DNA from: an uncultured Nitrososphaeraceae archaeon
GTDB taxonomy: Archaea > Thermoproteota > Nitrososphaeria > Nitrososphaerales > Nitrososphaeraceae
Length of the DNA stretch: 64,000 nt
Direction of reading: 5' to 3'
Assembly: GCA_963837175.1 (NCBI GenBank)
Contig: CAWIMJ010000010.1
Location: forward strand, 1 to 64,000
How positions within the stretch are numbered: position 1 is the first letter of the stretch; each line of letters begins with the position of its first letter. This document shows positions 1-64,000 of the stretch, one piece after another. The translations under genes and the position numbers were made by a program. The notes under the pieces are model-generated. The model was not told the origin of the DNA, made no database searches, and saw only the letters and a list, made by a program, of their open reading frames with translations.

Positions 1-496
1 GAATGTGGAAAGTCTTACACTCCAATTTAATAATAGAGAAGTTTATCTCAAGAATGCACCTGACAATACTTAACACATCAGCCTGTCACATAAGTTTGAT
101 ACATACTCTAGGAAAAAAATCTCATTCTTGTCATTGGTCTAATATTGCGTTATTTGTCATATCATTATTGGATATATTGCATACGATAGGATATACCAAA
201 GTGATACGAGACGATAGATATGATAGTATTATTACAATCTTTTCTGTAATTTCATTTGTTACAACATTATATAGGTACTTGTATATTTATGTCGTAATCA
301 TTTAGTCTTCATTTCAACGGGCATTAAAATAGCTAAAAATATGAAAAGAAAAGTTAGATTTCTTAGACTGATACAACTTGAAAATTCTATTAATAATACT
401 CCTTCAATATAATCATCTTTAGAATAGCCCTTTACTAACTTAAAAATTTGTACCAAAAACAATTTATGTTTAATAATAGATATACAAATAAAAGCT

Positions 497-730
497 ATGC
501 TACTGCGTTCTAGACTTAAAGAGAGATGGAAACTACTTCTTCTACTTGGAACAATCTGGATTCTAATCGTGTTTCCTATTCCGTTCTTGCCCGCTTGGGG
601 ATATCCTATCGATGAAACTTCATTAAGAACACTATTGATTATAACTACTATTATATCTATACCATTTACCCTTCTAGCTATATTTATGAATGATGGAAGT
701 AAAGAACGTTCAACATATTATAATGAATGA
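497..730 (+). CDS. Small hypothetical membrane protein (two predicted TM helices)
   Basis: 77-aa ATG ORF with two hydrophobic stretches; AT-rich TATA-like sequence upstream. Confidence 0.7.
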   Translation: MLLRSRLKERWKLLLLLGTIWILIVFPIPFLPAWGYPIDETSLRTLLIITTIISIPFTLLAIFMNDGSKERSTYYNE

Positions 731-938
731 TGTTGTGGGAAAAGTCGATACTGGATAATGGAATTTATGTGTATATATGAAGAGGTAGCATATTAGCATT
801 ACCATGAAGATACTTTATCCCTTTAGATATGATTTTGTTAGCAAATAGAATGAAATAATTTTCCACATTCCGATTATGATTGGTATAATCAATCAAACTA
901 GTTTAAGTTTAAATTAATAGTTATAAATTGTTTTAATG

Positions 939-1556
939 CTAAGTGATAGGACTTCTACTTCTGTTGTTCCCTTTCTTAAAAAAGTCTACGTATATGACAA
1001 TTCCAGCTATAGCAGCTACAATTGGTGTAAGAGAGATTATCCATACATTAAAGGGAATCTCACCAGGTTTTACTACTGAAATATCAAAGTTAGCTATTAA
1101 TGGATCGACTTCGTGTTTTGGGTCTTCATTTATTCTAATTTGTACTGTTACTACATAATCACCAACTTTTTGAAATGTGTATGGAAAGGTAATGTCTCCG
1201 AATTCATAGAATTTGTATGGAACTCGTTCAACTACATTTCCCGAGCTTCTCTCCTTTATAATGAAGGATACAAATACATTATAAACATCTGTCTTATTCT
1301 CTGTAAGACTGAAATTTAGTCTCGTGGAATTATCATTGACTAATGGGATATTAGGATAAGGCAGATAAACTAACTGATAATTATCAATTTTTTTTGTAAT
1401 AATATTCGGCGTAGCTGAAAATATGTGAGCATAGGCAAGAAGATTGTTTTCTTCTTGATGGATAATAAAATTGATTGCAATATCAGAAAATAAAATTGCA
1501 GCTGCAAGAAACATAATAAAAGAGAAATAATGACCTGTACATATAAACCAAACCAT
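939..1556 (-). CDS. Hypothetical surface protein with N-terminal signal/TM, Ig-like beta domain and C-terminal TM anchor
   Basis: 205-aa ORF; hydrophobic ends; FPYTFQKVGDYVVTVQI beta-sandwich-like motif. Confidence 0.75.
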   Translation of the reverse strand: MVWFICTGHYFSFIMFLAAAILFSDIAINFIIHQEENNLLAYAHIFSATPNIITKKIDNYQLVYLPYPNIPLVNDNSTRLNFSLTENKTDVYNVFVSFIIKERSSGNVVERVPYKFYEFGDITFPYTFQKVGDYVVTVQIRINEDPKHEVDPLIANFDISVVKPGEIPFNVWIISLTPIVAAIAGIVIYVDFFKKGNNRSRSPIT

Positions 1557-1968
1557 ATAGTCAGCTTTGATTTCTTACTATATTTATTGATATATCTTCC
1601 TTTATTTCCTTATCAAATAATCATAGATAGTTAATCCTCTATGATAGTCTTTAAGTGTTTTAATAACTAAGCTGAAACGGGATTGGTCAATATCTAACTT
1701 CTCCTGTGATATTTCATCTTCTTCATAGATGTACTAGTAAAGATGCCACTTTCTTCATTCATCAATTTTGAAATTGCGCAATATCAATGTCGTCATTTTA
1801 TGCAATAATTTATTTGCTTAAATTAACTTTATGCTTTTCACTTGAAAATAACTAATGATAATCACAATAGCGTCTCAACCAAAGAATCAAACAATACAAA
1901 CAAACGAACAATATAACTAAAAAGATTATTTGCTTGTGTCAACTTTAATACAATTAATAATATACCAA

Positions 1969-2214
1969 ATGACTGCTAATAATGAAAAAAAGAAGTATGG
2001 CTCTGTGGAAGACATATTCATTCTTTGTGAAACATGTCATTGGTGTGTTACATATTTTGATAAATCTAGATTACCTACTGAGAAATGTCCTATGTGTTTG
2101 AACAGAGAAATGTCTAGTTTTCCTATTTTACCCAATGAAGCATTTACCTTTAATTATAACAATATACATGGAGTAGAATTAGAATTTAAACTTAGAAAGG
2201 TAAAGAAGGAGTAG
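1969..2214 (+). CDS. Small Zn-ribbon protein
   Basis: CETC...CPMC; internal ATG at 1969 chosen as start. Confidence 0.75.
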   Translation: MTANNEKKKYGSVEDIFILCETCHWCVTYFDKSRLPTEKCPMCLNREMSSFPILPNEAFTFNYNNIHGVELEFKLRKVKKE

Positions 2215-2408
2215 GAGAAATAGCCAACATAATAATATAGTTTTGACAATCAAAGGAAAGATATAAAATTTATTATCCTAGTACTTTTATTTTTTCCTTT
2301 GCATGAACGTCTAAATGGAAAGCGATAGAAACAATCTAATGGATTTTAGTCAGATAATTAGGCTGCTACCACTCACCCACCAACTAATTGCCAAACAAAA
2401 TAATAATA

Positions 2409-2760
2409 TCAATAATACACTATCTTGAACCAGCAATCATCACTAGTAATATTATATGGATAGTCACCTAATCCAAGTACTAATTCAGCATTTTTGTCTA
2501 ATATGTTATTTACAGTCATGTTTGTATTAGAAGTACATCTCCAATCTCCAACTACAGCAAAATTAAAATCAGCACGTAAAGATGTCGTATTATTTGTACT
2601 ATTATTATTGTTAATAATATTAGATGAATCAATCTAGCTACTAATATTACCCCTATGCAGATTATTTTTCATTTATAATTTCGAAAATAAGATGCTAACA
2701 ACTTAAGGATGCTAACAACTATTAGTAGGAAATTGGCGGCACCTGCAGAAGCAAAGGTGT
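2409..2760 (-). pseudogene. Metallophosphoesterase (purple acid phosphatase-like) N-terminal remnant
   Basis: Manual translation ADFNFAVVGDWRC...ELVLGLGDYPY...CWFKIV then stop; paralogous to 56607-56849. Confidence 0.75.
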
Positions 2761-3244
2761 AAAAATACTAATATCTTTGTGTATTCTTTTTTAGTAATCA
2801 CCATCAACTAATCTTACAATATCTGCATTCTACCTTTGCATTTTTTATTTCACCATGGAAATTAACATGATATCCAAAGTTGTCCCTTCATATGAAAAGT
2901 AATACCACTTAAATTGTATATTTACCTTTTATAATCTATTGTGGTACAATTATCTATATTACTCACTGACCTAAAAGGTTTCTAATCACAAAACCCACAA
3001 GTGAATATCAAGAGGTTACAGTTTTGATCTTGTAGGATACTTACGTCAAAAATTTAAGTGTCTGAATGAATGCCACTTATTATTGATAATATATTCTCGT
3101 TTGCGATTTAATTTTATTGTTTTGATGAAAATATATCCTCCTAACTATTGGTAATGATTTTGCAAGAATTTATTAGGAGATTGTAAAATTATCTAATCGT
3201 TGCCTAATACACGAATGATAAGTGCTAGGTCATTCCTTTCCAGG

Positions 3245-3719
3245 ATGAATCAAGATAGGAATGAAAAGTGGTTGACGGATGCACAATTGTTAAAAGGAAG
3301 TGAGGAATTCTTCAGGCAAAACAAGTATTCTAATATTGAATATAATAGAGTTCTAGATCAAGGAAGACAGACTTTTTCATCACCAATAGTTGCATCCAAA
3401 ATTAAAAGTAAAGGAGAAGAAGAGATGGAAACAATTGTAGCTGCTTTCAGATCTGAAGATTAACCATTATGATCTTAGTTTTTTTGGTTTTCTAGAATCA
3501 TTATTATTTGATATAATAGACAATTATGAAAATACAAACTTGATGGTTGTTACAGATTCACTATCGTACACACCAATTATCCAGACCGAAGAATTAAGCG
3601 TCACAATTGAAAAGATGATGAAAGATGGTCTATATGTTTTATTTCTTAATCATCGATTTGCTTATGCGTTGTTTGACCAATTTGAAAATTTGACTCAACC
3701 CATTCCAGTTCAAGATTAG
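3245..3719 (+). pseudogene. Hypothetical protein interrupted by one +1 frameshift near 3455 (may be a sequencing error)
   Basis: Removing one base after FRS continues the frame as KINHYDLSFFGFLESLLFDII...QPIPVQD to TAG at 3717-3719. Confidence 0.65.
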
Positions 3720-4373
3720 ACAATGCATGATGAGAAATCTAGATTAGAGTGAAGCATACTACAGAATAATGATAATCCATTATCATCAGTTCAAGATGAG
3801 AGGGTGCGGTCTTTGTGAATATCCTTGCCTAACGTTATGATTTATAGTATTAGTTATAATATAGAGACGAAAAAATTGAACGAATAAAGCAGATATACGT
3901 TCATCCTTTATAGACATTTTTGCTTTGTTTATAAAGTCTTAGTATCATGCTCCCTATTTGTAGGACCTTCTTAACTAAATTGATATCCTAATTATATAAT
4001 ATATTATACATTAGAATCTAAATCTAGAAACTACATTTTGATTAGAATTAAAATGCCATCGCTTTGCCAACTAAAATAACATGCAATGGTTTGAAATTTT
4101 TGTTCTTCTTTTATATCTGATTGCATATAAGAATGCATATGGTAGTCAGCATGTTCTCTGATGAATAATTCTTACCAATGAAATGTAATGGAAGGGATTA
4201 GAAGGTGATTTTCTTTACTTACTATAACGATATATTTCTAGATCTCACAATAGAGAAAAACTTCAATTCAAACCAAATGTTTAACTAAGAAGTTTTGGAA
4301 AATCTTCAAATTTACTAGAATAATGGTAAGTTAATAAACAAATATCTATTTCGATGATATCTAATAATATCAA

Positions 4374-4862
4374 TTGTTTGGAATAGAAAATAAGAAGAAG
4401 TGGAAAGTAGAATATGAAAATACACTATACAAAGTTTATGACTGGGACAAAAATTTAGCAGGATACTTTTTTCCAAAATATGATCTGATACAACCACCTA
4501 CAGATAGCTACGAGGAAATTATAGAAAAATTGAACAAGTCACATGGAAAAGTTATAGGCGGAAATCTTATGATCCCTATGATTAAACTGAATCTCTTGGA
4601 TGAAGAAGAACCAATGGATTTGGATTATACCATTGGAGCACTGGAAGAAAATCTCCAACGAACACGAGTATGGAAGCAATGGTTGCAGCAAAATCATAAA
4701 GAATTTGAGATAATTGGTGACGCGGTATATACTGCAAGAGAGGATAGGAACATGCTTTCCATTGTTCTTAGGATTGAGTCAGCTATTATATTGGGAGAAA
4801 AAGAAGTATCTATGGTATTACATCCATTACTAGATAAACTACATGAAGATGGTCTTTTATAG
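4374..4862 (+). CDS. Hypothetical protein
   Basis: 162-aa ORF with globular composition. Confidence 0.75.
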   Translation: MFGIENKKKWKVEYENTLYKVYDWDKNLAGYFFPKYDLIQPPTDSYEEIIEKLNKSHGKVIGGNLMIPMIKLNLLDEEEPMDLDYTIGALEENLQRTRVWKQWLQQNHKEFEIIGDAVYTAREDRNMLSIVLRIESAIILGEKEVSMVLHPLLDKLHEDGLL

Positions 4863-5397
4863 GATGATAATGTAAATACACATCTTTGCACATCTACAAT
4901 TTGGGTTTTAGGTCTAAACTCTAATGAGCTATTTTCAATCCTTATAGAGATAGAGAGTAAAAATTACCAAAATGGCGGTCGAATATAGCAAAAGCCATTC
5001 TGGATAATGTCATAATAGGTATTCTTCAGAAAAGACTTTTTCCATTTAAAAAACTATATCAATAATGTATTGAAAATTTCTCACATCACTTAATTTGTTT
5101 CAATGCAGATCATATGCTTATCCTTATACTTCTTTTCCTCTTCTTGTCTATTTCCATTTTTGAAATTTAGCGGCATACATATTAAAAAACACAAACTATA
5201 ATTAGGAAAATGTAAAGGCTGCTACATAAAGAAGCTTATTAATTGGATATTTATGAGTGCTCTTAATATCTTAGGCTGAATCTTAATTCGTACTTATGTG
5301 CTGTCTTGAGAAATTGGATGTTTACTATCTAATATAGATGACTCGTCTTTAATACATGCATGCTTATTAAAAATGGATTAACAACTACAATTAATTA

Positions 5398-6090
5398 TTA
5401 ACAATTATACCGTATTCCAGTATGACAATTGCCTGGCTGTACTGTATAGCAAATACACTCATCATTAATTCTGATATTCTGAAATGAAATAGGATATTTA
5501 GTACCAGATCCATCATTATTGGGTATCAAAGCATTATGTGGAAGATAAGTTATCGACTCAGAATCTATATGATCAGCTAAACCGAACAGTAATTGTGAGA
5601 TTTCAACTATATATCGCAGAGGATAGGGAAAGTTACCAATCTTATTCCACCATTCCACTCCGGTAAAGTGATTAGTAGCTATACAGTCAAAGTTCATATT
5701 TGTTAATGGTAAATTGAATGTTTCTGATTTTTTTGTCTGTTGATCAATTAGAATATATTTGATAGATCTAATCTGAGCATCCATAACAATTTGACGTAAA
5801 TATGAATGCCCTACCATTGGCAAGATATCTTTAAACCGGTATTGGTTAACCCCATTAAATATAGCCTCAAAATAATCTTGGTTATCGAACTGACATATAA
5901 GATTCAATTCAACTGCTATGTTCTGAGCATTAAAAACTTCAAGTAGATAGAGCATCCAACCTTTATCCGGTATTTGGTTTCCATTATCTGCAAGCAATGT
6001 TATAATATCAGATACAGCTATAACTTTTCTAGGAAATAGAGGTTTATACTTATTAAGAACCTGACAAAATGAGCCTACCCAATAATGCAC
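5398..6090 (-). CDS. Hypothetical beta-rich protein
   Basis: 230-aa ATG ORF; no family recognised. Confidence 0.75.
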   Translation of the reverse strand: MHYWVGSFCQVLNKYKPLFPRKVIAVSDIITLLADNGNQIPDKGWMLYLLEVFNAQNIAVELNLICQFDNQDYFEAIFNGVNQYRFKDILPMVGHSYLRQIVMDAQIRSIKYILIDQQTKKSETFNLPLTNMNFDCIATNHFTGVEWWNKIGNFPYPLRYIVEISQLLFGLADHIDSESITYLPHNALIPNNDGSGTKYPISFQNIRINDECICYTVQPGNCHTGIRYNC

Positions 6091-7062
6091 TAAATAAGAT
6101 CAAATAATTTGAATTGTATATATATTAATACGTATCTATATCAAATTTTTTATTGATAATATTTATTTGTTAACTATAATATCAATAACGTTTAGTTATT
6201 CTCTAATGTGCTAGTAAAACTGCGACAGAATTTACAACATGGGGACCAGATTTCATCAGTCAAGTAGCTTTCCGAACTACTGGAACATTTCACATAAGAG
6301 GCCCAGTATTAGTAGAGAATAACCCACAACATAACTGTATCACTAGTCTCAAAGGACAATCAAATATTTCCAAACGCAATTTCAGATACTTTCACATTAC
6401 CAGTAAAACATACAATCACCACTACTACCGCCACCAAAATAAAGTAAAGGTATAGAAGTAACAACATGTTTCTATTTTTTTCTATTGGATTGTTGTTATT
6501 TATATAGCTAAAAAGGTATAATTTGATGATTAACTAGAATACTAGTGTGATTGAAATTCTAATTAATAAATGAAATTAATTCTTACCTTATTTACGATTC
6601 CATAGAAAAGTTATGGTAGAACGAGTAGAGAAGACTAAAGCTATTGAAATATGTTCCTAATTATATAATACTACATCTCCACTATGTCTACATTTTTGCT
6701 TAATAATAACCCATTAGTTATAACTTAGAGGATAATTTTTTAAACTTTATATGCATACTGATAAGAAGCCCAGTAATAAACGGTTTAGGTTTGCTTTAGA
6801 ATCAAGTATAACGTGGTTACTAGTATCTGGCATGATCCTAACCATTAAAATTTGAGTTGCATCTACCTTCTCTTGATTTGAATCGATGTCTTCTGATGTT
6901 CGTTGCCAAATTCTACGTACTTTTCTTCAACGCTATTGCAGCTATTATGTTCTGTAACTGTGTAGGATATCTCTGACTCTTTCTTTCTTTGAAATCTGCT
7001 TCTGTCTGTCTGTTCTACCTTGTTAGGATTGAATTGCAGAACTGTAGAAAGTTACACCTCCT

Positions 7063-7266
7063 CTAGATGTTTTCATTTTCTTTTCCATTCTTTTCTTCTT
7101 CTACAACAATAATATCTCCAATCTGATTTAACAAGATCTTAATCTTATCTTTGGATTCTGGACTAAGCGAAGACGAGTTTATTTCAGCTAACTCTTGTTC
7201 AATCTCCCACAACCAGTCCCTGATTAGCTGCTTGCGATCATCGTCAGTCATAGTGTTATCGCTCAA
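7063..7266 (-). CDS. Small acidic helical hypothetical protein
   Basis: 67-aa ORF with amphipathic helical pattern. Confidence 0.6.
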   Translation of the reverse strand: MSDNTMTDDDRKQLIRDWLWEIEQELAEINSSSLSPESKDKIKILLNQIGDIIVVEEEKNGKENENI

Positions 7267-7693
7267 GAATATCCTATGATGGTTTAAGATCTAGTAGAAT
7301 AAATCTTTCTAATAACCAATTAATCATTTTTATCTTGAAAAAATAATAATAAGGATATAACTAGCGGGTTCTGCATATCGCATGCAAATATAGGACATGC
7401 CTAGCTTTACATTATTAATAACCCAACCTAATAATATTAAAAAATCCAAGTTAATGGAGTCCTTCCATGCAGTTGAGAACCTAACATTATATGCATTTAC
7501 TCATCCAAATAATATGATCATGGAACTTTGGAAAGATTGAGCCAAAAGAGGAAAAGAAGTAATGTAGAATGTTTATATGTCAAAATAAGCCTACAGATCA
7601 GGTTCAAAATGTCTGCTTCATTATTGTTATGAAGGTATCAGAACTCATTTTGATCCTGTGAATGGTGTTACTATAGCAGCTGATTCATTTGCC

Positions 7694-8614
7694 TTATTGT
7701 ATCTTTATTAAAGAATTCATCGGAATTAATTGATCCGTGAATTTATCGGGATGGATTATTTTTGCTAAGATTTCAAGCCCCGTTACTGTTCTTGGTGAAG
7801 GTTTACTAAAATATTTTCCTGAATCGACAGCAAAGATTTCATTATTCTGAATAGCTAAAAGGGATTTCCATTCATCACTAGTTTTTCCTTGTTCGAATTC
7901 AATTAATGTCCTATCAATATCAAAACCGCAAGGCATTAAAATGATTTTATCAGGATCAAATTTAATAATTTCATTGACATCTATACGATGCGATGGCTTT
8001 CCAGATGAACTAAGTGCATTAATTCCTCCAGCAATTTCTACCATTTGAGGTATCCAATGACCTGCAATGAAGAATGGAGCTATCCATTCAAGGCAAATGA
8101 CCTTTGGTTTATTTCCTTTGGGTCTCATTCTTATTCTATCGATGCGATTTTGCAAGGAAGCTACTAATTTTCTACCCACTTTTATCCTGCCAACTCTTTC
8201 TGCCACTTTCATTATGCTTATTAAAATATCATCTAAATCATGTGGATCTAGAATCAGAACGTCTGGCTCATATTTTAGTATGGAAATAGCCCTCTTAATC
8301 TCTTTAGTAAATGGAGAGCAAACTTCACAAACACCTTGGGCAACAATGAGATCAGGTTTCGCTTCTTTTAAGATCTTATCATCTATTACATAAATGTCTC
8401 TGCCATAGTGCATCAGTTCGATGATTTTATTATCTATTTCTTTACTGTTCATTTTAGCTGGATTGAAAGAAGAATTGATTACCCTGGGTTTTCTTTCAGC
8501 CGCTTCAGGAAACTTGCATTCATGAGTTACACCGACTATTTGATCTCCAGCACCGATTTGATATAGCACCTCAGTAGCACTGGGAAGAAACGACACGATT
8601 CTTTCTGAAGACAT
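7694..8614 (-). CDS. Cobalamin/iron substrate-binding protein (BtuF/TroA-like), no signal peptide
   Basis: RIVSFLPSATEVL...VGVTHEC and SKPSPR motifs. Confidence 0.88.
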   Translation of the reverse strand: MSSERIVSFLPSATEVLYQIGAGDQIVGVTHECKFPEAAERKPRVINSSFNPAKMNSKEIDNKIIELMHYGRDIYVIDDKILKEAKPDLIVAQGVCEVCSPFTKEIKRAISILKYEPDVLILDPHDLDDILISIMKVAERVGRIKVGRKLVASLQNRIDRIRMRPKGNKPKVICLEWIAPFFIAGHWIPQMVEIAGGINALSSSGKPSHRIDVNEIIKFDPDKIILMPCGFDIDRTLIEFEQGKTSDEWKSLLAIQNNEIFAVDSGKYFSKPSPRTVTGLEILAKIIHPDKFTDQLIPMNSLIKIQ

Positions 8615-9024
8615 CAGTTTATTAAAATATTAAAACACAATTTTAAAGTTCCCTCTACTAAAGTAGAATATTATATTGAGAATTGATATTAGGATAATTT
8701 AAAGAGCGTATAATTATATTCTATAAAATTAATACTATTATAAAATATGATATTATCATACGATAGGTAACGATTATTGTACCTATTTAAGTAAAATTTA
8801 ATCTTGTTTATCGTAAATTAGCCCCGGTTATAGCCATCAAGAGTACTATAGATATCAAAAATATTGCATCGAAGATTAAATACCCTTTTGAAGACTGGGA
8901 AGAGTGGTATAATAAATGAGGAGGGAAATATTGTGATTAAATATAGATTAATATCTTTTCCAATAGTGTTTCATCTCCTACTCCTTGTGTTAGACAAGGC
9001 ATGACAAGTATTCAAATCTTAATG

Positions 9025-9582
9025 TTACTTGCTTTGCCGTTCATGAAAGTGTAATGCTCTATATAATGCAATAATGGATGCTGCATTTAATACCTTTCCT
9101 TCAAAAAGTAGATGTTTGATTTCTTTTATGGTAATTATTTGAATATCTATTTTTTCCATTATACCTAAGGATTGAATCCCTTCTTTAACCATACCATATG
9201 CAACAAAGAGATTTCCCTTCTGCTCAAACATCGAATAATCAAGTGTATAATGACCTATCGATATCACATCTTTTGCAACATAACCTGTTTCTTCTCTAAG
9301 CTCACGTATTGCTGCTTCTTTAGGAGTTTCTCCTTCATCTATATAACCGGATGGTACCTCAATTTGAATAGAGTCTACTAGGTGTCTGTAACTTTTAATC
9401 ATAAGTATTTCATCATTTGAAATGAAAGGTACAATGGTTGAATAGTCTTTTCTAATTCCCCTGATGTATATTTTCTCCTGTCCTTCTAGGTCAAGCGTAT
9501 CTTCATATAGTTCGATTAACTCGTTAGAATACACTCTTTTCGCTGTATCTACCTTCCATCCTGTTGGAGCATTCTTGAGCAC
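9025..9582 (-). CDS. NUDIX hydrolase (ADP-ribose pyrophosphatase-like)
   Basis: Nudix box GYIDEGETPKEAAIRELREETGY. Confidence 0.92.
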   Translation of the reverse strand: MLKNAPTGWKVDTAKRVYSNELIELYEDTLDLEGQEKIYIRGIRKDYSTIVPFISNDEILMIKSYRHLVDSIQIEVPSGYIDEGETPKEAAIRELREETGYVAKDVISIGHYTLDYSMFEQKGNLFVAYGMVKEGIQSLGIMEKIDIQIITIKEIKHLLFEGKVLNAASIIALYRALHFHERQSK

Positions 9583-10172
9583 TTTATATATTTATTAATG
9601 ATTATATATCTGAGATCCTTTTCAAGTATAGTTAACAAACTTCTATTTATTTAACCGATTATGTAACTATGAAATACCTTGAATGAGCTTGTATATACTA
9701 TGTTGTCAACAAAACATTATGGTTATTATCTGATTATAAATTCAGGAAATAGTTCATAATATTGTTACCTTTCCTTTCATCTATGTCAATATTTAACAAA
9801 AACTATAGATATATGCTGATTAATATGGCTGTATAGACAAAAATAAATTGTCAGAAATATGTAATAGATGTCTGCTAGAGGCTAACAAAATATATTCGTG
9901 TGAGCATACAAATAATAAGAAAATGTGTACTGAATGCTATCAGGAAATACATTGGCTTATTAATATGCACAATGAGATCAGTGAATAAATAAAATAAAAA
10001 AACTTCAGAGACTCTTAAAGACAGTACCCTTATTTCATAGTAATAAGTAAAGCTTATTGATCATTATGTTAGTAAGTTAAGAGACTAAAAAAGATAACCA
10101 TTGTTCAGAGAAATATGAATGATGACATATCAAATGACTATTCAATTTTATTATAACGACAGAATTCAGATC

Positions 10173-11882
10173 TCAAGGAACACTAATGATAATTTTTCCT
10201 TCTGCAGTTTCTTTGGTGTCATAGGTTTTTCCATCCACCTTTGATATGAGTATATTTGAGCTTGTTGCTGTACTGCTATAACTACCGCCATTTTTAAAAT
10301 CAATAGGCGATTTGAACTTTAATGTAGCATTAACAGTACCAGATGTTATTGGATCATCTAACTGAGTCGTAATCGTTATCTTTTTAGAAAGTTGTGTTAC
10401 TGCAACACTGATGGGCGCTAGATCGAACTCATCTATCTTTTTGTTTGTTGTAGAATTAATAATGGCAAGGGTTCCTTCTAATTTATTAGGATCTATTTTC
10501 GGTCCGCCGGTACTGGAAGACACACTGCTCTGTTCATAGACACCTGATATGTTTAGTATTATAGTATTGGGTGAGGAGGAAGGCTTATTCTCAGTAGAGT
10601 TAACATCATATCCATTAATAGCTATTTCTGTTATGGCTGCCCAGTTTTTTTCATCATTATCGACATCTGTATTTCCATTAATTGTGATTTTTAGATACCT
10701 TATTGCTGAAATCTTAGAAAAGCTATATCTCTCGGATGAAGTGGTTTTTCCGTTGCTAGTTCCTTCGTACATATTTGAAAAAGTCGTTCCATCGCTAGAT
10801 ACAGATATTACAAAACTATATTGCCGCTCATCACCTCTATACCAAGCGATATCTACATTACAAACGCTCTTTTGTGCTCCTAAATCAATCTGAATCCAGG
10901 AGCCAACACCTAAATTTGACCATCTGGTGTCAAGATCATTATCTACAACGTTTGAAGGGGGATTTTCAATTTCACTACTGCTCGCTCCTATGGCATTATT
11001 AGAAATTATTAGCTTTTTGTTACATGTTTTGACATCGGTGGCAGCAACTATTGGAACATCACCACCAGCTTCATTATAAGTACCAGTTTCGGTGATTGTA
11101 AATGTTGTTGTAGTTGCAGTAGGCTTATGTACTATTACATTAAATGATGCTGCTGCAGAATTACCATCATTATCTATTGCTGTACATTTAACTGTAGTAT
11201 TGCCTAATGAAAAAATGGAACCCGAAGGTGGATCGCAAATTGGTGCTACAAACATATCCGTATTATCAGTTGCAGATACATTATAGTTAACAAGAGATCC
11301 TGATTGACTCGTGGCTTCAACTATTATCGGTTGTGATGGTACTTTCACTATTAGAGGAATAGTATAATTTGCATTTACATTAATTCTATTGTCCTCGAAA
11401 CTCACGCCGATTACATCTAAGCTATAATATTTTGTTAAATTAGCAGTACCACCACTATCATTATTAAAACAAGATAACTTAGAAGTTAGATTGTTTGTTC
11501 CGTTTATAATAAGATGGTATTTATCAGTATACGTAAAATTCCACGTTGAATAATCGTTTGCTCCACCAGGACCTGTTGCAACAGCTTTTTGAAATGGTTT
11601 TGTATTATTCCAATCAGTATATACTGTACAATCAGTAGTTGCATTATCTGTTGATGTTCCTGATATTGTAAGCTCGCCAACTGGCACTTGATTGGCAATA
11701 GGTGATGTAATCTTTACACCTATTATTGACTGTGGCTGCTGTTGTTGTTGTATTTGTGGTTGCGCTTGTAAATGTAAAAGACCATAATAATCTAGAAGAG
11801 AAGAATAAAGAAGGCTCGTTACTCCAACAGTAAACAATAGTTTAAGTCCTTTTGTTAACTTGAAGTGGCTAAGCCTTTTCAT
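10173..11882 (-). CDS. Secreted/surface protein with Ig-like, HYR and F5/8 type C (discoidin/CBM32) domains
   Basis: Signal peptide; CDPPSGSIFSLGNTTVKCTA (HYR); DNDLDTRWSNLGVGSWIQIDLG (discoidin). Confidence 0.88.
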   Translation of the reverse strand: MKRLSHFKLTKGLKLLFTVGVTSLLYSSLLDYYGLLHLQAQPQIQQQQQPQSIIGVKITSPIANQVPVGELTISGTSTDNATTDCTVYTDWNNTKPFQKAVATGPGGANDYSTWNFTYTDKYHLIINGTNNLTSKLSCFNNDSGGTANLTKYYSLDVIGVSFEDNRINVNANYTIPLIVKVPSQPIIVEATSQSGSLVNYNVSATDNTDMFVAPICDPPSGSIFSLGNTTVKCTAIDNDGNSAAASFNVIVHKPTATTTTFTITETGTYNEAGGDVPIVAATDVKTCNKKLIISNNAIGASSSEIENPPSNVVDNDLDTRWSNLGVGSWIQIDLGAQKSVCNVDIAWYRGDERQYSFVISVSSDGTTFSNMYEGTSNGKTTSSERYSFSKISAIRYLKITINGNTDVDNDEKNWAAITEIAINGYDVNSTENKPSSSPNTIILNISGVYEQSSVSSSTGGPKIDPNKLEGTLAIINSTTNKKIDEFDLAPISVAVTQLSKKITITTQLDDPITSGTVNATLKFKSPIDFKNGGSYSSTATSSNILISKVDGKTYDTKETAEGKIIISVP

Positions 11883-12333
11883 ACCTTCTATCTTTATCTA
11901 CGACAATATTATTGCTATGATAGTAGAGTAAGAATAAGAATCGTTGATTATACAAAAGATGATACAATTCCTGGTATTGGTTGTAAGGCTTTAGAACTTG
12001 AATATGTATTTCAAATAAACAGATCTTTCTGCAGAGGGAAACAGTGAGCATGCAAGCTCTTTATTATATTCAAATAAATATATTAGTTGTTATAATTGTT
12101 AAATCATTGCTCCTTCAACGATTTATCTAGGAGATCCAAAAATTGCTAGATTGTTTGTGCATGCTGGCAATATAGATGAATGCATAATAGGGCTAGGAGG
12201 AATCTCAATATCAGACCCTATTAGATTCAGACAAGTAGCGTATGTTAGATATGAAGATTAAGATAAAACAGAATTGAGTATGGCCTGGAAAGCATCATAA
12301 GGCCAGATTATCATATTATAATTTAGAACTTAC

Positions 12334-12444
12334 CTAAAGAGTTGTTGTCCCATGCTTCTCTCTATTATGCTTATCTAATTCTTCTCTAGAGTTAAAAATC
12401 AAATTACCACACACATTGCACTTGTAAGGTTCATCATTTGACAT
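12334..12444 (-). CDS. 36-aa C2H2 zinc-finger microprotein
   Basis: MSNDEPYKCNVCGNLIFNSREELDKHNREKH; internal ATG at 12444. Confidence 0.75.
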   Translation of the reverse strand: MSNDEPYKCNVCGNLIFNSREELDKHNREKHGTTTL

Positions 12445-12619
12445 ATATGATATTTTCTCAACATATAATTTATGGCTTATATTCAAATTATTATGAAAAC
12501 AATTCTCCTTTACAGGACAGAAATCAGAACGTTGTTTTGGCATATTTTGGATTTAGATTTGTAATTGTTTTTTCTTGCTAAATCTAAATGCTTTATGAAT
12601 ACTAAAAAATATTCCTGTA

Positions 12620-13372
12620 TCATTGCACATTTACTATACCAATTTTTGCCAATTCAGATCCTATACCATAACCCACAAGCGCTATTCCAGTTCCTAACCC
12701 AGCCATTTCAATACCACCCTTTATAAAATTTTTCTGTGCTAGACGTGCTTTTATTGCACCTACTATAAACGAAGATGAAACACTTATTCCAATGGCTACT
12801 GCAATGGCTATATCAGAAGATATGAATCCACCCTTAACTATAAAATAGGGAAGAATTGGAAGAATGCCTCCAAGTAAAAATGAACCAAACATTACAAGTG
12901 CGCCTTTCAATGGATTTCCTAGAATTTCCAAGTTAAGGCCTAGCTCTTCGGTTAGCATAGTTTTAAGCCATACTTCTTTGTCTGAAGTTATTTTATCAAC
13001 TATTTTTTTTAGTTCTACCCCTTGAAATCCTTTGGACTTGTATATCTCCTCAACTTCTTGCCTTTCCTTGTCTGGGAGATTCTCTATTTCGAATTCTTCT
13101 CGTTTAATTTCTGATTCTAGTATCTCTCTTTGGGATTTGACAGCAAGATAGTTCTGTACTGCCATTGCCTTTGCACCGGTAAACATTCCTACAAGCGCAG
13201 CAAGAATAACAATATCAGCTGCGATTACAGCACCACTAACACCAGCTACAATCCCTAATGATGTGTTAACTCCATCACCAAATCCAAATACTAAATCACG
13301 TATGTAGTTACTTTCTTTGATATGAGGTTCAACATGCATCGTCCGCTCAGAAAATGTCATATAGTGATTCAT
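12620..13372 (-). CDS. VIT1/CCC1 family Fe/Mn transporter
   Basis: IRDLVFGFGDG motif; acidic cytosolic loop MLTEELGL; five TM segments. Confidence 0.93.
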   Translation of the reverse strand: MNHYMTFSERTMHVEPHIKESNYIRDLVFGFGDGVNTSLGIVAGVSGAVIAADIVILAALVGMFTGAKAMAVQNYLAVKSQREILESEIKREEFEIENLPDKERQEVEEIYKSKGFQGVELKKIVDKITSDKEVWLKTMLTEELGLNLEILGNPLKGALVMFGSFLLGGILPILPYFIVKGGFISSDIAIAVAIGISVSSSFIVGAIKARLAQKNFIKGGIEMAGLGTGIALVGYGIGSELAKIGIVNVQ

Positions 13373-13415
13373 ATAGCAATAGATGATTTGTATCTTTAGC
13401 TTCTTTGATTGTTAT

Positions 13416-13760
13416 AAAACTTAATAGCATGATTTATTACTGTTGCTTTTGTCGATGACTCTGGCTTTATTGAAATAACATTCTTTGGCTAAAGCTAAAG
13501 CCCTTGTCTCTTTTCTCATTTTCCATTTGACTGTTGTGAATTATTCGACGCTTCTTTTAGAGTTGCAGTTAATCCAACTAGGCGCTTCTCATATTATTTA
13601 AGTAGTCTTTGGTCAATATATGCGTTAAAATTAGCCCGTCTGTTCGAAGATAATATATATCCCTGCTAACTGGCCTCTCTTTAGCCTTCTTACTATAACT
13701 GCATTTCTCTTATCAAATGCTCCTTCCTTTCTGTTCTTCAATTTTAAAAATGTATATGCC
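13416..13760 (-). pseudogene. Decayed copy of a hypothetical helical/HTH protein family I recall as multicopy in Nitrososphaeraceae
   Basis: Fragments YIDQRLLK*YEKRLVGLTATLKEA...LAKECY; family assignment from memory only. Confidence 0.5.
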
Positions 13761-14038
13761 CCGTATCAAATGATGTAATACCTTTTTACGGGATGTTAAC
13801 TTTACACGTTTTCAAATATAACACACGAATATGCATTTTCACGTTTGGAAAGTATTACAAATTTGTTCCTTTTGGCTGCGAATTGGCGTTTCAAGATAAA
13901 TATTCGTATTTGCGAGGGGCAACTTTAGAATTAAATCGTATAATATACTTTTATCATTCGTGAATATCAATAATAGATTAATTTGTCCTGCAAAACAAAC
14001 TATAATTTAATTAAGACCCTAAGCGTATATCTTTGTTT

Positions 14039-14185
14039 ATGTCTAGCATTAGCGATGAACCTTCCTCATCAGTGGAATGTCCATATTGTCAATCTAAGTT
14101 TAAAGATAAGGCTGATCTATCAAAGCATATAGATAGAATCCATACTGAATCAGGTCTATTAGAGGGAGATAGCAGAAGGTGGTAG
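14039..14185 (+). CDS. 48-aa C2H2 zinc-finger microprotein (below the ORF-track cutoff)
   Basis: MSSISDEPSSSVECPYCQSKFKDKADLSKHIDRIHTESGLLEGDSRRW*; TTTAATTAA TATA-like box about 30 nt upstream. Confidence 0.8.
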   Translation: MSSISDEPSSSVECPYCQSKFKDKADLSKHIDRIHTESGLLEGDSRRW

Positions 14186-14719
14186 TTACATTATAAAGAT
14201 GCTGTATTCGGGATATCCTCCGTTAAATCACTTGCTAGTCTTGAACTCATTTTCAAATGAACACTTAATTTTGAAAGATCTGGAAACCCTATTTCACCCA
14301 ATGACTCGGGATTTCTTGAAGTTCATTGTAGTCCATTTGTAACAAAGATAAATAAGAAGATACTCATATTATTTTGCATTTGTATTTCATTATTATTATT
14401 ATTATATATTTTAATTGCGACTACAAGCTATTTTAATCTCTATAGTAAAAGAATTATAATTTTCATATCATATTTATTATAAAAATACTTGCACTTACTA
14501 AAGATAAATAATCATGATAATCGTTTCCCATTGTCAAATTACTACCGTTACTATTATAATATAAGACTATTAGCACCTACCAAGGGATATTTTATATTAT
14601 TACCAATTAATATCACACCATGTTGGACATTCGTTCTTTGTATATACAATAGTATTTGTCAAATTTCAGTTAAATAGAGCCATAAAAAGGAGATATTATG
14701 TTTTAGAATTTCTCTAAGA

Positions 14720-15271
14720 TCAGTGTGATGCTGCTTCATCTGTTGTCATATGCTCTTGTTGTACTGCACCTGTCTGAATCGCCGCTACGTGTATAACAAC
14801 TGAAGTCATAGGAGGAAGTGTAATATATTCTTCTGTTGGATTTTGCAATCCAATGTCAGTTATCTTTGAATCATTTTGTTGCATTATATCAAGATGATAC
14901 ATACATACGCTTCCTAGAGTAGACATATGAAGATCAAGTGTCATATTAAGTGGCGGTATGTTTGGCATGATACCTCCTAGAATTTTGAGTTTTGTAACTC
15001 CATTGTCATCGCAAGGAAGCTGAGCTCCTAGATGAGCTGAGGCTATCTTAGACGGAGCCGAAGTATATAATGCAACAAAGTTCTTTGGAGGAATAGATTT
15101 CCCATCCAGTAAAACAGTTACTGAGTCAAATACTTCAGAAGTTTGGGCTTCATGCATTTCATGCATTTCATGTTGGCTGAAAGCAATATTGTTATTGTTA
15201 GCAGTAGATAATATTATCGCAGAAATAATAAAACTAAACCCAAAAATCGATATAATATTTTTTTTGTTCAT
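14720..15271 (-). CDS. Secreted His/Met-rich hypothetical protein, possible metal binding
   Basis: Signal peptide, HEMHEMHE, LPCD...CMYH Cys pair. Confidence 0.82.
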   Translation of the reverse strand: MNKKNIISIFGFSFIISAIILSTANNNNIAFSQHEMHEMHEAQTSEVFDSVTVLLDGKSIPPKNFVALYTSAPSKIASAHLGAQLPCDDNGVTKLKILGGIMPNIPPLNMTLDLHMSTLGSVCMYHLDIMQQNDSKITDIGLQNPTEEYITLPPMTSVVIHVAAIQTGAVQQEHMTTDEAASH

Positions 15272-15548
15272 TTAGTTTAGTACAATTGAGGGGTTATTTA
15301 TAATTATGAAAAATGTATATAGAAAGCCTTTAAAACTCAATGCTAATATAAAAAATAAAAAAATAATAATACACGTATAGGTAGCAGACTGTCTTTATTT
15401 GATTATATACCACATGAGACTAATCACGGAACATCAACGACTACTTTTTGGTGATGGTTACTTGTATACTTATAAAAAAATATCATAAAGAAAAGGGTAG
15501 TATTAAAATTTGATTCTTTTATTTGTTTGTTCCTGCGGCATCTTGCTC

Positions 15549-15914
15549 TTATTCGCTAACGGTCTCATCCGCACCTGCAGTACCTTTAGTCATGCCGCTT
15601 TTTCTTGCTTTTTCTCTTGCTTCATCAGAATTTGTACCTCCGTGTTGTCCTGGTTCAACTATTTTTTGATCACTTGGATCTCTTTTGACCGCGGTAGGCT
15701 CATGTTCCTTTATCTTAGCAGGTGTCATTGGTTCTTTTTCTCTATACTCTGTAAGGGGATCTTCATTTCGACCGCCTTCTCTTGCAGCTCCACCTTCTTC
15801 AAGTCGTCTTTCCTGTTCGTTAGTGGTATCCGAAGAAACACGATCTTTGGCACCCATTACTTTATCTTTGGCACCCATTACTTTATCTTTGACCTTATCT
15901 TTAATTTCACTCAT
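15549..15914 (-). CDS. Hydrophilic LEA/general-stress-like protein, possibly truncated by a premature stop
   Basis: KDKVMGA tandem repeat; highly charged; frame continues EQDAAGTNK* to 15519. Confidence 0.8.
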   Translation of the reverse strand: MSEIKDKVKDKVMGAKDKVMGAKDRVSSDTTNEQERRLEEGGAAREGGRNEDPLTEYREKEPMTPAKIKEHEPTAVKRDPSDQKIVEPGQHGGTNSDEAREKARKSGMTKGTAGADETVSE

Positions 15915-16483
15915 TGATATTATTATTGTACTTTCAAGGTTATTAAATATACTACAATAATCGAATATAACTATTGTGAAATGTTATAGATAATTAATAT
16001 ATATGTCCTAAATAACTTAGGGCTTTATTGTTAATTGCAATCTAGGCTGATAATAGCGTAGTAATGATTGGTAACAGTGGCATCTAAAGTACAACTAACA
16101 ATAATTCATAGGATTTAAGGACAATTTTGTGGAACTTAACCTGGTTAAGTTACTGCGTTCTCATTATTTTTGGATTTAGATTTTCCATCAATTTAATATT
16201 TTTAATAAGGTGGTTCAGATGAAGTTATTATTATTATAACTATTAAATGCCTTTAAATTACTAAGGGTTGCAAAATAAATATCCAATGAAAATACTGTAA
16301 AAAAACTCTGGCGCCATATAACAAAATTTCCCCCTTTAATGGATTTATTTCATCAAATGTTTGATAGCATCCATAGGGAGCAGAAGTTAAAATCCTTATA
16401 GTCTTAGTTGCAGTATGTTCTCACTAGTAGCTGAATAAATTACATATGGAATACGCTTACTTCTTTTTTTGTCAAAAATTAGA

Positions 16484-16912
16484 TTATAAAATTCTTTTTA
16501 TTCTATCGCATATAAAATCCATTTCTTCTGGATTAGGAACGGGCCTTGTCTTAAACAGTGAATGAATTGGTCCTGCTCCATCGTCAGTATTTCTTGGAAT
16601 TATATGAACATGGACATGGGGTACTTCCTGTCCTGCTTCTCTTCCATTATGAATTGCTATGGTTGAAGCATTGACTCCTGTTGCCTTCTCTACTGCTGAA
16701 GACACTTGCCAAAGCAGGCCAAAAACAGCAGATGAGTATTCGCTATTCATTTCCTGAATTTTTTCATAGTGTGACTTTGGGATAACAAGAGTATGACCTA
16801 TGGATAATGGATTAGCATCTAGAAAGGCTACGGCCTTATCATTTTGACCGATAATTCTTGCATTAATTTTGCCGTTAGCAATTTTGCAGAAAATACAGTT
16901 TGGATCAGACAT
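16484..16912 (-). CDS. hit: HIT family nucleotide hydrolase
   Basis: CIFCKI and HVHVHIIP motifs. Confidence 0.95.
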   Translation of the reverse strand: MSDPNCIFCKIANGKINARIIGQNDKAVAFLDANPLSIGHTLVIPKSHYEKIQEMNSEYSSAVFGLLWQVSSAVEKATGVNASTIAIHNGREAGQEVPHVHVHIIPRNTDDGAGPIHSLFKTRPVPNPEEMDFICDRIKRIL

Positions 16913-17053
16913 ATGAATAAGACTAAAGACTCACTCTAATAAATAGGCACAAAATGATTAGAAGAAAACAAGGAAGAAGAAGTTTAAAAATAAACGATGT
17001 CTTAAGATATGATCTTTGCTGGTATGCTAACCCACCTACATTTAGAGTATTTA

Positions 17054-17473
17054 CTAAAGTTGTTTAGAAGCAGGAATCTCGCTTTGTTCTAATATCAAAG
17101 AATTATTATTTAATTCAGCTGACTTATCGCGTTGTTTTCGGGTCTTATCTATGTCTATATTTATCCTGGCAAGTACATATTGGCTTAGTAATTCAGATAA
17201 TTCTGATTTTGAATTTATAATATACATTCTAGTATTACCTATTTTACCTGTTTCCTTAACTAATTCCTTCTGAACTAAATGAGGCAGAACTCGCTGTACA
17301 GTTCTAAGAGGAATTCCTGTTATCCTACTTATTTCAGCTGCAGAATAATCAAAATTCTGATTAAGAATCAGAAAATCTAAAACTCTAGCTGGACCGTTCT
17401 GGAATATACTTTCTAATGGTCTATTCCTATTATAGACTACTTCTTGCCTAGGTAATGATGATATTTCAGACAT
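17054..17473 (-). CDS. Winged helix-turn-helix transcriptional regulator
   Basis: YSAAEISRITGIPLRTVQRVLPHLVQKELVKETGKIGNTRMY. Confidence 0.88.
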   Translation of the reverse strand: MSEISSLPRQEVVYNRNRPLESIFQNGPARVLDFLILNQNFDYSAAEISRITGIPLRTVQRVLPHLVQKELVKETGKIGNTRMYIINSKSELSELLSQYVLARINIDIDKTRKQRDKSAELNNNSLILEQSEIPASKQL

Positions 17474-17503
17474 GGAACTTTATGGTTTTGGTGGTATATA
17501 AGT

Positions 17504-17560
17504 CTACGCCAAAATTGGCGTGGTCAATTTATAGCATAATATGACACCTGTGGCGTAAAC
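17504..17560. promoter_or_regulatory. Operator-like palindromes in a divergent promoter region
   Basis: ACGCCAA-AA-TTGGCGT at 17506-17521; second degenerate site ATGACA-CCTG-TGGCGT at 17541-17556; both abut TATA-like sequences. Confidence 0.6.
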
Positions 17561-17597
17561 TTAAATAGTTTTAATCTACTTCTATATATACATAAAA

Positions 17598-18374
17598 TTG
17601 GCTTCCGTTTCAGAATGGCGCAAATGGATATTACAACAACTTATCGGCGAAGGTGTCCATAATGCGTTGTTAGAAGAAAGTATAAGCAAGGAAGCAGGAA
17701 GGCATTATGATGCAAATCTAGACATTGCTTTGAGGCTTCTTATGGATGATGGCATAATTATGTCCCTAGAATCAAATCGTGAAAAAAAATATGTTGTTAA
17801 TTATGATAAGTTAGATGACGCTCAAGAAATAATAAATTCAAGATTAAGACAAGATATTGATAATGAAAATGTCCTAATCCAAGACTATATGCCAGAACCG
17901 GAGGGATATATGTATTGGTTTAACAATACTGGTAATAGACAATTTAGAAAGCAAAATATCTATAATATCTACTTGAAAAAGACCGACAATATGGATTTTG
18001 CAGCGCAATTAATAACCAAATCTATGCGCCAACATAAAACAATCTATATGGGCTCATTAAATGAATCTGGTTCTTATATTTCTAAACTTTGGTATGCGGC
18101 CACGATAATAGCAAAGGAAAATAGGGACAACACTTTCATATTACAAAACCTTCAAGATAAAGAAAGAATGGCATGTGGAAATAATAGGCAGCGTGGGAAA
18201 ATAGCTTTAGCGATATTTCGTAAGTTAGGTTATATTAAACCTGTGGGGACTAAAGGAAATTCAACAAGATTCAAACTAACTGGCAAAAAACCTATTGCTA
18301 TAACATTAGACGAAATTCTTAGAGATAATAATAAGCCTCAAAATAAGGCTACTATTAAAATGTATTATGGTTAA
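17598..18374 (+). CDS. Hypothetical protein with probable N- and C-terminal winged-helix domains
   Basis: ALRLLMDDGII...KKYVVN and ALAIFRKLGYIKPVG...RFKLT helix-plus-wing patterns; TTG start. Confidence 0.75.
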   Translation: MASVSEWRKWILQQLIGEGVHNALLEESISKEAGRHYDANLDIALRLLMDDGIIMSLESNREKKYVVNYDKLDDAQEIINSRLRQDIDNENVLIQDYMPEPEGYMYWFNNTGNRQFRKQNIYNIYLKKTDNMDFAAQLITKSMRQHKTIYMGSLNESGSYISKLWYAATIIAKENRDNTFILQNLQDKERMACGNNRQRGKIALAIFRKLGYIKPVGTKGNSTRFKLTGKKPIAITLDEILRDNNKPQNKATIKMYYG

Positions 18375-18633
18375 ATTCGTACTTGTGTCTGCACAGAGCA
18401 AATATCGGATTTTGCTTAACTGATAATAACAATGGATTTTAATTTTGCATATAAAAAATGCAAGAGCGTTTTAAAATTCAGAACAAAAATTATCATCACA
18501 CGTGTGTATATTCTAACTAACAATTATGAACCTTTGTATTCTGATAACGTCTACTATATGCCAGGTAAAATAGAAAATTAATCAGCCAGATAGTCCAATA
18601 ATCCTCTAATATTATGTTACGTATTTAATAATA

Positions 18634-19002
18634 ATGTATAACAAATTGTATTTAGAAAATATAAGACCGTTAACCCTACATGATATCTCACCTAAGTGGG
18701 CTGATCGTCTACTACTACACCGACTACCATTTCCGTTGTCAATTCAATGGTTAAGGTGGTACTTTGAGATAAAATGTGCTTCAAAATGTGTGGTTGGAGA
18801 AGCATATGGCTTTTCATCATCATATATATATAATTGCAAAGAATGTGATAAATTCGGGTGGAAATTTATGTTATCCTTTATTACAAATTCCTATCCAAAA
18901 CTAGAAGAAAATAAACAGCTGTTTGTTAAGCACTGGGAAGAAAAACATACACATACGAAAATTAATCATACTGATCTAGACCTCTCGCAAGTGTTGATCT
19001 AA
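18634..19002 (+). CDS. Cys-containing hypothetical protein
   Basis: 122-aa ORF; KCVVGEAYGF...CKEC...HWEEKH. Confidence 0.75.
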   Translation: MYNKLYLENIRPLTLHDISPKWADRLLLHRLPFPLSIQWLRWYFEIKCASKCVVGEAYGFSSSYIYNCKECDKFGWKFMLSFITNSYPKLEENKQLFVKHWEEKHTHTKINHTDLDLSQVLI

Positions 19003-19022
19003 TCCTCATTATTATATGAGGA
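19003..19022 (+). terminator. Hairpin immediately after the stop codon
   Basis: TCCTCAT-tattat-ATGAGGA. Confidence 0.35.
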
Positions 19023-19506
19023 GCATATCTAAACTGTATTTTTACTCACAGTACAGAACAGTCAATGGACTAACTCATATATCGTGACAGTCAACTCAAC
19101 TCCTGCAGTGTAAGTTGAAAAACACTATATCCATCTTTTGAATACCTAACTAGTCAAGAACTACTGTAAGTTATAATGTATTCTTTCTACGCGGTAGAAG
19201 AGGCAACCAGCAGCTGTTTATATGCAGACGGATATTATAATGCTAGTAACATTAACATTTAGAAGTTGATCCAATAATCTTCATAAAATGCGAGTTTTAT
19301 CTTTAAAGATTCAAGTCCCAGGTGATTTAGTGAGTATAAGATCCCATACTTTGTGATCTATTCATTTTTTAGAGAAGCATATTGTTTTTGAAAAGCCTAT
19401 GAATTGGAATTTAGTCTTGACATTTTAACTATAAATATTTATCAAACGCGGTGTTTAAATGTGTCTCTTTATAAGCAGTACAGAAGGATTTCCATAACGA
19501 GAGAAA

Positions 19507-19869
19507 ATGACAACAGCAGTAATAGAAGATGCGAAGAAAGAGAAGACAGCCAGAAGAAAAGGAAAGCACGCATATTCAACTGAAAATCGTAGAATGGTGT
19601 GGGAAAATGTTGTTTGGCCTTTAATAGTGAAAGTTAACAGATCATATTTTACGTTGAAAGAATACCACACTAAAAGAGATGAATTTTGTAGACTTAACAA
19701 TATGAGACCTTCAAAGGTTGCAGGTGGTTTTGTATCTTTATTGGTTAAAGGGATCCTTACTAAAGAAAAGAACATCTATTCAATTAATTATAGGCTTATT
19801 CCATATATGAGAAAGAAAGCAAATTTGGAATATGGTCTTGTAATTAGAGAAATTAATACAAAACGATAA
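19507..19869 (+). CDS. Basic hypothetical protein, winged-helix-like
   Basis: 120-aa Lys/Arg-rich ORF; GFVSLLVKGILTKEKNIYSI. Confidence 0.8.
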   Translation: MTTAVIEDAKKEKTARRKGKHAYSTENRRMVWENVVWPLIVKVNRSYFTLKEYHTKRDEFCRLNNMRPSKVAGGFVSLLVKGILTKEKNIYSINYRLIPYMRKKANLEYGLVIREINTKR

Positions 19870-20208
19870 AGCTAAATAATATAATAATTATAAGACTATT
19901 ATTAATAATATTATATTAAATATTAAATATATTAGTCGTTATAGAGACTGCTGATAAGTAAGTATGCCTATGTAGTCATATTATGATATCATATACATAT
20001 GCTTATAATTATTTTAAGGCGATGACTTTTTTTGTGGGAATTAGTATTTTATCTTTGATGTGTTATGTTAATATGCAATTTCATAATATTTAAATTAATT
20101 TTTTGGAGAATGTGACAAGAATATAGTGATATTAATGCTATTTAGCTAACGATAAAATAAAATATCGGTCTAGCAATGGATGATTTTGTAGCCCGTGTAT
20201 ATGAATGA

Positions 20209-20360
20209 AGCCCGGTCGAACCTGGATTATTTAATTTAAGCAGGTGCCGAATCTAGTGGCCAATCTATCTCTCCAAGGTAGGGCTATGGATTTCAGGCTC
20301 TGGATCTGTCATGAGAAAAGAAACCTGGAGACAGCAGTTCGAATCTGCTCCGGGCTACCA
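20209..20360 (+). tRNA. tRNA-Gln(CTG) with three introns (20219-20251, 20264-20287, 20304-20322) and encoded CCA
   Basis: Joined exons give a 76-nt cloverleaf: AGCCCGG TC GTCT AGTGGCCAA GGAT T TCAGG CT CTG GA CCTGG AGAC AGCAG TTCGAAT CTGCT CCGGGCT A CCA; each junction has a BHB-type motif. Confidence 0.93.
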
Positions 20361-20395
20361 TTTTTATTGTAATATTTAACTGCTCTCTAATATCA

Positions 20396-21991
20396 TTATT
20401 TTGGACCTGCGTTTCGTATTTCCTCAGATACTTCTCCAAACTTTTGAAAGTTCTTGACAAATAATGCTGCAAGTCTATTGGCAGATAAATCATATTTGTT
20501 CTTATCAGACCACGTATTGCGTGGGTCTAGAATTTCAGACGGAACTCCGGGGCATGAAGTAGGAATATCGAGGTTAAAAATATCATTGTGTATAAAGAGT
20601 GCTTTCTCCAATTCTCCATTCAACGCGGCTGTTACCATTGATCTGGTATATCCGAGATCCATTCTCTTTCCCACTCCATAAGGTCCTCCAGACCAGCCTG
20701 TATTGATCAAATATACTTTAGTATTATGTTTGGAGATCTTTTGTCCAAGCATAACTGCATATTCTCTAGCATGCAATGGCATAAATGGAGCACCGAAACA
20801 TTGCGAGAATGTTTCTTTTGGTTCCGTGATCCCTCTTTCTGTTCCTGCCAATTTGCTAGTATATCCTGACATAAAATGATACATAGCACCTTCTTTTGTC
20901 AATTTGGCAATTGGTGGCATTACCCCAAAGGCATCTGCAGTTAGAAAAATGATAACATTTGGGTGCCCAGCTATGCTTGGAATTATTGCACCAGGTATAA
21001 AGTTGAGAGGATAGACTACTCGAGTATTTTCTGTAAGGCTGCCATCAGTAAAATCCGGCTCTCTTGTATCGCTCTTAAGAACAACATTTTCCATTACTGA
21101 ACCAAACCTTATGGCATCCCAAATTTGTTGTTCATTTTCCTTTTTCAGATTTATGCATTTTGCATAACAACCACCTTCAAAATTGAAGATTCCCTTATCA
21201 GACCAGCCGTGTTCATCATCACCAACAAGATGCCTATAACGATCAGCGGAGAGTGTTGTCTTTCCTGTACCAGATAATCCAAAGAACAACGCAGTATCGC
21301 CGCTGTTGCCTACATTAGCTGAGCAGTGCATAGGAAAAATGCCCTTACTAGGTAAAATGTAGTTCATTACAGAAAACATAGCTTTCTTGATTTCACCAGC
21401 ATAAGAGGTTGACCCTATTAGAACAATCCTTTTCTTAAAGTTTATAATAATGAATGTCTCAGTTCTTGTTCCTTCTAGTTTAGGTATTGCTCTAAAGTCG
21501 TTCACCGATAATAAAGTAAATTCGGGCTCATGACTTTCGAGTTCTTTTAATGTAGGACGAATAAAGATTTGAGTTGCAAAAAGGGTATGCCATGCTTTAT
21601 CTGTAATTACTCTTATTGGTAGGCGTATATTATTATCTGCTCCAACAAAACCATCAAAAACAAAGAACTCTTTTCCTTCTATAATTTTTTTCATTCTGAG
21701 AAAAATCTTTTCAAAATTTTCTTCCGAGATTGAATGGTTTATCTTCCCCCAGTCTACAGAATTATGGGAATATTCATCATCAACAATATATTTATCATCT
21801 GGGGATCTGCCTGTAAATTTGCCGGTTTTTACAGAAAAAGCTCCAGTAGAAGAAAGATTTCCCTCTTTTCTACAAATAGCGATCTCTATTAATGAAGGAA
21901 CTGAGAGATTTCGATGTAGTTTACCGAGTCTAATATCCATTTTTTCAAGTTGCATAAGACATCTTGCGCGTGGATTGTAGCTCATTAGCAT
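20396..21991 (-). CDS. pckA: Phosphoenolpyruvate carboxykinase (ATP)
   Basis: [47 protein letters not shown]; exact start uncertain. Confidence 0.97.
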
Positions 21992-22601
21992 GATTTAACC
22001 ATATACTTGTATATTTAATTCATATCCCATAGAATGTATAAACAATTGATTTTCTATTGACATATTTAATAAATTCATTACAATACAATGGTCATTCGAT
22101 TATAGCATCACCCACTATGAAGCCGTAACTATCCGATCTATAGAGTATTTAATATAATTTGATAGTTTTCTATTACTGTATCAACAGACCACACTGATCC
22201 ACTCCTGTTGTATATTTTTCTTCTCATTTAGGGTAACTATTTCTACCAGATGATATTTGCCCACGGATTTCTTCACTTGGGAATTCCTTGAATGAAGGTT
22301 GCCATAGGTTTCTCCATGCTTCTATATAATAGTGACCAAATCCGAGATCTGTTTGCCGGCCTGTGATCCTTCAGGATATGCAACCTGATTATACCCTTTA
22401 AGACTCCATTCATTTCTCCCGGGAAAGTTTCATTTTTGCAGAATTTGACTACTACAACTAAAATATATGGACATTTATTGAAGGTATTAATATTCTATCT
22501 GTTTTAGACTTAAAACCGATCATTATAAAAAACAGAATGTTAGTTTTTCGACTGTAGATAGAAGTTTTTACGCATATTATTAAACCCAATAAATACATCT
22601 A

Positions 22602-22985
22602 TTGTATATGTCATCATCGACCGATGCTACTGGATCGCCATCCTATCCCACTCAGGAAGACGAACTTAGAACTCAAGAAGCTGAAGCAGAAGATTTTAAT
22701 AAATCACAGGAATCCGCGTTCCTAGAGATTTTTCAAACAATTCCTAAGAAAAATAGTCAAAAATTACTCCAACAGGCAAAAGCGATCATAAATACTTTCA
22801 GTAACTTGATGTCCGAATCTAGAATTCAGCCATATGAAAAGCAAGAGGAACTTATGTCAGGAATAAAAAAAATGCTGATAGAACAAATAAATGTAATAGA
22901 TGCCCGCCGTATGTATGCGCTAAAGCTTAACCCCAAGACTGCAGATCGCGAAGGGAATAAAAAATCGACCGAAAATTCGAAATAA
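22602..22985 (+). CDS. Hypothetical helical protein
   Basis: 127-aa ORF; ATG at 22608 is a likely alternative start. Confidence 0.72.
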   Translation: MYMSSSTDATGSPSYPTQEDELRTQEAEAEDFNKSQESAFLEIFQTIPKKNSQKLLQQAKAIINTFSNLMSESRIQPYEKQEELMSGIKKMLIEQINVIDARRMYALKLNPKTADREGNKKSTENSK

Positions 22986-23344
22986 ATTAATGTTCTATTT
23001 AGTTATTAAGGTGCATAATAATTTAAAATTAAATAAATATCAATTTATAAGCTTAAAATTGTACTCGAACTCCTAGATCAATATTAGCAAATATACGACG
23101 TGGTTAATCATAAACTCAAATATTAACATGCAATGGTAACAGTCAGAAGCATAAGGTAGCAGGGCAATCAAATTGGTAGCACGTAGTAAGAACTCGAGGA
23201 GTAGACCAAATCAATTTATAATATAATATAATGTAATAAAATCTTCTGTATATACGTTCATCTAATTTAATATTACTATAATAAAATTGCCTCTGTGATT
23301 CCACAAAATTTTTAATTGTTTGTTGATATTATCTGGTATTATAT

Positions 23345-24217
23345 ATGAATTATGCTAAAGCAGGCTTTCATGTTTCTATTGTTGGAGGAATTTCAAATTC
23401 TGTAGACAACGCTTTAAAAATTGGTTGTAATGCATTTCAAATATTCAGCAGAAACCCAAGAGGTTGGGCTGTAAAGCCGCTTGAAGAAGCCGAGGCAAAA
23501 AAATTTCAAACAAAATTGGCCAATAGCAAAATTCAAAGAAGTTCAGTGTGTGTTCATATGCCCTACCTTCCTAATCTTTCTTCTCCTGATTCTGAATTAT
23601 ATAACAAATCAATTGATTCTCTTGCAGAGGAGGTAAAGAGATGTGGCATGTTAAGTATTCCTTACCTGGTAATACACCTTGGCAGTCATCTAGGAAAAGG
23701 ATCCAATAGTGGAATCAGTCAGGTAGTGAAAGCATGTAGACTGGCATTTGACCACTACAAATCATCGTCAACTCAAGATGGTAATTCAGTTACTATGTTA
23801 TTTGAAAATAGTGCAGGTCAGAAAAATAACATAGGAAGTAAATTTGAAGAAATTCGAGCAATACTGGACAAATTAAACTCCGCTGGAGAATTTGGTGTTT
23901 GCCTTGACACATGTCACACATTTGCCGCTGGCTACGACTTGCGGACAGAAGATAATGTAAATGCAACTATTGATCAATTCGATAACACAATAGGGTTAAA
24001 AGAATTAAAAATGGTGCATTTAAATGATTCTAAAGATAAAATAAACTCCAATCGTGATCGACATGAGCATATTGGATTTGGCAATATTGGAAAAGAAGGC
24101 TTCAGAGCACTATTTAATCACAAGAGGATAATGAGGTTACCGTTGATAATGGAAACTCCTAAAGACAATAAATGTGACGACTTGAAAGTTATCCTCGATC
24201 TCATTGGGCAGGAATAA
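23345..24217 (+). CDS. nfo: Endonuclease IV (AP endonuclease family 2)
   Basis: GFHVS, HMPYLPNL, ENSAG, CLDTCH, HLNDSK, DRHEHIG, IMETP. Confidence 0.96.
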   Translation: MNYAKAGFHVSIVGGISNSVDNALKIGCNAFQIFSRNPRGWAVKPLEEAEAKKFQTKLANSKIQRSSVCVHMPYLPNLSSPDSELYNKSIDSLAEEVKRCGMLSIPYLVIHLGSHLGKGSNSGISQVVKACRLAFDHYKSSSTQDGNSVTMLFENSAGQKNNIGSKFEEIRAILDKLNSAGEFGVCLDTCHTFAAGYDLRTEDNVNATIDQFDNTIGLKELKMVHLNDSKDKINSNRDRHEHIGFGNIGKEGFRALFNHKRIMRLPLIMETPKDNKCDDLKVILDLIGQE

Positions 24218-24540
24218 GATTGAGGAAAAGACCTGAATGATAATGAAATTTTTTAGATTTAGTTATTAATATCCATTTTACAACTAACTTATTTTATAAA
24301 ATGTAGAAAATATAGAATAATATATACTGTAGAGCTTCAATCCATATGAGACAAGTAAACTTTCCAATCTGAGGAAGCCAAAAACTCAATTGTTTTCTAA
24401 TATTGATATTATGTAGCTGGAGATTTGGCTGTACATAGATATGTGTTGTCGAGTCTGATTCTAATTCTGATGATTGTTTTCGCACATTAATTTTCTTCTT
24501 TGTTCTCATTGAACTTACAAAAAAGCAGTAACATCAGAAA

Positions 24541-24615
24541 CGAGCCCGAAGGGCTTCGATCCCTTGATCTGCGGTTCCGAAGACCGCTGCGATGTCCTAA
24601 CTACGCTACGGGCCC
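24541..24615 (-). tRNA. tRNA-Arg(TCG), intronless, CCA not encoded
   Basis: GGGCCCG...GCGGT CT TCG GA ACCGC...AAGGG ATCGAAG CCCTT CGGGCTC G cloverleaf. Confidence 0.95.
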
Positions 24616-25272
24616 ATCTAATGTTTATTCTTCAAGGGCTCGTCCTATATCAACGGAACTAATATGTACATTTCGGTCAACTGATCTCTATGGTTGTTGA
24701 GAACTTGAGATAACATACTATGTTTATTTTGTTCTATTGGAAAACCTTATTTTTTATTCATTATAATTTTTGACTAGGTTGATAGCAATAATAAATATGA
24801 TATTTTGTATTATCTGTTTTTATCTATAACAATACCTCCATTATGATATTGGAATAATACTAACTAGTAACCTTTTCTCCAATTTTTATTCTAATTCCAC
24901 ACTTTCATAAACAATAAATATGGTTGATAAAGCATAAATGGGTCGAGAAGATTTATAATTACCGTTATTCAATATACATAATTTGACATTGAAAAACTAA
25001 TAATAATTCAACCACTGGCTAATACATATATCCAAATTTTTATTAACTATCCATTCTTTGAACATTCAACAATATTTAGACTCAACTTAACATCACAATC
25101 AATTTAACTAGCCAGTTTTCATTATTCAAATTATATTCTTATTAGAAAAGTTGAAAGAACATTGAATGATTGGAGTCTCATTCCGATCGAACTGTATCAT
25201 CAAAGCAAAATCAAAAGCCATTTCAGATAAGTAAATTTCTTAAAGGATATAAGAAGTGTAGATAGTATTTCT

Positions 25273-25596
25273 ATGAAAAAAATACTAGTGAAAAATATGT
25301 ATCTTATAGTCATAAAAAATAATTATTTAAAGATCGGCTTACTACTATTAGTTGCAAGTGGAATTATTGCAATATATCTAAATAATGAAGGCTTTAATTG
25401 CCTATCAAAATTAAATAGAAGAGAAGTAGATTCTTTTCATACAGCAGGTGAAACATCAGAAGGACTAGCAGGTTATTGTTTCTTTGTAACAAATTCTTAC
25501 GTATATTCATTATTTGGGATTATAATTGGAGCCTCAATAATTGCTTTCTGGTACTGTAAATATAGAAATATATGGCATACCAAATATAAAAAATAG
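25273..25596 (+). CDS. Small two-TM membrane protein with a Cys pair in the loop
   Basis: 107-aa ORF, two hydrophobic segments. Confidence 0.65.
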   Translation: MKKILVKNMYLIVIKNNYLKIGLLLLVASGIIAIYLNNEGFNCLSKLNRREVDSFHTAGETSEGLAGYCFFVTNSYVYSLFGIIIGASIIAFWYCKYRNIWHTKYKK

Positions 25597-25787
25597 ATTC
25601 TATTAGTTCTTTTTCTTTATATCTTTGTTTGTTTTATTATTGGTTGTATTTTATAGGGAAAGCTCTATCGGCTATATATCATCATAGATCGGGATTCTAT
25701 GAAATGGAAGTCGAAATAATGAAAACTAGACACATTTGATCCTGCGATACTCTATTTAATCACATTGTAAAATATAATATTATGTCT

Positions 25788-26612
25788 GGCGCTGTTAACT
25801 TAAGGAAAAGTCTATAGCTAAATACATTGCATTCTTTCTTTCTCTTGATATCTAAAACAAGAAATAGGACATCATTTGAAGATATCGCTTATGGATCGTG
25901 CTTGTGCTTGTACCTTCTAGGTCTTCTTTCATTCATTTCGAAATTCATCAAGCATTATCTTCAAGAATTATAAAAAGGAGTCATGTTGCAATATGGAACT
26001 AGGTCCAAAGGAACAGACTGATCCAAAAGAATTAGCTATAAAAGAAGAAAAGTTTCTGAATTTACAATTTAGATGAAACACAAAAATAAGAGTTGGAAAT
26101 AAGAAGTATTTTTGGATTTGGATATATGTTATTGAACCAACAGCAGAAAGAAAGATAGATTGATTCTTGATGTTTATCTTTCAGCAGCAGAAAGAAACAT
26201 GTTTGTTGTTGTAATAGAGAAATTTCTAAACTCATTGATAAAAGATAAGATTATGGAAAAACAAACATACACTTTCAACAGATATGGTGGTAGTGGTACC
26301 TGGTATCTATTATACATGCATATATGTAGACTACTACTACTTCTCAAAGTAAATCACCACAACCACCACCACCACCACTACTACTACTACCTCCTTCACT
26401 CTACTACTACTATACTACTACTCTAACTATAAGAGAAAAGCATTATCTAAAGAAGAACAATCCATAGATTAAAAGGGATAGAACTGAATATTATGATGAT
26501 TATTTTCCATGTAGAACTGAGAAGTGTAGACTAATCCATTTGAGAAATTGATTCAACCTTTTTGTAGAACTATCATAACAGAGAGGTGATTATTGCTTAA
26601 GTTAACATGTCC
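25788..26612 (+). mobile_element. Decayed IS6-family element (825 bp)
   Basis: TIRs GGCGCTGTTAACTTAAG / CTTAAGTTAACATGTCC; flanks TTATGTCT / TTGTGTCT (7 of 8 match); transposase fragments RNRTS, WIWICVIEP-like, ERNMFVV, GGSGTWY. Confidence 0.85.
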
Positions 26613-26767
26613 TTGTGTCTAAATACGTGATTATAAAAAATAGTAAACTTTCAATCATTCACGTATTTTGAGCGACGTAACAGTACTACCTCTACAAAAT
26701 GCTAATGGAAGCCACAGTTTATGATTAGGAGTATGATTCAATCAGATATTGAGAGGCTTTTTATACC

Positions 26768-26962
26768 GTGGATACAATATTCATTGAGTGGATTGACTCT
26801 TCCATGAGTATTAAATATGAACAGGAGATGCATGATAAGAACTATACCTACAAAATGCATTTATGCCAGACATGTAAAAATTTGGGATTTATATTGGGAA
26901 CTGATGAAATAAATAATACAGAAAAGATGTTTATTGAGGAATGTCCTGAATGCAATTCTTGA
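26768..26962 (+). CDS. Small CxxC...CxxC zinc-binding protein
   Basis: HLCQTCKNLG...EECPECNS; start uncertain. Confidence 0.6.
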   Translation: MDTIFIEWIDSSMSIKYEQEMHDKNYTYKMHLCQTCKNLGFILGTDEINNTEKMFIEECPECNS

Positions 26963-27025
26963 GGTGTCCAATATGTTCAATAGCCTAAGAAATATTATTA
27001 CCATTTTGTATTCATGGATTGGTCA

Positions 27026-27268
27026 TTAAATAGCTTCCAAATATGCCTGCTTAAGTTGTAATTTTCCCTTTGAAATGGTGTTATGTGGCTTTGTTCTTAG
27101 AACGCGGCCACAACAAGGACATTTAAGTCCATCCCATTGCAAAAATGTCTCACATTCTATACATCTTTTATGACCTTTCATATAATAACTTAGTTCGTTA
27201 GACGATTTATGAGCTTTATATTTATGACAGATATCTTTACAATACAATCTCAACTTACTGTTTTCCAA
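27026..27268 (-). CDS. Small Cys-rich zinc-finger protein
   Basis: CKDIC...KRCIECETFLQWDGLKCPCCGRVLRTKP. Confidence 0.8.
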   Translation of the reverse strand: MENSKLRLYCKDICHKYKAHKSSNELSYYMKGHKRCIECETFLQWDGLKCPCCGRVLRTKPHNTISKGKLQLKQAYLEAI

Positions 27269-27743
27269 ATTATATCAGCGACTAGTTCAAACAATTCTTT
27301 TGACTCTGATCTTTTGAAAGTTGAGCATCCTCTTTCAAACTGGACATTTGGATTCGGTTCACAGTAGTCTAACATCATATAATTCCATCTAATATTAAAT
27401 TCAATACAGGTTAAAAAACTTTTAACTTAGTATCAACAATTTGCAAAACCAATTCTAGCTAAATATTCCCTGACAGACAAGATATTTTCATTGCGTTACT
27501 AACTATAGTAACTATCTCAATCCAACTTTTCTCGTAATAAATGATGTTTAAATTTATAAATATATTATGGCTATTTTATATTAGATTTAATAATAACAAC
27601 AGTGAATTTTATTTTGAGAGCATTTTGATTGTTACTTCTACAAATCTTTTTTCCCCACACAATCAGGTTTTTCTTGAACTAATTGTGTCATCATTATGTT
27701 ATTGAAACTTATTTAAGTCATAAAAGCAATTAATAATGTTATC

Positions 27744-27863
27744 ATGTGCTTTGACTATGAAATTCCGCAAAAGGGGAAATTAAAGAATAGAGAATTAGAG
27801 GAGAGTGTCGAAGTCGAACCAGAACGTGAAGAGGAGCAATCTATAGTGACTTCAGCAAATTAA
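27744..27863 (+). CDS. 39-aa acidic microprotein
   Basis: MCFDYEIPQKGKLKNRELEESVEVEPEREEEQSIVTSAN*; TTATTTAAG box about 30 nt upstream. Confidence 0.6.
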   Translation: MCFDYEIPQKGKLKNRELEESVEVEPEREEEQSIVTSAN

Positions 27864-28433
27864 CGGTAATAAAATAAATGCTGTGAAATCCGATTTCATC
27901 AGGTAAACGAAAGATGTGAAAAAGCACGAAATACAAATGCAATCATTGTTTGGAATACTAACTTTTTACTGCAAGTATCGCGATCGAGACTATAAGTGAC
28001 AAAATACATGATTTCACATCTATATCAATGTGAAAGTTTAAAAATTCATAATTTTCAAGAATAAATTTTTCTCAATGGATTGATCTTTCCGTGATATGGT
28101 TAAACCTTATGCATCGAATATCCTATGTTATTATCTTATTATTATTATCATCATCATTATGTTCTGCTCCAAAACCTAGTGTTCTACAGATGACTTTAGA
28201 TTTTGTATTCTTCTCCTAATATGTGTAAAATGCATTTATTAAATCTGATATAATCAGACAGTCCATTTACAATACCTTAGACATTTATATAAGTAATCTC
28301 AAATATAATGATAATAAAATGGTAGAAAATGGATATAACTATAAGAGTACTCAAATGGAGCTCATACCTTTCAGTTAATCAACTTGAGAATCTAATTATT
28401 AGATAATATAAGAAATCCAACATCCATGAGTAC

Positions 28434-28800
28434 ATGTCAATGTTCAATACAATGATTCATTCTAATCTTGCCAGGATTATATCCAGCGGCAAGAATATGA
28501 ATCCAGATATAGTTTCAGCTCAAAAGCAATTGCAAGCGAGCTTTATTATCCCAGTCTCAACACCATACTCAGAGCAATTTAAAAGACAATCAAATGAAAT
28601 TACTAATACGCACTAAAAGTAGTTGGTATTAACAATCAATTAACAATCAATGCATTAGACCTTACAAGAGAGAACTTGAATTCTATAGTCGAACAGATGA
28701 TGCAGTAATAGAATTGCAATAATATATTAGAGGCTGAACAGGCTTTTCTGCTGCAGCTTAACAAGAACAAAGTCCTACAAACAGTTAAAACCATCTTCTT
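28434..28800 (+). pseudogene. Decayed helical (phasin-like) hypothetical protein
   Basis: SAQKQL...PYSEQFKRQSNEIT and INNQLTINALD fragments in shifting frames; family from memory. Confidence 0.45.
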
Positions 28801-29121
28801 TTTCTTCTTTTCTTTCATTAAAGATATTTTCAGAAATTATTTGCCCATTATAGAAAAACTTGTAGTGAATTCTTCTATTAGGCTGTTCATTTAGTCAGAT
28901 TCTTAAATTTAAATATAGCTGTAACTAAATTCGTGTTGCACAATGCTGTGGACATTATTTTATGACTTTCAAGGCATATTCTACATTAATACATTTACCT
29001 TTTCCAATTCGTTTAATTAGTGATTTACATTTGTTAAATAATGTCTCTTGAATAATCTTATATGAGAAATCCAAATGCTAAACTGCTATTTCAACAGTTT
29101 TATATTGAATTAGAGGCTATG

Positions 29122-29844
29122 CTATAATTTATTGTTTTCTAAATACTCGTATACACGATATATGCTTCCAGGATTAAAGAGAGAAGGATAATTCCACTTT
29201 ATTGGATCCAGATTTACCTCTATAAACTTGCTATCATTTAAAAAATCTTTATGACTTGATGATGATAGAAGAATATTGTAAATAAATTCGCCAACCAACA
29301 CTTGATTAGGCTTTGCAAGAGACACAATCTTTAAGGCCATACTTATACTGGAACCAATTATATCTATGTGGGCTTTTTCTAAACTCTTTCCATAAAGCAC
29401 TACTAAAGCATTGCCATAAGCCAATCCTATTCTTACTTTAATTTCAGGTAAATCATTTGTCTTAAACGCAGGATTAATAACTTCTTTTATGATTTCTAAT
29501 ATTGCTCTTGAACATTTTAATGCATTTTTGCAGGCTTTTGCCTTATCATATCCTGCAGGAAATAATAGAATAACCGCGTCACCTTCATATTTGAAGACAT
29601 ACCCACCATAACCTAATGCGGCAATGCTTATTTCTTGAGCAAAGGTTTGTATCATTAACGCAAATTTATTCTCTGGTAATGAGAGACTCATTTCTGTTGA
29701 GTTATTAATATCTATAAATACGATCACTAGGTTTGTTTTGCTGTTTACATGTCTTCTAAGCAATTTTTTGGATTCTTCGGTTGACATGTTTAGTTGGATA
29801 CCATTGCTCAAGGTTTTATTTACTCTTGCATGAATCTGATCCAT
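29122..29844 (-). CDS. Class III adenylate/guanylate cyclase domain protein (N-terminus possibly frameshifted off)
   Basis: VFIDINNST, KYEGDAV, VRIGLAYG, DIIGSSISMA. Confidence 0.88.
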   Translation of the reverse strand: MDQIHARVNKTLSNGIQLNMSTEESKKLLRRHVNSKTNLVIVFIDINNSTEMSLSLPENKFALMIQTFAQEISIAALGYGGYVFKYEGDAVILLFPAGYDKAKACKNALKCSRAILEIIKEVINPAFKTNDLPEIKVRIGLAYGNALVVLYGKSLEKAHIDIIGSSISMALKIVSLAKPNQVLVGEFIYNILLSSSSHKDFLNDSKFIEVNLDPIKWNYPSLFNPGSIYRVYEYLENNKL

Positions 29845-30119
29845 TGAGGGCAGGTTGGTAAAACTCGTAGGTATCTCCTCTCTATATCATTACTTAAGCA
29901 ACTTTTACTTGCGAAACTAGTAACTTTAACTTGGCATAGGCTTTCAATTTTGCTGATATCATAAGAAGTATGCCCAACTTTCTAATTAATAGGTGTTACT
30001 TTGTGAATTATCTTCCGTATCATCACCAAATAGACAAACATCCTACAATTAATATATATGATATGCATCAGAAATCTGTATAGACAGGTTGATATTGTCA
30101 ATGCATTTCATTAATTAAA

Positions 30120-30680
30120 ATGTTAGCTGGAGAGAAAATTAGGCAAATCCTATACTCGGAAATAAAAGACATAGGTAAGGAAAAAATTCAAGCAAAGATC
30201 ACTTCAAACATTGAATCATCCCAACATTATATTCATAAAATAATGAATGAATGTATTACAAAGCTGACTTATGAATCAAGTGATGATGATATAACAATTG
30301 CAACTTTATGCGAGATCCTTCTTCATTTTATGCTTACAATTTGTACTTTACCATCAGAAAGAAAAATCCGGGTTAAAAACGATCTTACAATTGATGTAAT
30401 TATACCAAATTTACAAAGTTTAAAGACAAAACCAGATAGATCAATTATTATTCAGATTATCAAGGATAAGATAGATTTGAATAGAATATTACAATTGGAG
30501 TTCTTTCAGCCAAACCATGAAAATATTTGGTTGATATCTGCCAAACCACTTCTAACAACAAAATACACGACATACAGTGTATTCCCGGATGCCGGATTAC
30601 ATAATTATTCAAATATTATAATAGACATAGAGAACTTTCTAAAAGAAACAGGGGATAAAAGCTTTAGATTCATTCATTAA
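30120..30680 (+). CDS. Hypothetical protein
   Basis: 186-aa ORF; LLHFMLTICTLPSERK...IDVIIP. Confidence 0.8.
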   Translation: MLAGEKIRQILYSEIKDIGKEKIQAKITSNIESSQHYIHKIMNECITKLTYESSDDDITIATLCEILLHFMLTICTLPSERKIRVKNDLTIDVIIPNLQSLKTKPDRSIIIQIIKDKIDLNRILQLEFFQPNHENIWLISAKPLLTTKYTTYSVFPDAGLHNYSNIIIDIENFLKETGDKSFRFIH

Positions 30681-31402
30681 CATAACAAGCTGATTAATAC
30701 AATGCAGAAGTCTTTCATATTCATACCATATTGATTATTATGATTAAATTCAGTTATCGGCTTAATAGAAGGTATATTCAATATATTTGCTGACCATTAC
30801 TAGTATAGAAATATGCAGTAAAGATATTGGTCTTGTCATACTGGTAGCCTCTATTATATGGAAATCCAGTCAAAATTAACGCTTGTAGAGTTTCATATAG
30901 CCGATCTGTAACTTAAATCTTTTAAGCCTTTTCTTAAAAAATAACTAAATCCTGCAGTAATGGCTATGATTATATAAGTTCTATTTTTCTTTTTCCTGTA
31001 CGCATAAACGTTCATTAAATAACTTTATTTTATAATGCTTTAGTTGCAATCACTCCACTTAAAACATCTTTCGGACTGAGATTTTGTAGCAATAAAATTG
31101 AAGTATTTTGCTTACTTATATGAGTTAATATATCTGAAGAAATTGATATCAGAACTTATTCATAACCATAAATTACATTACATTCTTTATTATTTCGCCT
31201 TCTGGTTAGCAATCATCAATATAAACCCATGTGATCTTCTATACTGTCTATTCATTTGAGATTCTGCAACCTCAGCAATTTGTTACCGATTGTGAACAAT
31301 GAAGAATAATAATCAACCGAGCAAAGTTGTATTCATCTTAAGTTTTATGGTGATAACAGATAACTATATTAAATATATAATCGAATTGGATGCTTATTTC
31401 AA

Positions 31403-32225
31403 ATGTCTATTGCAAATGTGAAAGGAGTTAAAATAAAATACGACGAATTTGGAAAGGAAAGAAATAAGCATATCTTGTTTATACACGGCCTCGGCTCTTC
31501 CTCTATTGCTTGGCGGGATATTCCAGAAGCTCTATCAGAACATTTTCATACAATAACTGTTGATTTAATAGGCTTTGGTCTAAGTGATAAACCAGAGATA
31601 GAGGACTATTATAAAATAAAAGGATTTAGCAAATTTATTATCGATTTCAAAGAAGCAATTGGGATTGGAAGAAATGAAAAGATAACTATAGTGGGTCACT
31701 CATTGGGTGGCTATATAGCTGGCAGAAGTTGCCATAGAAAATAAAGATCTAATAGAAAAACTTGTATTGATAGATTCCTCCGGTGTTCTTATGCAACCAA
31801 CTCCAATGCTATTACTATATCTTGATGCTGCAATGGAAATAGATCCTATACTAAGATATAAAAAAGTAAAAAGGATATTTGAGGATTTGCTTGCAGAGCG
31901 TTCAAGGCTGCTTCCTATAGCAGTTGATCTATTTATTGGAACAATTGGAAAACCAGGAGCAAAACAAGCATTCAAAACAGCATTCTATGATAGTACTACA
32001 AAACGGATTGAACTAGATAGACTAAATCAAATTAAAGATATTCCTTGTTTAATCATTTGGGGAAGACAAGATAAACTGATACCTTTAGAGTATGCTAACG
32101 AGTTTAAAGCAGTCTTTAAAAAAAATCTTGATTCGTTTGAGATAATAGAAGATGCAGGGCATGGACCATTTGTTGAGAAGACAGCTATAGTATACGATAA
32201 ATTACGTACATTCTTAACACATTAG
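31403..32225 (+). pseudogene. Alpha/beta hydrolase split by one +1 frameshift at about 31721 (probable sequencing error)
   Basis: FIHGLG, GHSLGG nucleophile elbow, WGRQD, AGHGP; removing one G joins the two ORFs. Confidence 0.85.
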
Positions 32226-32330
32226 GATACAAAATACTGATATACGTTGTTTTTAATATGAGAGCAACAAAAGTATAGTAGAATTTTAAAAATTAAATAG
32301 ACGTAGTTTAAATATATATTGCTGTAAAGT

Positions 32331-32675
32331 ATGGTGCAATATTATAGTACATTTATTCTTGATTTCATGACTATTGATTTTGAGCTTGATTCTAATATTC
32401 TCTTAGAAATGTTATCATACTATAAGGAAATATGTGGATTCAATAAAGAAGATGACATCTTTGATTTAGCTCAACCTGTATCAAATGCAGGATGGTCATT
32501 TTCAAAATTATTTCTTGCTGGAGGATTTGTTGAAAGACTTTACCGGGCCAATACCGATGATATTAATGATTCTAGAGGCAAAAAATTTGAAGAAAAGTTT
32601 GTGTCATGGTTAAGTACAAAATTGAATGATAGTAAATGCAAAGCACAAATAAAGATCTCAATAGAGATGAGATAA
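32331..32675 (+). CDS. Hypothetical protein
   Basis: 114-aa ORF. Confidence 0.72.
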   Translation: MVQYYSTFILDFMTIDFELDSNILLEMLSYYKEICGFNKEDDIFDLAQPVSNAGWSFSKLFLAGGFVERLYRANTDDINDSRGKKFEEKFVSWLSTKLNDSKCKAQIKISIEMR

Positions 32676-33629
32676 AAATAAATGGAATTCTTTAGATTAG
32701 ATCCTAATTTATCTTTTTACTTTGAACATTGTTCTCATTCTGACTAGCGTCTGTCTTATCTCGATCTGTCAACAGAAAAAATCTCAATTTATACTTACAG
32801 CCTTACTCCACGATATCCATATGCACACATGATTTGACGCCACATGGCGCAATATTATACCAGCAAGTATTGTGGTTAAATGTGATAATCTTTCCTTCTG
32901 TGGAGTCGCTTCATTGGTAGTATCGATGTATGTTAGTAGATAATAATTTTATTGTATATTAACTTGAACTTAAGTATTCGTATAAGTTATGTATTAGTTA
33001 ACGACTTTACCTTTAATCTAGATTCTTTTATCTCCTAATATCAATTATGCGTTAAAGTGACTTCAACTGTTTTTACTTAATGCTGAGAAGATCTATTGTT
33101 TAGAATAAATGCTTACTCGTCACTTACCGACGGTATAAAAGTATCAATGATCCTAATGCCTTAGTTATTATAATAACTTTAACTGAGTAGCCATCATTAT
33201 TTTTCCATACTGTGACATCTTTTCTGCTAATTATCATAACTTCACCTTCTTTGTATGAATTTTTTACATCAATAACAAAGGATAATCTATAGTCACCATC
33301 AATATCGGTTTACATCAAAATAGATTATCTCATTACCATCGAGGTCGCCGTAGGATATGTTAAACTCATTGATATTCTCATAACTTGTGTTAGTTTCATT
33401 TTTATTGTGCTGAGTAGTTAAAAGATCCAAAGGATTCTTTGGATCTTTGTTGTAGAGCTGAGGCGATTTGACTCAAATTCTTAGCTCGATTTTATGAAGA
33501 GAGGTAATTAAAAGATGTGTAAGTGCTATAAACAATTTCCTCGTTGCAAATTTCAATTAGTATATAGAAGAGAAAATAAGAAAAAGTAAAAATAGTTCAT
33601 ACTGGGTTTACAGACAAGTAAAAGGAGAA

Positions 33630-36068
33630 ATGTCGTTCACTAATATAACTGCTAGATTTGCATTAAGTTTTCTCTTTTTGATTCTTTCTTCAATACTAGT
33701 GTTGTCCACTTTTGTGGTTTTAAATTCATATGAAGAATCTGCTGATAAAAAGAATGAGAATACATCGTCATTATTATCCTTACCCTCATCGCCCATATCC
33801 GATGTAAAAGAAGATAAAAAATCTAAGGCTCTAATCGATTCAAATACATCCTCATTCTCATCCTCTGCGTTAAAGTTAGATTCCTCAAACAAAACTTCCG
33901 ATAATAAACCAGTTAATGGAACATTAGCAGTTACGAAAAAAATTATTAACGAAGGAGGTGGCAATAAGAATCCATCGGACTTTACTATAACAGTTAATGG
34001 TAACAACCCATCGCCATCATCATTTAGAGGCAGCTCGTCCGGTACTACTGTTCAACTGTCTAAAGGTAAGTACGAGGTTACTGAATCCGGGCCTACTACT
34101 AATTATAATTCCACGTTATCTAATGAGTGCTCAGGTACTATAAACGATGGCGAAACTAAAAAATGTACTATTACCAACACTTATTCTGCATTACCTCCTC
34201 CTACCACAACTGGCAAGATAATTGTAACTAAGAAAGTTATTAACGAAGGAGGTGGCAATAAGAATCCATCTGACTTTACTATAACAGTTAATGGTAAGAA
34301 CCCATCGCCATCATCCTTTGCTGGAAGTGCTTCAGGAACCACCATCACCATAAATGAAGGTAGCTATAACGTGACAGAAAAAGAAGGCCCAGAGATATCT
34401 TATGATTACGTTCCTGGTCTCTATACTCCTAATTACTCAAGTGGTTGTGATGGTACTATACAAGGAGGCGACACTGTAAGCTGTATAATAACTAATAAGT
34501 ACAATCCATTTATTCCAGGGATATTATCTAAACTGATAGTTACGAAACAAGTTATTAACGAAGGAGGTGGCAATAAGAATCCATCTGACTTTACTATAAC
34601 AGTTAATGGTAACAACCCATCGCCATCATCCTTTGCTGGAAGTTCTTCAGGAACAACTATTAATCTGAAAGCTGGCAGCTATTCAGTTATTGAAACAGGT
34701 CCACCAGGATATACCGCTGATTATTCTGACGGTTGTATTGGCAGCATGAAAGCTGGTGCTATGAATAAATGCACTATTACTAATATGTTTCAACCTCCAG
34801 ATGAATCAGCACAACTGATAGTTATTAAGAATATTATTGATAACAATGATAAAAGTTACAGACCTGCTGTAAAATCATCTGCATTTACTATCACAGTACA
34901 TGGCAACAATCCATTACCAAGATCCTTTCCAGGAAAATCAGGAGACGGTGTAACTGTTAATTTAGATCCAGGAAGATATCGTATTACTGAAGATGAAGGA
35001 CCATCTGGATATACAACAGATTATTCAAACAGCTGCCAAGGAACAATAAGTTCTGGAGAGGCGAAGGCATGTATAATAACAAATGAAGCAATTACACCTC
35101 CACAACCGAAACCTCCATTACCTGTTCCTAATCAACCACTGTCAGTTTCAGAAACAATCAAAGGCTTTTCAGCTCCATATGGAATTGCCTTAAACCCAAA
35201 TAATGACTTGATATATGTCTCTAACTATGGCCAATTCAATACAACAGGAACAGTTTCTGTAATAAATGGTACAACTAACACCATAGTAGCAACCATTCCT
35301 GTGGGCAAAAATCCTCAGGCTATCGCTTATAATCCTGCTAATGGACTGTTTTATGTAGCCAATACGCTGTCAGGTACTTTATCGATAATAAATGGAACAA
35401 GCAATTCCTTAATAGGCTCTATAGTTGTAGGAGATTTTCCAGGAAAAAGTCCTACAGGGATTGCAGTTAATTCAATCAACAACACAATTTACGTGACAAA
35501 CATGGGTTCGAATACAGTTTCTGTAATAAATGGTACATCTAATGTTGTTGTTGATAATATAACTTCAGGTGCAGGAGGTAATTTATTTAGCCCAACAGGA
35601 ATTGCTTATGATTCAGATAATGATAATATTTATGTGCTAAACAGAGGATCAGATACAGTCTCTGTAATAAATGGTACAACTAACACATTAATTGACGAGA
35701 TATCTTTAAATGCGATCGCTCCTTCAGCCATTGTTTACAATACACTAAACAATTACATTTACGTGACAAACATGGGTTCGAATACAGTTTCTGTAATAAA
35801 TGGTACATCTAATGCGTTGGTCGAAACTATTCAAATAGGTTTAGGACCCAACGGTATTGCATTTAATCAAAATAATGGAAATGCATATGTCGCAAATTCT
35901 ATCAATGGAACCATATCAGTTATAAGCGGTTTAACAAATACAATCAGTACCACTATCCTAATAGGAATTAATAATACTCCAAGTGGTGTATCATATAATC
36001 TTAATGATGATAGCATATACACTACAAACGCTAATTCAAATACTGTTTCTGTAATCAAGAATCAATAG
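33630..36068 (+). CDS. Surface protein with four Cys-paired Ig/prealbumin-like repeats and a C-terminal YVTN/YncE beta-propeller
   Basis: N-terminal TM; repeated INEGGGNKNPSDFTITVNG...C..TI...C.ITN; Pro linker; repeated IYVTNMGSNTVSVINGT blades. Confidence 0.9.
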   Translation: MSFTNITARFALSFLFLILSSILVLSTFVVLNSYEESADKKNENTSSLLSLPSSPISDVKEDKKSKALIDSNTSSFSSSALKLDSSNKTSDNKPVNGTLAVTKKIINEGGGNKNPSDFTITVNGNNPSPSSFRGSSSGTTVQLSKGKYEVTESGPTTNYNSTLSNECSGTINDGETKKCTITNTYSALPPPTTTGKIIVTKKVINEGGGNKNPSDFTITVNGKNPSPSSFAGSASGTTITINEGSYNVTEKEGPEISYDYVPGLYTPNYSSGCDGTIQGGDTVSCIITNKYNPFIPGILSKLIVTKQVINEGGGNKNPSDFTITVNGNNPSPSSFAGSSSGTTINLKAGSYSVIETGPPGYTADYSDGCIGSMKAGAMNKCTITNMFQPPDESAQLIVIKNIIDNNDKSYRPAVKSSAFTITVHGNNPLPRSFPGKSGDGVTVNLDPGRYRITEDEGPSGYTTDYSNSCQGTISSGEAKACIITNEAITPPQPKPPLPVPNQPLSVSETIKGFSAPYGIALNPNNDLIYVSNYGQFNTTGTVSVINGTTNTIVATIPVGKNPQAIAYNPANGLFYVANTLSGTLSIINGTSNSLIGSIVVGDFPGKSPTGIAVNSINNTIYVTNMGSNTVSVINGTSNVVVDNITSGAGGNLFSPTGIAYDSDNDNIYVLNRGSDTVSVINGTTNTLIDEISLNAIAPSAIVYNTLNNYIYVTNMGSNTVSVINGTSNALVETIQIGLGPNGIAFNQNNGNAYVANSINGTISVISGLTNTISTTILIGINNTPSGVSYNLNDDSIYTTNANSNTVSVIKNQ

Positions 36069-36222
36069 CAACTAAAGTCACTGCCCCTCGTATTGCGTCT
36101 AGATGGTGTTATAATGAGCGTAATACAAAAGGAATTTTGTTTTTCATAACTTAAATATTTAAAAGAAATTGGTTCGTATACACAAGTTGATATTTAAATA
36201 AAGTGCTAAACTAACTTTTTAG

Positions 36223-37086
36223 ATGTCAACAATGAAATACATAGTAATTGAATTACAGACCAACGATATTGCTATTATAAAAATTAATAGGCCTGATGTA
36301 TTGAATGCTCTTAACAAAGAGGTTATTGCAGAATTATATAGAGCAATAGATATTGTTGCTCTAGATGATTCCATAAAGGTTGTGATTATTACCGGTACAG
36401 GTGTAAGGTCCTTTTGTGCAGGTGCAGATATTAGATATGTAGTAAATATTAATCCTATTGAAGCAGAAAGATATGCAAATTTAATTCATACTTTACTTAA
36501 TAAAATAGAGAATTTAGAAAAGCCAATTATTGCTGCAATTAATGGTTACGCTTTGGGAGGAGGTTGTGAACTTGCATTGGCATGTGATATTAGAATAGCA
36601 TCAAGTAATGCTAAGATAGGCCAAACAGAAGTTACAATTGGTATTCCTCCAGGCTGGGGAGGAACTCAGAGATTATTAAGAATCGTTGGTCCAGCTAAAG
36701 CGAAGGAATTAATCTTTACAGGCAAGATGATAACAGCAAAGGAAGCAGAAGGAATTGGGCTTGTTAATAAAGTAGTAAGTCTAGGATCTGAGGATAATTT
36801 ACCTCCAGAAGTATCGAAAGATGACGCAGTTAAAGAAAAGGAAAGATCTGCAGAAGTAGCAAAGATTCTCAACAAAAAGTTTATGGAACAATGTCTCTCA
36901 TTTGCAAAAGAGATTACAAAGAATAGTGTTAGTGCCATCAAAACCAGCAAAATGTTAATCAATAAAGGAATGGATATAGATATTGATACAGGCTTACGTT
37001 TGGAAATATATGGGTGGGCATTATGCTTCTCACATGAAGATAGAAAGAAAATGATGTCTGCATTTTTGAATAAGAAAAAGAAATAG
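36223..37086 (+). CDS. Enoyl-CoA hydratase; candidate 3-hydroxypropionyl-CoA dehydratase/crotonyl-CoA hydratase of the HP/HB cycle
   Basis: NRPDVLNAL, FCAGADI, GYALGGGCELALACD, PGWGGTQRL; pathway role is inference from likely taxon. Confidence 0.92.
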   Translation: MSTMKYIVIELQTNDIAIIKINRPDVLNALNKEVIAELYRAIDIVALDDSIKVVIITGTGVRSFCAGADIRYVVNINPIEAERYANLIHTLLNKIENLEKPIIAAINGYALGGGCELALACDIRIASSNAKIGQTEVTIGIPPGWGGTQRLLRIVGPAKAKELIFTGKMITAKEAEGIGLVNKVVSLGSEDNLPPEVSKDDAVKEKERSAEVAKILNKKFMEQCLSFAKEITKNSVSAIKTSKMLINKGMDIDIDTGLRLEIYGWALCFSHEDRKKMMSAFLNKKKK

Positions 37087-37226
37087 AAAAAGAAAATGTG
37101 ATTAATTTCTATCAGCAAAAATTATAATTTACCCTTTTTTAATTATCAGAATCAGTTTTATTATAGTTAACTTCTTAGACTCCTTTCTCCTCTAATGATG
37201 CTATTATCACAAATGTTCCTTGTCAT

Positions 37227-37628
37227 ATGACGTTTTCCAGCTGTGTAAGCTCTTGCAATCAAAGATGGCAAGACCTCTTTAAACCGTATGGAGTAGACCT
37301 TGTATTGCAAGGACATAATCACAGCTATCAGAGGACATATCCTATCAAATTCAATAGCACTAGTCCATCAAATCCAATAGAAACCAGTACAAATACAACC
37401 AGCCATACAGATCCTGATTGGCAGATATTTGTTATAGTAGGAACTGGAGCTAAGAATCTTGTTCCTTTTATAGGTAAAGAAGATTATTTTATTAAGCAGT
37501 ATCTAAGATTTGGTATAGTTAATGTGGACGTATCACATAATGGAAGAACACTAACAGGCAAGTTTTATGCTAATAATAATCGGACGACAATAAATGAATT
37601 TACCATAATGCCATCTCGTACTGCTTAA
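37227..37628 (+). pseudogene. Metallophosphoesterase C-terminal remnant
   Basis: YGVDLVLQGHNHSYQRTYP and IVGTGA; N-terminal motifs absent. Confidence 0.78.
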
Positions 37629-38121
37629 TATTACTCTTAATATTACTAATGCGTTAATAATAATTATATTAATTCATACACTCATAATCAATCATATTTT
37701 GACAATGTTTAAGAGAATAAGTTAACTATACTGTTTTCCTTTTCTTAACTATTATTTTTATTATTATACGTTGTTTGATGAAGGCATGCACATTTATCTA
37801 GATCCACTATAGGAAATCACCGATCAATCAATTCGTTGTCTAAGTAATGTGCATCAATTGCTGCACTTCTTTTTCTTAATTAAATCATGAATATTCTCTA
37901 CAAACAGGAACATTGGTTGTTTACTGCAAAAGGATTGATAGAGTCTTCGCCAGTTTATGTGCATAGCTTGTTTCTTCTTTGCTATTGTTGGTGACTTCGG
38001 TTGTTGCTGTGTATATTTTTAATATAGTTGCTACGAGGAACAGGAATTTTTTGCATTGGCATTCTATTCTCTGTATTTCATAAAATAAAGACAAAAGAAA
38101 TTATATCTTGCTATGATATGA

Positions 38122-38436
38122 TTATCCTGGTTTTATTGGATTTGCATTCTCTGATACTGAAGTGTCATTTGCAGCTTGTATAGACGTTCCCTGTGGTTTT
38201 ATTGGAGTTGTTATATTACCAGCAGTTGAAGGAGTTGCATTCTCTGATACTGAAGTGTCATTTGCAGCTTGTATAGACGTTCCCTGTGGTTTTATTGGAG
38301 TTGTTATATTACTAGCAGTTGATCCAGGTCTATTTTCTTGGGGATCACTCCTTTGATTAGTTTGTGCAAATACAGGCATAGTTATTGCTATTGAAACAAT
38401 AACAACAATTGTTAAAGCCACTGTTGTTTCTTTCAT
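38122..38436 (-). CDS. Small secreted Ser/Thr-rich protein with a 31-aa internal duplication
   Basis: Signal peptide; 93-bp period repeat starting at 38142 and 38235; several N-x-T sequons. Confidence 0.8.
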   Translation of the reverse strand: MKETTVALTIVVIVSIAITMPVFAQTNQRSDPQENRPGSTASNITTPIKPQGTSIQAANDTSVSENATPSTAGNITTPIKPQGTSIQAANDTSVSENANPIKPG

Positions 38437-39079
38437 ATACTACTAAATATAAATAATACATATAATATATTAATAGCGACTGAAAGAGGCAATAGAATTA
38501 AATAAAAGCTCTGCATCGACGTTGATGCTATGGTCTAAAGTTATAAAGAAGCGTGTCCCCAATACTATAATAATTGTGGCGTTTTAAGAAATAATAATAT
38601 TCAACATTTTCCAAGGCCCTTTACAATATTTTATCTTTTATTCAATTCTGATAGATATTTAGAACTTTAAGTTAAAGCAGTCAAGATATATATATTCATA
38701 TAATCCTCATTCGCCCATATCATGTTTTAAATCTCATCATATTTCCTTTATTGAATTGTGGCCATAATCCAGAACACGAAAAATTGTCGTACATTTACTA
38801 CAATGGTAATACAACTTTGTAATTGAAGAGATATAAAAACATCCCATGAACAATTTGAATGTCCAATATTAAATGCACGACTATCCATAGTATTAAGATA
38901 TCATATAAAGTTAAAATCAAGGTCATTGGTTTTGATATATCATTTTATTACTAACTAACAAAGAGGAAATTAAATCAGTATAGTTAGTGAGGTCAGTAGG
39001 ATTAGATTCGTTCTTGCAAAAGGTTCTATTGAACCCATATTCAGATTTTTAAGATTCTTCAGAATTTAGTGCAAAAATT

Positions 39080-41882
39080 TTACTCTTTTCTAATCTTGAT
39101 ATCTAAAATTGGTGGTTTACTTGACCATTCCTTTATCCATTCTCTCATAATACTAGCACATCTTTCAGCCTCTCTTCTTACAAATCCGTCCAAATCGTGT
39201 TCGGCAACGTATATCAATGCATCTATGGCTTCAAATATCTTAAAGTCAGGCATACTTGGTTTAACCTCGTTGTCTGCAAGTGCTTTACATGCATTGATTT
39301 TTACTTTCCGACGTTTATCCTTTAATAATCTCAAGAGCTGGTTCAATACTTTTCGATTCATTTCGTCTAGCTTTGCATTCTTTTCATCATTATCATCATT
39401 GTTCTTTGCTGTACGTAGAAATTTGGATAAAGCAGAAGTCGCAGATAGCCTTTTGAAGTATTCGTTATTAGAATCAGTATTTACAATAAGGAAATTTGCA
39501 ATGTCTACTACAATATCTTTATCATTGTCTTTTGAGAATTCTTTTAATCCATCAATAGCACCGCTTGCAATAACATTTCGAAATGATTCAGATATTTTTA
39601 CATTCTCTTTCAGTAGTGATATTATCTTTTCTTTTTTTATGTTATCAGGGGAAGATATCTCATTCTTGCTACTTTTTCCAATTGCTGTTGCGGCATTTGC
39701 TCGAAGAAAATAGCTCTCTTCTAGTTGATATAATAGTGACTCAAGCAAATTGGTTGATTCTTTTCTTTCAAATTGTCCTATATTTCGAACTATTGCTTGT
39801 TTAACTTCAGGATGCAATCTAGAAAATATTGCTTTGTTATTAAGACACGAGAAAAGTGCCTGATATGCTTTATTCGTCTTAGCATAATTATTTTTTTCAT
39901 GATACGATCCGAGTGTATTTGCAGCTTCTATGGATACCCCATAAAAAGGGTCTGCTATAACTTCATTTTGTAGTTCATCTACTACATCATCTGAATATTG
40001 ATTCTTGAGTATTCGTGCAGCTTCTATTCTTTCAATTATTGATCTTCCTTTACGTAATTGATTTTTGAGCATCTCTCCCAGTTGAAATTTATTCGTTTCA
40101 TTTGTAATTTTTACAGATTTTATTTCTTTCAATATTTTAAATTGCGGATCTATAGATATCCATTCTATTCTGGCATCATTCGGAAGTTCGATTGAGTGCT
40201 CTGTTATTCTTTCGGATACATGAATTGATACTAGATCGCTTTTACTATTATTGTTTTCAATATTGGTAGTACCAGAAAAAACTATCCTTACATCAAGGGT
40301 GAACTCAAATAGATCCCAACAATCAGCGTTATCACGTTCAGTATTACTATTACTACAATTCCCTCCATTATCTTCTCTTTTTCTTTGCGTAATTTTGATT
40401 TTTATTATTGAGTCTTTTACCAAAGAAAATTCTATGTCAAGTTCAGGATGACCTGATCGATAAACCCACTGATCAAAGAATCGATGCATGCTCCTCCTTG
40501 AGACATCTTCAACAATTTTAAGTAGGTCGTCAGTTTCCGTAGTGTTATTTTTGTATGTAACGAGATAATTATTTATAGATTTTCTAAAGTTATTGTCACC
40601 AATATCGTTACGTAACATATGCAAAATGCAAGCCCCTTTTTCATAAGAATGAGTATCAAATAGATCATCAGGATGCTTGTATATTCTTGTTACAATTGGC
40701 CGCTTGTAAAGGTGTCTTGACTCTTCGAAGATAGTCGTCTGCTATTTTCATTACCTTGTAGCAGAACTCATCATGTCCTTTGATACTTTCCCAATACAAT
40801 GTCTCACAATAGGTGGCAAAACCTTCGTTAAGCCATATGTTTGACCAATCTCTACACGTTACCAAGTCACCAAACCATTGATGAGCAAGCTCGTGTGAAA
40901 CAACATCGATGTCCCTTGTGTAGTCAATTGCTGCTATTTCATCATGTAAGATATGTTTTGTTAAGATAGTACAATTTGTATTTTCCATACCTCCAAACTC
41001 AAATTCCTCTACTGCGACTTGCAAATACTTTTTGTATGGATATTTCATACCAAAATATCCTTCAAAAAATCTCATCATGATTGGAGTATTTACAAAAGTT
41101 AACATAGCATCTCTTTTTGATATATCTTTGGGCCAATAATATAATAACGAAATGCAATTCCTGCTGCTTCCATCATCATCATGATAACGATATTCTTGTT
41201 GTTCCTGAGCAAATTTACCTATAACAATGGATGTAAGATATGCAGGAGTCGGATTTAGCTCTATCCATGTCCACGTATTTCCTTCTCGACGTGCTAGTTC
41301 ACCATTAGATATAACAATAAAATCATTTGTCGGAACAGTAACTTGAATTTCCCGTGGAAACTTGACTTGAGGATCATCAAGACATGGAAACCAATATTTT
41401 GATTCTAATGCTTGTCCTTGCGTCCACGCTTGTTTATCTGAGGAGCATTTGCTAGAAGATATAAAATGAAATCCGCTTCTCGGTGTGTAAATACCAAATA
41501 CACCATCTTTGCGATAATAGCCAGCAGAATATCTAATAGTAAGATCTACCCTATTGCCTTTTTGTAATATTTGCCCAAGTTTGATAACCAGCTTATCGTC
41601 CTTTTTTAAAGTATCAAAAGATATTACATGAATATTATCAGAAGAAGATGTTACTTGGTATACATCTATTTCTGCAATGTCAAGCTTAATTTCGTTTATG
41701 TCTTCTAATGCAATAATTTTTAGTTTCTGTCTACAGTCTTTGAGAGAATCAGAATCAAAATCAGGTTTTATCTTAAGTATCATATACTCAATGGTAAAAG
41801 ATAATAGTTGAGGATAGTGGGGTATACTTCCTGGAAATTCAAATTTTTTGATTTTAATGGAAGAAACACTGCCTTTTTGCAT
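39080..41882 (-). pseudogene. pepN: M1 family aminopeptidase N with HEAT repeats, split by one extra base at about 40730 (probable sequencing error)
   Basis: GGMEN, HELAHQWFG, WLNEGFA; shifted frame gives YFEESRHLYKRPIV...SYEKGACILHMLR joining the downstream ORF. Confidence 0.9.
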
Positions 41883-43180
41883 ATTGATATAACCACTATC
41901 CTACTTACACAGTTCGTATTAAGGATTGAGATGGGATATATGATTTGTGTGTGCATGGATGTATGCATATACAGCCACTCTTCTTTGCTATCGGACAAAC
42001 TTATAGAGTCATTACGAAGGTATAGAATTTTTTGATATATTTCAAAAATGGGTTAAAGCATGTGTATGATATTTCTATACTTCTATTCTTCAGTTATATT
42101 ATTCTACCAAGCATGATATGGCTTAGCATTTTTACCGACTTCTCATATTCTACTCTCAATTGAATAAAACATATTTTCTATAGCATCAACTCCGGCGTCT
42201 ACGTATAGGTCTACCAATTTCTTCTAATCTTTTCTTCTTTGCTTCAAAATCAGAATCATTATGATTTTCTATACAATAAGTAAGAATATCCTAAAGTTCT
42301 TCCTATAACTATGCATCCAATTTTCTTTATTCATTTCCTTATTATTTTGCCTTACCCTCTTAATATATTCTAACCAATTTTTATCTTGACGGACCCAGTT
42401 GTTATTTATCCTTTCTTCATCATAAATGGTACTTCCTGAAATGGTGTTTTTAATATCATGTCTTTTATACATTAACTTAAATCTCTACCACCATGTTTTG
42501 CACTTCCATTATAAAGCGACAGTTCTTTATCAAAATATGCTGAACTTTCACTTTTCTTTAACCTTTCTAATATTGCACCTAATTCACTTTGCTTTTTGAC
42601 AGGCATATAGGAAGATTTGATTTCCTAATCCAATTCTATACCTCTTCTGAAATATTATCAATAGAAAGTTGATTTCTGCGTAGCATATCTATGGAGATCT
42701 GTTGTATCCATTATTATAGTCCAGGGATTAGGTTCCAATATATAGAAGGTTTGATATTCTGCCATTTAGATTTTGATTCATGTTAGTGAAATAGCCTTAC
42801 ATCCATTATCAAGAGCAACCGATCTTGAGTTTTATATAGTTATTTCAGTATCCTTAACATGTCTTTACTTTTTTCTCATTGCAATAGATTTCCAATCAGT
42901 TTTAACGATTGGTCTTTCTTTCCATTTTGAATGTAGCATATGCAGACAATAATGCTGCAATAGCTCCTTAACCACCAGAGACAATGTCGTGTTCTATGGA
43001 ACTCTGAAAGTGATAGACAGACAGAGTTGACTTAACTTGACTACTCAAAAAAATGAGTAATATGCTAATATTATATTTGATTTTTTCATTTTAGTGCATA
43101 ATGACTTTCAGCATGGGTTAACATGGACACTCACACTCTCACTGTTGATTAATATAAAGGTAAATGGCAACTCCAGGATA

Positions 43181-43672
43181 ATGGTAAATAGAACTCACAT
43201 AACGACCCAGTTTGGGGATATTGAACTAGAATTCTATTCTGATGTTGCACCAAAGACAGTTGAAAATTTTAAAAAATTGGCAGAGAATAGATTTTATGAT
43301 GGATTAATATTTCATAGAATTGTACCAGGGTTTGTAATACAGGGAGGGGATCCTCATACAAGAGATACTAGCGACAGAGGAAGGTGGGGAACCGGTGGCC
43401 CCGGCTGGACTATAAAAGCAGAATTTAACAAAAATAAGCATTCTCGTGGTGCAATATCTATGGCAAGATCACAAGATCCGGATAGTGCCGGATCACAATT
43501 TTTTATAGTCTTACAGGATTCATACTTTTTGGATGGCCAATATACTGTCTTTGGAAGGGTGATATCTGGAATGGACATAGTAGACAAAATATCTTCGTTA
43601 AAAACAGATTCTAAAGATGCACCCATTGACCCAGATCAGGCAAGGATGATAACGGTTACTGTTAGAGATTAG
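43181..43672 (+). CDS. Cyclophilin-type peptidyl-prolyl cis-trans isomerase
   Basis: FYDGLIFHRIVPGFVIQGGDP, SMAR, SAGSQFFI, LDGQYTVFG; ATG at 43181. Confidence 0.95.
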   Translation: MVNRTHITTQFGDIELEFYSDVAPKTVENFKKLAENRFYDGLIFHRIVPGFVIQGGDPHTRDTSDRGRWGTGGPGWTIKAEFNKNKHSRGAISMARSQDPDSAGSQFFIVLQDSYFLDGQYTVFGRVISGMDIVDKISSLKTDSKDAPIDPDQARMITVTVRD

Positions 43673-43872
43673 ACTTGTCTACGAATACTGATCGAATAAT
43701 TGCTTATGTAAGTATCAAAATAGATGGCAGCTATTAACAAAAATTTAGAAAAAGCTTAAAGCAATAAGATAATACAAAATCTAATATAGTGTTTCTAATT
43801 TCAATATTCAAGATAACATAAGGAGTATGATACACAGATAACTCAATGATGTACTAATTATTACAGATATCA

Positions 43873-44330
43873 TCAGAAACATTCGGAGGAATGTAATTTG
43901 ATTCGACGGAACCTTGATGGTGTATTAGTAATCATCTATTATTATTGTTGGTGTTGTTGTTATCTTCGTTAATATTCTCACGTTTGAATATATTTGTAGC
44001 AATTACACCCATGCTGATATGGTTTTCATTGACAATAGTTTCAATGTTTTCTAAACAAACGACTATTGTTATATTTTCAAATATCTTTATCTTTGTATTT
44101 GTAATCATATACTTTATCATCTCAGTATTTTGAAATATTCTAATCCAACTATCTCGTATTGCAATCCAACCTGTATCCAAATCCCAACCAGGATGAAAAC
44201 AGACTATGTTATCAGTAAGATCCCACACTTCTTCCATTTTTTGAAGGGACAAACTTTAAAATGCTTGGTAAAACCTTACGTTGCTGTTCTCTATTGCTTT
44301 TTCTTCTTCTTTGGTACATTTATTACGCAT
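43873..44330 (-). pseudogene. SnoaL/NTF2-like protein with two in-frame nonsense codons
   Basis: MRNK...NVRFYQAF*SLSLQKMEEVW...CFHPGW...ATNIF...R*LLIHHQGS. Confidence 0.78.
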
Positions 44331-44628
44331 TTAATTAACTCATACAAGTTTTATTAGATAAATTAGTTTTTACATAATAATATAGTTAGTTAATAATCAT
44401 CATATGTTAATGATTCAGGTTTTGTTGCAATGACTCTACTAAGGCAAATATGTAAAGTTTAGACATTAATTGAAAGTCTGCAAATATTTCAATTTGAGAT
44501 TGTATGGAATTCAGCTATTCCAAGATGCGAAGTAAATTATCATCATAAGTTATATTAACAAAGTATAAACAATGAAAATGATATAAAGAAATGTATCTAT
44601 ATAACTGATAGATTAATTGATATGATTA

Positions 44629-45351
44629 ATGATGGTTGAACACGAGCAAGTTAGTTATCATCATGATATTGTCAAGATAGCTGTTGATAATGATGATGAG
44701 CAGCAGAATATAATTGAAGGTAACTTAACTCTACCTAACACTACTATTGATACTAAAGGAACTGTTATATTTGCTCATGGAAGTGGCAACAGCAGACATA
44801 GTTCAAGAAATCAATATGTTGCTCAGGTGTTAAACAAAGCTGGTATTGCTACACTACTAATTGACCTTCTTACAAACGAAGAGGAAAATATAGATGATAT
44901 GACCAAAGAGTATAGATTCAATATTAGATTGCTTGCCAGACGACTTTTGATTTCCACTGACTGGCTTTCACAATATCCTAAACTTCGAAATTTGAATATT
45001 GGATATTTTGGTGCTAGTACGGGTGCAGCAGGAGCATTAGTTGCAGCTTCAGAACGGACAAATGCTATCAGTGCAGTTGTATCACGTGGGGGCAGACCAA
45101 ATCTGGCCGGTCAAGAAGTTCTAAATCACATTCAATCTCCAACACTTTTAATTGTAGGAGAAAATGACAAACAAGTAATTCAATTAAATGAACAGGCACT
45201 CAAACAACTCGGTAGGCTAGAAAAAAAGAAGAAGATGATAATAGTTCCAGGAGCCACACATCTTTTTGAAGAAGCAGGAGCACTCGAAGAGGTTGCAAGG
45301 CTGGCTAGTGGCTGGTTTGAGTGTTTCTTTATGGAAAAGAGGAAGGCATAG
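44629..45351 (+). CDS. Dienelactone hydrolase-like alpha/beta hydrolase
   Basis: FAHGSG.SRHS.RN, GYFGASTG, VVSRGGRP, GATHLFEE. Confidence 0.9.
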   Translation: MMVEHEQVSYHHDIVKIAVDNDDEQQNIIEGNLTLPNTTIDTKGTVIFAHGSGNSRHSSRNQYVAQVLNKAGIATLLIDLLTNEEENIDDMTKEYRFNIRLLARRLLISTDWLSQYPKLRNLNIGYFGASTGAAGALVAASERTNAISAVVSRGGRPNLAGQEVLNHIQSPTLLIVGENDKQVIQLNEQALKQLGRLEKKKKMIIVPGATHLFEEAGALEEVARLASGWFECFFMEKRKA

Positions 45352-45649
45352 TCAGCCACCAATAATAGCAATATATGGAGAAAACTAGTAGTAATAGTTA
45401 CATATTGCCTGCTAACAATTGGGTAAAAATTGACATATTGCCTGCTGATAAATATATGGAAACAGTTTGTAGGATTGTTTAGTAGGAGTTCCAAAATGAA
45501 AAAGCCGCTATCTACATAATTGATTTATATGCCTTACTTATATCCAATTTACTGTCTACATATTTTGTTAGACAGTCTAGAATTAACAGGTATTTAGTGA
45601 TGTTTAGGACAAATTTGCAGAGATAATATGTTTCGACAAGCAGTAATTT

Positions 45650-45770
45650 CAAAACATGTCGAAGCTTTTAAAACCGCGATAGAAAATAAGATTGGTAAAG
45701 TAATTGACGCATATTATATACTTGGAAATTATGATGATATATATCCATAATGGAGGCGCCTGCTGATATT
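45650..45770 (+). pseudogene. GYD-domain protein remnant
   Basis: VEAFKTAIENKIGKVIDAYYILGNYD fragment. Confidence 0.5.
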
Positions 45771-46473
45771 CTTTGTTATTTGTTCTTTTATTTCAATTTG
45801 ATCACTATAGGCGTGAGATGTTATGGTCAGATTATTATTAATCATCTATTTAGCACCGCCCAGTATCTACCAACTAGGACTTGCACTTGAAATGTCTATT
45901 TGAATTTGAGATTGTCTGATATTTATGAAAGTTCAAAATATCAGTTAGATTGTATACTTCTTTTTAATACTTTGAAAAGACACTAATAATAAGAAATTAA
46001 CTACTAATGACAGATTAAACAATAAAGAATGTCCTAAAACCTTATTTTGTGGTGAATATAACTGTATATAGAATACAAGAAATACATACCGGTCCGATCT
46101 GACCTTCTTTCACTGGTCTGTTCTGCTACCATGTATTCCACAAGTCAGATCGGAACGAGTATTTTATCTGTTGTTAAACATCTATTAGAACTAGAAGATA
46201 AAAATAATGCAAACATAATAGTAAGTTAGACTGACTTATTTAATTTCATAATAATGAATATCCTTCCATTTAATGGACTTTTTATAATTGCTCTGTTATT
46301 TATGATGAAAACATGAAAAGTCTCTGCAATAATAGCAAAAGCCACATTTTTTGCATACCGGGTCTAAAAGTGTTGGAATAAAGTCAGAATAGCAATTAAA
46401 GCATTTCATCTTATACTACTATGTACGATATAGTTCAAAGTAAGATAGCTCCAGAAAGAGATCTACTATATCA

Positions 46474-47052
46474 TTATGCAACTTTAATACTTACTTCAAT
46501 TGCATCTTTGACATTTGGAGTATATTCCAATGTAGTTTCAATAGTTCTGCTCTTATATATTCTATAATTTCTTACATAGTCTAAATAATCTAGCATTTCA
46601 TCTTTCGATACTTCAACATTATCTGCAATAATAACAGATCCTCTATTTAGTTTCTCTTCGCTTAATTTTAGATACTTTAGGTATTCATCCTTGGAAGCAT
46701 CTAGAAATAATAGATCAAATTTCCAATCAAGGTTAGGAATTATTTCTAAAGCATTAGCAACAATAACATCTATTTTTTTGTCCAAGAGTCCAGCATCGGC
46801 TATATTTTTTCTTGCAATATCTGCAATTAATTTATTGACTTCTATAGTTATTAATTTTCCATCTTCAGGCAGCATTTCAGCCATTAATATTGCAGAATAA
46901 CCATACAAGGTTCCAATTTCAAGAATATTTGTCGGTTTGTATTTCTTGATAATTTTTGCTATAATTTCACCTTTGATAGGACCTATAGAAGGAATAAATT
47001 TATTTTTGGCCATTCTTTCTAGAGATTTTAGAACTCGGGACACTTCATTCAA
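46474..47052 (-). CDS. Class I SAM-dependent O-methyltransferase
   Basis: ILEIGTLYGYSAI, FDLLFLDA, IIADNV; TTG at 47052 chosen, ORF extends to 47094. Confidence 0.92.
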   Translation of the reverse strand: MNEVSRVLKSLERMAKNKFIPSIGPIKGEIIAKIIKKYKPTNILEIGTLYGYSAILMAEMLPEDGKLITIEVNKLIADIARKNIADAGLLDKKIDVIVANALEIIPNLDWKFDLLFLDASKDEYLKYLKLSEEKLNRGSVIIADNVEVSKDEMLDYLDYVRNYRIYKSRTIETTLEYTPNVKDAIEVSIKVA

Positions 47053-47177
47053 TTTACATCTATATATTTTATTGATTATTAAAAATATCATCATAAGATC
47101 CGAAAGTTAGCTAGGTCGGTGGCTTTTATAGTGCAAGTATTTCTAACAAAGAGGTTTCAGTAGTTGACAGGTTATGA

Positions 47178-47498
47178 CTATTTTTTCCTAACGATTGCTA
47201 AAAAGAATAAGACTAGGATAGCAAGCGAGGAAGAAGGTATTATTATATCAGTATAGGGAGTATTAAATGATGCTTTAAAAGTTTGCTCAAGATATTCATA
47301 AAGTAAAAAGGCGACAAACAGACCAAATGCAACTATGGCGTATTTTATTTTTTTTATACCCGTATTTTTATAAGCAGAAATTGATAGTGCTACTAATATA
47401 ACTGAAAATATCGCACCAATTACATAGATTATACCTTCTATAGTATCATAAATTCCAATGCTAACAAATGATGCAATAATAATATGCATTATATGCAT
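47178..47498 (-). CDS. Small multi-TM membrane protein, translationally coupled to the upstream regulator
   Basis: Start overlaps the stop of 47498-48070; three to four hydrophobic segments. Confidence 0.78.
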   Translation of the reverse strand: MHIMHIIIASFVSIGIYDTIEGIIYVIGAIFSVILVALSISAYKNTGIKKIKYAIVAFGLFVAFLLYEYLEQTFKASFNTPYTDIIIPSSSLAILVLFFLAIVRKK

Positions 47499-48070
47499 TA
47501 TTTTTTTTTATTATTATTATTATATTCTTGTCTTGATAAATGCAGAAACATTTCACCTAATCTATTGCTCCAATTATCCCATATGCGAGGATAATAATTC
47601 TTCAACAGGCCTATTATATATTTGGAATTATCGCTATTAACACCGGTTAATTGGTATCTCTTGTATCTTCCGTCTTTAATCTCACTTATTATTTTAAGAG
47701 TAATTAAGCGTCTAACATGCCAGTTTACAGACGCAGCTGATATTCCCATACTGTTGACAATGTCTGTTTGAGTAGGGTTTTTCTGTTCAATAACAAACAG
47801 AAGGATTTCTCTTGCAGTTTCCTGGTTTAAAACTTGTAGTATATCTTTTTCATTATCGTGAAAAAGTCCAGATAGAAAATAAAATTTATACAAACCGCGT
47901 CTAATGGAAGTTATCCTTCCTCTTTTTTCTAGTCTAAATAATTGATATTGAACTGAACCCATTGACATGCCAATCTCATTTTTGATCCGACGTAGATGAC
48001 AACCAGGATTTTGTTGAATATACACCAGCACTTTACTATACATATCATCTCCTTCAAGTTCAGCCTTCAT
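47498..48070 (-). CDS. Tandem winged-HTH transcriptional regulator (ArsR/MarR-like)
   Basis: NPGCHLRRIK...SVQYQLFRLEK and PTQTDIV...SVNWHVRRL. Confidence 0.9.
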   Translation of the reverse strand: MKAELEGDDMYSKVLVYIQQNPGCHLRRIKNEIGMSMGSVQYQLFRLEKRGRITSIRRGLYKFYFLSGLFHDNEKDILQVLNQETAREILLFVIEQKNPTQTDIVNSMGISAASVNWHVRRLITLKIISEIKDGRYKRYQLTGVNSDNSKYIIGLLKNYYPRIWDNWSNRLGEMFLHLSRQEYNNNNKKK

Positions 48071-48179
48071 AATAGATCAACCTATCCCAAATCACATAGA
48101 AGAATCATAATATTATTATTGTTATCATCATTATTGTTATTACTATTAACCACGGCTAAAGGAAGTGTTATTCATTAAT

Positions 48180-48302
48180 TGTGAGATGAGTAATGCATTT
48201 AATTTAAAGTATAAAGCATAGTAGTAGCGCTAGTACTACTGTCCAATGAACTTAAATTCTTTACTCAGCAAGTGCTAGTCATATTTAGACGATTGTATCA
48301 CA
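48180..48302 (+). repeat. Direct repeat copy 1 (123 bp)
   Basis: Near-identical to 50110-50235. Confidence 0.9.
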
Positions 48303-48735
48303 CTGTCTTATTTATAATAAGTAAAAGGTAGTAATAATGCAATCGAAGCTGCATTTGGAATTTCTAATAACAGTATATTTATATTGTTGGTGCCAACCCT
48401 TTAGCAACTGCTTTGAATGTTTGTGGAAAATCTGATGTAACTAGTGTGCATAATAATAAGAATAAATCTTTGAGACCTCGTCCAAATATACGGAATCTTG
48501 TTATACGGATTCCAAGTAAAGATGATCATAAGACCAATGAAGATGACTAGTCAAGGTTTGTTATCATACAAGGTATTTGTGAAGAATTAAGAGATATTGT
48601 TAGATAATCTCTATGTGCTAATAGTAGTGCAATTCAGTAAAGAAAATCAAAGGAAGTGACTGAATATCTCAAATAAAATAATATACTGTATGAACATGTT
48701 TAATTACTTATCAAAAGAGGTGTTATTGAATAATC

Positions 48736-49455
48736 TTGATCTATTACATTTTTAACAGCAGCAGTGTTTTGCTAATAACAATGATGATGTTAACAGCTAC
48801 TCCAGTAACCTTTACTTTAAATGACATAGTAGATAGTATTACATCATGGATATCAAGTGCAGGACCGGCTGGTGTATTTGCAGCAACATTGCTTGAAACA
48901 ATATTTCCACCAATTCCAAGTGAAGTTATATTTCCACTGATAGGTTTTACTGCACAAAGTAAAGGGCTTGGATTTGGAAACGCAATAGGAATGGCCACTA
49001 TAGGAGCATTAGGTTCTACCATTGGAGCAATAATGATTTATTTTATTTCTTTAAAGATTGGAAGACCTGCAATCCTTCGAGTTGGAAAATATGTTTTAAT
49101 TAACGAATCAAAATTACAAAGAGCTGAATTATGGTTTGAAAAACATGGAGCGGTAGCTGTATTTGCAGGAAGGCTAGCACCAGGCATTCGCGAAATAATC
49201 TCTATTCCGGCTGGCCTGGGTAAGATGAATATAATAAAGTTCATTTTGTTTACCTTCGTTGGTTCTCTAATTTGGAGTATCAGTCTAACAATTGTAGGAT
49301 ATTATTTTGGAGAAGCATGGAGTAAATTTGCTAAAGAATCATCAGAAATTTTTAACATAGCTGCTCTAATAATAATTGTAGGAGTTGCAGCAGTAATTGG
49401 ATTTGGATATTATAAAGAACACAAATCGTCGTCTTCAAATAAACGACAACAATGA
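48736..49455 (+). CDS. DedA/SNARE-associated family membrane protein
   Basis: LETIFPPIPSEVI, WFEKHG...GRLAPGIR.ISIPAG; start likely one of the downstream ATGs. Confidence 0.92.
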   Translation: MIYYIFNSSSVLLITMMMLTATPVTFTLNDIVDSITSWISSAGPAGVFAATLLETIFPPIPSEVIFPLIGFTAQSKGLGFGNAIGMATIGALGSTIGAIMIYFISLKIGRPAILRVGKYVLINESKLQRAELWFEKHGAVAVFAGRLAPGIREIISIPAGLGKMNIIKFILFTFVGSLIWSISLTIVGYYFGEAWSKFAKESSEIFNIAALIIIVGVAAVIGFGYYKEHKSSSSNKRQQ

Positions 49456-50109
49456 ATAATAATATCTTGTTGGTGGCGACCAAATCCTATTAAGATAAGG
49501 CAGTGGATTCTAAAACAAGCTCAAAATTATTTATATGATATAGAATATATGATGGCAAGGCCAGTATACTCAGAATTACCCAAGATTGCGAAGTATTAGA
49601 CGGTAAAGGTATAGTTGGAAATGAGGACCTCTAAACAAATATTATGACTGTGGAATAAAGAATAGCCTTGGAATGCACTTGATCTTGTAACTAAGAAACT
49701 ATTGGATACAGAAAATGATCCAGTCTTTGTGACGAAATTAAAAAATTTTGAACCATAATTTAATAGCGGTTTGAAACAGGTGCAGGATGAAGAGAAAGTA
49801 GACGAAGTATGAGATAAAGAAGTATCTTCCACACTAAATGCTAATGTCGGTTTGGTAGACTTTGGTGGAAAAGGAAAGTACAGCTCTTCTGAATTTAGAT
49901 GGTCTGGTACATTGGACCAACTGCACATAAGTTTCTTAAATCGGATAAATTAGATAAACAAATGAAAATGGTATATTTGTAGACAACATCAGCTGTGGTA
50001 ACATTATCATTTTAAACTAAACCAAAAGAGAAGGTCGCCTCTCTCTTGCATTATCTTCTTCATATTCTCCCTTTTTTAAATCTCGAATGAATATATCCAG
50101 TGATAAATA

Positions 50110-50235
50110 TGTGAGATGAGTAATGCATTTAATTTAAAGTATAAAGCATAGTAGTAGTAGCAGTAGTACTACTGTCCAATGAACTTAAATTCTTTACTCA
50201 GCAAGTGCTAGTCATATTTAGAGGATTGTATCACA
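50110..50235 (+). repeat. Direct repeat copy 2 (126 bp)
   Basis: Near-identical to 48180-48302. Confidence 0.9.
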
Positions 50236-50272
50236 GATCTTTTATAGGATGTTATTTACCTACTACTACAAC

Positions 50273-50669
50273 AATGAATACAAAGAAATCAATGTCAATT
50301 GTCGCACTAGTTACAGCTGCCCATATTCGCATTATCAACTGTTGTTGTGATGCCTGTATTGGCCAGTACTAGTAGTAGTAGTGACGATAGCAGCAGCAGG
50401 CAGATGGCGATAGCAGCAGCAGCAGCGGCGATAGCGCAGCAGTAGTAGTAGTGCTAGCATGAAATTAGATGATTTTAAGACATGTGTTTCCGATATGTCA
50501 AGTGGTTCTGACCCACAACAGGGTATAAGAGACTGCTTCCAGCAAACCTTCAGCAGCAGCCTTGGCACCAGCGGCACCAGCAGCCCCAGCGGTAGCAGCA
50601 GCAGCGGTAGCAGCAGCAGGCAGCAGCAGCGGTAGCAGCAGCGGTAGCAGCAGCTCCAGTGAATCATAA
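50273..50669 (+). pseudogene. Secreted Ser/Gly-rich protein with a two-Cys core, frameshifted in several places
   Basis: MNTKKSMSIVALVTAA / IFALSTVVVMPVLASTSSSS / MKLDDFKTCVSDMSSGSDPQQGIRDCFQQTF; AGC/AGT tracts. Confidence 0.65.
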
Positions 50670-52072
50670 AGATAATAAGCAAAAGTAAAAAATAACAAAA
50701 ACAGCTGCACGTACGAGATATCCTTTTCTTTCTTTTTTTATAGTTTTTTTATGAACTTGGTTTTGCTATTATAAAATTAATATCTAAGCTTAAAATGATA
50801 GTAAAAGCAATCAATGCTAAGATTTTTATTTTTATAGTTTTCAGAGATTTCCATGTTCTCTCACATATTCATAAAAAATACTAATCAAAATAGAGTGAGA
50901 ATCAGGTATAAAATCAATTTTATTTACTGTACTATTCAGTATAATAGCCAATATCTATTATTACCTGATTTCTTTCTGACATTTGGACGGGACAGTAATA
51001 TTCTTCTTGTTTAGGAGAAGTTGTAACGGCTTACTATAGTGTAACTCAGATAAATACAAAGGTCTCATGAAAATTTGAGTAGCAATCTTTAGGAATACAG
51101 AGAGTATGTTGCTAATCAATTCTATAATTTGCAATGAATATTAAGTTCCCATAAAATAGCGATATAATTAACATATGGGTATAAGTATTGCATCAGCCAT
51201 GAGCGGAGGACAGGAAAGAGAATTTGAAGAAGGTGCCGCAGGAACAAACAAACAAAAGAATCAAATTTTAATACTACTCTTTTCTTATGATATTTTTCTT
51301 TATAACTATACAAGTAAGCATCATCCTTCTGAAAGCTGTTGATATTCTGTGACCTCTAGTCATACCATGACAGCTAGGAAAATATAAAAAAATAAATTAT
51401 TACGAACTAAAGTGGCTGCATTCTATATCAGTATGTTGTAGATAGGTCTTAATAGTCTCATTATAATCTATAAAAACAACTATGCAGTGTAATGCCTCTT
51501 CATTTACAAGACGTCTTTTGAACTACCAACATATTCTGTTCTTCTGAAAGTTTGTGTCTTGGTCTTTTTGCTTTGTTGTCATATTCTTAATTATTAATAT
51601 TAATGCACTATCTGATAAGTCTCTGGATTATTTTGTGAGAGGATAAAATGCCATTGAGTTTGACTATTATCTTATTTAATAATATAGTTAAGAATAATGA
51701 ATCTGCAATCAATATATAGTATACGTGCTGTTGATGACTAAATGGAGAAGATTCGTAGTAGAAAATCATATATAAAAGAAAAAGATAAATTTGTCGAACA
51801 GCGAAAAAAAGAAGAAAAATCATCAAATGAGATCTATTCGTTGGTAGATAAAGCGTATTATGTAGACGAACTCCTTTACAAAATAGGCAGATAGATCCAC
51901 TCAACTAATATAACTCTCCTGTTGAGAGTAAGAATTGCCTCTTCATGGTATTCTGCTCTATAAATACTATATTTGAACAAAAAACAAGCAGCCAATTACC
52001 TTAAAAATCACCTTATGCAAACAAACAAAGAATAGATGCTTTGTATGTCGATGAAGTCTAAAAAGAATATTT

Positions 52073-52183
52073 ATGAGCAATACAGAAGCATCAGAAGATA
52101 ATACCGAATCTCCTTCGAGATATGGAAATGAAACTTATAAGGGATATAGAAAGGAGAAAAAGAAACCAGGAACAAAAGGATGA
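52073..52183 (+). CDS. 36-aa hydrophilic microprotein
   Basis: MSNTEASEDNTESPSRYGNETYKGYRKEKKKPGTKG*. Confidence 0.4.
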   Translation: MSNTEASEDNTESPSRYGNETYKGYRKEKKKPGTKG

Positions 52184-53293
52184 AAAGAATTAAGCGGTCT
52201 GAACATATTATATAGTATGTTCAGGTTGTCCACCCACATTATTTGCCTACTATTTTTTCCTCATATTTTCTAATAATTAAAACATGAAATAACAGGCTGT
52301 AAATCAGAAATATAACTATAATGATAATGTATTCACAAAATGATTACTTCTTAACGCTAAACAGCCTGGTGCGTTCAATTTTAGACCAACATCAAACAAT
52401 ACTACATGAAGCAGAAGATAAAATTTTATCCATAATTTATTAATCAGCATATGAAAATTATATTCGTCTATTTATTTCAGTCTTTGGCTACATATGACTC
52501 CAGTTTTACTTTAAAATCAGCAGTAGCAGGTTGTCTTCTTCTTGTTGTTATTGCATTACTTTAAACGATAATAGCATTTTTCAGCAAAAAAACGCAACTT
52601 TCAAGGTTCTCTTTTTTTCTTTAATTGAGGTAAAATAATACATTATAATTTCAACTCTGTGAGTATAGGAGAAGTAAGGGTAGATCTTATAACATTATTT
52701 GCCAGATCCGGAGCATTTTACAAAATAGAATTCTGAAGCAAGATTTGATTTTATTTTTATCTCACTTATTACCTATTCATCTGGTCAGTAAATCACAGGT
52801 ACGGTAATAATTTTAGAAAATCCAGAAGGAAAAAGTTGAAGGGATTTGATATTGTATTAAGTGGCATAGAATTTGCTGTTGCTCAGTGATTAAAATGAGT
52901 AACCACAATTGAGAAGTATGGAACAAAATCATACTTCGAATCTCGGATCCTTTGTGCATTCACCACCATGATGTAATACTTTACAGGCAACATATGCTCT
53001 CTATTAGTTGTTAACGCTCCATCGTTGTGACTAAAATTAAAAACTCTCAAAAAGTTATAAAATGCCATGTGAACAAGTAGCAGTTTCTTTTGATAGTTCC
53101 CATCCTTTTGAAATGGCTGGAGTCCTGTATTGAATTCATGCGTATCTAATGTTCTTCTATAAAACATATCTTGATAGTAAGTCTTAAAGATGAGTGCAAA
53201 GTGATGGCAAAGAAGATAGAGATTCTATTTTTTGATCTAAAGGACGAATTTAAGATATTGAAATTAAAATAAGTTAAGAATAGTTCTTTGTAA

Positions 53294-54355
53294 TTATCTT
53301 GTTTGATTTTGTTGCTGTTGCTGTTGTTGTGGATATGGTAATGGTAACTGGAAGAAAGGAACCCCTCCACTGTTACCAAGAGAATAAGGCAATTGTCCAT
53401 TCCACTTGTTAATTGATTGCCATTGTAGATATTGGGGATTTTGACGTAGTTGTTCATTAATAATCTTGATAGCTTGTGATTCTCCGTTAGCTTTAGCAAT
53501 ATTTGCTCTGGCTTGTGCTTCTGCTTGTACAACTGTCTGATTTGCAATCACCTGTATCGATCTCAGATTGTTCTGCTCGGTCAGATATTTTTGGAATGCT
53601 ACTACTTTTGCTTCAATTTGGGCAGCAAATGATTGTGAAAACTTGAAATCAGTTATAAATACTGTCTCAACAACTATGTTTCTATTGGAAAGTGTATTCC
53701 GTATAGCATTAGCTATTACACCCTTTGCAGTCTCTCTTTTAGTTATAAGCTCTTCAGCATTGAATTTTGCAACACTTGCTTTAACTGACTCCTGTATCGT
53801 AGGCGCAATTATTCTATCAGAATAATCAGCTCCAAGCTGCTGGTATATTAGATTTGCATCACTTGGGTCAATATGATAGTTCAACGCTATTACTGTCTGT
53901 ACTTCTTGTAAATCATTGGACGCTGCCGATGCCTCGGCTTGATATTTTAGAGTGCGCACTTCTAATTGTATTACCTGCTCAGCAAATGGAATTACAAAAT
54001 GTACTCCTTCTCCCAATACCCTGTTTTCTACGGCACCTAAGTAAAGTACGACTCCTCTATGTCCTGCTTGTACTATAACCACAGATTCAGCCATTACTAT
54101 TATTATGACAATGAATGTCGCTATAGCAGCTATAATTTTTAATTTGTTTGGTGCTGTAGGCAAACCTGATATTATAGAAGACCTATCTGATCTACCACCG
54201 TCTCTTATTAGATTATTGTCTGCATCGTATGAATCTTGTCCTACTGGTCGAGTCATTTCTCGCCTTCGTCGTTGAAAGATAAGATTTACTACAAAAGCAC
54301 CTACAATAAGTATTATTATAAGCGTAATTGCCATTGACAGGTCTATAATAGCCAA
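53294..54355 (-). CDS. Prohibitin/SPFH (band 7) family membrane protein
   Basis: VQAGHRGVV...GEGVHFVIPF, SNDLQEV, VAKFNAEELITKR, KWNGQLP. Confidence 0.93.
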   Translation of the reverse strand: MAIIDLSMAITLIIILIVGAFVVNLIFQRRRREMTRPVGQDSYDADNNLIRDGGRSDRSSIISGLPTAPNKLKIIAAIATFIVIIIVMAESVVIVQAGHRGVVLYLGAVENRVLGEGVHFVIPFAEQVIQLEVRTLKYQAEASAASNDLQEVQTVIALNYHIDPSDANLIYQQLGADYSDRIIAPTIQESVKASVAKFNAEELITKRETAKGVIANAIRNTLSNRNIVVETVFITDFKFSQSFAAQIEAKVVAFQKYLTEQNNLRSIQVIANQTVVQAEAQARANIAKANGESQAIKIINEQLRQNPQYLQWQSINKWNGQLPYSLGNSGGVPFFQLPLPYPQQQQQQQNQTR

Positions 54356-54422
54356 TTGTTACTGGATAATATATCCACTTTTGACCATTTAAGTACATCT
54401 GATGATTTAGTTATTCTTACAA

Positions 54423-54755
54423 CTATTGTAACGGATTAATCGAATGCCCTATAACATCATTACCTTTCCTCATAATACAGCATGCGCATTTTTGTTGCAA
54501 GCATACTTTAGCCTGTTCATGTTTGCAAATTAAACAAATACATGCTTGTTTAGTAATCGTGGTAAGCGTTCTCTGCTGTTTTGATTTCTCATCAGCATAA
54601 AGCCATAACAAAATTAGAGGTATACCTATTGCAAAAAATATGAGTATTGTTCGTATAGGTATCCGGAAAACAAATAATGATATTCCGAAACATAAGGTAA
54701 CTATACCTAGAATTGAAATCCAACGTGTTGTTTTATCCATTATATATACACACAC
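54423..54755 (-). CDS. Two-TM protein with Cys-rich cytosolic tail
   Basis: CICLICKH...C...CACC. Confidence 0.72.
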   Translation of the reverse strand: MCVYIMDKTTRWISILGIVTLCFGISLFVFRIPIRTILIFFAIGIPLILLWLYADEKSKQQRTLTTITKQACICLICKHEQAKVCLQQKCACCIMRKGNDVIGHSINPLQ

Positions 54756-55027
54756 ACCTGTCGAATGTACTGCATCTCTTCATCAGCAGCTTCTGTATCA
54801 GATGATGATTGTTTTATTATCATTTGTTTGTGTTTTTTATATTTCCTTCTAAGGTCTAAAATTTCTATTAAGTGCTCTAATGAAAGTTTTGATATTGTAG
54901 AGTCACACTGGATATCCTTCACATCAAGCCTTTCTTCAGTTAATCTAACTGTCTTGTCTTGCTGCTCCATTTCTTCTATTGTTAATATATTGTTTGCCAA
55001 AAATCCGTAATAAGTAAATTGATTCAT
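54740..55027 (-). CDS. Hypothetical protein
   Basis: 95-aa ORF co-oriented and overlapping with the next gene. Confidence 0.55.
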   Translation of the reverse strand: MNQFTYYGFLANNILTIEEMEQQDKTVRLTEERLDVKDIQCDSTISKLSLEHLIEILDLRRKYKKHKQMIIKQSSSDTEAADEEMQYIRQVCVYI

Positions 55028-55361
55028 AATTATACATAGTGTAATACTACCAGCCTACTAATTACTATATAGGTCGTAATTAATAACGGCACAGGTACAT
55101 CAGCTGCCCTGATTACTTTATGGTTTACATGTTCTTTATATAATTCTATTATTGCATATTTGTCAATATAGATGACAGCTTGGTGTGTATACTTTGTATT
55201 TTTATTATTATTTCTCTAAACTATTCTTATTTCTTATTATTATTATTATCGAATAAAGAAAATTTTAGTGCAATGCCATATATATTTATGGTAGCATAAA
55301 GCCCTGAAACTAATTGCTTTTTGACTGACAGTCATCAAATTTAATTATAATATGTCACACA

Positions 55362-56148
55362 GGCTCTGTTAACTTAGCGATAAATCTATAGCTGGATGAA
55401 TCCTACTTCTTTTATGCACATATTTATTTAAAAGAAACAGAACGTCTGCAAAGTACGTTTGTTATGGGTTATACTTTATATTATTTTTTAGGATTATCTT
55501 TTAGAGATACCTCAAAAGCTTTATCTCCATTTGTTAAAAAAAAGAAGTCATGTTTCAATTTGAAAGTGGTTACAGCAGCATCATTATAATCCCCAAAAAA
55601 TATACTGTGTAAAAGAAAAAGGATTTCTGAATTTATCATTGATGAAACCCTAATTCATTCAAATAGGCAAGGACTATTTCTGGTTATGGATTGGTTGCTA
55701 TTATAGAACCATCCAATAAATAAGGAAGTAAGTTTTAGGAATTCACCTTTCATTGGAAAGAAGAAATATGATTGTAGTAGTAGAGCAGAACAGTTTCTGA
55801 AGCATTTAGTAATAAAATAGGCAAAACTTAAAGTATCTTCAGATGGCGGTGGACATGGTAGCTACCACCACCACAAGCCTGCAAATTTCTGAAATTAAAA
55901 CATCATCATCATCTACATATATTCTTAATTTGAAAAAAGTATCATCATATATAGAAATAAAGAACAGGTACAATATTTTAAGGACAGGACTGAAAGTTTT
56001 GATGATTATTATTATTTTCCTTGTACTAAGAAGAAGAAGAAGAAAAGATGCAAATTGTATCACGTTATAAATTGGTTGAGTATTTTTGCGGATATTCATA
56101 ATAAACTTATTCAAAATGAGATGATGATGTTCTTAAGTTAACAGAACC
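55362..56148 (+). mobile_element. Decayed IS6-family element (787 bp)
   Basis: TIRs GGCTCTGTTAACTTA / TAAGTTAACAGAACC; perfect 8-bp TSD GTCACACA (55354-55361, 56149-56156); transposase fragments KRNRTSAKY, FIIDETLI, DGGGHG. Confidence 0.92.
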
Positions 56149-56606
56149 GTCACACATTATAGTCAATTCATATACAGTAAATGTAAATGAAAAGTGTATG
56201 CCTATGATTATACTAGCAATCACAACGACTGGAAGCAAGAATCATAACTTTCAGTTAGATATTTAGTTGCTTGTACCACAATATATTATAAAGACGAAAA
56301 AAATTGTAATGAGTAGTTTTTACATGAAGTTACATTTTCTAGATATTCATCTTGTTAATTTCCATAGTAAAATTAAAAATCCGAATAAAGAATACACATA
56401 TTCTCAAGATTGTTTGCTGATATACTAAAAAATGACTGTGCAAAAGAAATAATTTTCTTATACCTTTTGTGCTGCCATTTCCAATATTAACATTTGCTAT
56501 CTATCCTCATTATCGAAATTACAGGTGAAAAATATCCGCATACGGTGGTGCTAGTAACAATAATAGTAGTAGCAGCAACTGGAATGGTTCTGCTAATACT
56601 AAAAAT

Positions 56607-56849
56607 ATGACATCTTTATCTGCTGATTTTAATTTTGCTGCCGTTGGAGATTGGGAATGTAAGGCCAAAACAAATAACACTGCAAATAACATAGTTGGTA
56701 AGAGCCCAGAATTAGTACTGGCGCTGGGCTACCTCTCATACAAACCTACTGCAGATGGCTGGTTTCAAATAATAGGTCCTATAGATGCTAAAATGAAAAT
56801 TGTAACAGGAAATCATGACGTAGACCCTTTCTCTTTATTTAATTTCTAA
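56607..56849 (+). pseudogene. Metallophosphoesterase N-terminal remnant
   Basis: FAAVGDW, LG(D>Y)LSY, GNHD, then truncation. Confidence 0.8.
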
Positions 56850-56923
56850 TTTTTTAGTTGATGAAAAGCCTCCTATTTCTGTTAGCTCTTTTATCCTATG
56901 CCAACCTCTTATTCTAGAAAATA

Positions 56924-57196
56924 CTATGTTATAACATCGTGCTCAACGAGGTTGTGTACATAAAGCGATTTTAAAATATCTAATACGATACCTTTGATAT
57001 TACTTGACACATAATTTGCGGGTGGAAATAGAATTGTTAGTATCAATATTGTAAGGTATACAATACCTATCATTATGGCAAATTTAGCTAATGTATTAAT
57101 GATGTCAAGGTTGCCAAACTTATAATAATTCATTATATTGGCATTTAAAGGATCATAATATCTTGGTTCTTCATATATGTTAAGATATATGTTCAT
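56924..57196 (-). CDS. Small single-TM hypothetical protein
   Basis: 90-aa ORF downstream of and co-oriented with 57227-57745. Confidence 0.45.
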   Translation of the reverse strand: MNIYLNIYEEPRYYDPLNANIMNYYKFGNLDIINTLAKFAIMIGIVYLTILILTILFPPANYVSSNIKGIVLDILKSLYVHNLVEHDVIT

Positions 57197-57226
57197 GAAA
57201 TTAAAGTTAGAAAGCAGAGGTGTTGA

Positions 57227-57745
57227 TCATCCCATTAATTTTCTCATCGCTTCAGTAAGTTTGAGATCAATTGCATTAATCTGGGAATCCAGTTGATCTT
57301 GACTAACCCCGCTTTTGATCATATCTCTTAACTCAACTCTCATCATCTGTTCAATTTGTTCCTTTAGATCTTTTGCACCATGCTTCTCAAGATCCTGTTC
57401 CACATACTCAAAGTTATCAAGATACGCACGTATTGCAAGTTCTCCTGCGGCCGTGAAATTACCCTTTTTATATTCTACTGAAACCTGATGGAGTAGCTGT
57501 CTTGTAATTCCAATATGCTTGTCTGAACTATTAGCTTCAGTAATATTACTTGTGGTTGTAAACAACGTAATATATCCATTTTTGATTGCTTGTTGTTGTT
57601 GTTCTTCTTCGAATGCCAAAGCATTGTATCTTAATAACAACATTTGTGGCAGTGAGACCAGAGAGGCTGCAAAAATAACCAATCCACACGACAAGATCAA
57701 TTTATTTTGTTTTGAAGTTTCATTATGTTTAATATTATATTTCAT
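57227..57745 (-). CDS. Secreted helical-bundle protein resembling the extracytoplasmic domain fused to FTR1 iron permeases
   Basis: Signal peptide; A.ELAIRAYLDNFEYVE..L motif. Confidence 0.75.
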   Translation of the reverse strand: MKYNIKHNETSKQNKLILSCGLVIFAASLVSLPQMLLLRYNALAFEEEQQQQAIKNGYITLFTTTSNITEANSSDKHIGITRQLLHQVSVEYKKGNFTAAGELAIRAYLDNFEYVEQDLEKHGAKDLKEQIEQMMRVELRDMIKSGVSQDQLDSQINAIDLKLTEAMRKLMG

Positions 57746-57803
57746 ATTAGGCTATCCTAATAATCTCAGGCCAGTGTTATTTAAACATCCTGTGAAGTTT
57801 TAA

Positions 57804-57884
57804 GTTCTGTTTCTTTTAGAGTACACGATAGAGATACATATCATCTCAAAAGTTATAGTGTTTTCGCGTTAAGTTAACAGAGCC
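57804..57884 (-). mobile_element. 81-bp IS6-derived miniature element (MITE-like)
   Basis: IS6 left TIR at 57870-57884; perfect flanking direct repeat AGTTTTAA (57796-57803, 57885-57892). Confidence 0.75.
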
Positions 57885-58237
57885 AGTTTTAATTTAGAAG
57901 TCAGTGTGCAATATATAACTATGACAATATCTTAGCCCCTAATAAGAAATAACTATATAAAATACTATTGATGCTTTGAACGCAGCAAATTCAAAAGTAG
58001 CGGTTTATCCAATTATTCGAGATTATTCCAGCCACTAAACTAGCTGGCAAGATAAGTAAATGATGGGAATTGGAGTGATAGTATTTGTTTTAAGGTGTAC
58101 ATGGTGGCTAAGAATACTAGTAGTAGGGCAGCAGCGTCAGGGGAATAATAATAAAATGCCAATTTATATCCCCGTGGCTGCTCGCGGTAGTGTGTGGGTT
58201 TGCCTATGGATGTAGTTGTGGTTATCGTGTGGGATAC

Positions 58238-58970
58238 TTGGTAATATTGAAAATTACTAGTAAATTCCAATTAAAGCTCAAAGATAGAGCAGTTGCAGGA
58301 GATATTCTAGGTAAGGTATTAAAGATGTAATAAAAAATGATGAAGAAAAGTAGCACAGTATTAGGAATCCCAAGAGGACGAGTGATAGTAGGAGATATTA
58401 TAGCTAGAAAGTTATCCTGTAGATTTGATATTATCATACCAAGAAAACTACGTGCTCCACATAATGAAGAGCTTGCTATAGGCGCAGTAATGGAAGGCGG
58501 TAACAACAACTTATCTTATCTTAGCGATATCCTTGTGAGAGAATTAGAGGTATCTCAAGAATATATAGAAAAATAAAAGCATATCAAATACAAGAAATAA
58601 ACGTAGGTATTAATTATATCTTCGTCATCATGATAATGAGTATATGGAAAAAGAAGAAGACTACAATACTATCAATGGTAACAGGATTATAATCTTAGCA
58701 GATGATGGAGCTGCTACAGAAGCTTCAATTATTACTGCAGCTAGATGGATAAAGAAGAATAATAAGTCAAGAAACCATTTGATAATTGCTATTCCTGTAG
58801 CTTCTAAACAAACCAAAAAATTGTTAAAGAGAGAAGCTGGCAATATTGAAGTAATTACAAGTCCTTCTACTTCTAATTATAAATCAGTAGGACAATATTT
58901 TCAAAGCTTTGAACCTCTGACAAATAAAAAGTTATTCAGATTATGATGAGAAAAAAAGAATATTCTTGAT
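58238..58970 (+). pseudogene. Phosphoribosyltransferase family pseudogene
   Basis: KDRAVAG, VLGIPRG, RKLRAPHNEELAIGAV, IILADDGAAT, SVGQYF in broken frames. Confidence 0.85.
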
Positions 58971-59205
58971 TAGTATAACACTATAAGCTGGCTTTGTTTG
59001 CTATGCTTTTTGTTTGGTAGTACGACAAAAATTTTTTAGCATTCTACTTACCGTCTTTTATATGTAGCATGAAGTTCTTGCTACTACATGGGCCTTCTAA
59101 TAGCCTGTTAGAAATTGCAATAGTCAGTGCAGTCACTGCAAGTAGTACAAACTCTTGTTCGCACAAAACAACCACCGAACTATGTCATTCATTTCTTTAT
59201 CTCTT

Positions 59206-59772
59206 TTATTTTTTATTGTCATCAATATTCTTTTGCTTTTTTATGTAATAAATAAGAATTACAGCGATAACTCCGATGATAACATAGTTGACAGGAGGAG
59301 CAATTACTCTTGTTATTAATCCCACTTTTGGAATAACATATACTACTTTACCGATATAATTTTCTTCTCTAATAGGATAATCAAGATATCGAATTGAATA
59401 TGGATTAGCATCGCCTTTTGTTCTTATGATTCTCTCCCCGTCAGTCAAATCAGATTTTATAATCTGTGCAACTCTATGTACAATTACTTTATGTTCTCCC
59501 TCAGCTGATACACCGGGTGTTTTGAAAATTATAATATCACCAATTTTTAGTCTATTAAATGAAAAATTATCATCAATGCTATTACTATCACTATGTTTGA
59601 TAATGACATAATCACCAACATTGAGGTTTGGTATCATACTTCCACTTGATACTACATAAAATGGGTTATCGACACCAAATAGATATCTAATAGTACCAAG
59701 CCAAATTGTAACTGCAGATGCAATAACAACAACAATTACAATAATATATTTAATTTGATGATTTGATAGCAT
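59206..59772 (-). CDS. sec11: Signal peptidase I (archaeal Sec11 type)
   Basis: VSSGSMIP, GDII, IVHRV, TKGDAN. Confidence 0.93.
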   Translation of the reverse strand: MLSNHQIKYIIVIVVVIASAVTIWLGTIRYLFGVDNPFYVVSSGSMIPNLNVGDYVIIKHSDSNSIDDNFSFNRLKIGDIIIFKTPGVSAEGEHKVIVHRVAQIIKSDLTDGERIIRTKGDANPYSIRYLDYPIREENYIGKVVYVIPKVGLITRVIAPPVNYVIIGVIAVILIYYIKKQKNIDDNKK

Positions 59773-60397
59773 TTTGAATTCTTTTTCTATTTACAACAAT
59801 TTTTATTTTTGCCATTTCATTCACTATTTGCAAACTATTTTTGCATGTTATCAATTCTGTCTAGAACAATAATTACATATAATAATTTATTGCTATATAA
59901 TACAATGCATTGTAAATAGTATAGCCATTTATAAAAAAACTCACAAATGGATAGCTTTTCTTATACAGTCTCCCATATGTAGATATTACATCTATGCCTA
60001 TAGATTAAAGTCACAATACGAAAGATAATTCATGTACAATAATACAAATTCTATTTAGATGCTCATTGTACTGGACAACGAAAGAATTAAGAACTGGCTA
60101 GAATTAACAGATGGTTTATGGAATAACTTAGAGATAGAATGCCGTCATCATTTCCATTTTCCAGATAGTAGCAGTATTTATATGATTAACTACTCTAAAT
60201 TAATTTCTTGCTTATAGGCAATTACGCAAAGAAAACAGATTAACCGATGCTATTCCAAAGATGATGCAAAATACGAGAATCCATATAGACGAAATGAGGG
60301 CTAACGAAAATATATTTTCAAATAATATGTTCTGTCGATTATGTTGTGATATTCACATAAATAGTGTATATTGTAAGCTATAAAGTGTGTTGATAGA

Positions 60398-61416
60398 TGC
60401 TATGTTGCACGATTAGCTAAATCTTAAGATTAGGATCTGATAACTCAAATCGTTTTACTGAACATATTATATAATGACGCTTTTAGGAACATCTCTTTCA
60501 CCATGTTAGGATATTTCTTAGCCATTATATGTTCTCCAAACATTCTTTTCATACAGGAAAAGACAGTTTCTGTCATCCATCTCTGTCCATAGCTTACGCT
60601 ATGCTTCCATCTTTTGAGGTTTGCTTATTGTTTTACTACAGACATGTCCTAGCTTGATAGTTAGTTGTCTTGATCTTGGAATTACTTCTGGTCTTTATAC
60701 CAGGTTTAATATGGTTATTTAATAGAGATCTAAAATTCTTATTGTTATCGTACATATACCATCAGCTAACACATGCTTCACGTTATTATTTTCAGAAGCA
60801 TTATCTACCCGCCTTCTTTCTTTAGCATCTTGCCATCATGTACCTCTTCATTTGTGACCTCCAAAGATAGGATTCTTTTCTTCTTGATATCTACTGATAC
60901 GTGTATTTTCAGATATCCTTTTCTAACGTGCCATTTATGCCGCATCCATTCTCCTCCTCTATTTGCTACTTTGATACCTGTACTGTCTAAAGCAATCACA
61001 ATATATCATCTCCTATTTTCTCATTGATTTTGATCTCTAGTTTGTTTATACACGTCTACTAATGGTACTGTAATGAGGTATGTACAGGTACTTTTGTACT
61101 TGCATGAGCTATAACTATACCTTGTGTTTGTCTATATGGTAGATGAAAATATACTCCCATGTAACCTAGAAGCTGAATAAAGGAATTTGGATTATCGTAG
61201 GGTTCGCCAACCTTACCACGATTCATTTGAGATAATTCATGATCCCATCCATTAAGTACATCAAAATCTAAGAGAACTTGACCACGTCGAACTAGTGATC
61301 CATCATAGAGAGGCCAATCCATCATATATGTGTGTAGAATCAGTACTATTAGTAAACTAAATGCAGACCGGTCAAATGAACATCATTTAAAACATAATGA
61401 ATCGTGCAACAAAGCA
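60398..61416 (-). mobile_element. IS5-family (IS903-group-like) element with frameshifted transposase (1019 bp)
   Basis: 17-bp TIRs TGCT(A/T)TGTTGCACGATT; perfect 8-bp TSD TTGATAGA (60390-60397, 61417-61424); W..Y..SLVRRG, LPYRQ, IALDSTGIKV...GEW...KIH motifs. Confidence 0.92.
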
Positions 61417-61484
61417 TTGATAGAGTTAGATAATATGCCTATGTTTTTATTATTATTCTATATTCCAGTGTTGAAAGGTGTATG

Positions 61485-61689
61485 GAGTGTTGGGAAAACT
61501 GTTGGGAAACTGTGTAGAGTGTTGGGAAAACTGTTGGGAAACTGTGTAGAGTGTTGGGAAAACTGTTGGGAAACTGTGTAGAGTGTTGGGAAAACTGTTG
61601 GGAAACTGTGTAGAGTGTTGGGAAAACTGTTGGGAAACTGTGTAGAGTGTTGGGAAAACTGTTGGGAAACTGTGTAGAGTGTTGGGAAA
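61485..61689 (+). repeat. Perfect tandem array, 6.4 copies of a 32-bp unit
   Basis: Unit GAGTGTTGGGAAAACTGTTGGGAAACTGTGTA starting at 61485, 61517, 61549, 61581, 61613, 61645 and partial at 61677. Confidence 0.97.
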
Positions 61690-62639
61690 TTTCCTTAGTA
61701 ATATAACTTATTGTATGGAAAAACGACGATACGACTCAACAATGTGATTTAGCAGATGTCATAGAATGATAAGTACATTTTTCCATATATTATTAATGAA
61801 TACCTACTTGTTATTGGTAAGTATGTTATAAATTGAGAAATGATTAACTGCTAGTAGTAGTTGGTATGTGTTAGTTAACAAAATATGCCATATTTAGATT
61901 ATTGAGATACTATTGAAATAGCAAATTCGTCTTCATTCTTCATGTACTATTACATTCTTATACCCATCGTTGTTGTATTTATTGGATAATAATAAACTGA
62001 ACACAATAATTATCTGCACATTTTTATCTACTGCATGTCTCGTTTGCTATCTCACATATGGTACTTAATCCTGAGCCGGTGACTTTTTGGCTTGGCTGCA
62101 CTATTAGAGTATTGTTGTTATCTCATCCTCCTTTCTCTATTTTCTCAGCTCACTTTGCTGAAGTTGGGTGCCACTTACACCATAAAGAACAACCGATATT
62201 GTTTTGTCTTCATTTAGGAAGTTATTGTGCAGCTTGACAATAAACGTTACTTCTCCTGATCCTGTATATGCTTGGTAGTTGCAATTATAGAAAACAGCAG
62301 AAAGAAGAACGATGGCAGTAATGGAATTAACAAACTTATGATTAATAATAATTCAATTTTTCATACTACTACCGCTACGGATGTATTTACTATTCCGTTT
62401 CTAATATTCAAATAAAATTGTTATCTATTTAATATTTATTATTTTTAGCATTAACGTATATTACATTACAGAATATATTCTATAAACTTTACAGTTCGGT
62501 CAGCGCTTTAGAAATAATTCTTTTCCAGGTCATGTTAAACGAACACATATAATCGGAGGAGAATAATGGATTATTAGAGAAATTTTTATCCAATTAGGGA
62601 TGGGTTTAATATCTCTCCCTCCATCGCTCCCTCCTCACA

Positions 62640-63149
62640 CTATCTTTTGGAGTTGCCATATTTTTCATAGTGAACTAGTTCACGAAGCGGCAAACGGTTC
62701 TTTCTTTTACCTATCAATTTCCTTGCAGGATATCCAAAACCTGCTATGACTGTAGGACTCAGCTCGTTTGGAATTGCAAAGTCACTTCTAAGTTTTTCCT
62801 CCCTTATTCCTGTAAACAGACCTGAACCTACGCCATCATTCCATGCGGTCAGCTGCATATTCTGTAGTACCCTTCCTGCATCAATCAAATGAAAATTGTA
62901 GTTTGGATTTGTCAGAACTATTACTGCAAAATTGGCACCTGCTACCCAGCTTCCGCTTGTACTATCCTCTGCCATCTTCTTGAGATTGTTTTTATCATCC
63001 ACTAGAATAAATCGCCAGTGTTGAGTATTAAGACCAGTACCTGTTAGTCTAGCAGCTTCAAGGACCTTTAATTTTATTTCCGACGGAACATCCAGTGTAC
63101 TGAATTCTCTTACTTCAAGCTTGGTTGTTATACATTCAAAGGTGTCCAT
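62640..63149 (-). CDS. Nitroreductase family protein
   Basis: MDTFECI...VREF, LEAARL...NTQHWRFI, DAGRVLQNMQL, GFGYP; ATG at 63149 preceded by GAGGA. Confidence 0.92.
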   Translation of the reverse strand: MDTFECITTKLEVREFSTLDVPSEIKLKVLEAARLTGTGLNTQHWRFILVDDKNNLKKMAEDSTSGSWVAGANFAVIVLTNPNYNFHLIDAGRVLQNMQLTAWNDGVGSGLFTGIREEKLRSDFAIPNELSPTVIAGFGYPARKLIGKRKNRLPLRELVHYEKYGNSKR

Positions 63150-64000
63150 ATGTCCTCTTCTGTTAGTACACTTGTTACGTGCCACACATCTTAAAGATTT
63201 CCTATACATGATATCGCTCGTCCCCATTCTCCTGTTATGTCTTGACAAAATCTATGTTAATCTTCTTCGGTAGAGTGCCAAAGGATTTTCTATTGTTTGT
63301 ATGATTGTCAACTGTTACTAGCATTTTTCTTCCTTGCTTCCTTCCTTCCCTCCAGCTAGACCACAGGTCAGGTTTCCTTTCGTTTTAGGCCAGGAAGAAG
63401 TAGGCATTATGCATTTTTACTGAAAAGTTTCTATTCTTTAACTGTTCGGTTCAAAAAATTACAGAACTTACGACCTTGTATGTCTGAGCCTCAGGAATCA
63501 TTGTATTTTATTGAGATCACAACAGGAGATTAGGAAGTTCCGGAAATTAATTCAATACAACGATGCCAAAATGTCTTTTATTTACCACTAGCTACAGATT
63601 ACCTAACTAGCATAAAATAATATTTTAATGGAAAATTAATATATATAGATATAGACTTAAATTAGTTTCAAAGCATATGTATGTTATTGGCTATTATGCC
63701 AAATCTAAGCTGTGTCTTTATCAGAGTCTAGTATGATGCATGTATATGTTAAATGCCATTGTGTGACCTTTAAGTGGCAGCCTAACACTGTTCCGTTGGC
63801 AATCTGATTCTATGCAGTTTGAGCAGCTATTAGAAATGGTATTTTTGTATTCATCACTGTCAGAACTATGAATGATTAATCAATAGAACATTAGACGTTG
63901 GTTGGACTTTGTTAGACTAACTTCTGGGCATACAATGAAAATTTATAATAGTTGAATACTAATTAATAGTATAAATGCCCTATGGCTTAATACTGGAAAG

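Follow-up and report, generated by a model that had tools for sequence, protein, structure and literature searches.

The motif at which a tRNA intron is cut can, when the intron lies near the 5' end of the gene, need bases that are held by the very stable acceptor stem, and this raises the question of how such an intron is spliced at all. The question is posed sharply by a tRNA-Gln(CUG) gene of a soil Nitrososphaeraceae archaeon (genome G000, contig CAWIMJ010000010.1), which we studied within a 64-kb stretch of DNA (hereafter called the window) and which carries three introns, the first of them at position 10/11. The leader of this gene contains an 8-mer, GTAGCCCG (20188-20195), that matches CGGGCTAC (20351-20358) as its exact 8-bp complement and is separated from A20209 by 13 nt; the letters at these positions confirm the perfect match that had been described in an earlier note on this DNA. 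The same note had read the leader as holding the 3' acceptor strand and thereby freeing tRNA nt 5-8 for the splice motif, and we find this reading supported by co-occurrence, covariation and the balance of predicted folds. We therefore regard it as probable, with appreciable room for doubt, that the 8-mer has a function in the pre-tRNA leader, where it would stand in for the 5' acceptor strand as a decoy or placeholder and so enable the intron-1 motif. Such a decoy would explain how an intron so close to the 5' end is tolerated. The features of the locus are the following:

20148..20169, plus strand: promoter-like A/T-rich block AACGATAAAATAAAATATCGGT, a BRE/TATA candidate, conserved in family orthologues
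20188..20195, plus strand: leader copy of the 5' acceptor strand, GTAGCCCG, the putative decoy, with its partner at 20351-20358
20196..20208, plus strand: 13-nt leader spacer that separates the copy from the mature 5' end, its sequence not conserved in orthologues
20209..20360, plus strand: tRNA-Gln(CUG) gene with three introns
20209..20218, plus strand: exon 1, tRNA nt 1-10, with the true 5' acceptor strand at 20209-15 and nt 5-8 at 20213-16
20219..20251, plus strand: intron 1, 33 nt, position 10/11, class HBh', its boundaries placed by comparison with intron-less orthologues
20252..20263, plus strand: exon 2, tRNA nt 11-21, D stem 5' strand and D loop, from the sequence and ARAGORN
20264..20287, plus strand: intron 2, 24 nt, in the D loop, from the BHB rule as read from the sequence, with its helices in the MFE fold and its removal required by ARAGORN
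20288..20303, plus strand: exon 3, tRNA nt 22-37, with the anticodon CTG at 20300-02, from ARAGORN
20304..20322, plus strand: intron 3, 19 nt, at the canonical position 37/38, reported by ARAGORN as i(37,19) after deletion of introns 1 and 2
20323..20360, plus strand: exon 4, tRNA nt 38-76, with the T arm at 20333-49, the 3' acceptor strand at 20350-56, A73 at 20357 and an encoded CCA at 20358-60
20351..20358, plus strand: partner of the leader copy, CGGGCTAC, inside exon 4 (tRNA nt 67-72, N73 and C74)
20361..20365, plus strand: T run TTTTT right after the CCA, a candidate archaeal terminator judged by its letters

Oligo-T runs serve as terminators in archaea. In its unspliced form the gene is detected neither by ARAGORN nor by an Rfam gathering scan. 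Once 20219-51, 20264-87 and 20304-22 are deleted in silico, ARAGORN reports a tRNA-Gln(ctg) of 76 nt that starts at 20209 and has an encoded CCA, and the gene is by this analysis contiguous and in normal order; retention of any one intron yields a wrong gene or nothing. Orthologues that lack single insertions fix the boundaries of all three introns, and intron-less orthologues match the intron-1 junction. Intron 2 has a central helix H of 20258-61 with 20282-85 and a helix h' of 20265-70 with 20276-81, and the sequence of intron 3 leaves its boundary ambiguous by one A and places a C34.A mismatch in its central helix.

For the BHB motif we relied on the motif classes as restated in the accessible text of bioRxiv 10.64898/2026.10.13.758758 and defined it by a 4-bp central helix, formed by the four exon nucleotides before the 5' bulge and the intron nucleotides before the 3' bulge, by bulges of 3 nt and by a flanking helix. 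At intron 1, H pairs tRNA nt 5-8 (CGGT, 20213-16) with GCCG (20246-49), the two 3-nt bulges are CGA (20217-19) and AAT (20250-52), and helix h' joins 20220-24 to 20241-45; there is no exon helix h, nt 1-4 being unable to pair with nt 12-15. The register of H at nt 5-8 is the same in 104/104 intron-bearing CUG orthologues, with all four pairs present in 101 and three of the four in 3, and h' measures 3-11 bp in 104/104, with double changes at all 5 tested h' pairs. The partner of T8 in H is G or A among orthologues, and one locus (L025) has a compensatory H set, CCGT/GCGG. By these features of its sequence, intron 1 is an archaeal BHB intron of the clean class HBh': it has both bulges, H and a flanking helix, and its removal leaves a canonical tRNA.

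Three of the four H bases are at the same time acceptor-stem bases, so H cannot form while the acceptor stem is closed. The earlier note had claimed exactly this conflict between the intron-1 helix and the acceptor stem, and the shared register extends it to all 104 orthologues with the intron. Among the three introns of the gene, only intron 1 has a motif that clashes with the acceptor stem. As to the enzyme, G000 contains two genes of the PF01974 endonuclease family with open frames of 193 and 216 aa, which fits a candidate alpha/beta pair of an alpha2beta2 endonuclease. According to the accessible text of PMC4090602, this alpha2beta2 enzyme is the one assigned to Thaumarchaeota, and the two-subunit type cuts relaxed motifs.

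The true acceptor stem consists of AGCCCGG (20209-15) with CCGGGCT (20350-56), i.e., 7 bp against the 8 bp of the leader helix, just as had been proposed. Since the partner strand at 20351-58 is shared, the copy helix and the acceptor stem are mutually exclusive. A count on both strands of the 64-kb window finds the 8-mer nowhere but at those two places; the expectation is 0.20 per window (100 shuffles), and 2 of the 100 shuffles gave two matches. A scan of the G000 assembly recovered 35 tRNA-like genes, for each of which we determined the longest contiguous complement between the leader (-60 to -1) and the 3' strand plus trailer. It measures 3-6 bp in 33 of them, and the longest ones are 8 bp at tRNA-Gln(CUG) and 10 bp (with 2 G.U) at tRNA-Arg(TCG). 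The tRNA-Arg(TCG) gene lies in the same window, and its leader match is absent in the 20 orthologues that could be resolved among 25 loci, with at most 5 bp in those of the same genus, so matches of such size can arise without conservation. A general leader/3'-end pairing across the tRNAs of G000 was rejected, and a conserved copy was found only in the two Gln genes. A strict T-arm scan for more hidden tRNAs gave 1 candidate, which is not a tRNA.

If the copy serves intron 1, the two should be found together, and co-occurrence with the 10/11 intron in orthologues was a check set beforehand. We scored a copy where at least 7 contiguous pairs with at most 2 G.U covered at least 5 of nt 66-72 and lay within 130 nt upstream; a contiguous-helix criterion was chosen because duplex energies overlap between the classes (-16.5 to -9.8 kcal/mol for intron-bearing and -13.3 to -4.9 kcal/mol for intron-less loci) and because they also count trailer-only pairing. 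Our CUG set comprised 130 loci in the family and order, outside the 12 weakest family matches and three unpublished genomes (G055, G093, G114), and 124 of these could be resolved, namely 104 carriers of intron 1 and 20 that lack it; 6 loci were left out as unresolved (L021, L075, L111, L113, L115, L121) and another two for leaders of less than 60 nt (L107, L112). Among the 122 loci with a leader of at least 60 nt, the copy is present in 100/102 with intron 1 compared to 2/20 without it. The outcome of the check is thus favorable, with a copy in nearly all carriers of the intron, its absence from most loci without it, and changes that preserve pairing. Both intron-bearing failures (L045 and L055) have 6 bp, and the two intron-less loci with a copy have it at -95 (L024) or adjacent to the gene (L029). 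Three apparent exceptions in genus g12 were resolved by a perfect 8-mer found 104-114 nt upstream, behind the usual promoter block.

The same association is seen beyond this gene and beyond the family. The tRNA-Gln(UUG) paralogue, on contig 16 of G000 and outside the window, shares the 10/11 intron and bears its copy in a near-tandem arrangement, GCCCGG-A-AGCCCGG. For its 30 loci, we read leader sequences by eye for a copy of at least 6 bp located 1-2 nt before nt 1; such a copy occurs in 26/27 with intron 1 (the 27th has 5 bp) as opposed to 0/3 without. Intron and copy are both found in the UUG genes of genera g2 and g15. Ten other families of the order contributed 73 loci, of which 71 were resolved (all but L209 and L261, with L250 reclassified by eye as intron-less). 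The copy lies within 25 nt of nt 1 in 24/26 of those with the intron; the intron-less genes have it near the gene in 3/45 and anywhere in the 130 nt in 6/45. Weak copies characterize four intron-bearing loci (L045, L055, L189, L190), and copy-like leaders occur in the intron-less genes L029, L242, L250 and L251 and far upstream in L024, L227, L234 and L241.

Both states, i.e., copy plus intron or neither of the two, are found within genus g15 and within families f13, f10 and f4. In g15, 5 loci have the intron and the copy and 15 have neither, and the leaders of the latter are shorter by about 12-15 nt. We had considered that the intron-less g15 genes might contain decayed relics of the copy, and rejected this because the element in question (ACAGCCG/GTAGCCG) is also found upstream of the copy in intron-bearing g15; the copy is therefore simply missing, and the leader shorter, in the intron-less genes of this genus. 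One locus (L019) has lost intron 1, kept introns 2 and 3, and has no copy. Copy and intron are thus repeatedly present together or absent together, in a number of distinct groups and in two paralogues, and the counts, coming from relatives that are not independent, are not probabilities.

To follow the pairing itself, we aligned 96 distinct intron-bearing CUG loci with MAFFT and treated the copy with nt 67-74 as the helix. In this alignment 96.2% of cells are paired, compared to 21.7-48.0% after the partner has been shifted by 1-3 columns. At the three inner positions that vary, C and U are the only alternatives and always face G (UG 85/CG 11; CG 88/UG 6; CG 93/UG 2). The outer pair is GC in 71, AU in 12, GU in 2 and unpaired or other in 11 loci, and its 3' partner is trailer nt 74, outside the mature tRNA, so mere copying of the mature 5' strand cannot explain the pairing. 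Double-change cells number 13 compared to 3.2 +/- 1.5 in shuffles (0/500 reach 13), and 2 pairs show a double change where 1.0 is expected, a value reached in 22/500 shuffles. The AU cells of the outer pair probably stem from one event in a g13 subclade and, with relatives not being independent, the double changes probably reflect only 2-3 events.

Further cases point in the same direction. Genome G038 has C in place of G at acceptor position 6, and the 3' strand, the H strand of the intron and the leader copy have all changed accordingly in both Gln genes. The copy reads AGCTCG in most genomes, with the true 5' strand invariant as AGCCCGG, and it is kept where the flanking leader sequence is unalignable across the order. 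RNAalifold, when run on the 96 sequences, picks the invariant acceptor stem and not the leader helix, and this counts against the decoy reading. Comparison of the orthologous genes shows a leader/3'-end pairing that is under selection and tied to intron 1.

Folding of the precursor with and without the leader was the other check set beforehand. For the G000 transcript (20188-20360), the leader helix is part of the MFE fold, and the BHB fold has -54.7 kcal/mol compared to -51.9 kcal/mol for the acceptor fold. Without the copy, the order is reversed, with -45.2 kcal/mol for the BHB fold and -51.6 kcal/mol for the acceptor fold. The ensemble probabilities with the copy are 0.96-1.0 for the leader helix, 0.001 for the acceptor stem and 0.10 for H, and the value for H is 0.001 without the copy. 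Across 98 orthologues, the median of E(motif)-E(acceptor) is -0.3 kcal/mol (-4.5 to +3.0) with the copy, with negative values in 61, and +5.6 kcal/mol (2.4 to 8.1) without it, with negative values in 0. The acceptor fold is thus predicted to win in 98/98 when the copy is missing, and the two folds are about equal when it is there, as the leader reading had led us to expect. In this secondary-structure model, the copy is shown to shift the balance by about 6 kcal/mol toward the splice-competent fold.

Two aspects of the model count against the decoy reading. The copy only equalises the folds, the BHB fold being favored in 61/98 orthologues and P(H) amounting to 0.10. The 2D model also predicts no switch back to the acceptor stem, which counts against a simple switch: after in-silico splicing of G000, the leader helix is still favored by 0.8-4.9 kcal/mol, and across 95 orthologues the median E(acceptor)-E(leader helix) is the same, +0.7, whether intron 1 is present or removed. 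Because the modeled leader helix outlasts splicing, release of the copy would have to rest on tertiary folding of the tRNA body or on RNase P.

The CAAATA-type core of the promoter block is found 25-31 nt (mode 28) upstream of the first nucleotide of the copy at 85/98 loci, and at the other 13/98 a nearer chance match of the regular expression falls in the A/T-rich spacer. The spacer between copy and tRNA measures 1-13 nt (1-6 nt in 92/100 orthologues) and 96-106 nt in genus g12, where the leader is about 100 nt long, the distance from promoter to copy is held and the 8-mer is still perfect. With a fixed distance to the promoter and a variable distance to the tRNA, the copy is tied to the promoter. 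Archaeal start sites are located about 25 nt after the TATA element. The observed spacing fits a putative start at about 20188 and a copy located at, or within a few nucleotides of, the 5' end of the transcript. In the UUG paralogue, by manual count, another upstream block takes its place at about the same spacing.

RNA data for the locus come from metatranscriptomes. Two contigs from two studies begin at about 20201-20206 and thus without the copy, a weak hint against its transcription given that contigs cannot show starts. One of the two ends 6 nt short of the 3' end of the gene. Spliced joints (20218-20252) were not found in 4 RNA runs, which yielded unspliced contigs only, a data type that drops rare forms, in which mature tRNAs are poorly recovered and which speaks only for the stretches that it covers.

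Taken as a decoy, the copy would pair in the primary transcript with the 3' acceptor strand together with N73 and N74. This would free the true 5' strand so that nt 5-8 could pair with GCCG in intron 1 and form the 4-bp central helix of the HBh' motif, at which the two-subunit splicing endonuclease would cut at 10/11. With the intron strand removed, the 3' strand would be recaptured by its true 5' partner to give the cloverleaf, and RNase P would then take off the leader, intron 1 having been spliced before 5' maturation. If splicing depends on the leader, intron 1 would have to be cut before the leader is lost, and this would set the order of the steps. That the copy is transcribed, that the events follow this order and that the copy is released afterwards is what we infer for this pathway.

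The same helix could have been selected for a different purpose, namely to hide the acceptor end from RNase P, from 3' processing or CCA enzymes or from the synthetase until the tRNA body is complete, with no help to the intron-1 motif. Such masking would account for a conserved and covarying pairing, it would need a leader helix that is favored even after splicing, as the 2D model has it, and it sits well with a P(H) of just 0.10 in the presence of the copy. Yet the copy tracks intron 1 specifically: L019 and 15 g15 loci keep introns 2 and 3 but have no copy and a shorter leader, intron 1 is the one intron whose motif competes with the acceptor stem, and other G000 tRNAs with introns in the D loop or anticodon have no such leader. 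We therefore consider masking unlikely, though it deserves more weight than the other alternatives. A DNA-level promoter element, such as an initiator or factor site with a chance likeness to the acceptor strand, would explain why the copy keeps 25-31 nt to the promoter block and anything from 1 to 106 nt to the tRNA. Against this, the copy covaries with trailer nt 74 and follows changes in the acceptor some 160 nt further downstream, and it varies only between C and U opposite G; moreover, the UUG paralogue has its own copy of its own strand behind a different promoter block, and the copy is absent from intron-less genes with the same promoter block. We thus consider this explanation very improbable.

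Equally little probability remains for the idea that the copy was left behind neutrally when the intron arose, e.g., by a short tandem duplication of the 5' end, and has no present function. The near-tandem repeat GCCCGG-A-AGCCCGG of the UUG gene and of deep-branching CUG genes would suit such an origin, and copy-like leaders are found in the intron-less loci L029, L250 and L251. However, the copy has been kept across the entire order amid leader sequence that cannot be aligned, its changes preserve pairing and some of them are compensatory, and in g12 the 8-mer has stayed perfect across an insertion of about 100 nt. The earlier note had also raised, as its less likely reading, a fourth intron of 19 nt at position 2/3, in which case the copy would be the true first exon and the intron would lie between it and 20209. 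The direct repeat AGCCCG ... AGCCCG, 19 nt apart, invites this view in G000 alone. Among orthologues, the spacer is 1-6 nt in 92/100, which leaves no room for a BHB intron, and in g12 it is 96-106 nt, and the copy reads AGCTCG in most genomes as opposed to the invariant AGCCCGG of the true strand; spacer lengths and these C-to-U changes, which are never seen in the true strand, exclude a fourth intron for practical purposes. In addition, no BHB motif or central helix can be drawn at the boundaries, and ARAGORN finds a full tRNA starting at 20209, so that we give this reading hardly any credence.

Mutually exclusive helices are known from attenuators and riboswitches, and leader/trailer pairing affects RNase P in bacterial and eukaryal pre-tRNAs. 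The decoy reading shares with attenuators and riboswitches that one strand has two partners and that a flanking segment sets the choice, but it involves no ligand and no transcription read-out, the outcome being access of the splicing endonuclease. Thaumarchaeal tRNA genes with several introns, like relaxed BHB motifs, have been described (PMC8450103 and PMC4090602, accessible text). Introns 1-3 of our gene, with their 3-nt bulges, 4-bp central helix and a candidate two-gene endonuclease, are ordinary members of the non-canonical BHB introns of Thaumarchaeota and Crenarchaeota as far as these are described in the accessible literature. Accounts of BHB introns (PMC8450103, PMC4090602 and bioRxiv 10.64898/2026.10.13.758758) mention no leader element that pairs with the 3' acceptor strand in their accessible parts. 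The word "leader" has 0 occurrences in the accessible text of bioRxiv 10.64898/2026.10.13.758758, and the available portions of the other papers use it only for split or permuted tRNAs and ordinary leaders. In the accessible parts of the full-text literature, we found no account of an acceptor-strand copy in a leader (including PMC4090602, PMC3218864, PMC4033280, PMC2237900, PMC8450103, PMC3695527 and the bioRxiv preprint). The leader copy is thus apparently an undescribed accessory of a known splicing system.

Split and permuted tRNAs of Nanoarchaeum, Caldivirga and red algae resemble our case, by the accessible text of PMC4090602 and PMC4033280, in that sequence outside the tRNA pairs to give a splice-competent fold. 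In these systems the flanks pair with each other, form the BHB motif itself and are cut off by the endonuclease. The copy described here is instead predicted to pair with a strand of the mature tRNA in a plain 8-bp helix without bulges that would be no endonuclease substrate, and to act by competition. We accordingly did not assign the locus to the leader/trailer BHB of split or permuted genes, the helix of 20188-95 with 20351-58 being continuous and its 3' strand belonging to the mature tRNA. For Methanopyrus kandleri, it has been deduced that the ends are trimmed before the introns are removed (PMC3695527, accessible text). That system likewise concerns an archaeal pre-tRNA with leader, ends and introns, and the order that we propose for intron 1 is the opposite one.

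The locus may exemplify a general rule, for which we see the chances as evenly balanced. Wherever a BHB motif draws on the 5' acceptor strand, the intron would require a decoy copy of this strand at the very 5' end of the primary transcript; the precursor would be bistable, splicing would precede RNase P in reverse of Methanopyrus, and the decoy would be gained and lost together with the intron, making it a new class of cis-acting RNA folding helper in Nitrososphaerales. Because intron and decoy come and go together, the arrangement bears on the gain and loss of tRNA introns, and if the reading holds, the predicted order of processing is opposite to that measured in another archaeon. The sequence signature would then also help gene finders to place the true 5' end of a gene that ARAGORN and Rfam miss. 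It would further provide a tractable test system, and cultured ammonia oxidisers of the family seem to share the arrangement.

The association of a 10/11 intron with a leader repeat of the 5' acceptor strand extends to the second tRNA-Gln gene of this assembly, which lies outside the window:

G000 contig 16, about 125255-125352: paralogous tRNA-Gln(UUG) gene

This paralogue also carries a 10/11 intron (18 nt) and has GCCCGG as a near-tandem copy 1 nt ahead of its 5' end, and both features are kept throughout the order. Copy-like leaders are likewise retained in four tRNA-Gln genes of relatives that are devoid of the 10/11 intron (L250 and L251 of family f7, L029 of f12 and L242 of f10), where they read AGTAGCCT or AGTCTGG adjoining nt 1, the first nucleotide of the mature tRNA, or GGCCCGG at -22. 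These leaders could reflect recent intron loss, chance or some other use of the pairing. Two CUG genes of genus g15 that also do not have this intron (L069 and L071) show TGTAGCG immediately before nt 1, a 5-bp complement that may be what is left of a truncated copy.

Three loci of genus g12 (L014, L052 and L062) have leaders of about 100 nt (features 45-114 nt upstream of the tRNA). An intact promoter block and a perfect 8-mer are found far upstream, and hairpin-forming sequence separates them from the tRNA. At L014, ATAGTTCG at -45, between the perfect 8-mer and the tRNA, resembles a second, decayed promoter-plus-copy module, so that the module may have been duplicated in tandem.

The anticodon intron of tRNA-Gln(CUG) has a C34.A mismatch in its central helix (CUCU opposite AAAG; window 20298-20323). 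Since orthologues with shorter anticodon introns form the central helix in the same register, this BHB is relaxed too. Metatranscriptome contigs contain the gene wholly unspliced (window 20203-20354 and 20206-20460), and one of them extends at least 100 nt beyond the T run, which could be due to read-through, to an antisense transcript originating at the neighbouring gene or to carried-over DNA.

Another leader match lies in the same window:

24540-24616, - strand: tRNA-Arg(TCG), 75 nt, no intron
about 24637-24646, 21-30 nt upstream of the gene: leader complement of tRNA-Arg(TCG)

This leader can form 10 bp (2 G.U) with the gene's own 3' strand and trailer, and position 71 is T in G000 but C in relatives. 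No conservation of the match was found among 20 orthologues.

Elsewhere in the assembly, an intron-less tRNA on contig 47 has its 5' acceptor 7-mer, GGTCATG, repeated 220 nt upstream (about 118465 and 118685). There are two genes of the splicing-endonuclease family (PF01974):

C41:35700-35930: PF01974 gene
C50:224579-224833: PF01974 gene

A tRNA gene at C50:223117 and one of these PF01974 genes are separated by about 1.4 kb.

Follow-up and report, generated by a model that had tools for sequence, protein, structure and literature searches.

The window, the whole 64,000-nucleotide stretch of DNA that was analysed, carries on its forward strand a tRNA-Gln(CTG) gene that is divided into four exons by three introns. 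The parts of the gene and the elements that flank it are as follows.

20152..20165, + strand: A/T-rich box ATAAAATAAAATAT, likely the TATA element of the tRNA promoter, judged from its position
20188..20195, + strand: leader motif GTAGCCCG, an acceptor mimic complementary to bases 67-73 and the first trailer base
20209..20218, + strand: exon 1, 10 nt, tRNA positions 1-10 (acceptor 5' strand, U8, C9 and G10)
20219..20251, + strand: intron 1, 33 nt, site 10/11
20252..20263, + strand: exon 2, 12 nt, positions 11-21 (D-stem 5' strand and D-loop)
20264..20287, + strand: intron 2, 24 nt, site 21/22
20288..20303, + strand: exon 3, 16 nt, positions 22-37 (D-stem 3' strand and anticodon stem 5' strand)
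20300-20302, + strand: anticodon CTG, within exon 3
20304..20322, + strand: intron 3, 19 nt, canonical site 37/38
20323..20360, + strand: exon 4, 38 nt, positions 38-76
20361..20365, + strand: T5 run immediately 3' of the CCA, likely the transcription stop

The A/T-rich box lies about 26 nt 5' of the leader motif, and an AAATAT core at a comparable distance is present in most orthologues of the family. Exon 4 holds the anticodon stem 3' strand, a 4-nt variable loop, the T-arm, the acceptor 3' strand, A73 and an encoded CCA, which is absent from the genes of some relatives. When the introns were removed, ARAGORN recognized the 76-nt joined product as a full tRNA-Gln(ctg) with encoded CCA, having a 7-bp acceptor stem, a 4-bp D stem, a 5-bp anticodon stem and a 5-bp T stem. 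The anticodon CUG is found in a 7-nt loop with U33, and the variable loop is of class I. The restored cloverleaf, with the right lengths, was also obtained with a solver that applies only the splicing motif and cloverleaf rules and uses no reference tRNA; from 132 candidate introns, this solver ranked the three-intron solution first of 4. The initial annotation, made from the sequence alone, had read the locus as exons of 10, 12, 16 and 38 nt that assemble into a 76-nt Gln cloverleaf, and the coordinates, ARAGORN and the motif-only solver all confirmed this reading. The top rank in the motif-only search, together with the constant exons and varying introns of the relatives described below, indicates that the gene structure is beyond chance.

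A gene for ATP-dependent phosphoenolpyruvate carboxykinase (PEPCK; 20396-21991, - strand; PF01293, E 7.5e-221) faces the tRNA gene in convergent orientation, and its stop codon is located 36 nt beyond the tRNA CCA. A 66-aa ORF that overlaps the tRNA had no family match and is probably spurious.

Splicing motifs of the three introns

In archaea, the splicing motif consists of a 4-bp central helix (H) between two 3-nt bulges, with a cut made after the second base of each. In intron 1, helix H is CGGT/GCCG with 4/4 pairs (20213-20216 with 20246-20249), the bulges are CG^A (20217-20219) and AA^T (20250-20252), and the inner helix ACCTG/CAGGT comprises 5 bp (20220-20224 with 20241-20245). This helix H is formed by tRNA bases 5-8 and the GCCG of the intron, and bases 5-7 also belong to the acceptor stem. 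The outer helix of intron 1 has 0 bp, and none of the 23 genes of the first set that contain this intron forms one. Intron 2 has a helix H of GGCC/GGCT with 4/4 pairs (20258-20261 with 20282-20285), bulges AA^T and AT^G, an inner helix CTATCT/AGGTAG of 6 bp (20265-20270 with 20276-20281) and an outer helix of 1 bp. These helices and bulges of introns 1 and 2 had been named in the initial annotation, and all of them are present as it described them. In intron 3, helix H is CTCT/AAAG with 3/4 pairs (20298-20301 with 20317-20320), and its single C-A mismatch is conserved; the inner helix joins 20305-20307 with 20314-20316, and the anticodon stem provides an outer helix of 7 bp. The assignment of this 19-nt intron to 37/38 also held, and placing it at 38/39 yields an identical product. 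An outer helix that closes the 3' bulge, which defines the strict form, was found in intron 3 only. Given outer helices of 0 and 1 bp versus 7 bp, introns 1 and 2 are of the relaxed HBh' form and intron 3 is of the strict form. HBh' is a known variant of the archaeal splicing motif.

The loop of intron 2 (20271-20278) reads CTCCAAGG, lies outside the splicing helices and is found in most orthologues of the family. It is near-complementary to CCTGGAG in exon 4 (20324-20330; the anticodon-stem 3' strand plus two bases), and orthologues whose exon 4 is altered at CCTGGAG are without the CTCCAAGG motif. The two segments may form an alternative pairing in the precursor.

Detection by tRNA finders

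ARAGORN with intron search gave no match at the locus on unspliced DNA, and the Rfam tRNA model RF00005 at its gathering threshold left the locus unmatched, whether the window or the entire genome was searched, as expected from the prediction in the initial annotation that standard annotation would probably miss or truncate the gene. The only tRNA called by ARAGORN in the window was an intron-less tRNA-Arg(TCG) at 24540-24616 (- strand). The initial annotation had also raised the question of another Gln(CTG) gene in the genome; no second one was found in the 91%-complete assembly. A tRNA-Gln(TTG) gene was located outside the window, at contig C16:125262-125352, and its 10/11 site is interrupted by an intron of 18 nt that has the same helix H. 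ARAGORN reported this gene as intron-less with a 5' end at 125279, which lies within the intron, the true 5' end being 17 nt upstream, and Rfam matched it at model positions 9-63 only. Thus, ARAGORN and Rfam leave glutamine decoding seemingly incomplete in such genomes and ARAGORN also misplaces the 5' end of the other Gln gene. Since one Gln gene was missed and the other mis-set, annotation of this lineage needs intron-aware tools.

Several other ARAGORN calls in this genome were resolved differently by motif-based solutions. A Tyr(ata) with a 72-nt intron resolves as Leu(TAG) with two introns, an 'Arg(ccg)' as Glu(TTC) with a D-loop intron, and an 'Ala(agc)' as Asn(GTT), whose intron follows linear position 28. 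For a 'Lys(ctt) i(37,47)', a two-intron Leu(CAG) and a CTG-anticodon solution scored equally. An Arg(CCT) gene that received no ARAGORN call was found at C17:49826 (- strand). Judged from these motif-based solutions, the genome is rich in non-canonical tRNA introns that ARAGORN mislabels.

Conservation of the introns among relatives

A DNA search of 41 genomes, comprising the own genome and others of the genus, family and order, yielded 30 loci. L022, which is truncated at the end of its contig, was left out of all counts, giving a first set of 29 full-length orthologues, in which introns were identified by spliced alignment and motif checks; intron 2 of L016, L017 and L030 was placed by motif. 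The 10/11 intron was present in 23 of the 29 orthologues, an intron at 21/22 with a 4/4 helix H in 28, and the 37/38 intron in 28, with L027 having an anticodon-loop intron without a settled placement. Of the 23 orthologues that contain intron 1, 16 give a spliced product identical to that of this gene. Intron 1 itself ranged from 17 to 37 nt in the first set, with loops unrelated in sequence and different inner helices, and in introns 2 and 3 the H helices were kept and the inner helices varied among relatives. The exons are therefore strongly constrained and the introns free to vary, which argues for a working gene, not a relic. As far as its sequence tells, the locus is a functional, conserved tRNA-Gln(CTG) gene and an ordinary member of a kind known for the lineage.

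In an order-level sample, 151 genomes were searched and 60 further loci were fetched; the introns of L082, L104, L105 and L107 were read by eye and not by the solver. The three introns occurred together in 32 of the 42 Gln(CTG) genes of the family, single-contig genomes included, and so the caveat on novelty in the initial annotation applies. All 10 family CTG genes without intron 1 belong to one genus, in which 2 other genomes keep intron 1. A single 10/11 intron of 17-32 nt was present in 20/20 Gln(TTG) orthologues fetched from the family, and a 10/11 intron was also found in eight TTG genes from five other families, bringing the site to 71 of the 110 Gln genes examined across the order. Together with the TTG genes, this count indicates that the 10/11 site is a standing feature of the Gln tRNA genes of the order. 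The initial annotation had not counted 10/11 among the common sites; in the Gln genes of this order, the site is routine. The text of the review PMC4090602, in excerpts, lists many non-canonical sites and 3/4, and not 10/11.

Six Gln(CTG) genes from two other families (L026 and L073-L077) have a D-arm intron three bases further 3' than 21/22, after linear position 25. The splicing motif of this intron is strict, its outer helix having 4 bp, and the leader motif in these genes stands directly before base 1.

Covariation within intron 1 was analysed in the 71 genes with a 10/11 intron, which represent 67 distinct sequences. The four H pairs were formed in 65, 67, 67 and 67 of the 67 sequences. 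In L025, L082 and L087, the second H pair is changed from G-C to C-G, with a matching change in the exon and in its acceptor partner. Inner-helix pairs 1-3 were formed in 66, 66 and 61 of the 67 sequences with four to six pair types, as compared with 52, 27 and 30 when partners were shuffled, and the observed counts were reached in 0 of 1000 shuffles, a test that is inflated by sequence kinship and in which the variety of pair types is still plain.

A leader copy of the acceptor strand

In every TTG gene of the family, NGCCCGGA stands directly before base 1, and in the family CTG genes GTAGCYCG is located 5-12 nt before base 1 (here 20188-20195). Both leader motifs are copies of the acceptor 5' strand. 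The leader was scored by the longest run within 25 nt that is complementary to bases 66-73; in this gene, 7 consecutive nt at -20 are complementary to the 3' acceptor strand. A run of at least 6 nt was detected in 69/71 Gln genes with the 10/11 intron, 8/39 Gln genes without it and 4/31 other tRNA genes of the genome, and a run of at least 7 nt in 53/71, 4/39 and 0/31, respectively, counts that overstate independence because the genomes are related.

The leader motif follows both the acceptor stem and the intron. Its variants are C-to-T changes only, by which pairing with the G-rich 3' strand is retained, and in the genes whose acceptor reads AGCCCCG (L025, L082 and L087) the leader motif is AGCCCCG too. 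Intron 1 was lost within one genus; there, the 10 genomes that lack it have a degraded motif, and the 2 that retain it have an intact one. Moreover, comparison of L034 with L019 showed a TTG gene that keeps intron and motif in a genome whose CTG gene lost both. Exceptions were found in both directions. L014 has a 10/11 intron, but its 25-nt leader contains no motif and brings no gain in energy, and L040 has a 10/11 intron and a leader run of only 5. The intron-less genes with a run of at least 6 are L028, L030, L079, L080, L084, L085, L092 and one more.

Among the CTG genes without a 10/11 intron, L079, L080, L085 and L092 have a AGCCCGGA-like copy of the acceptor strand 22-25 nt upstream, and in L084, also without the intron, the longest run is at -9 and a further copy lies about 25 nt upstream. 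L079, L080, L084 and L085 come from one other family of the order. The upstream copies in these five genes could be left over from an earlier state with both intron and leader, since lost, or could serve a different function. An origin of the leader copy together with the intron by tandem duplication was considered and rejected: the two copies are adjacent or nearly so, with the intron downstream of both.

Folding of the precursor

For this gene, forcing the intron-1 motif in RNAfold cost 8.6 kcal/mol relative to the lowest-energy fold without the leader and 2.9 kcal/mol with it, and in the fold with the leader, the leader pairs with the 3' acceptor strand. The calculation was then extended to all 71 genes, each with 25 nt of leader and 6 nt of trailer. 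The mean cost of the intron-1 motif was 3.2 kcal/mol with the native leader, 7.1 without a leader and 5.5 with shuffled leaders, and the cost with the native leader was below the shuffled mean in 64/71 genes. The leader paired with the 3' acceptor strand in 64/71 forced folds and in 45/71 free folds. The advantage of the native leader depended on the trailer: with a 3-nt trailer the native leader was better in 39/44 genes, and with no trailer it beat shuffled leaders in 54/71 genes, including 26/42 CTG genes. The pair probability of helix H was 0.10 in this gene with its native leader, a value matched by 14/50 shuffled leaders, and 0.75 in the TTG gene, a value reached by 0/50 shuffles. Because the folding support depends on the set-up, we regard a role of the leader as a decoy as a well-motivated hypothesis, not as a finding.

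Splicing enzymes and RNA data

The genome encodes RtcB and two EndA paralogues of 183 aa and 207 aa, each with PF01974 plus PF02778. In the 207-aa protein, Pro147 stands opposite a histidine of the M. jannaschii enzyme, which we take to be the catalytic one, and on this basis the protein fits a structural subunit. The 183-aa protein has its best matches among crenarchaeal catalytic subunits (E 3e-40 to 3p1z_B), also aligns to the catalytic subunit 2cv8_A, and can be aligned to A. pernix residues 10-111 with no gap, specific loop included, and with K38 opposite K44. The specific loop and the K44 lysine reportedly confer broad specificity and are conserved in a superphylum that includes Thaumarchaeota (PMC5829648, in excerpts). 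The genome is thus predicted to encode a two-subunit EndA, composed of a catalytic alpha subunit with the broad-specificity loop lysine and a structural beta subunit. The initial annotation had argued that relaxed motifs need an EndA of broad specificity, and these predicted subunits, together with RtcB, are in line with that expectation.

Parts of 19600-21200 are represented in 24 public RNA runs, four of which (X1-X4) were examined as contigs. In X1, a single unspliced contig of 364 nt covers 20206-20550 without joints; its first base lies 3 nt upstream of the mature 5' end, it continues into PEPCK in antisense, and a C-to-T change at 20387 is its sole difference from the window. This contig may represent the precursor, antisense read-through of the neighbour or DNA carry-over. 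X2 gave no contig at the locus, and X3 and X4 gave 50-nt contig ends that continue into unlike sequence, which indicates that they come from relatives. With no spliced junction among the contigs of X1-X4 and one unspliced contig over the gene, these data are neutral on splicing.

Discussion

A motif that is half-built from acceptor-stem bases should form poorly, yet two Gln genes have retained this one over many genera. The explanation we consider best, with a probability of about 0.9, is that the locus is a functional tRNA-Gln(CUG) gene whose three introns would be spliced by EndA and RtcB, with a leader decoy as a proposed component. The host is an AT-rich archaeon with features in keeping with the ammonia-oxidiser order. 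We infer the following order of events. Transcription would start near the leader motif, about 20 nt upstream, and stop at the T-run, producing a precursor of about 175 nt. Since bases 5-8 supply one strand of the central helix of intron 1, the acceptor stem would have to be partly open when this intron is cut. In the precursor, the leader copy of the acceptor 5' strand could engage the 3' acceptor strand and leave bases 5-8 free. The host two-subunit endonuclease, with its catalytic alpha and structural beta subunits, would cut out the three introns, RtcB would join the exons, and the ends would then be trimmed. In this scheme, the leader copy acts in cis as a decoy: by pairing with the 3' acceptor strand, it would free bases 5-8 for the 10/11 splicing helix, and it would be displaced after splicing. 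We hold this decoy role tentatively, at slightly under even odds.

A gene that is spliced as proposed might carry the leader motif for another reason, such as marking the start region, leader processing, blocking of premature end-processing or charging, or simple descent with the intron, and we see this as a substantial possibility, if one that falls short of an even chance. The motif is located where the transcript is expected to start, the folding advantage of the native leader is modest and set-up dependent, L014 has the intron without the motif, several intron-less genes have a similar motif about 25 nt upstream, and the intron-bearing genes come mostly from few clades. Against these other roles, the motif copies the acceptor strand and follows it where the acceptor itself differs, as in the AGCCCCG genes, it varies only by pair-keeping C-to-T changes, and it occurs in two layouts, adjoining base 1 in TTG genes and lying 5-12 nt upstream of it in the CTG genes of the family. 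Within one genus it decays exactly where intron 1 is lost, with the TTG gene keeping both (L019 versus L034), and it pairs with the 3' acceptor strand in 64/71 motif-forced folds. A different objection concerns the splicing helix itself. Another fold or nuclease, and not the helix with bases 5-8, might set the cuts of intron 1; the lowest-energy fold without the leader does keep the acceptor stem and pair bases 8-10 with the intron, and the 23 first-set genes have no outer helix. Against this, the 4-bp helix with 3-nt bulges is found in 65-67 of 67 sequences, including those in which exon G6 to C is accompanied by intron C to G, and the cut sites predicted from H are the only ones that restore the D-stem. 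We consider removal of intron 1 by such a route very unlikely.

Least probable of all, and hardly credible to us, is that the locus is a decaying tRNA relic with junk insertions and that CAG is read by the Gln(UUG) tRNA alone. Such a relic would be consistent with the lack of spliced reads among the RNA contigs examined, with the failure of standard finders to call the gene, and with the presence of a second Gln gene on another contig. It is contradicted by exons that are identical in 16/23 orthologues next to diverged introns, by compensatory changes that have kept every splicing helix, and by insertions that always fall at motif-defined sites; moreover, the TTG gene, which would have to take over, is itself interrupted at 10/11. 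A functional gene with three introns therefore remains our preferred reading.

Multi-intron tRNA genes are known from several archaea. Genes of Thermoproteales contain up to three introns each (PMC8450103 and PMC4033280, in excerpts), and they resemble the present gene in having no more than three introns, canonical as well as non-canonical sites, relaxed motifs and a two-subunit endonuclease with the specific loop (PMC8450103, PMC4090602 and PMC4033280, in excerpts). Unlike them, our gene belongs to another lineage and has the same introns at fixed sites of one tRNA family across the order. In Thermoproteales, intron families are shared between unrelated tRNAs. Closer to the present lineage, some Thaumarchaeota tRNA genes have multiple non-canonical introns, of which 107 were counted in the Thaumarchaeota genomes of PMC8450103 and on which the intron model of tRNAscan-SE 2.0 was trained, according to excerpts of that paper; its supplement, which lists version differences only, has no row for a Nitrososphaera Gln(CTG) gene in the part available. 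In Caldiarchaeum subterraneum, which has a heterotetrameric endonuclease, tRNA-Gln(CUG) is one of three multi-intron tRNAs and in this respect is like our gene, and the excerpts of PMC3082918 mention neither the intron positions nor a leader element. The three introns of this gene were not found described for Nitrososphaera-type genomes in the literature searched. Nevertheless, the novelty of the gene in itself is low, as it is lineage-wide and of a known kind, and it is probably in tRNA databases already.

What appears to be new is a D-stem intron that borrows acceptor-stem bases and is coupled to a co-varying leader copy of the acceptor strand. In the 3/4 introns of Thermoproteales and in split or permuted tRNAs, the motif likewise involves acceptor-stem bases or the flanking leader and trailer (PMC4090602, in excerpts). 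There the flanks form part of the motif itself, whereas the pairing proposed for our leader involves the 3' acceptor strand, away from the motif and in competition with the true 5' strand. In the literature searched, neither a leader copy of the acceptor strand nor a leader competitor of this kind was found described. If the decoy role is true, it would be the first leader decoy known to co-evolve with a tRNA intron and would account for the persistence of an intron at a site in conflict with the acceptor stem. If the decoy is displaced only after splicing, the order 'splice first, trim ends later' would be enforced. The link between leader and intron offers a testable idea of how precursor folding may be steered in the Gln tRNA genes of this order, and of why leader motif and intron are lost together.
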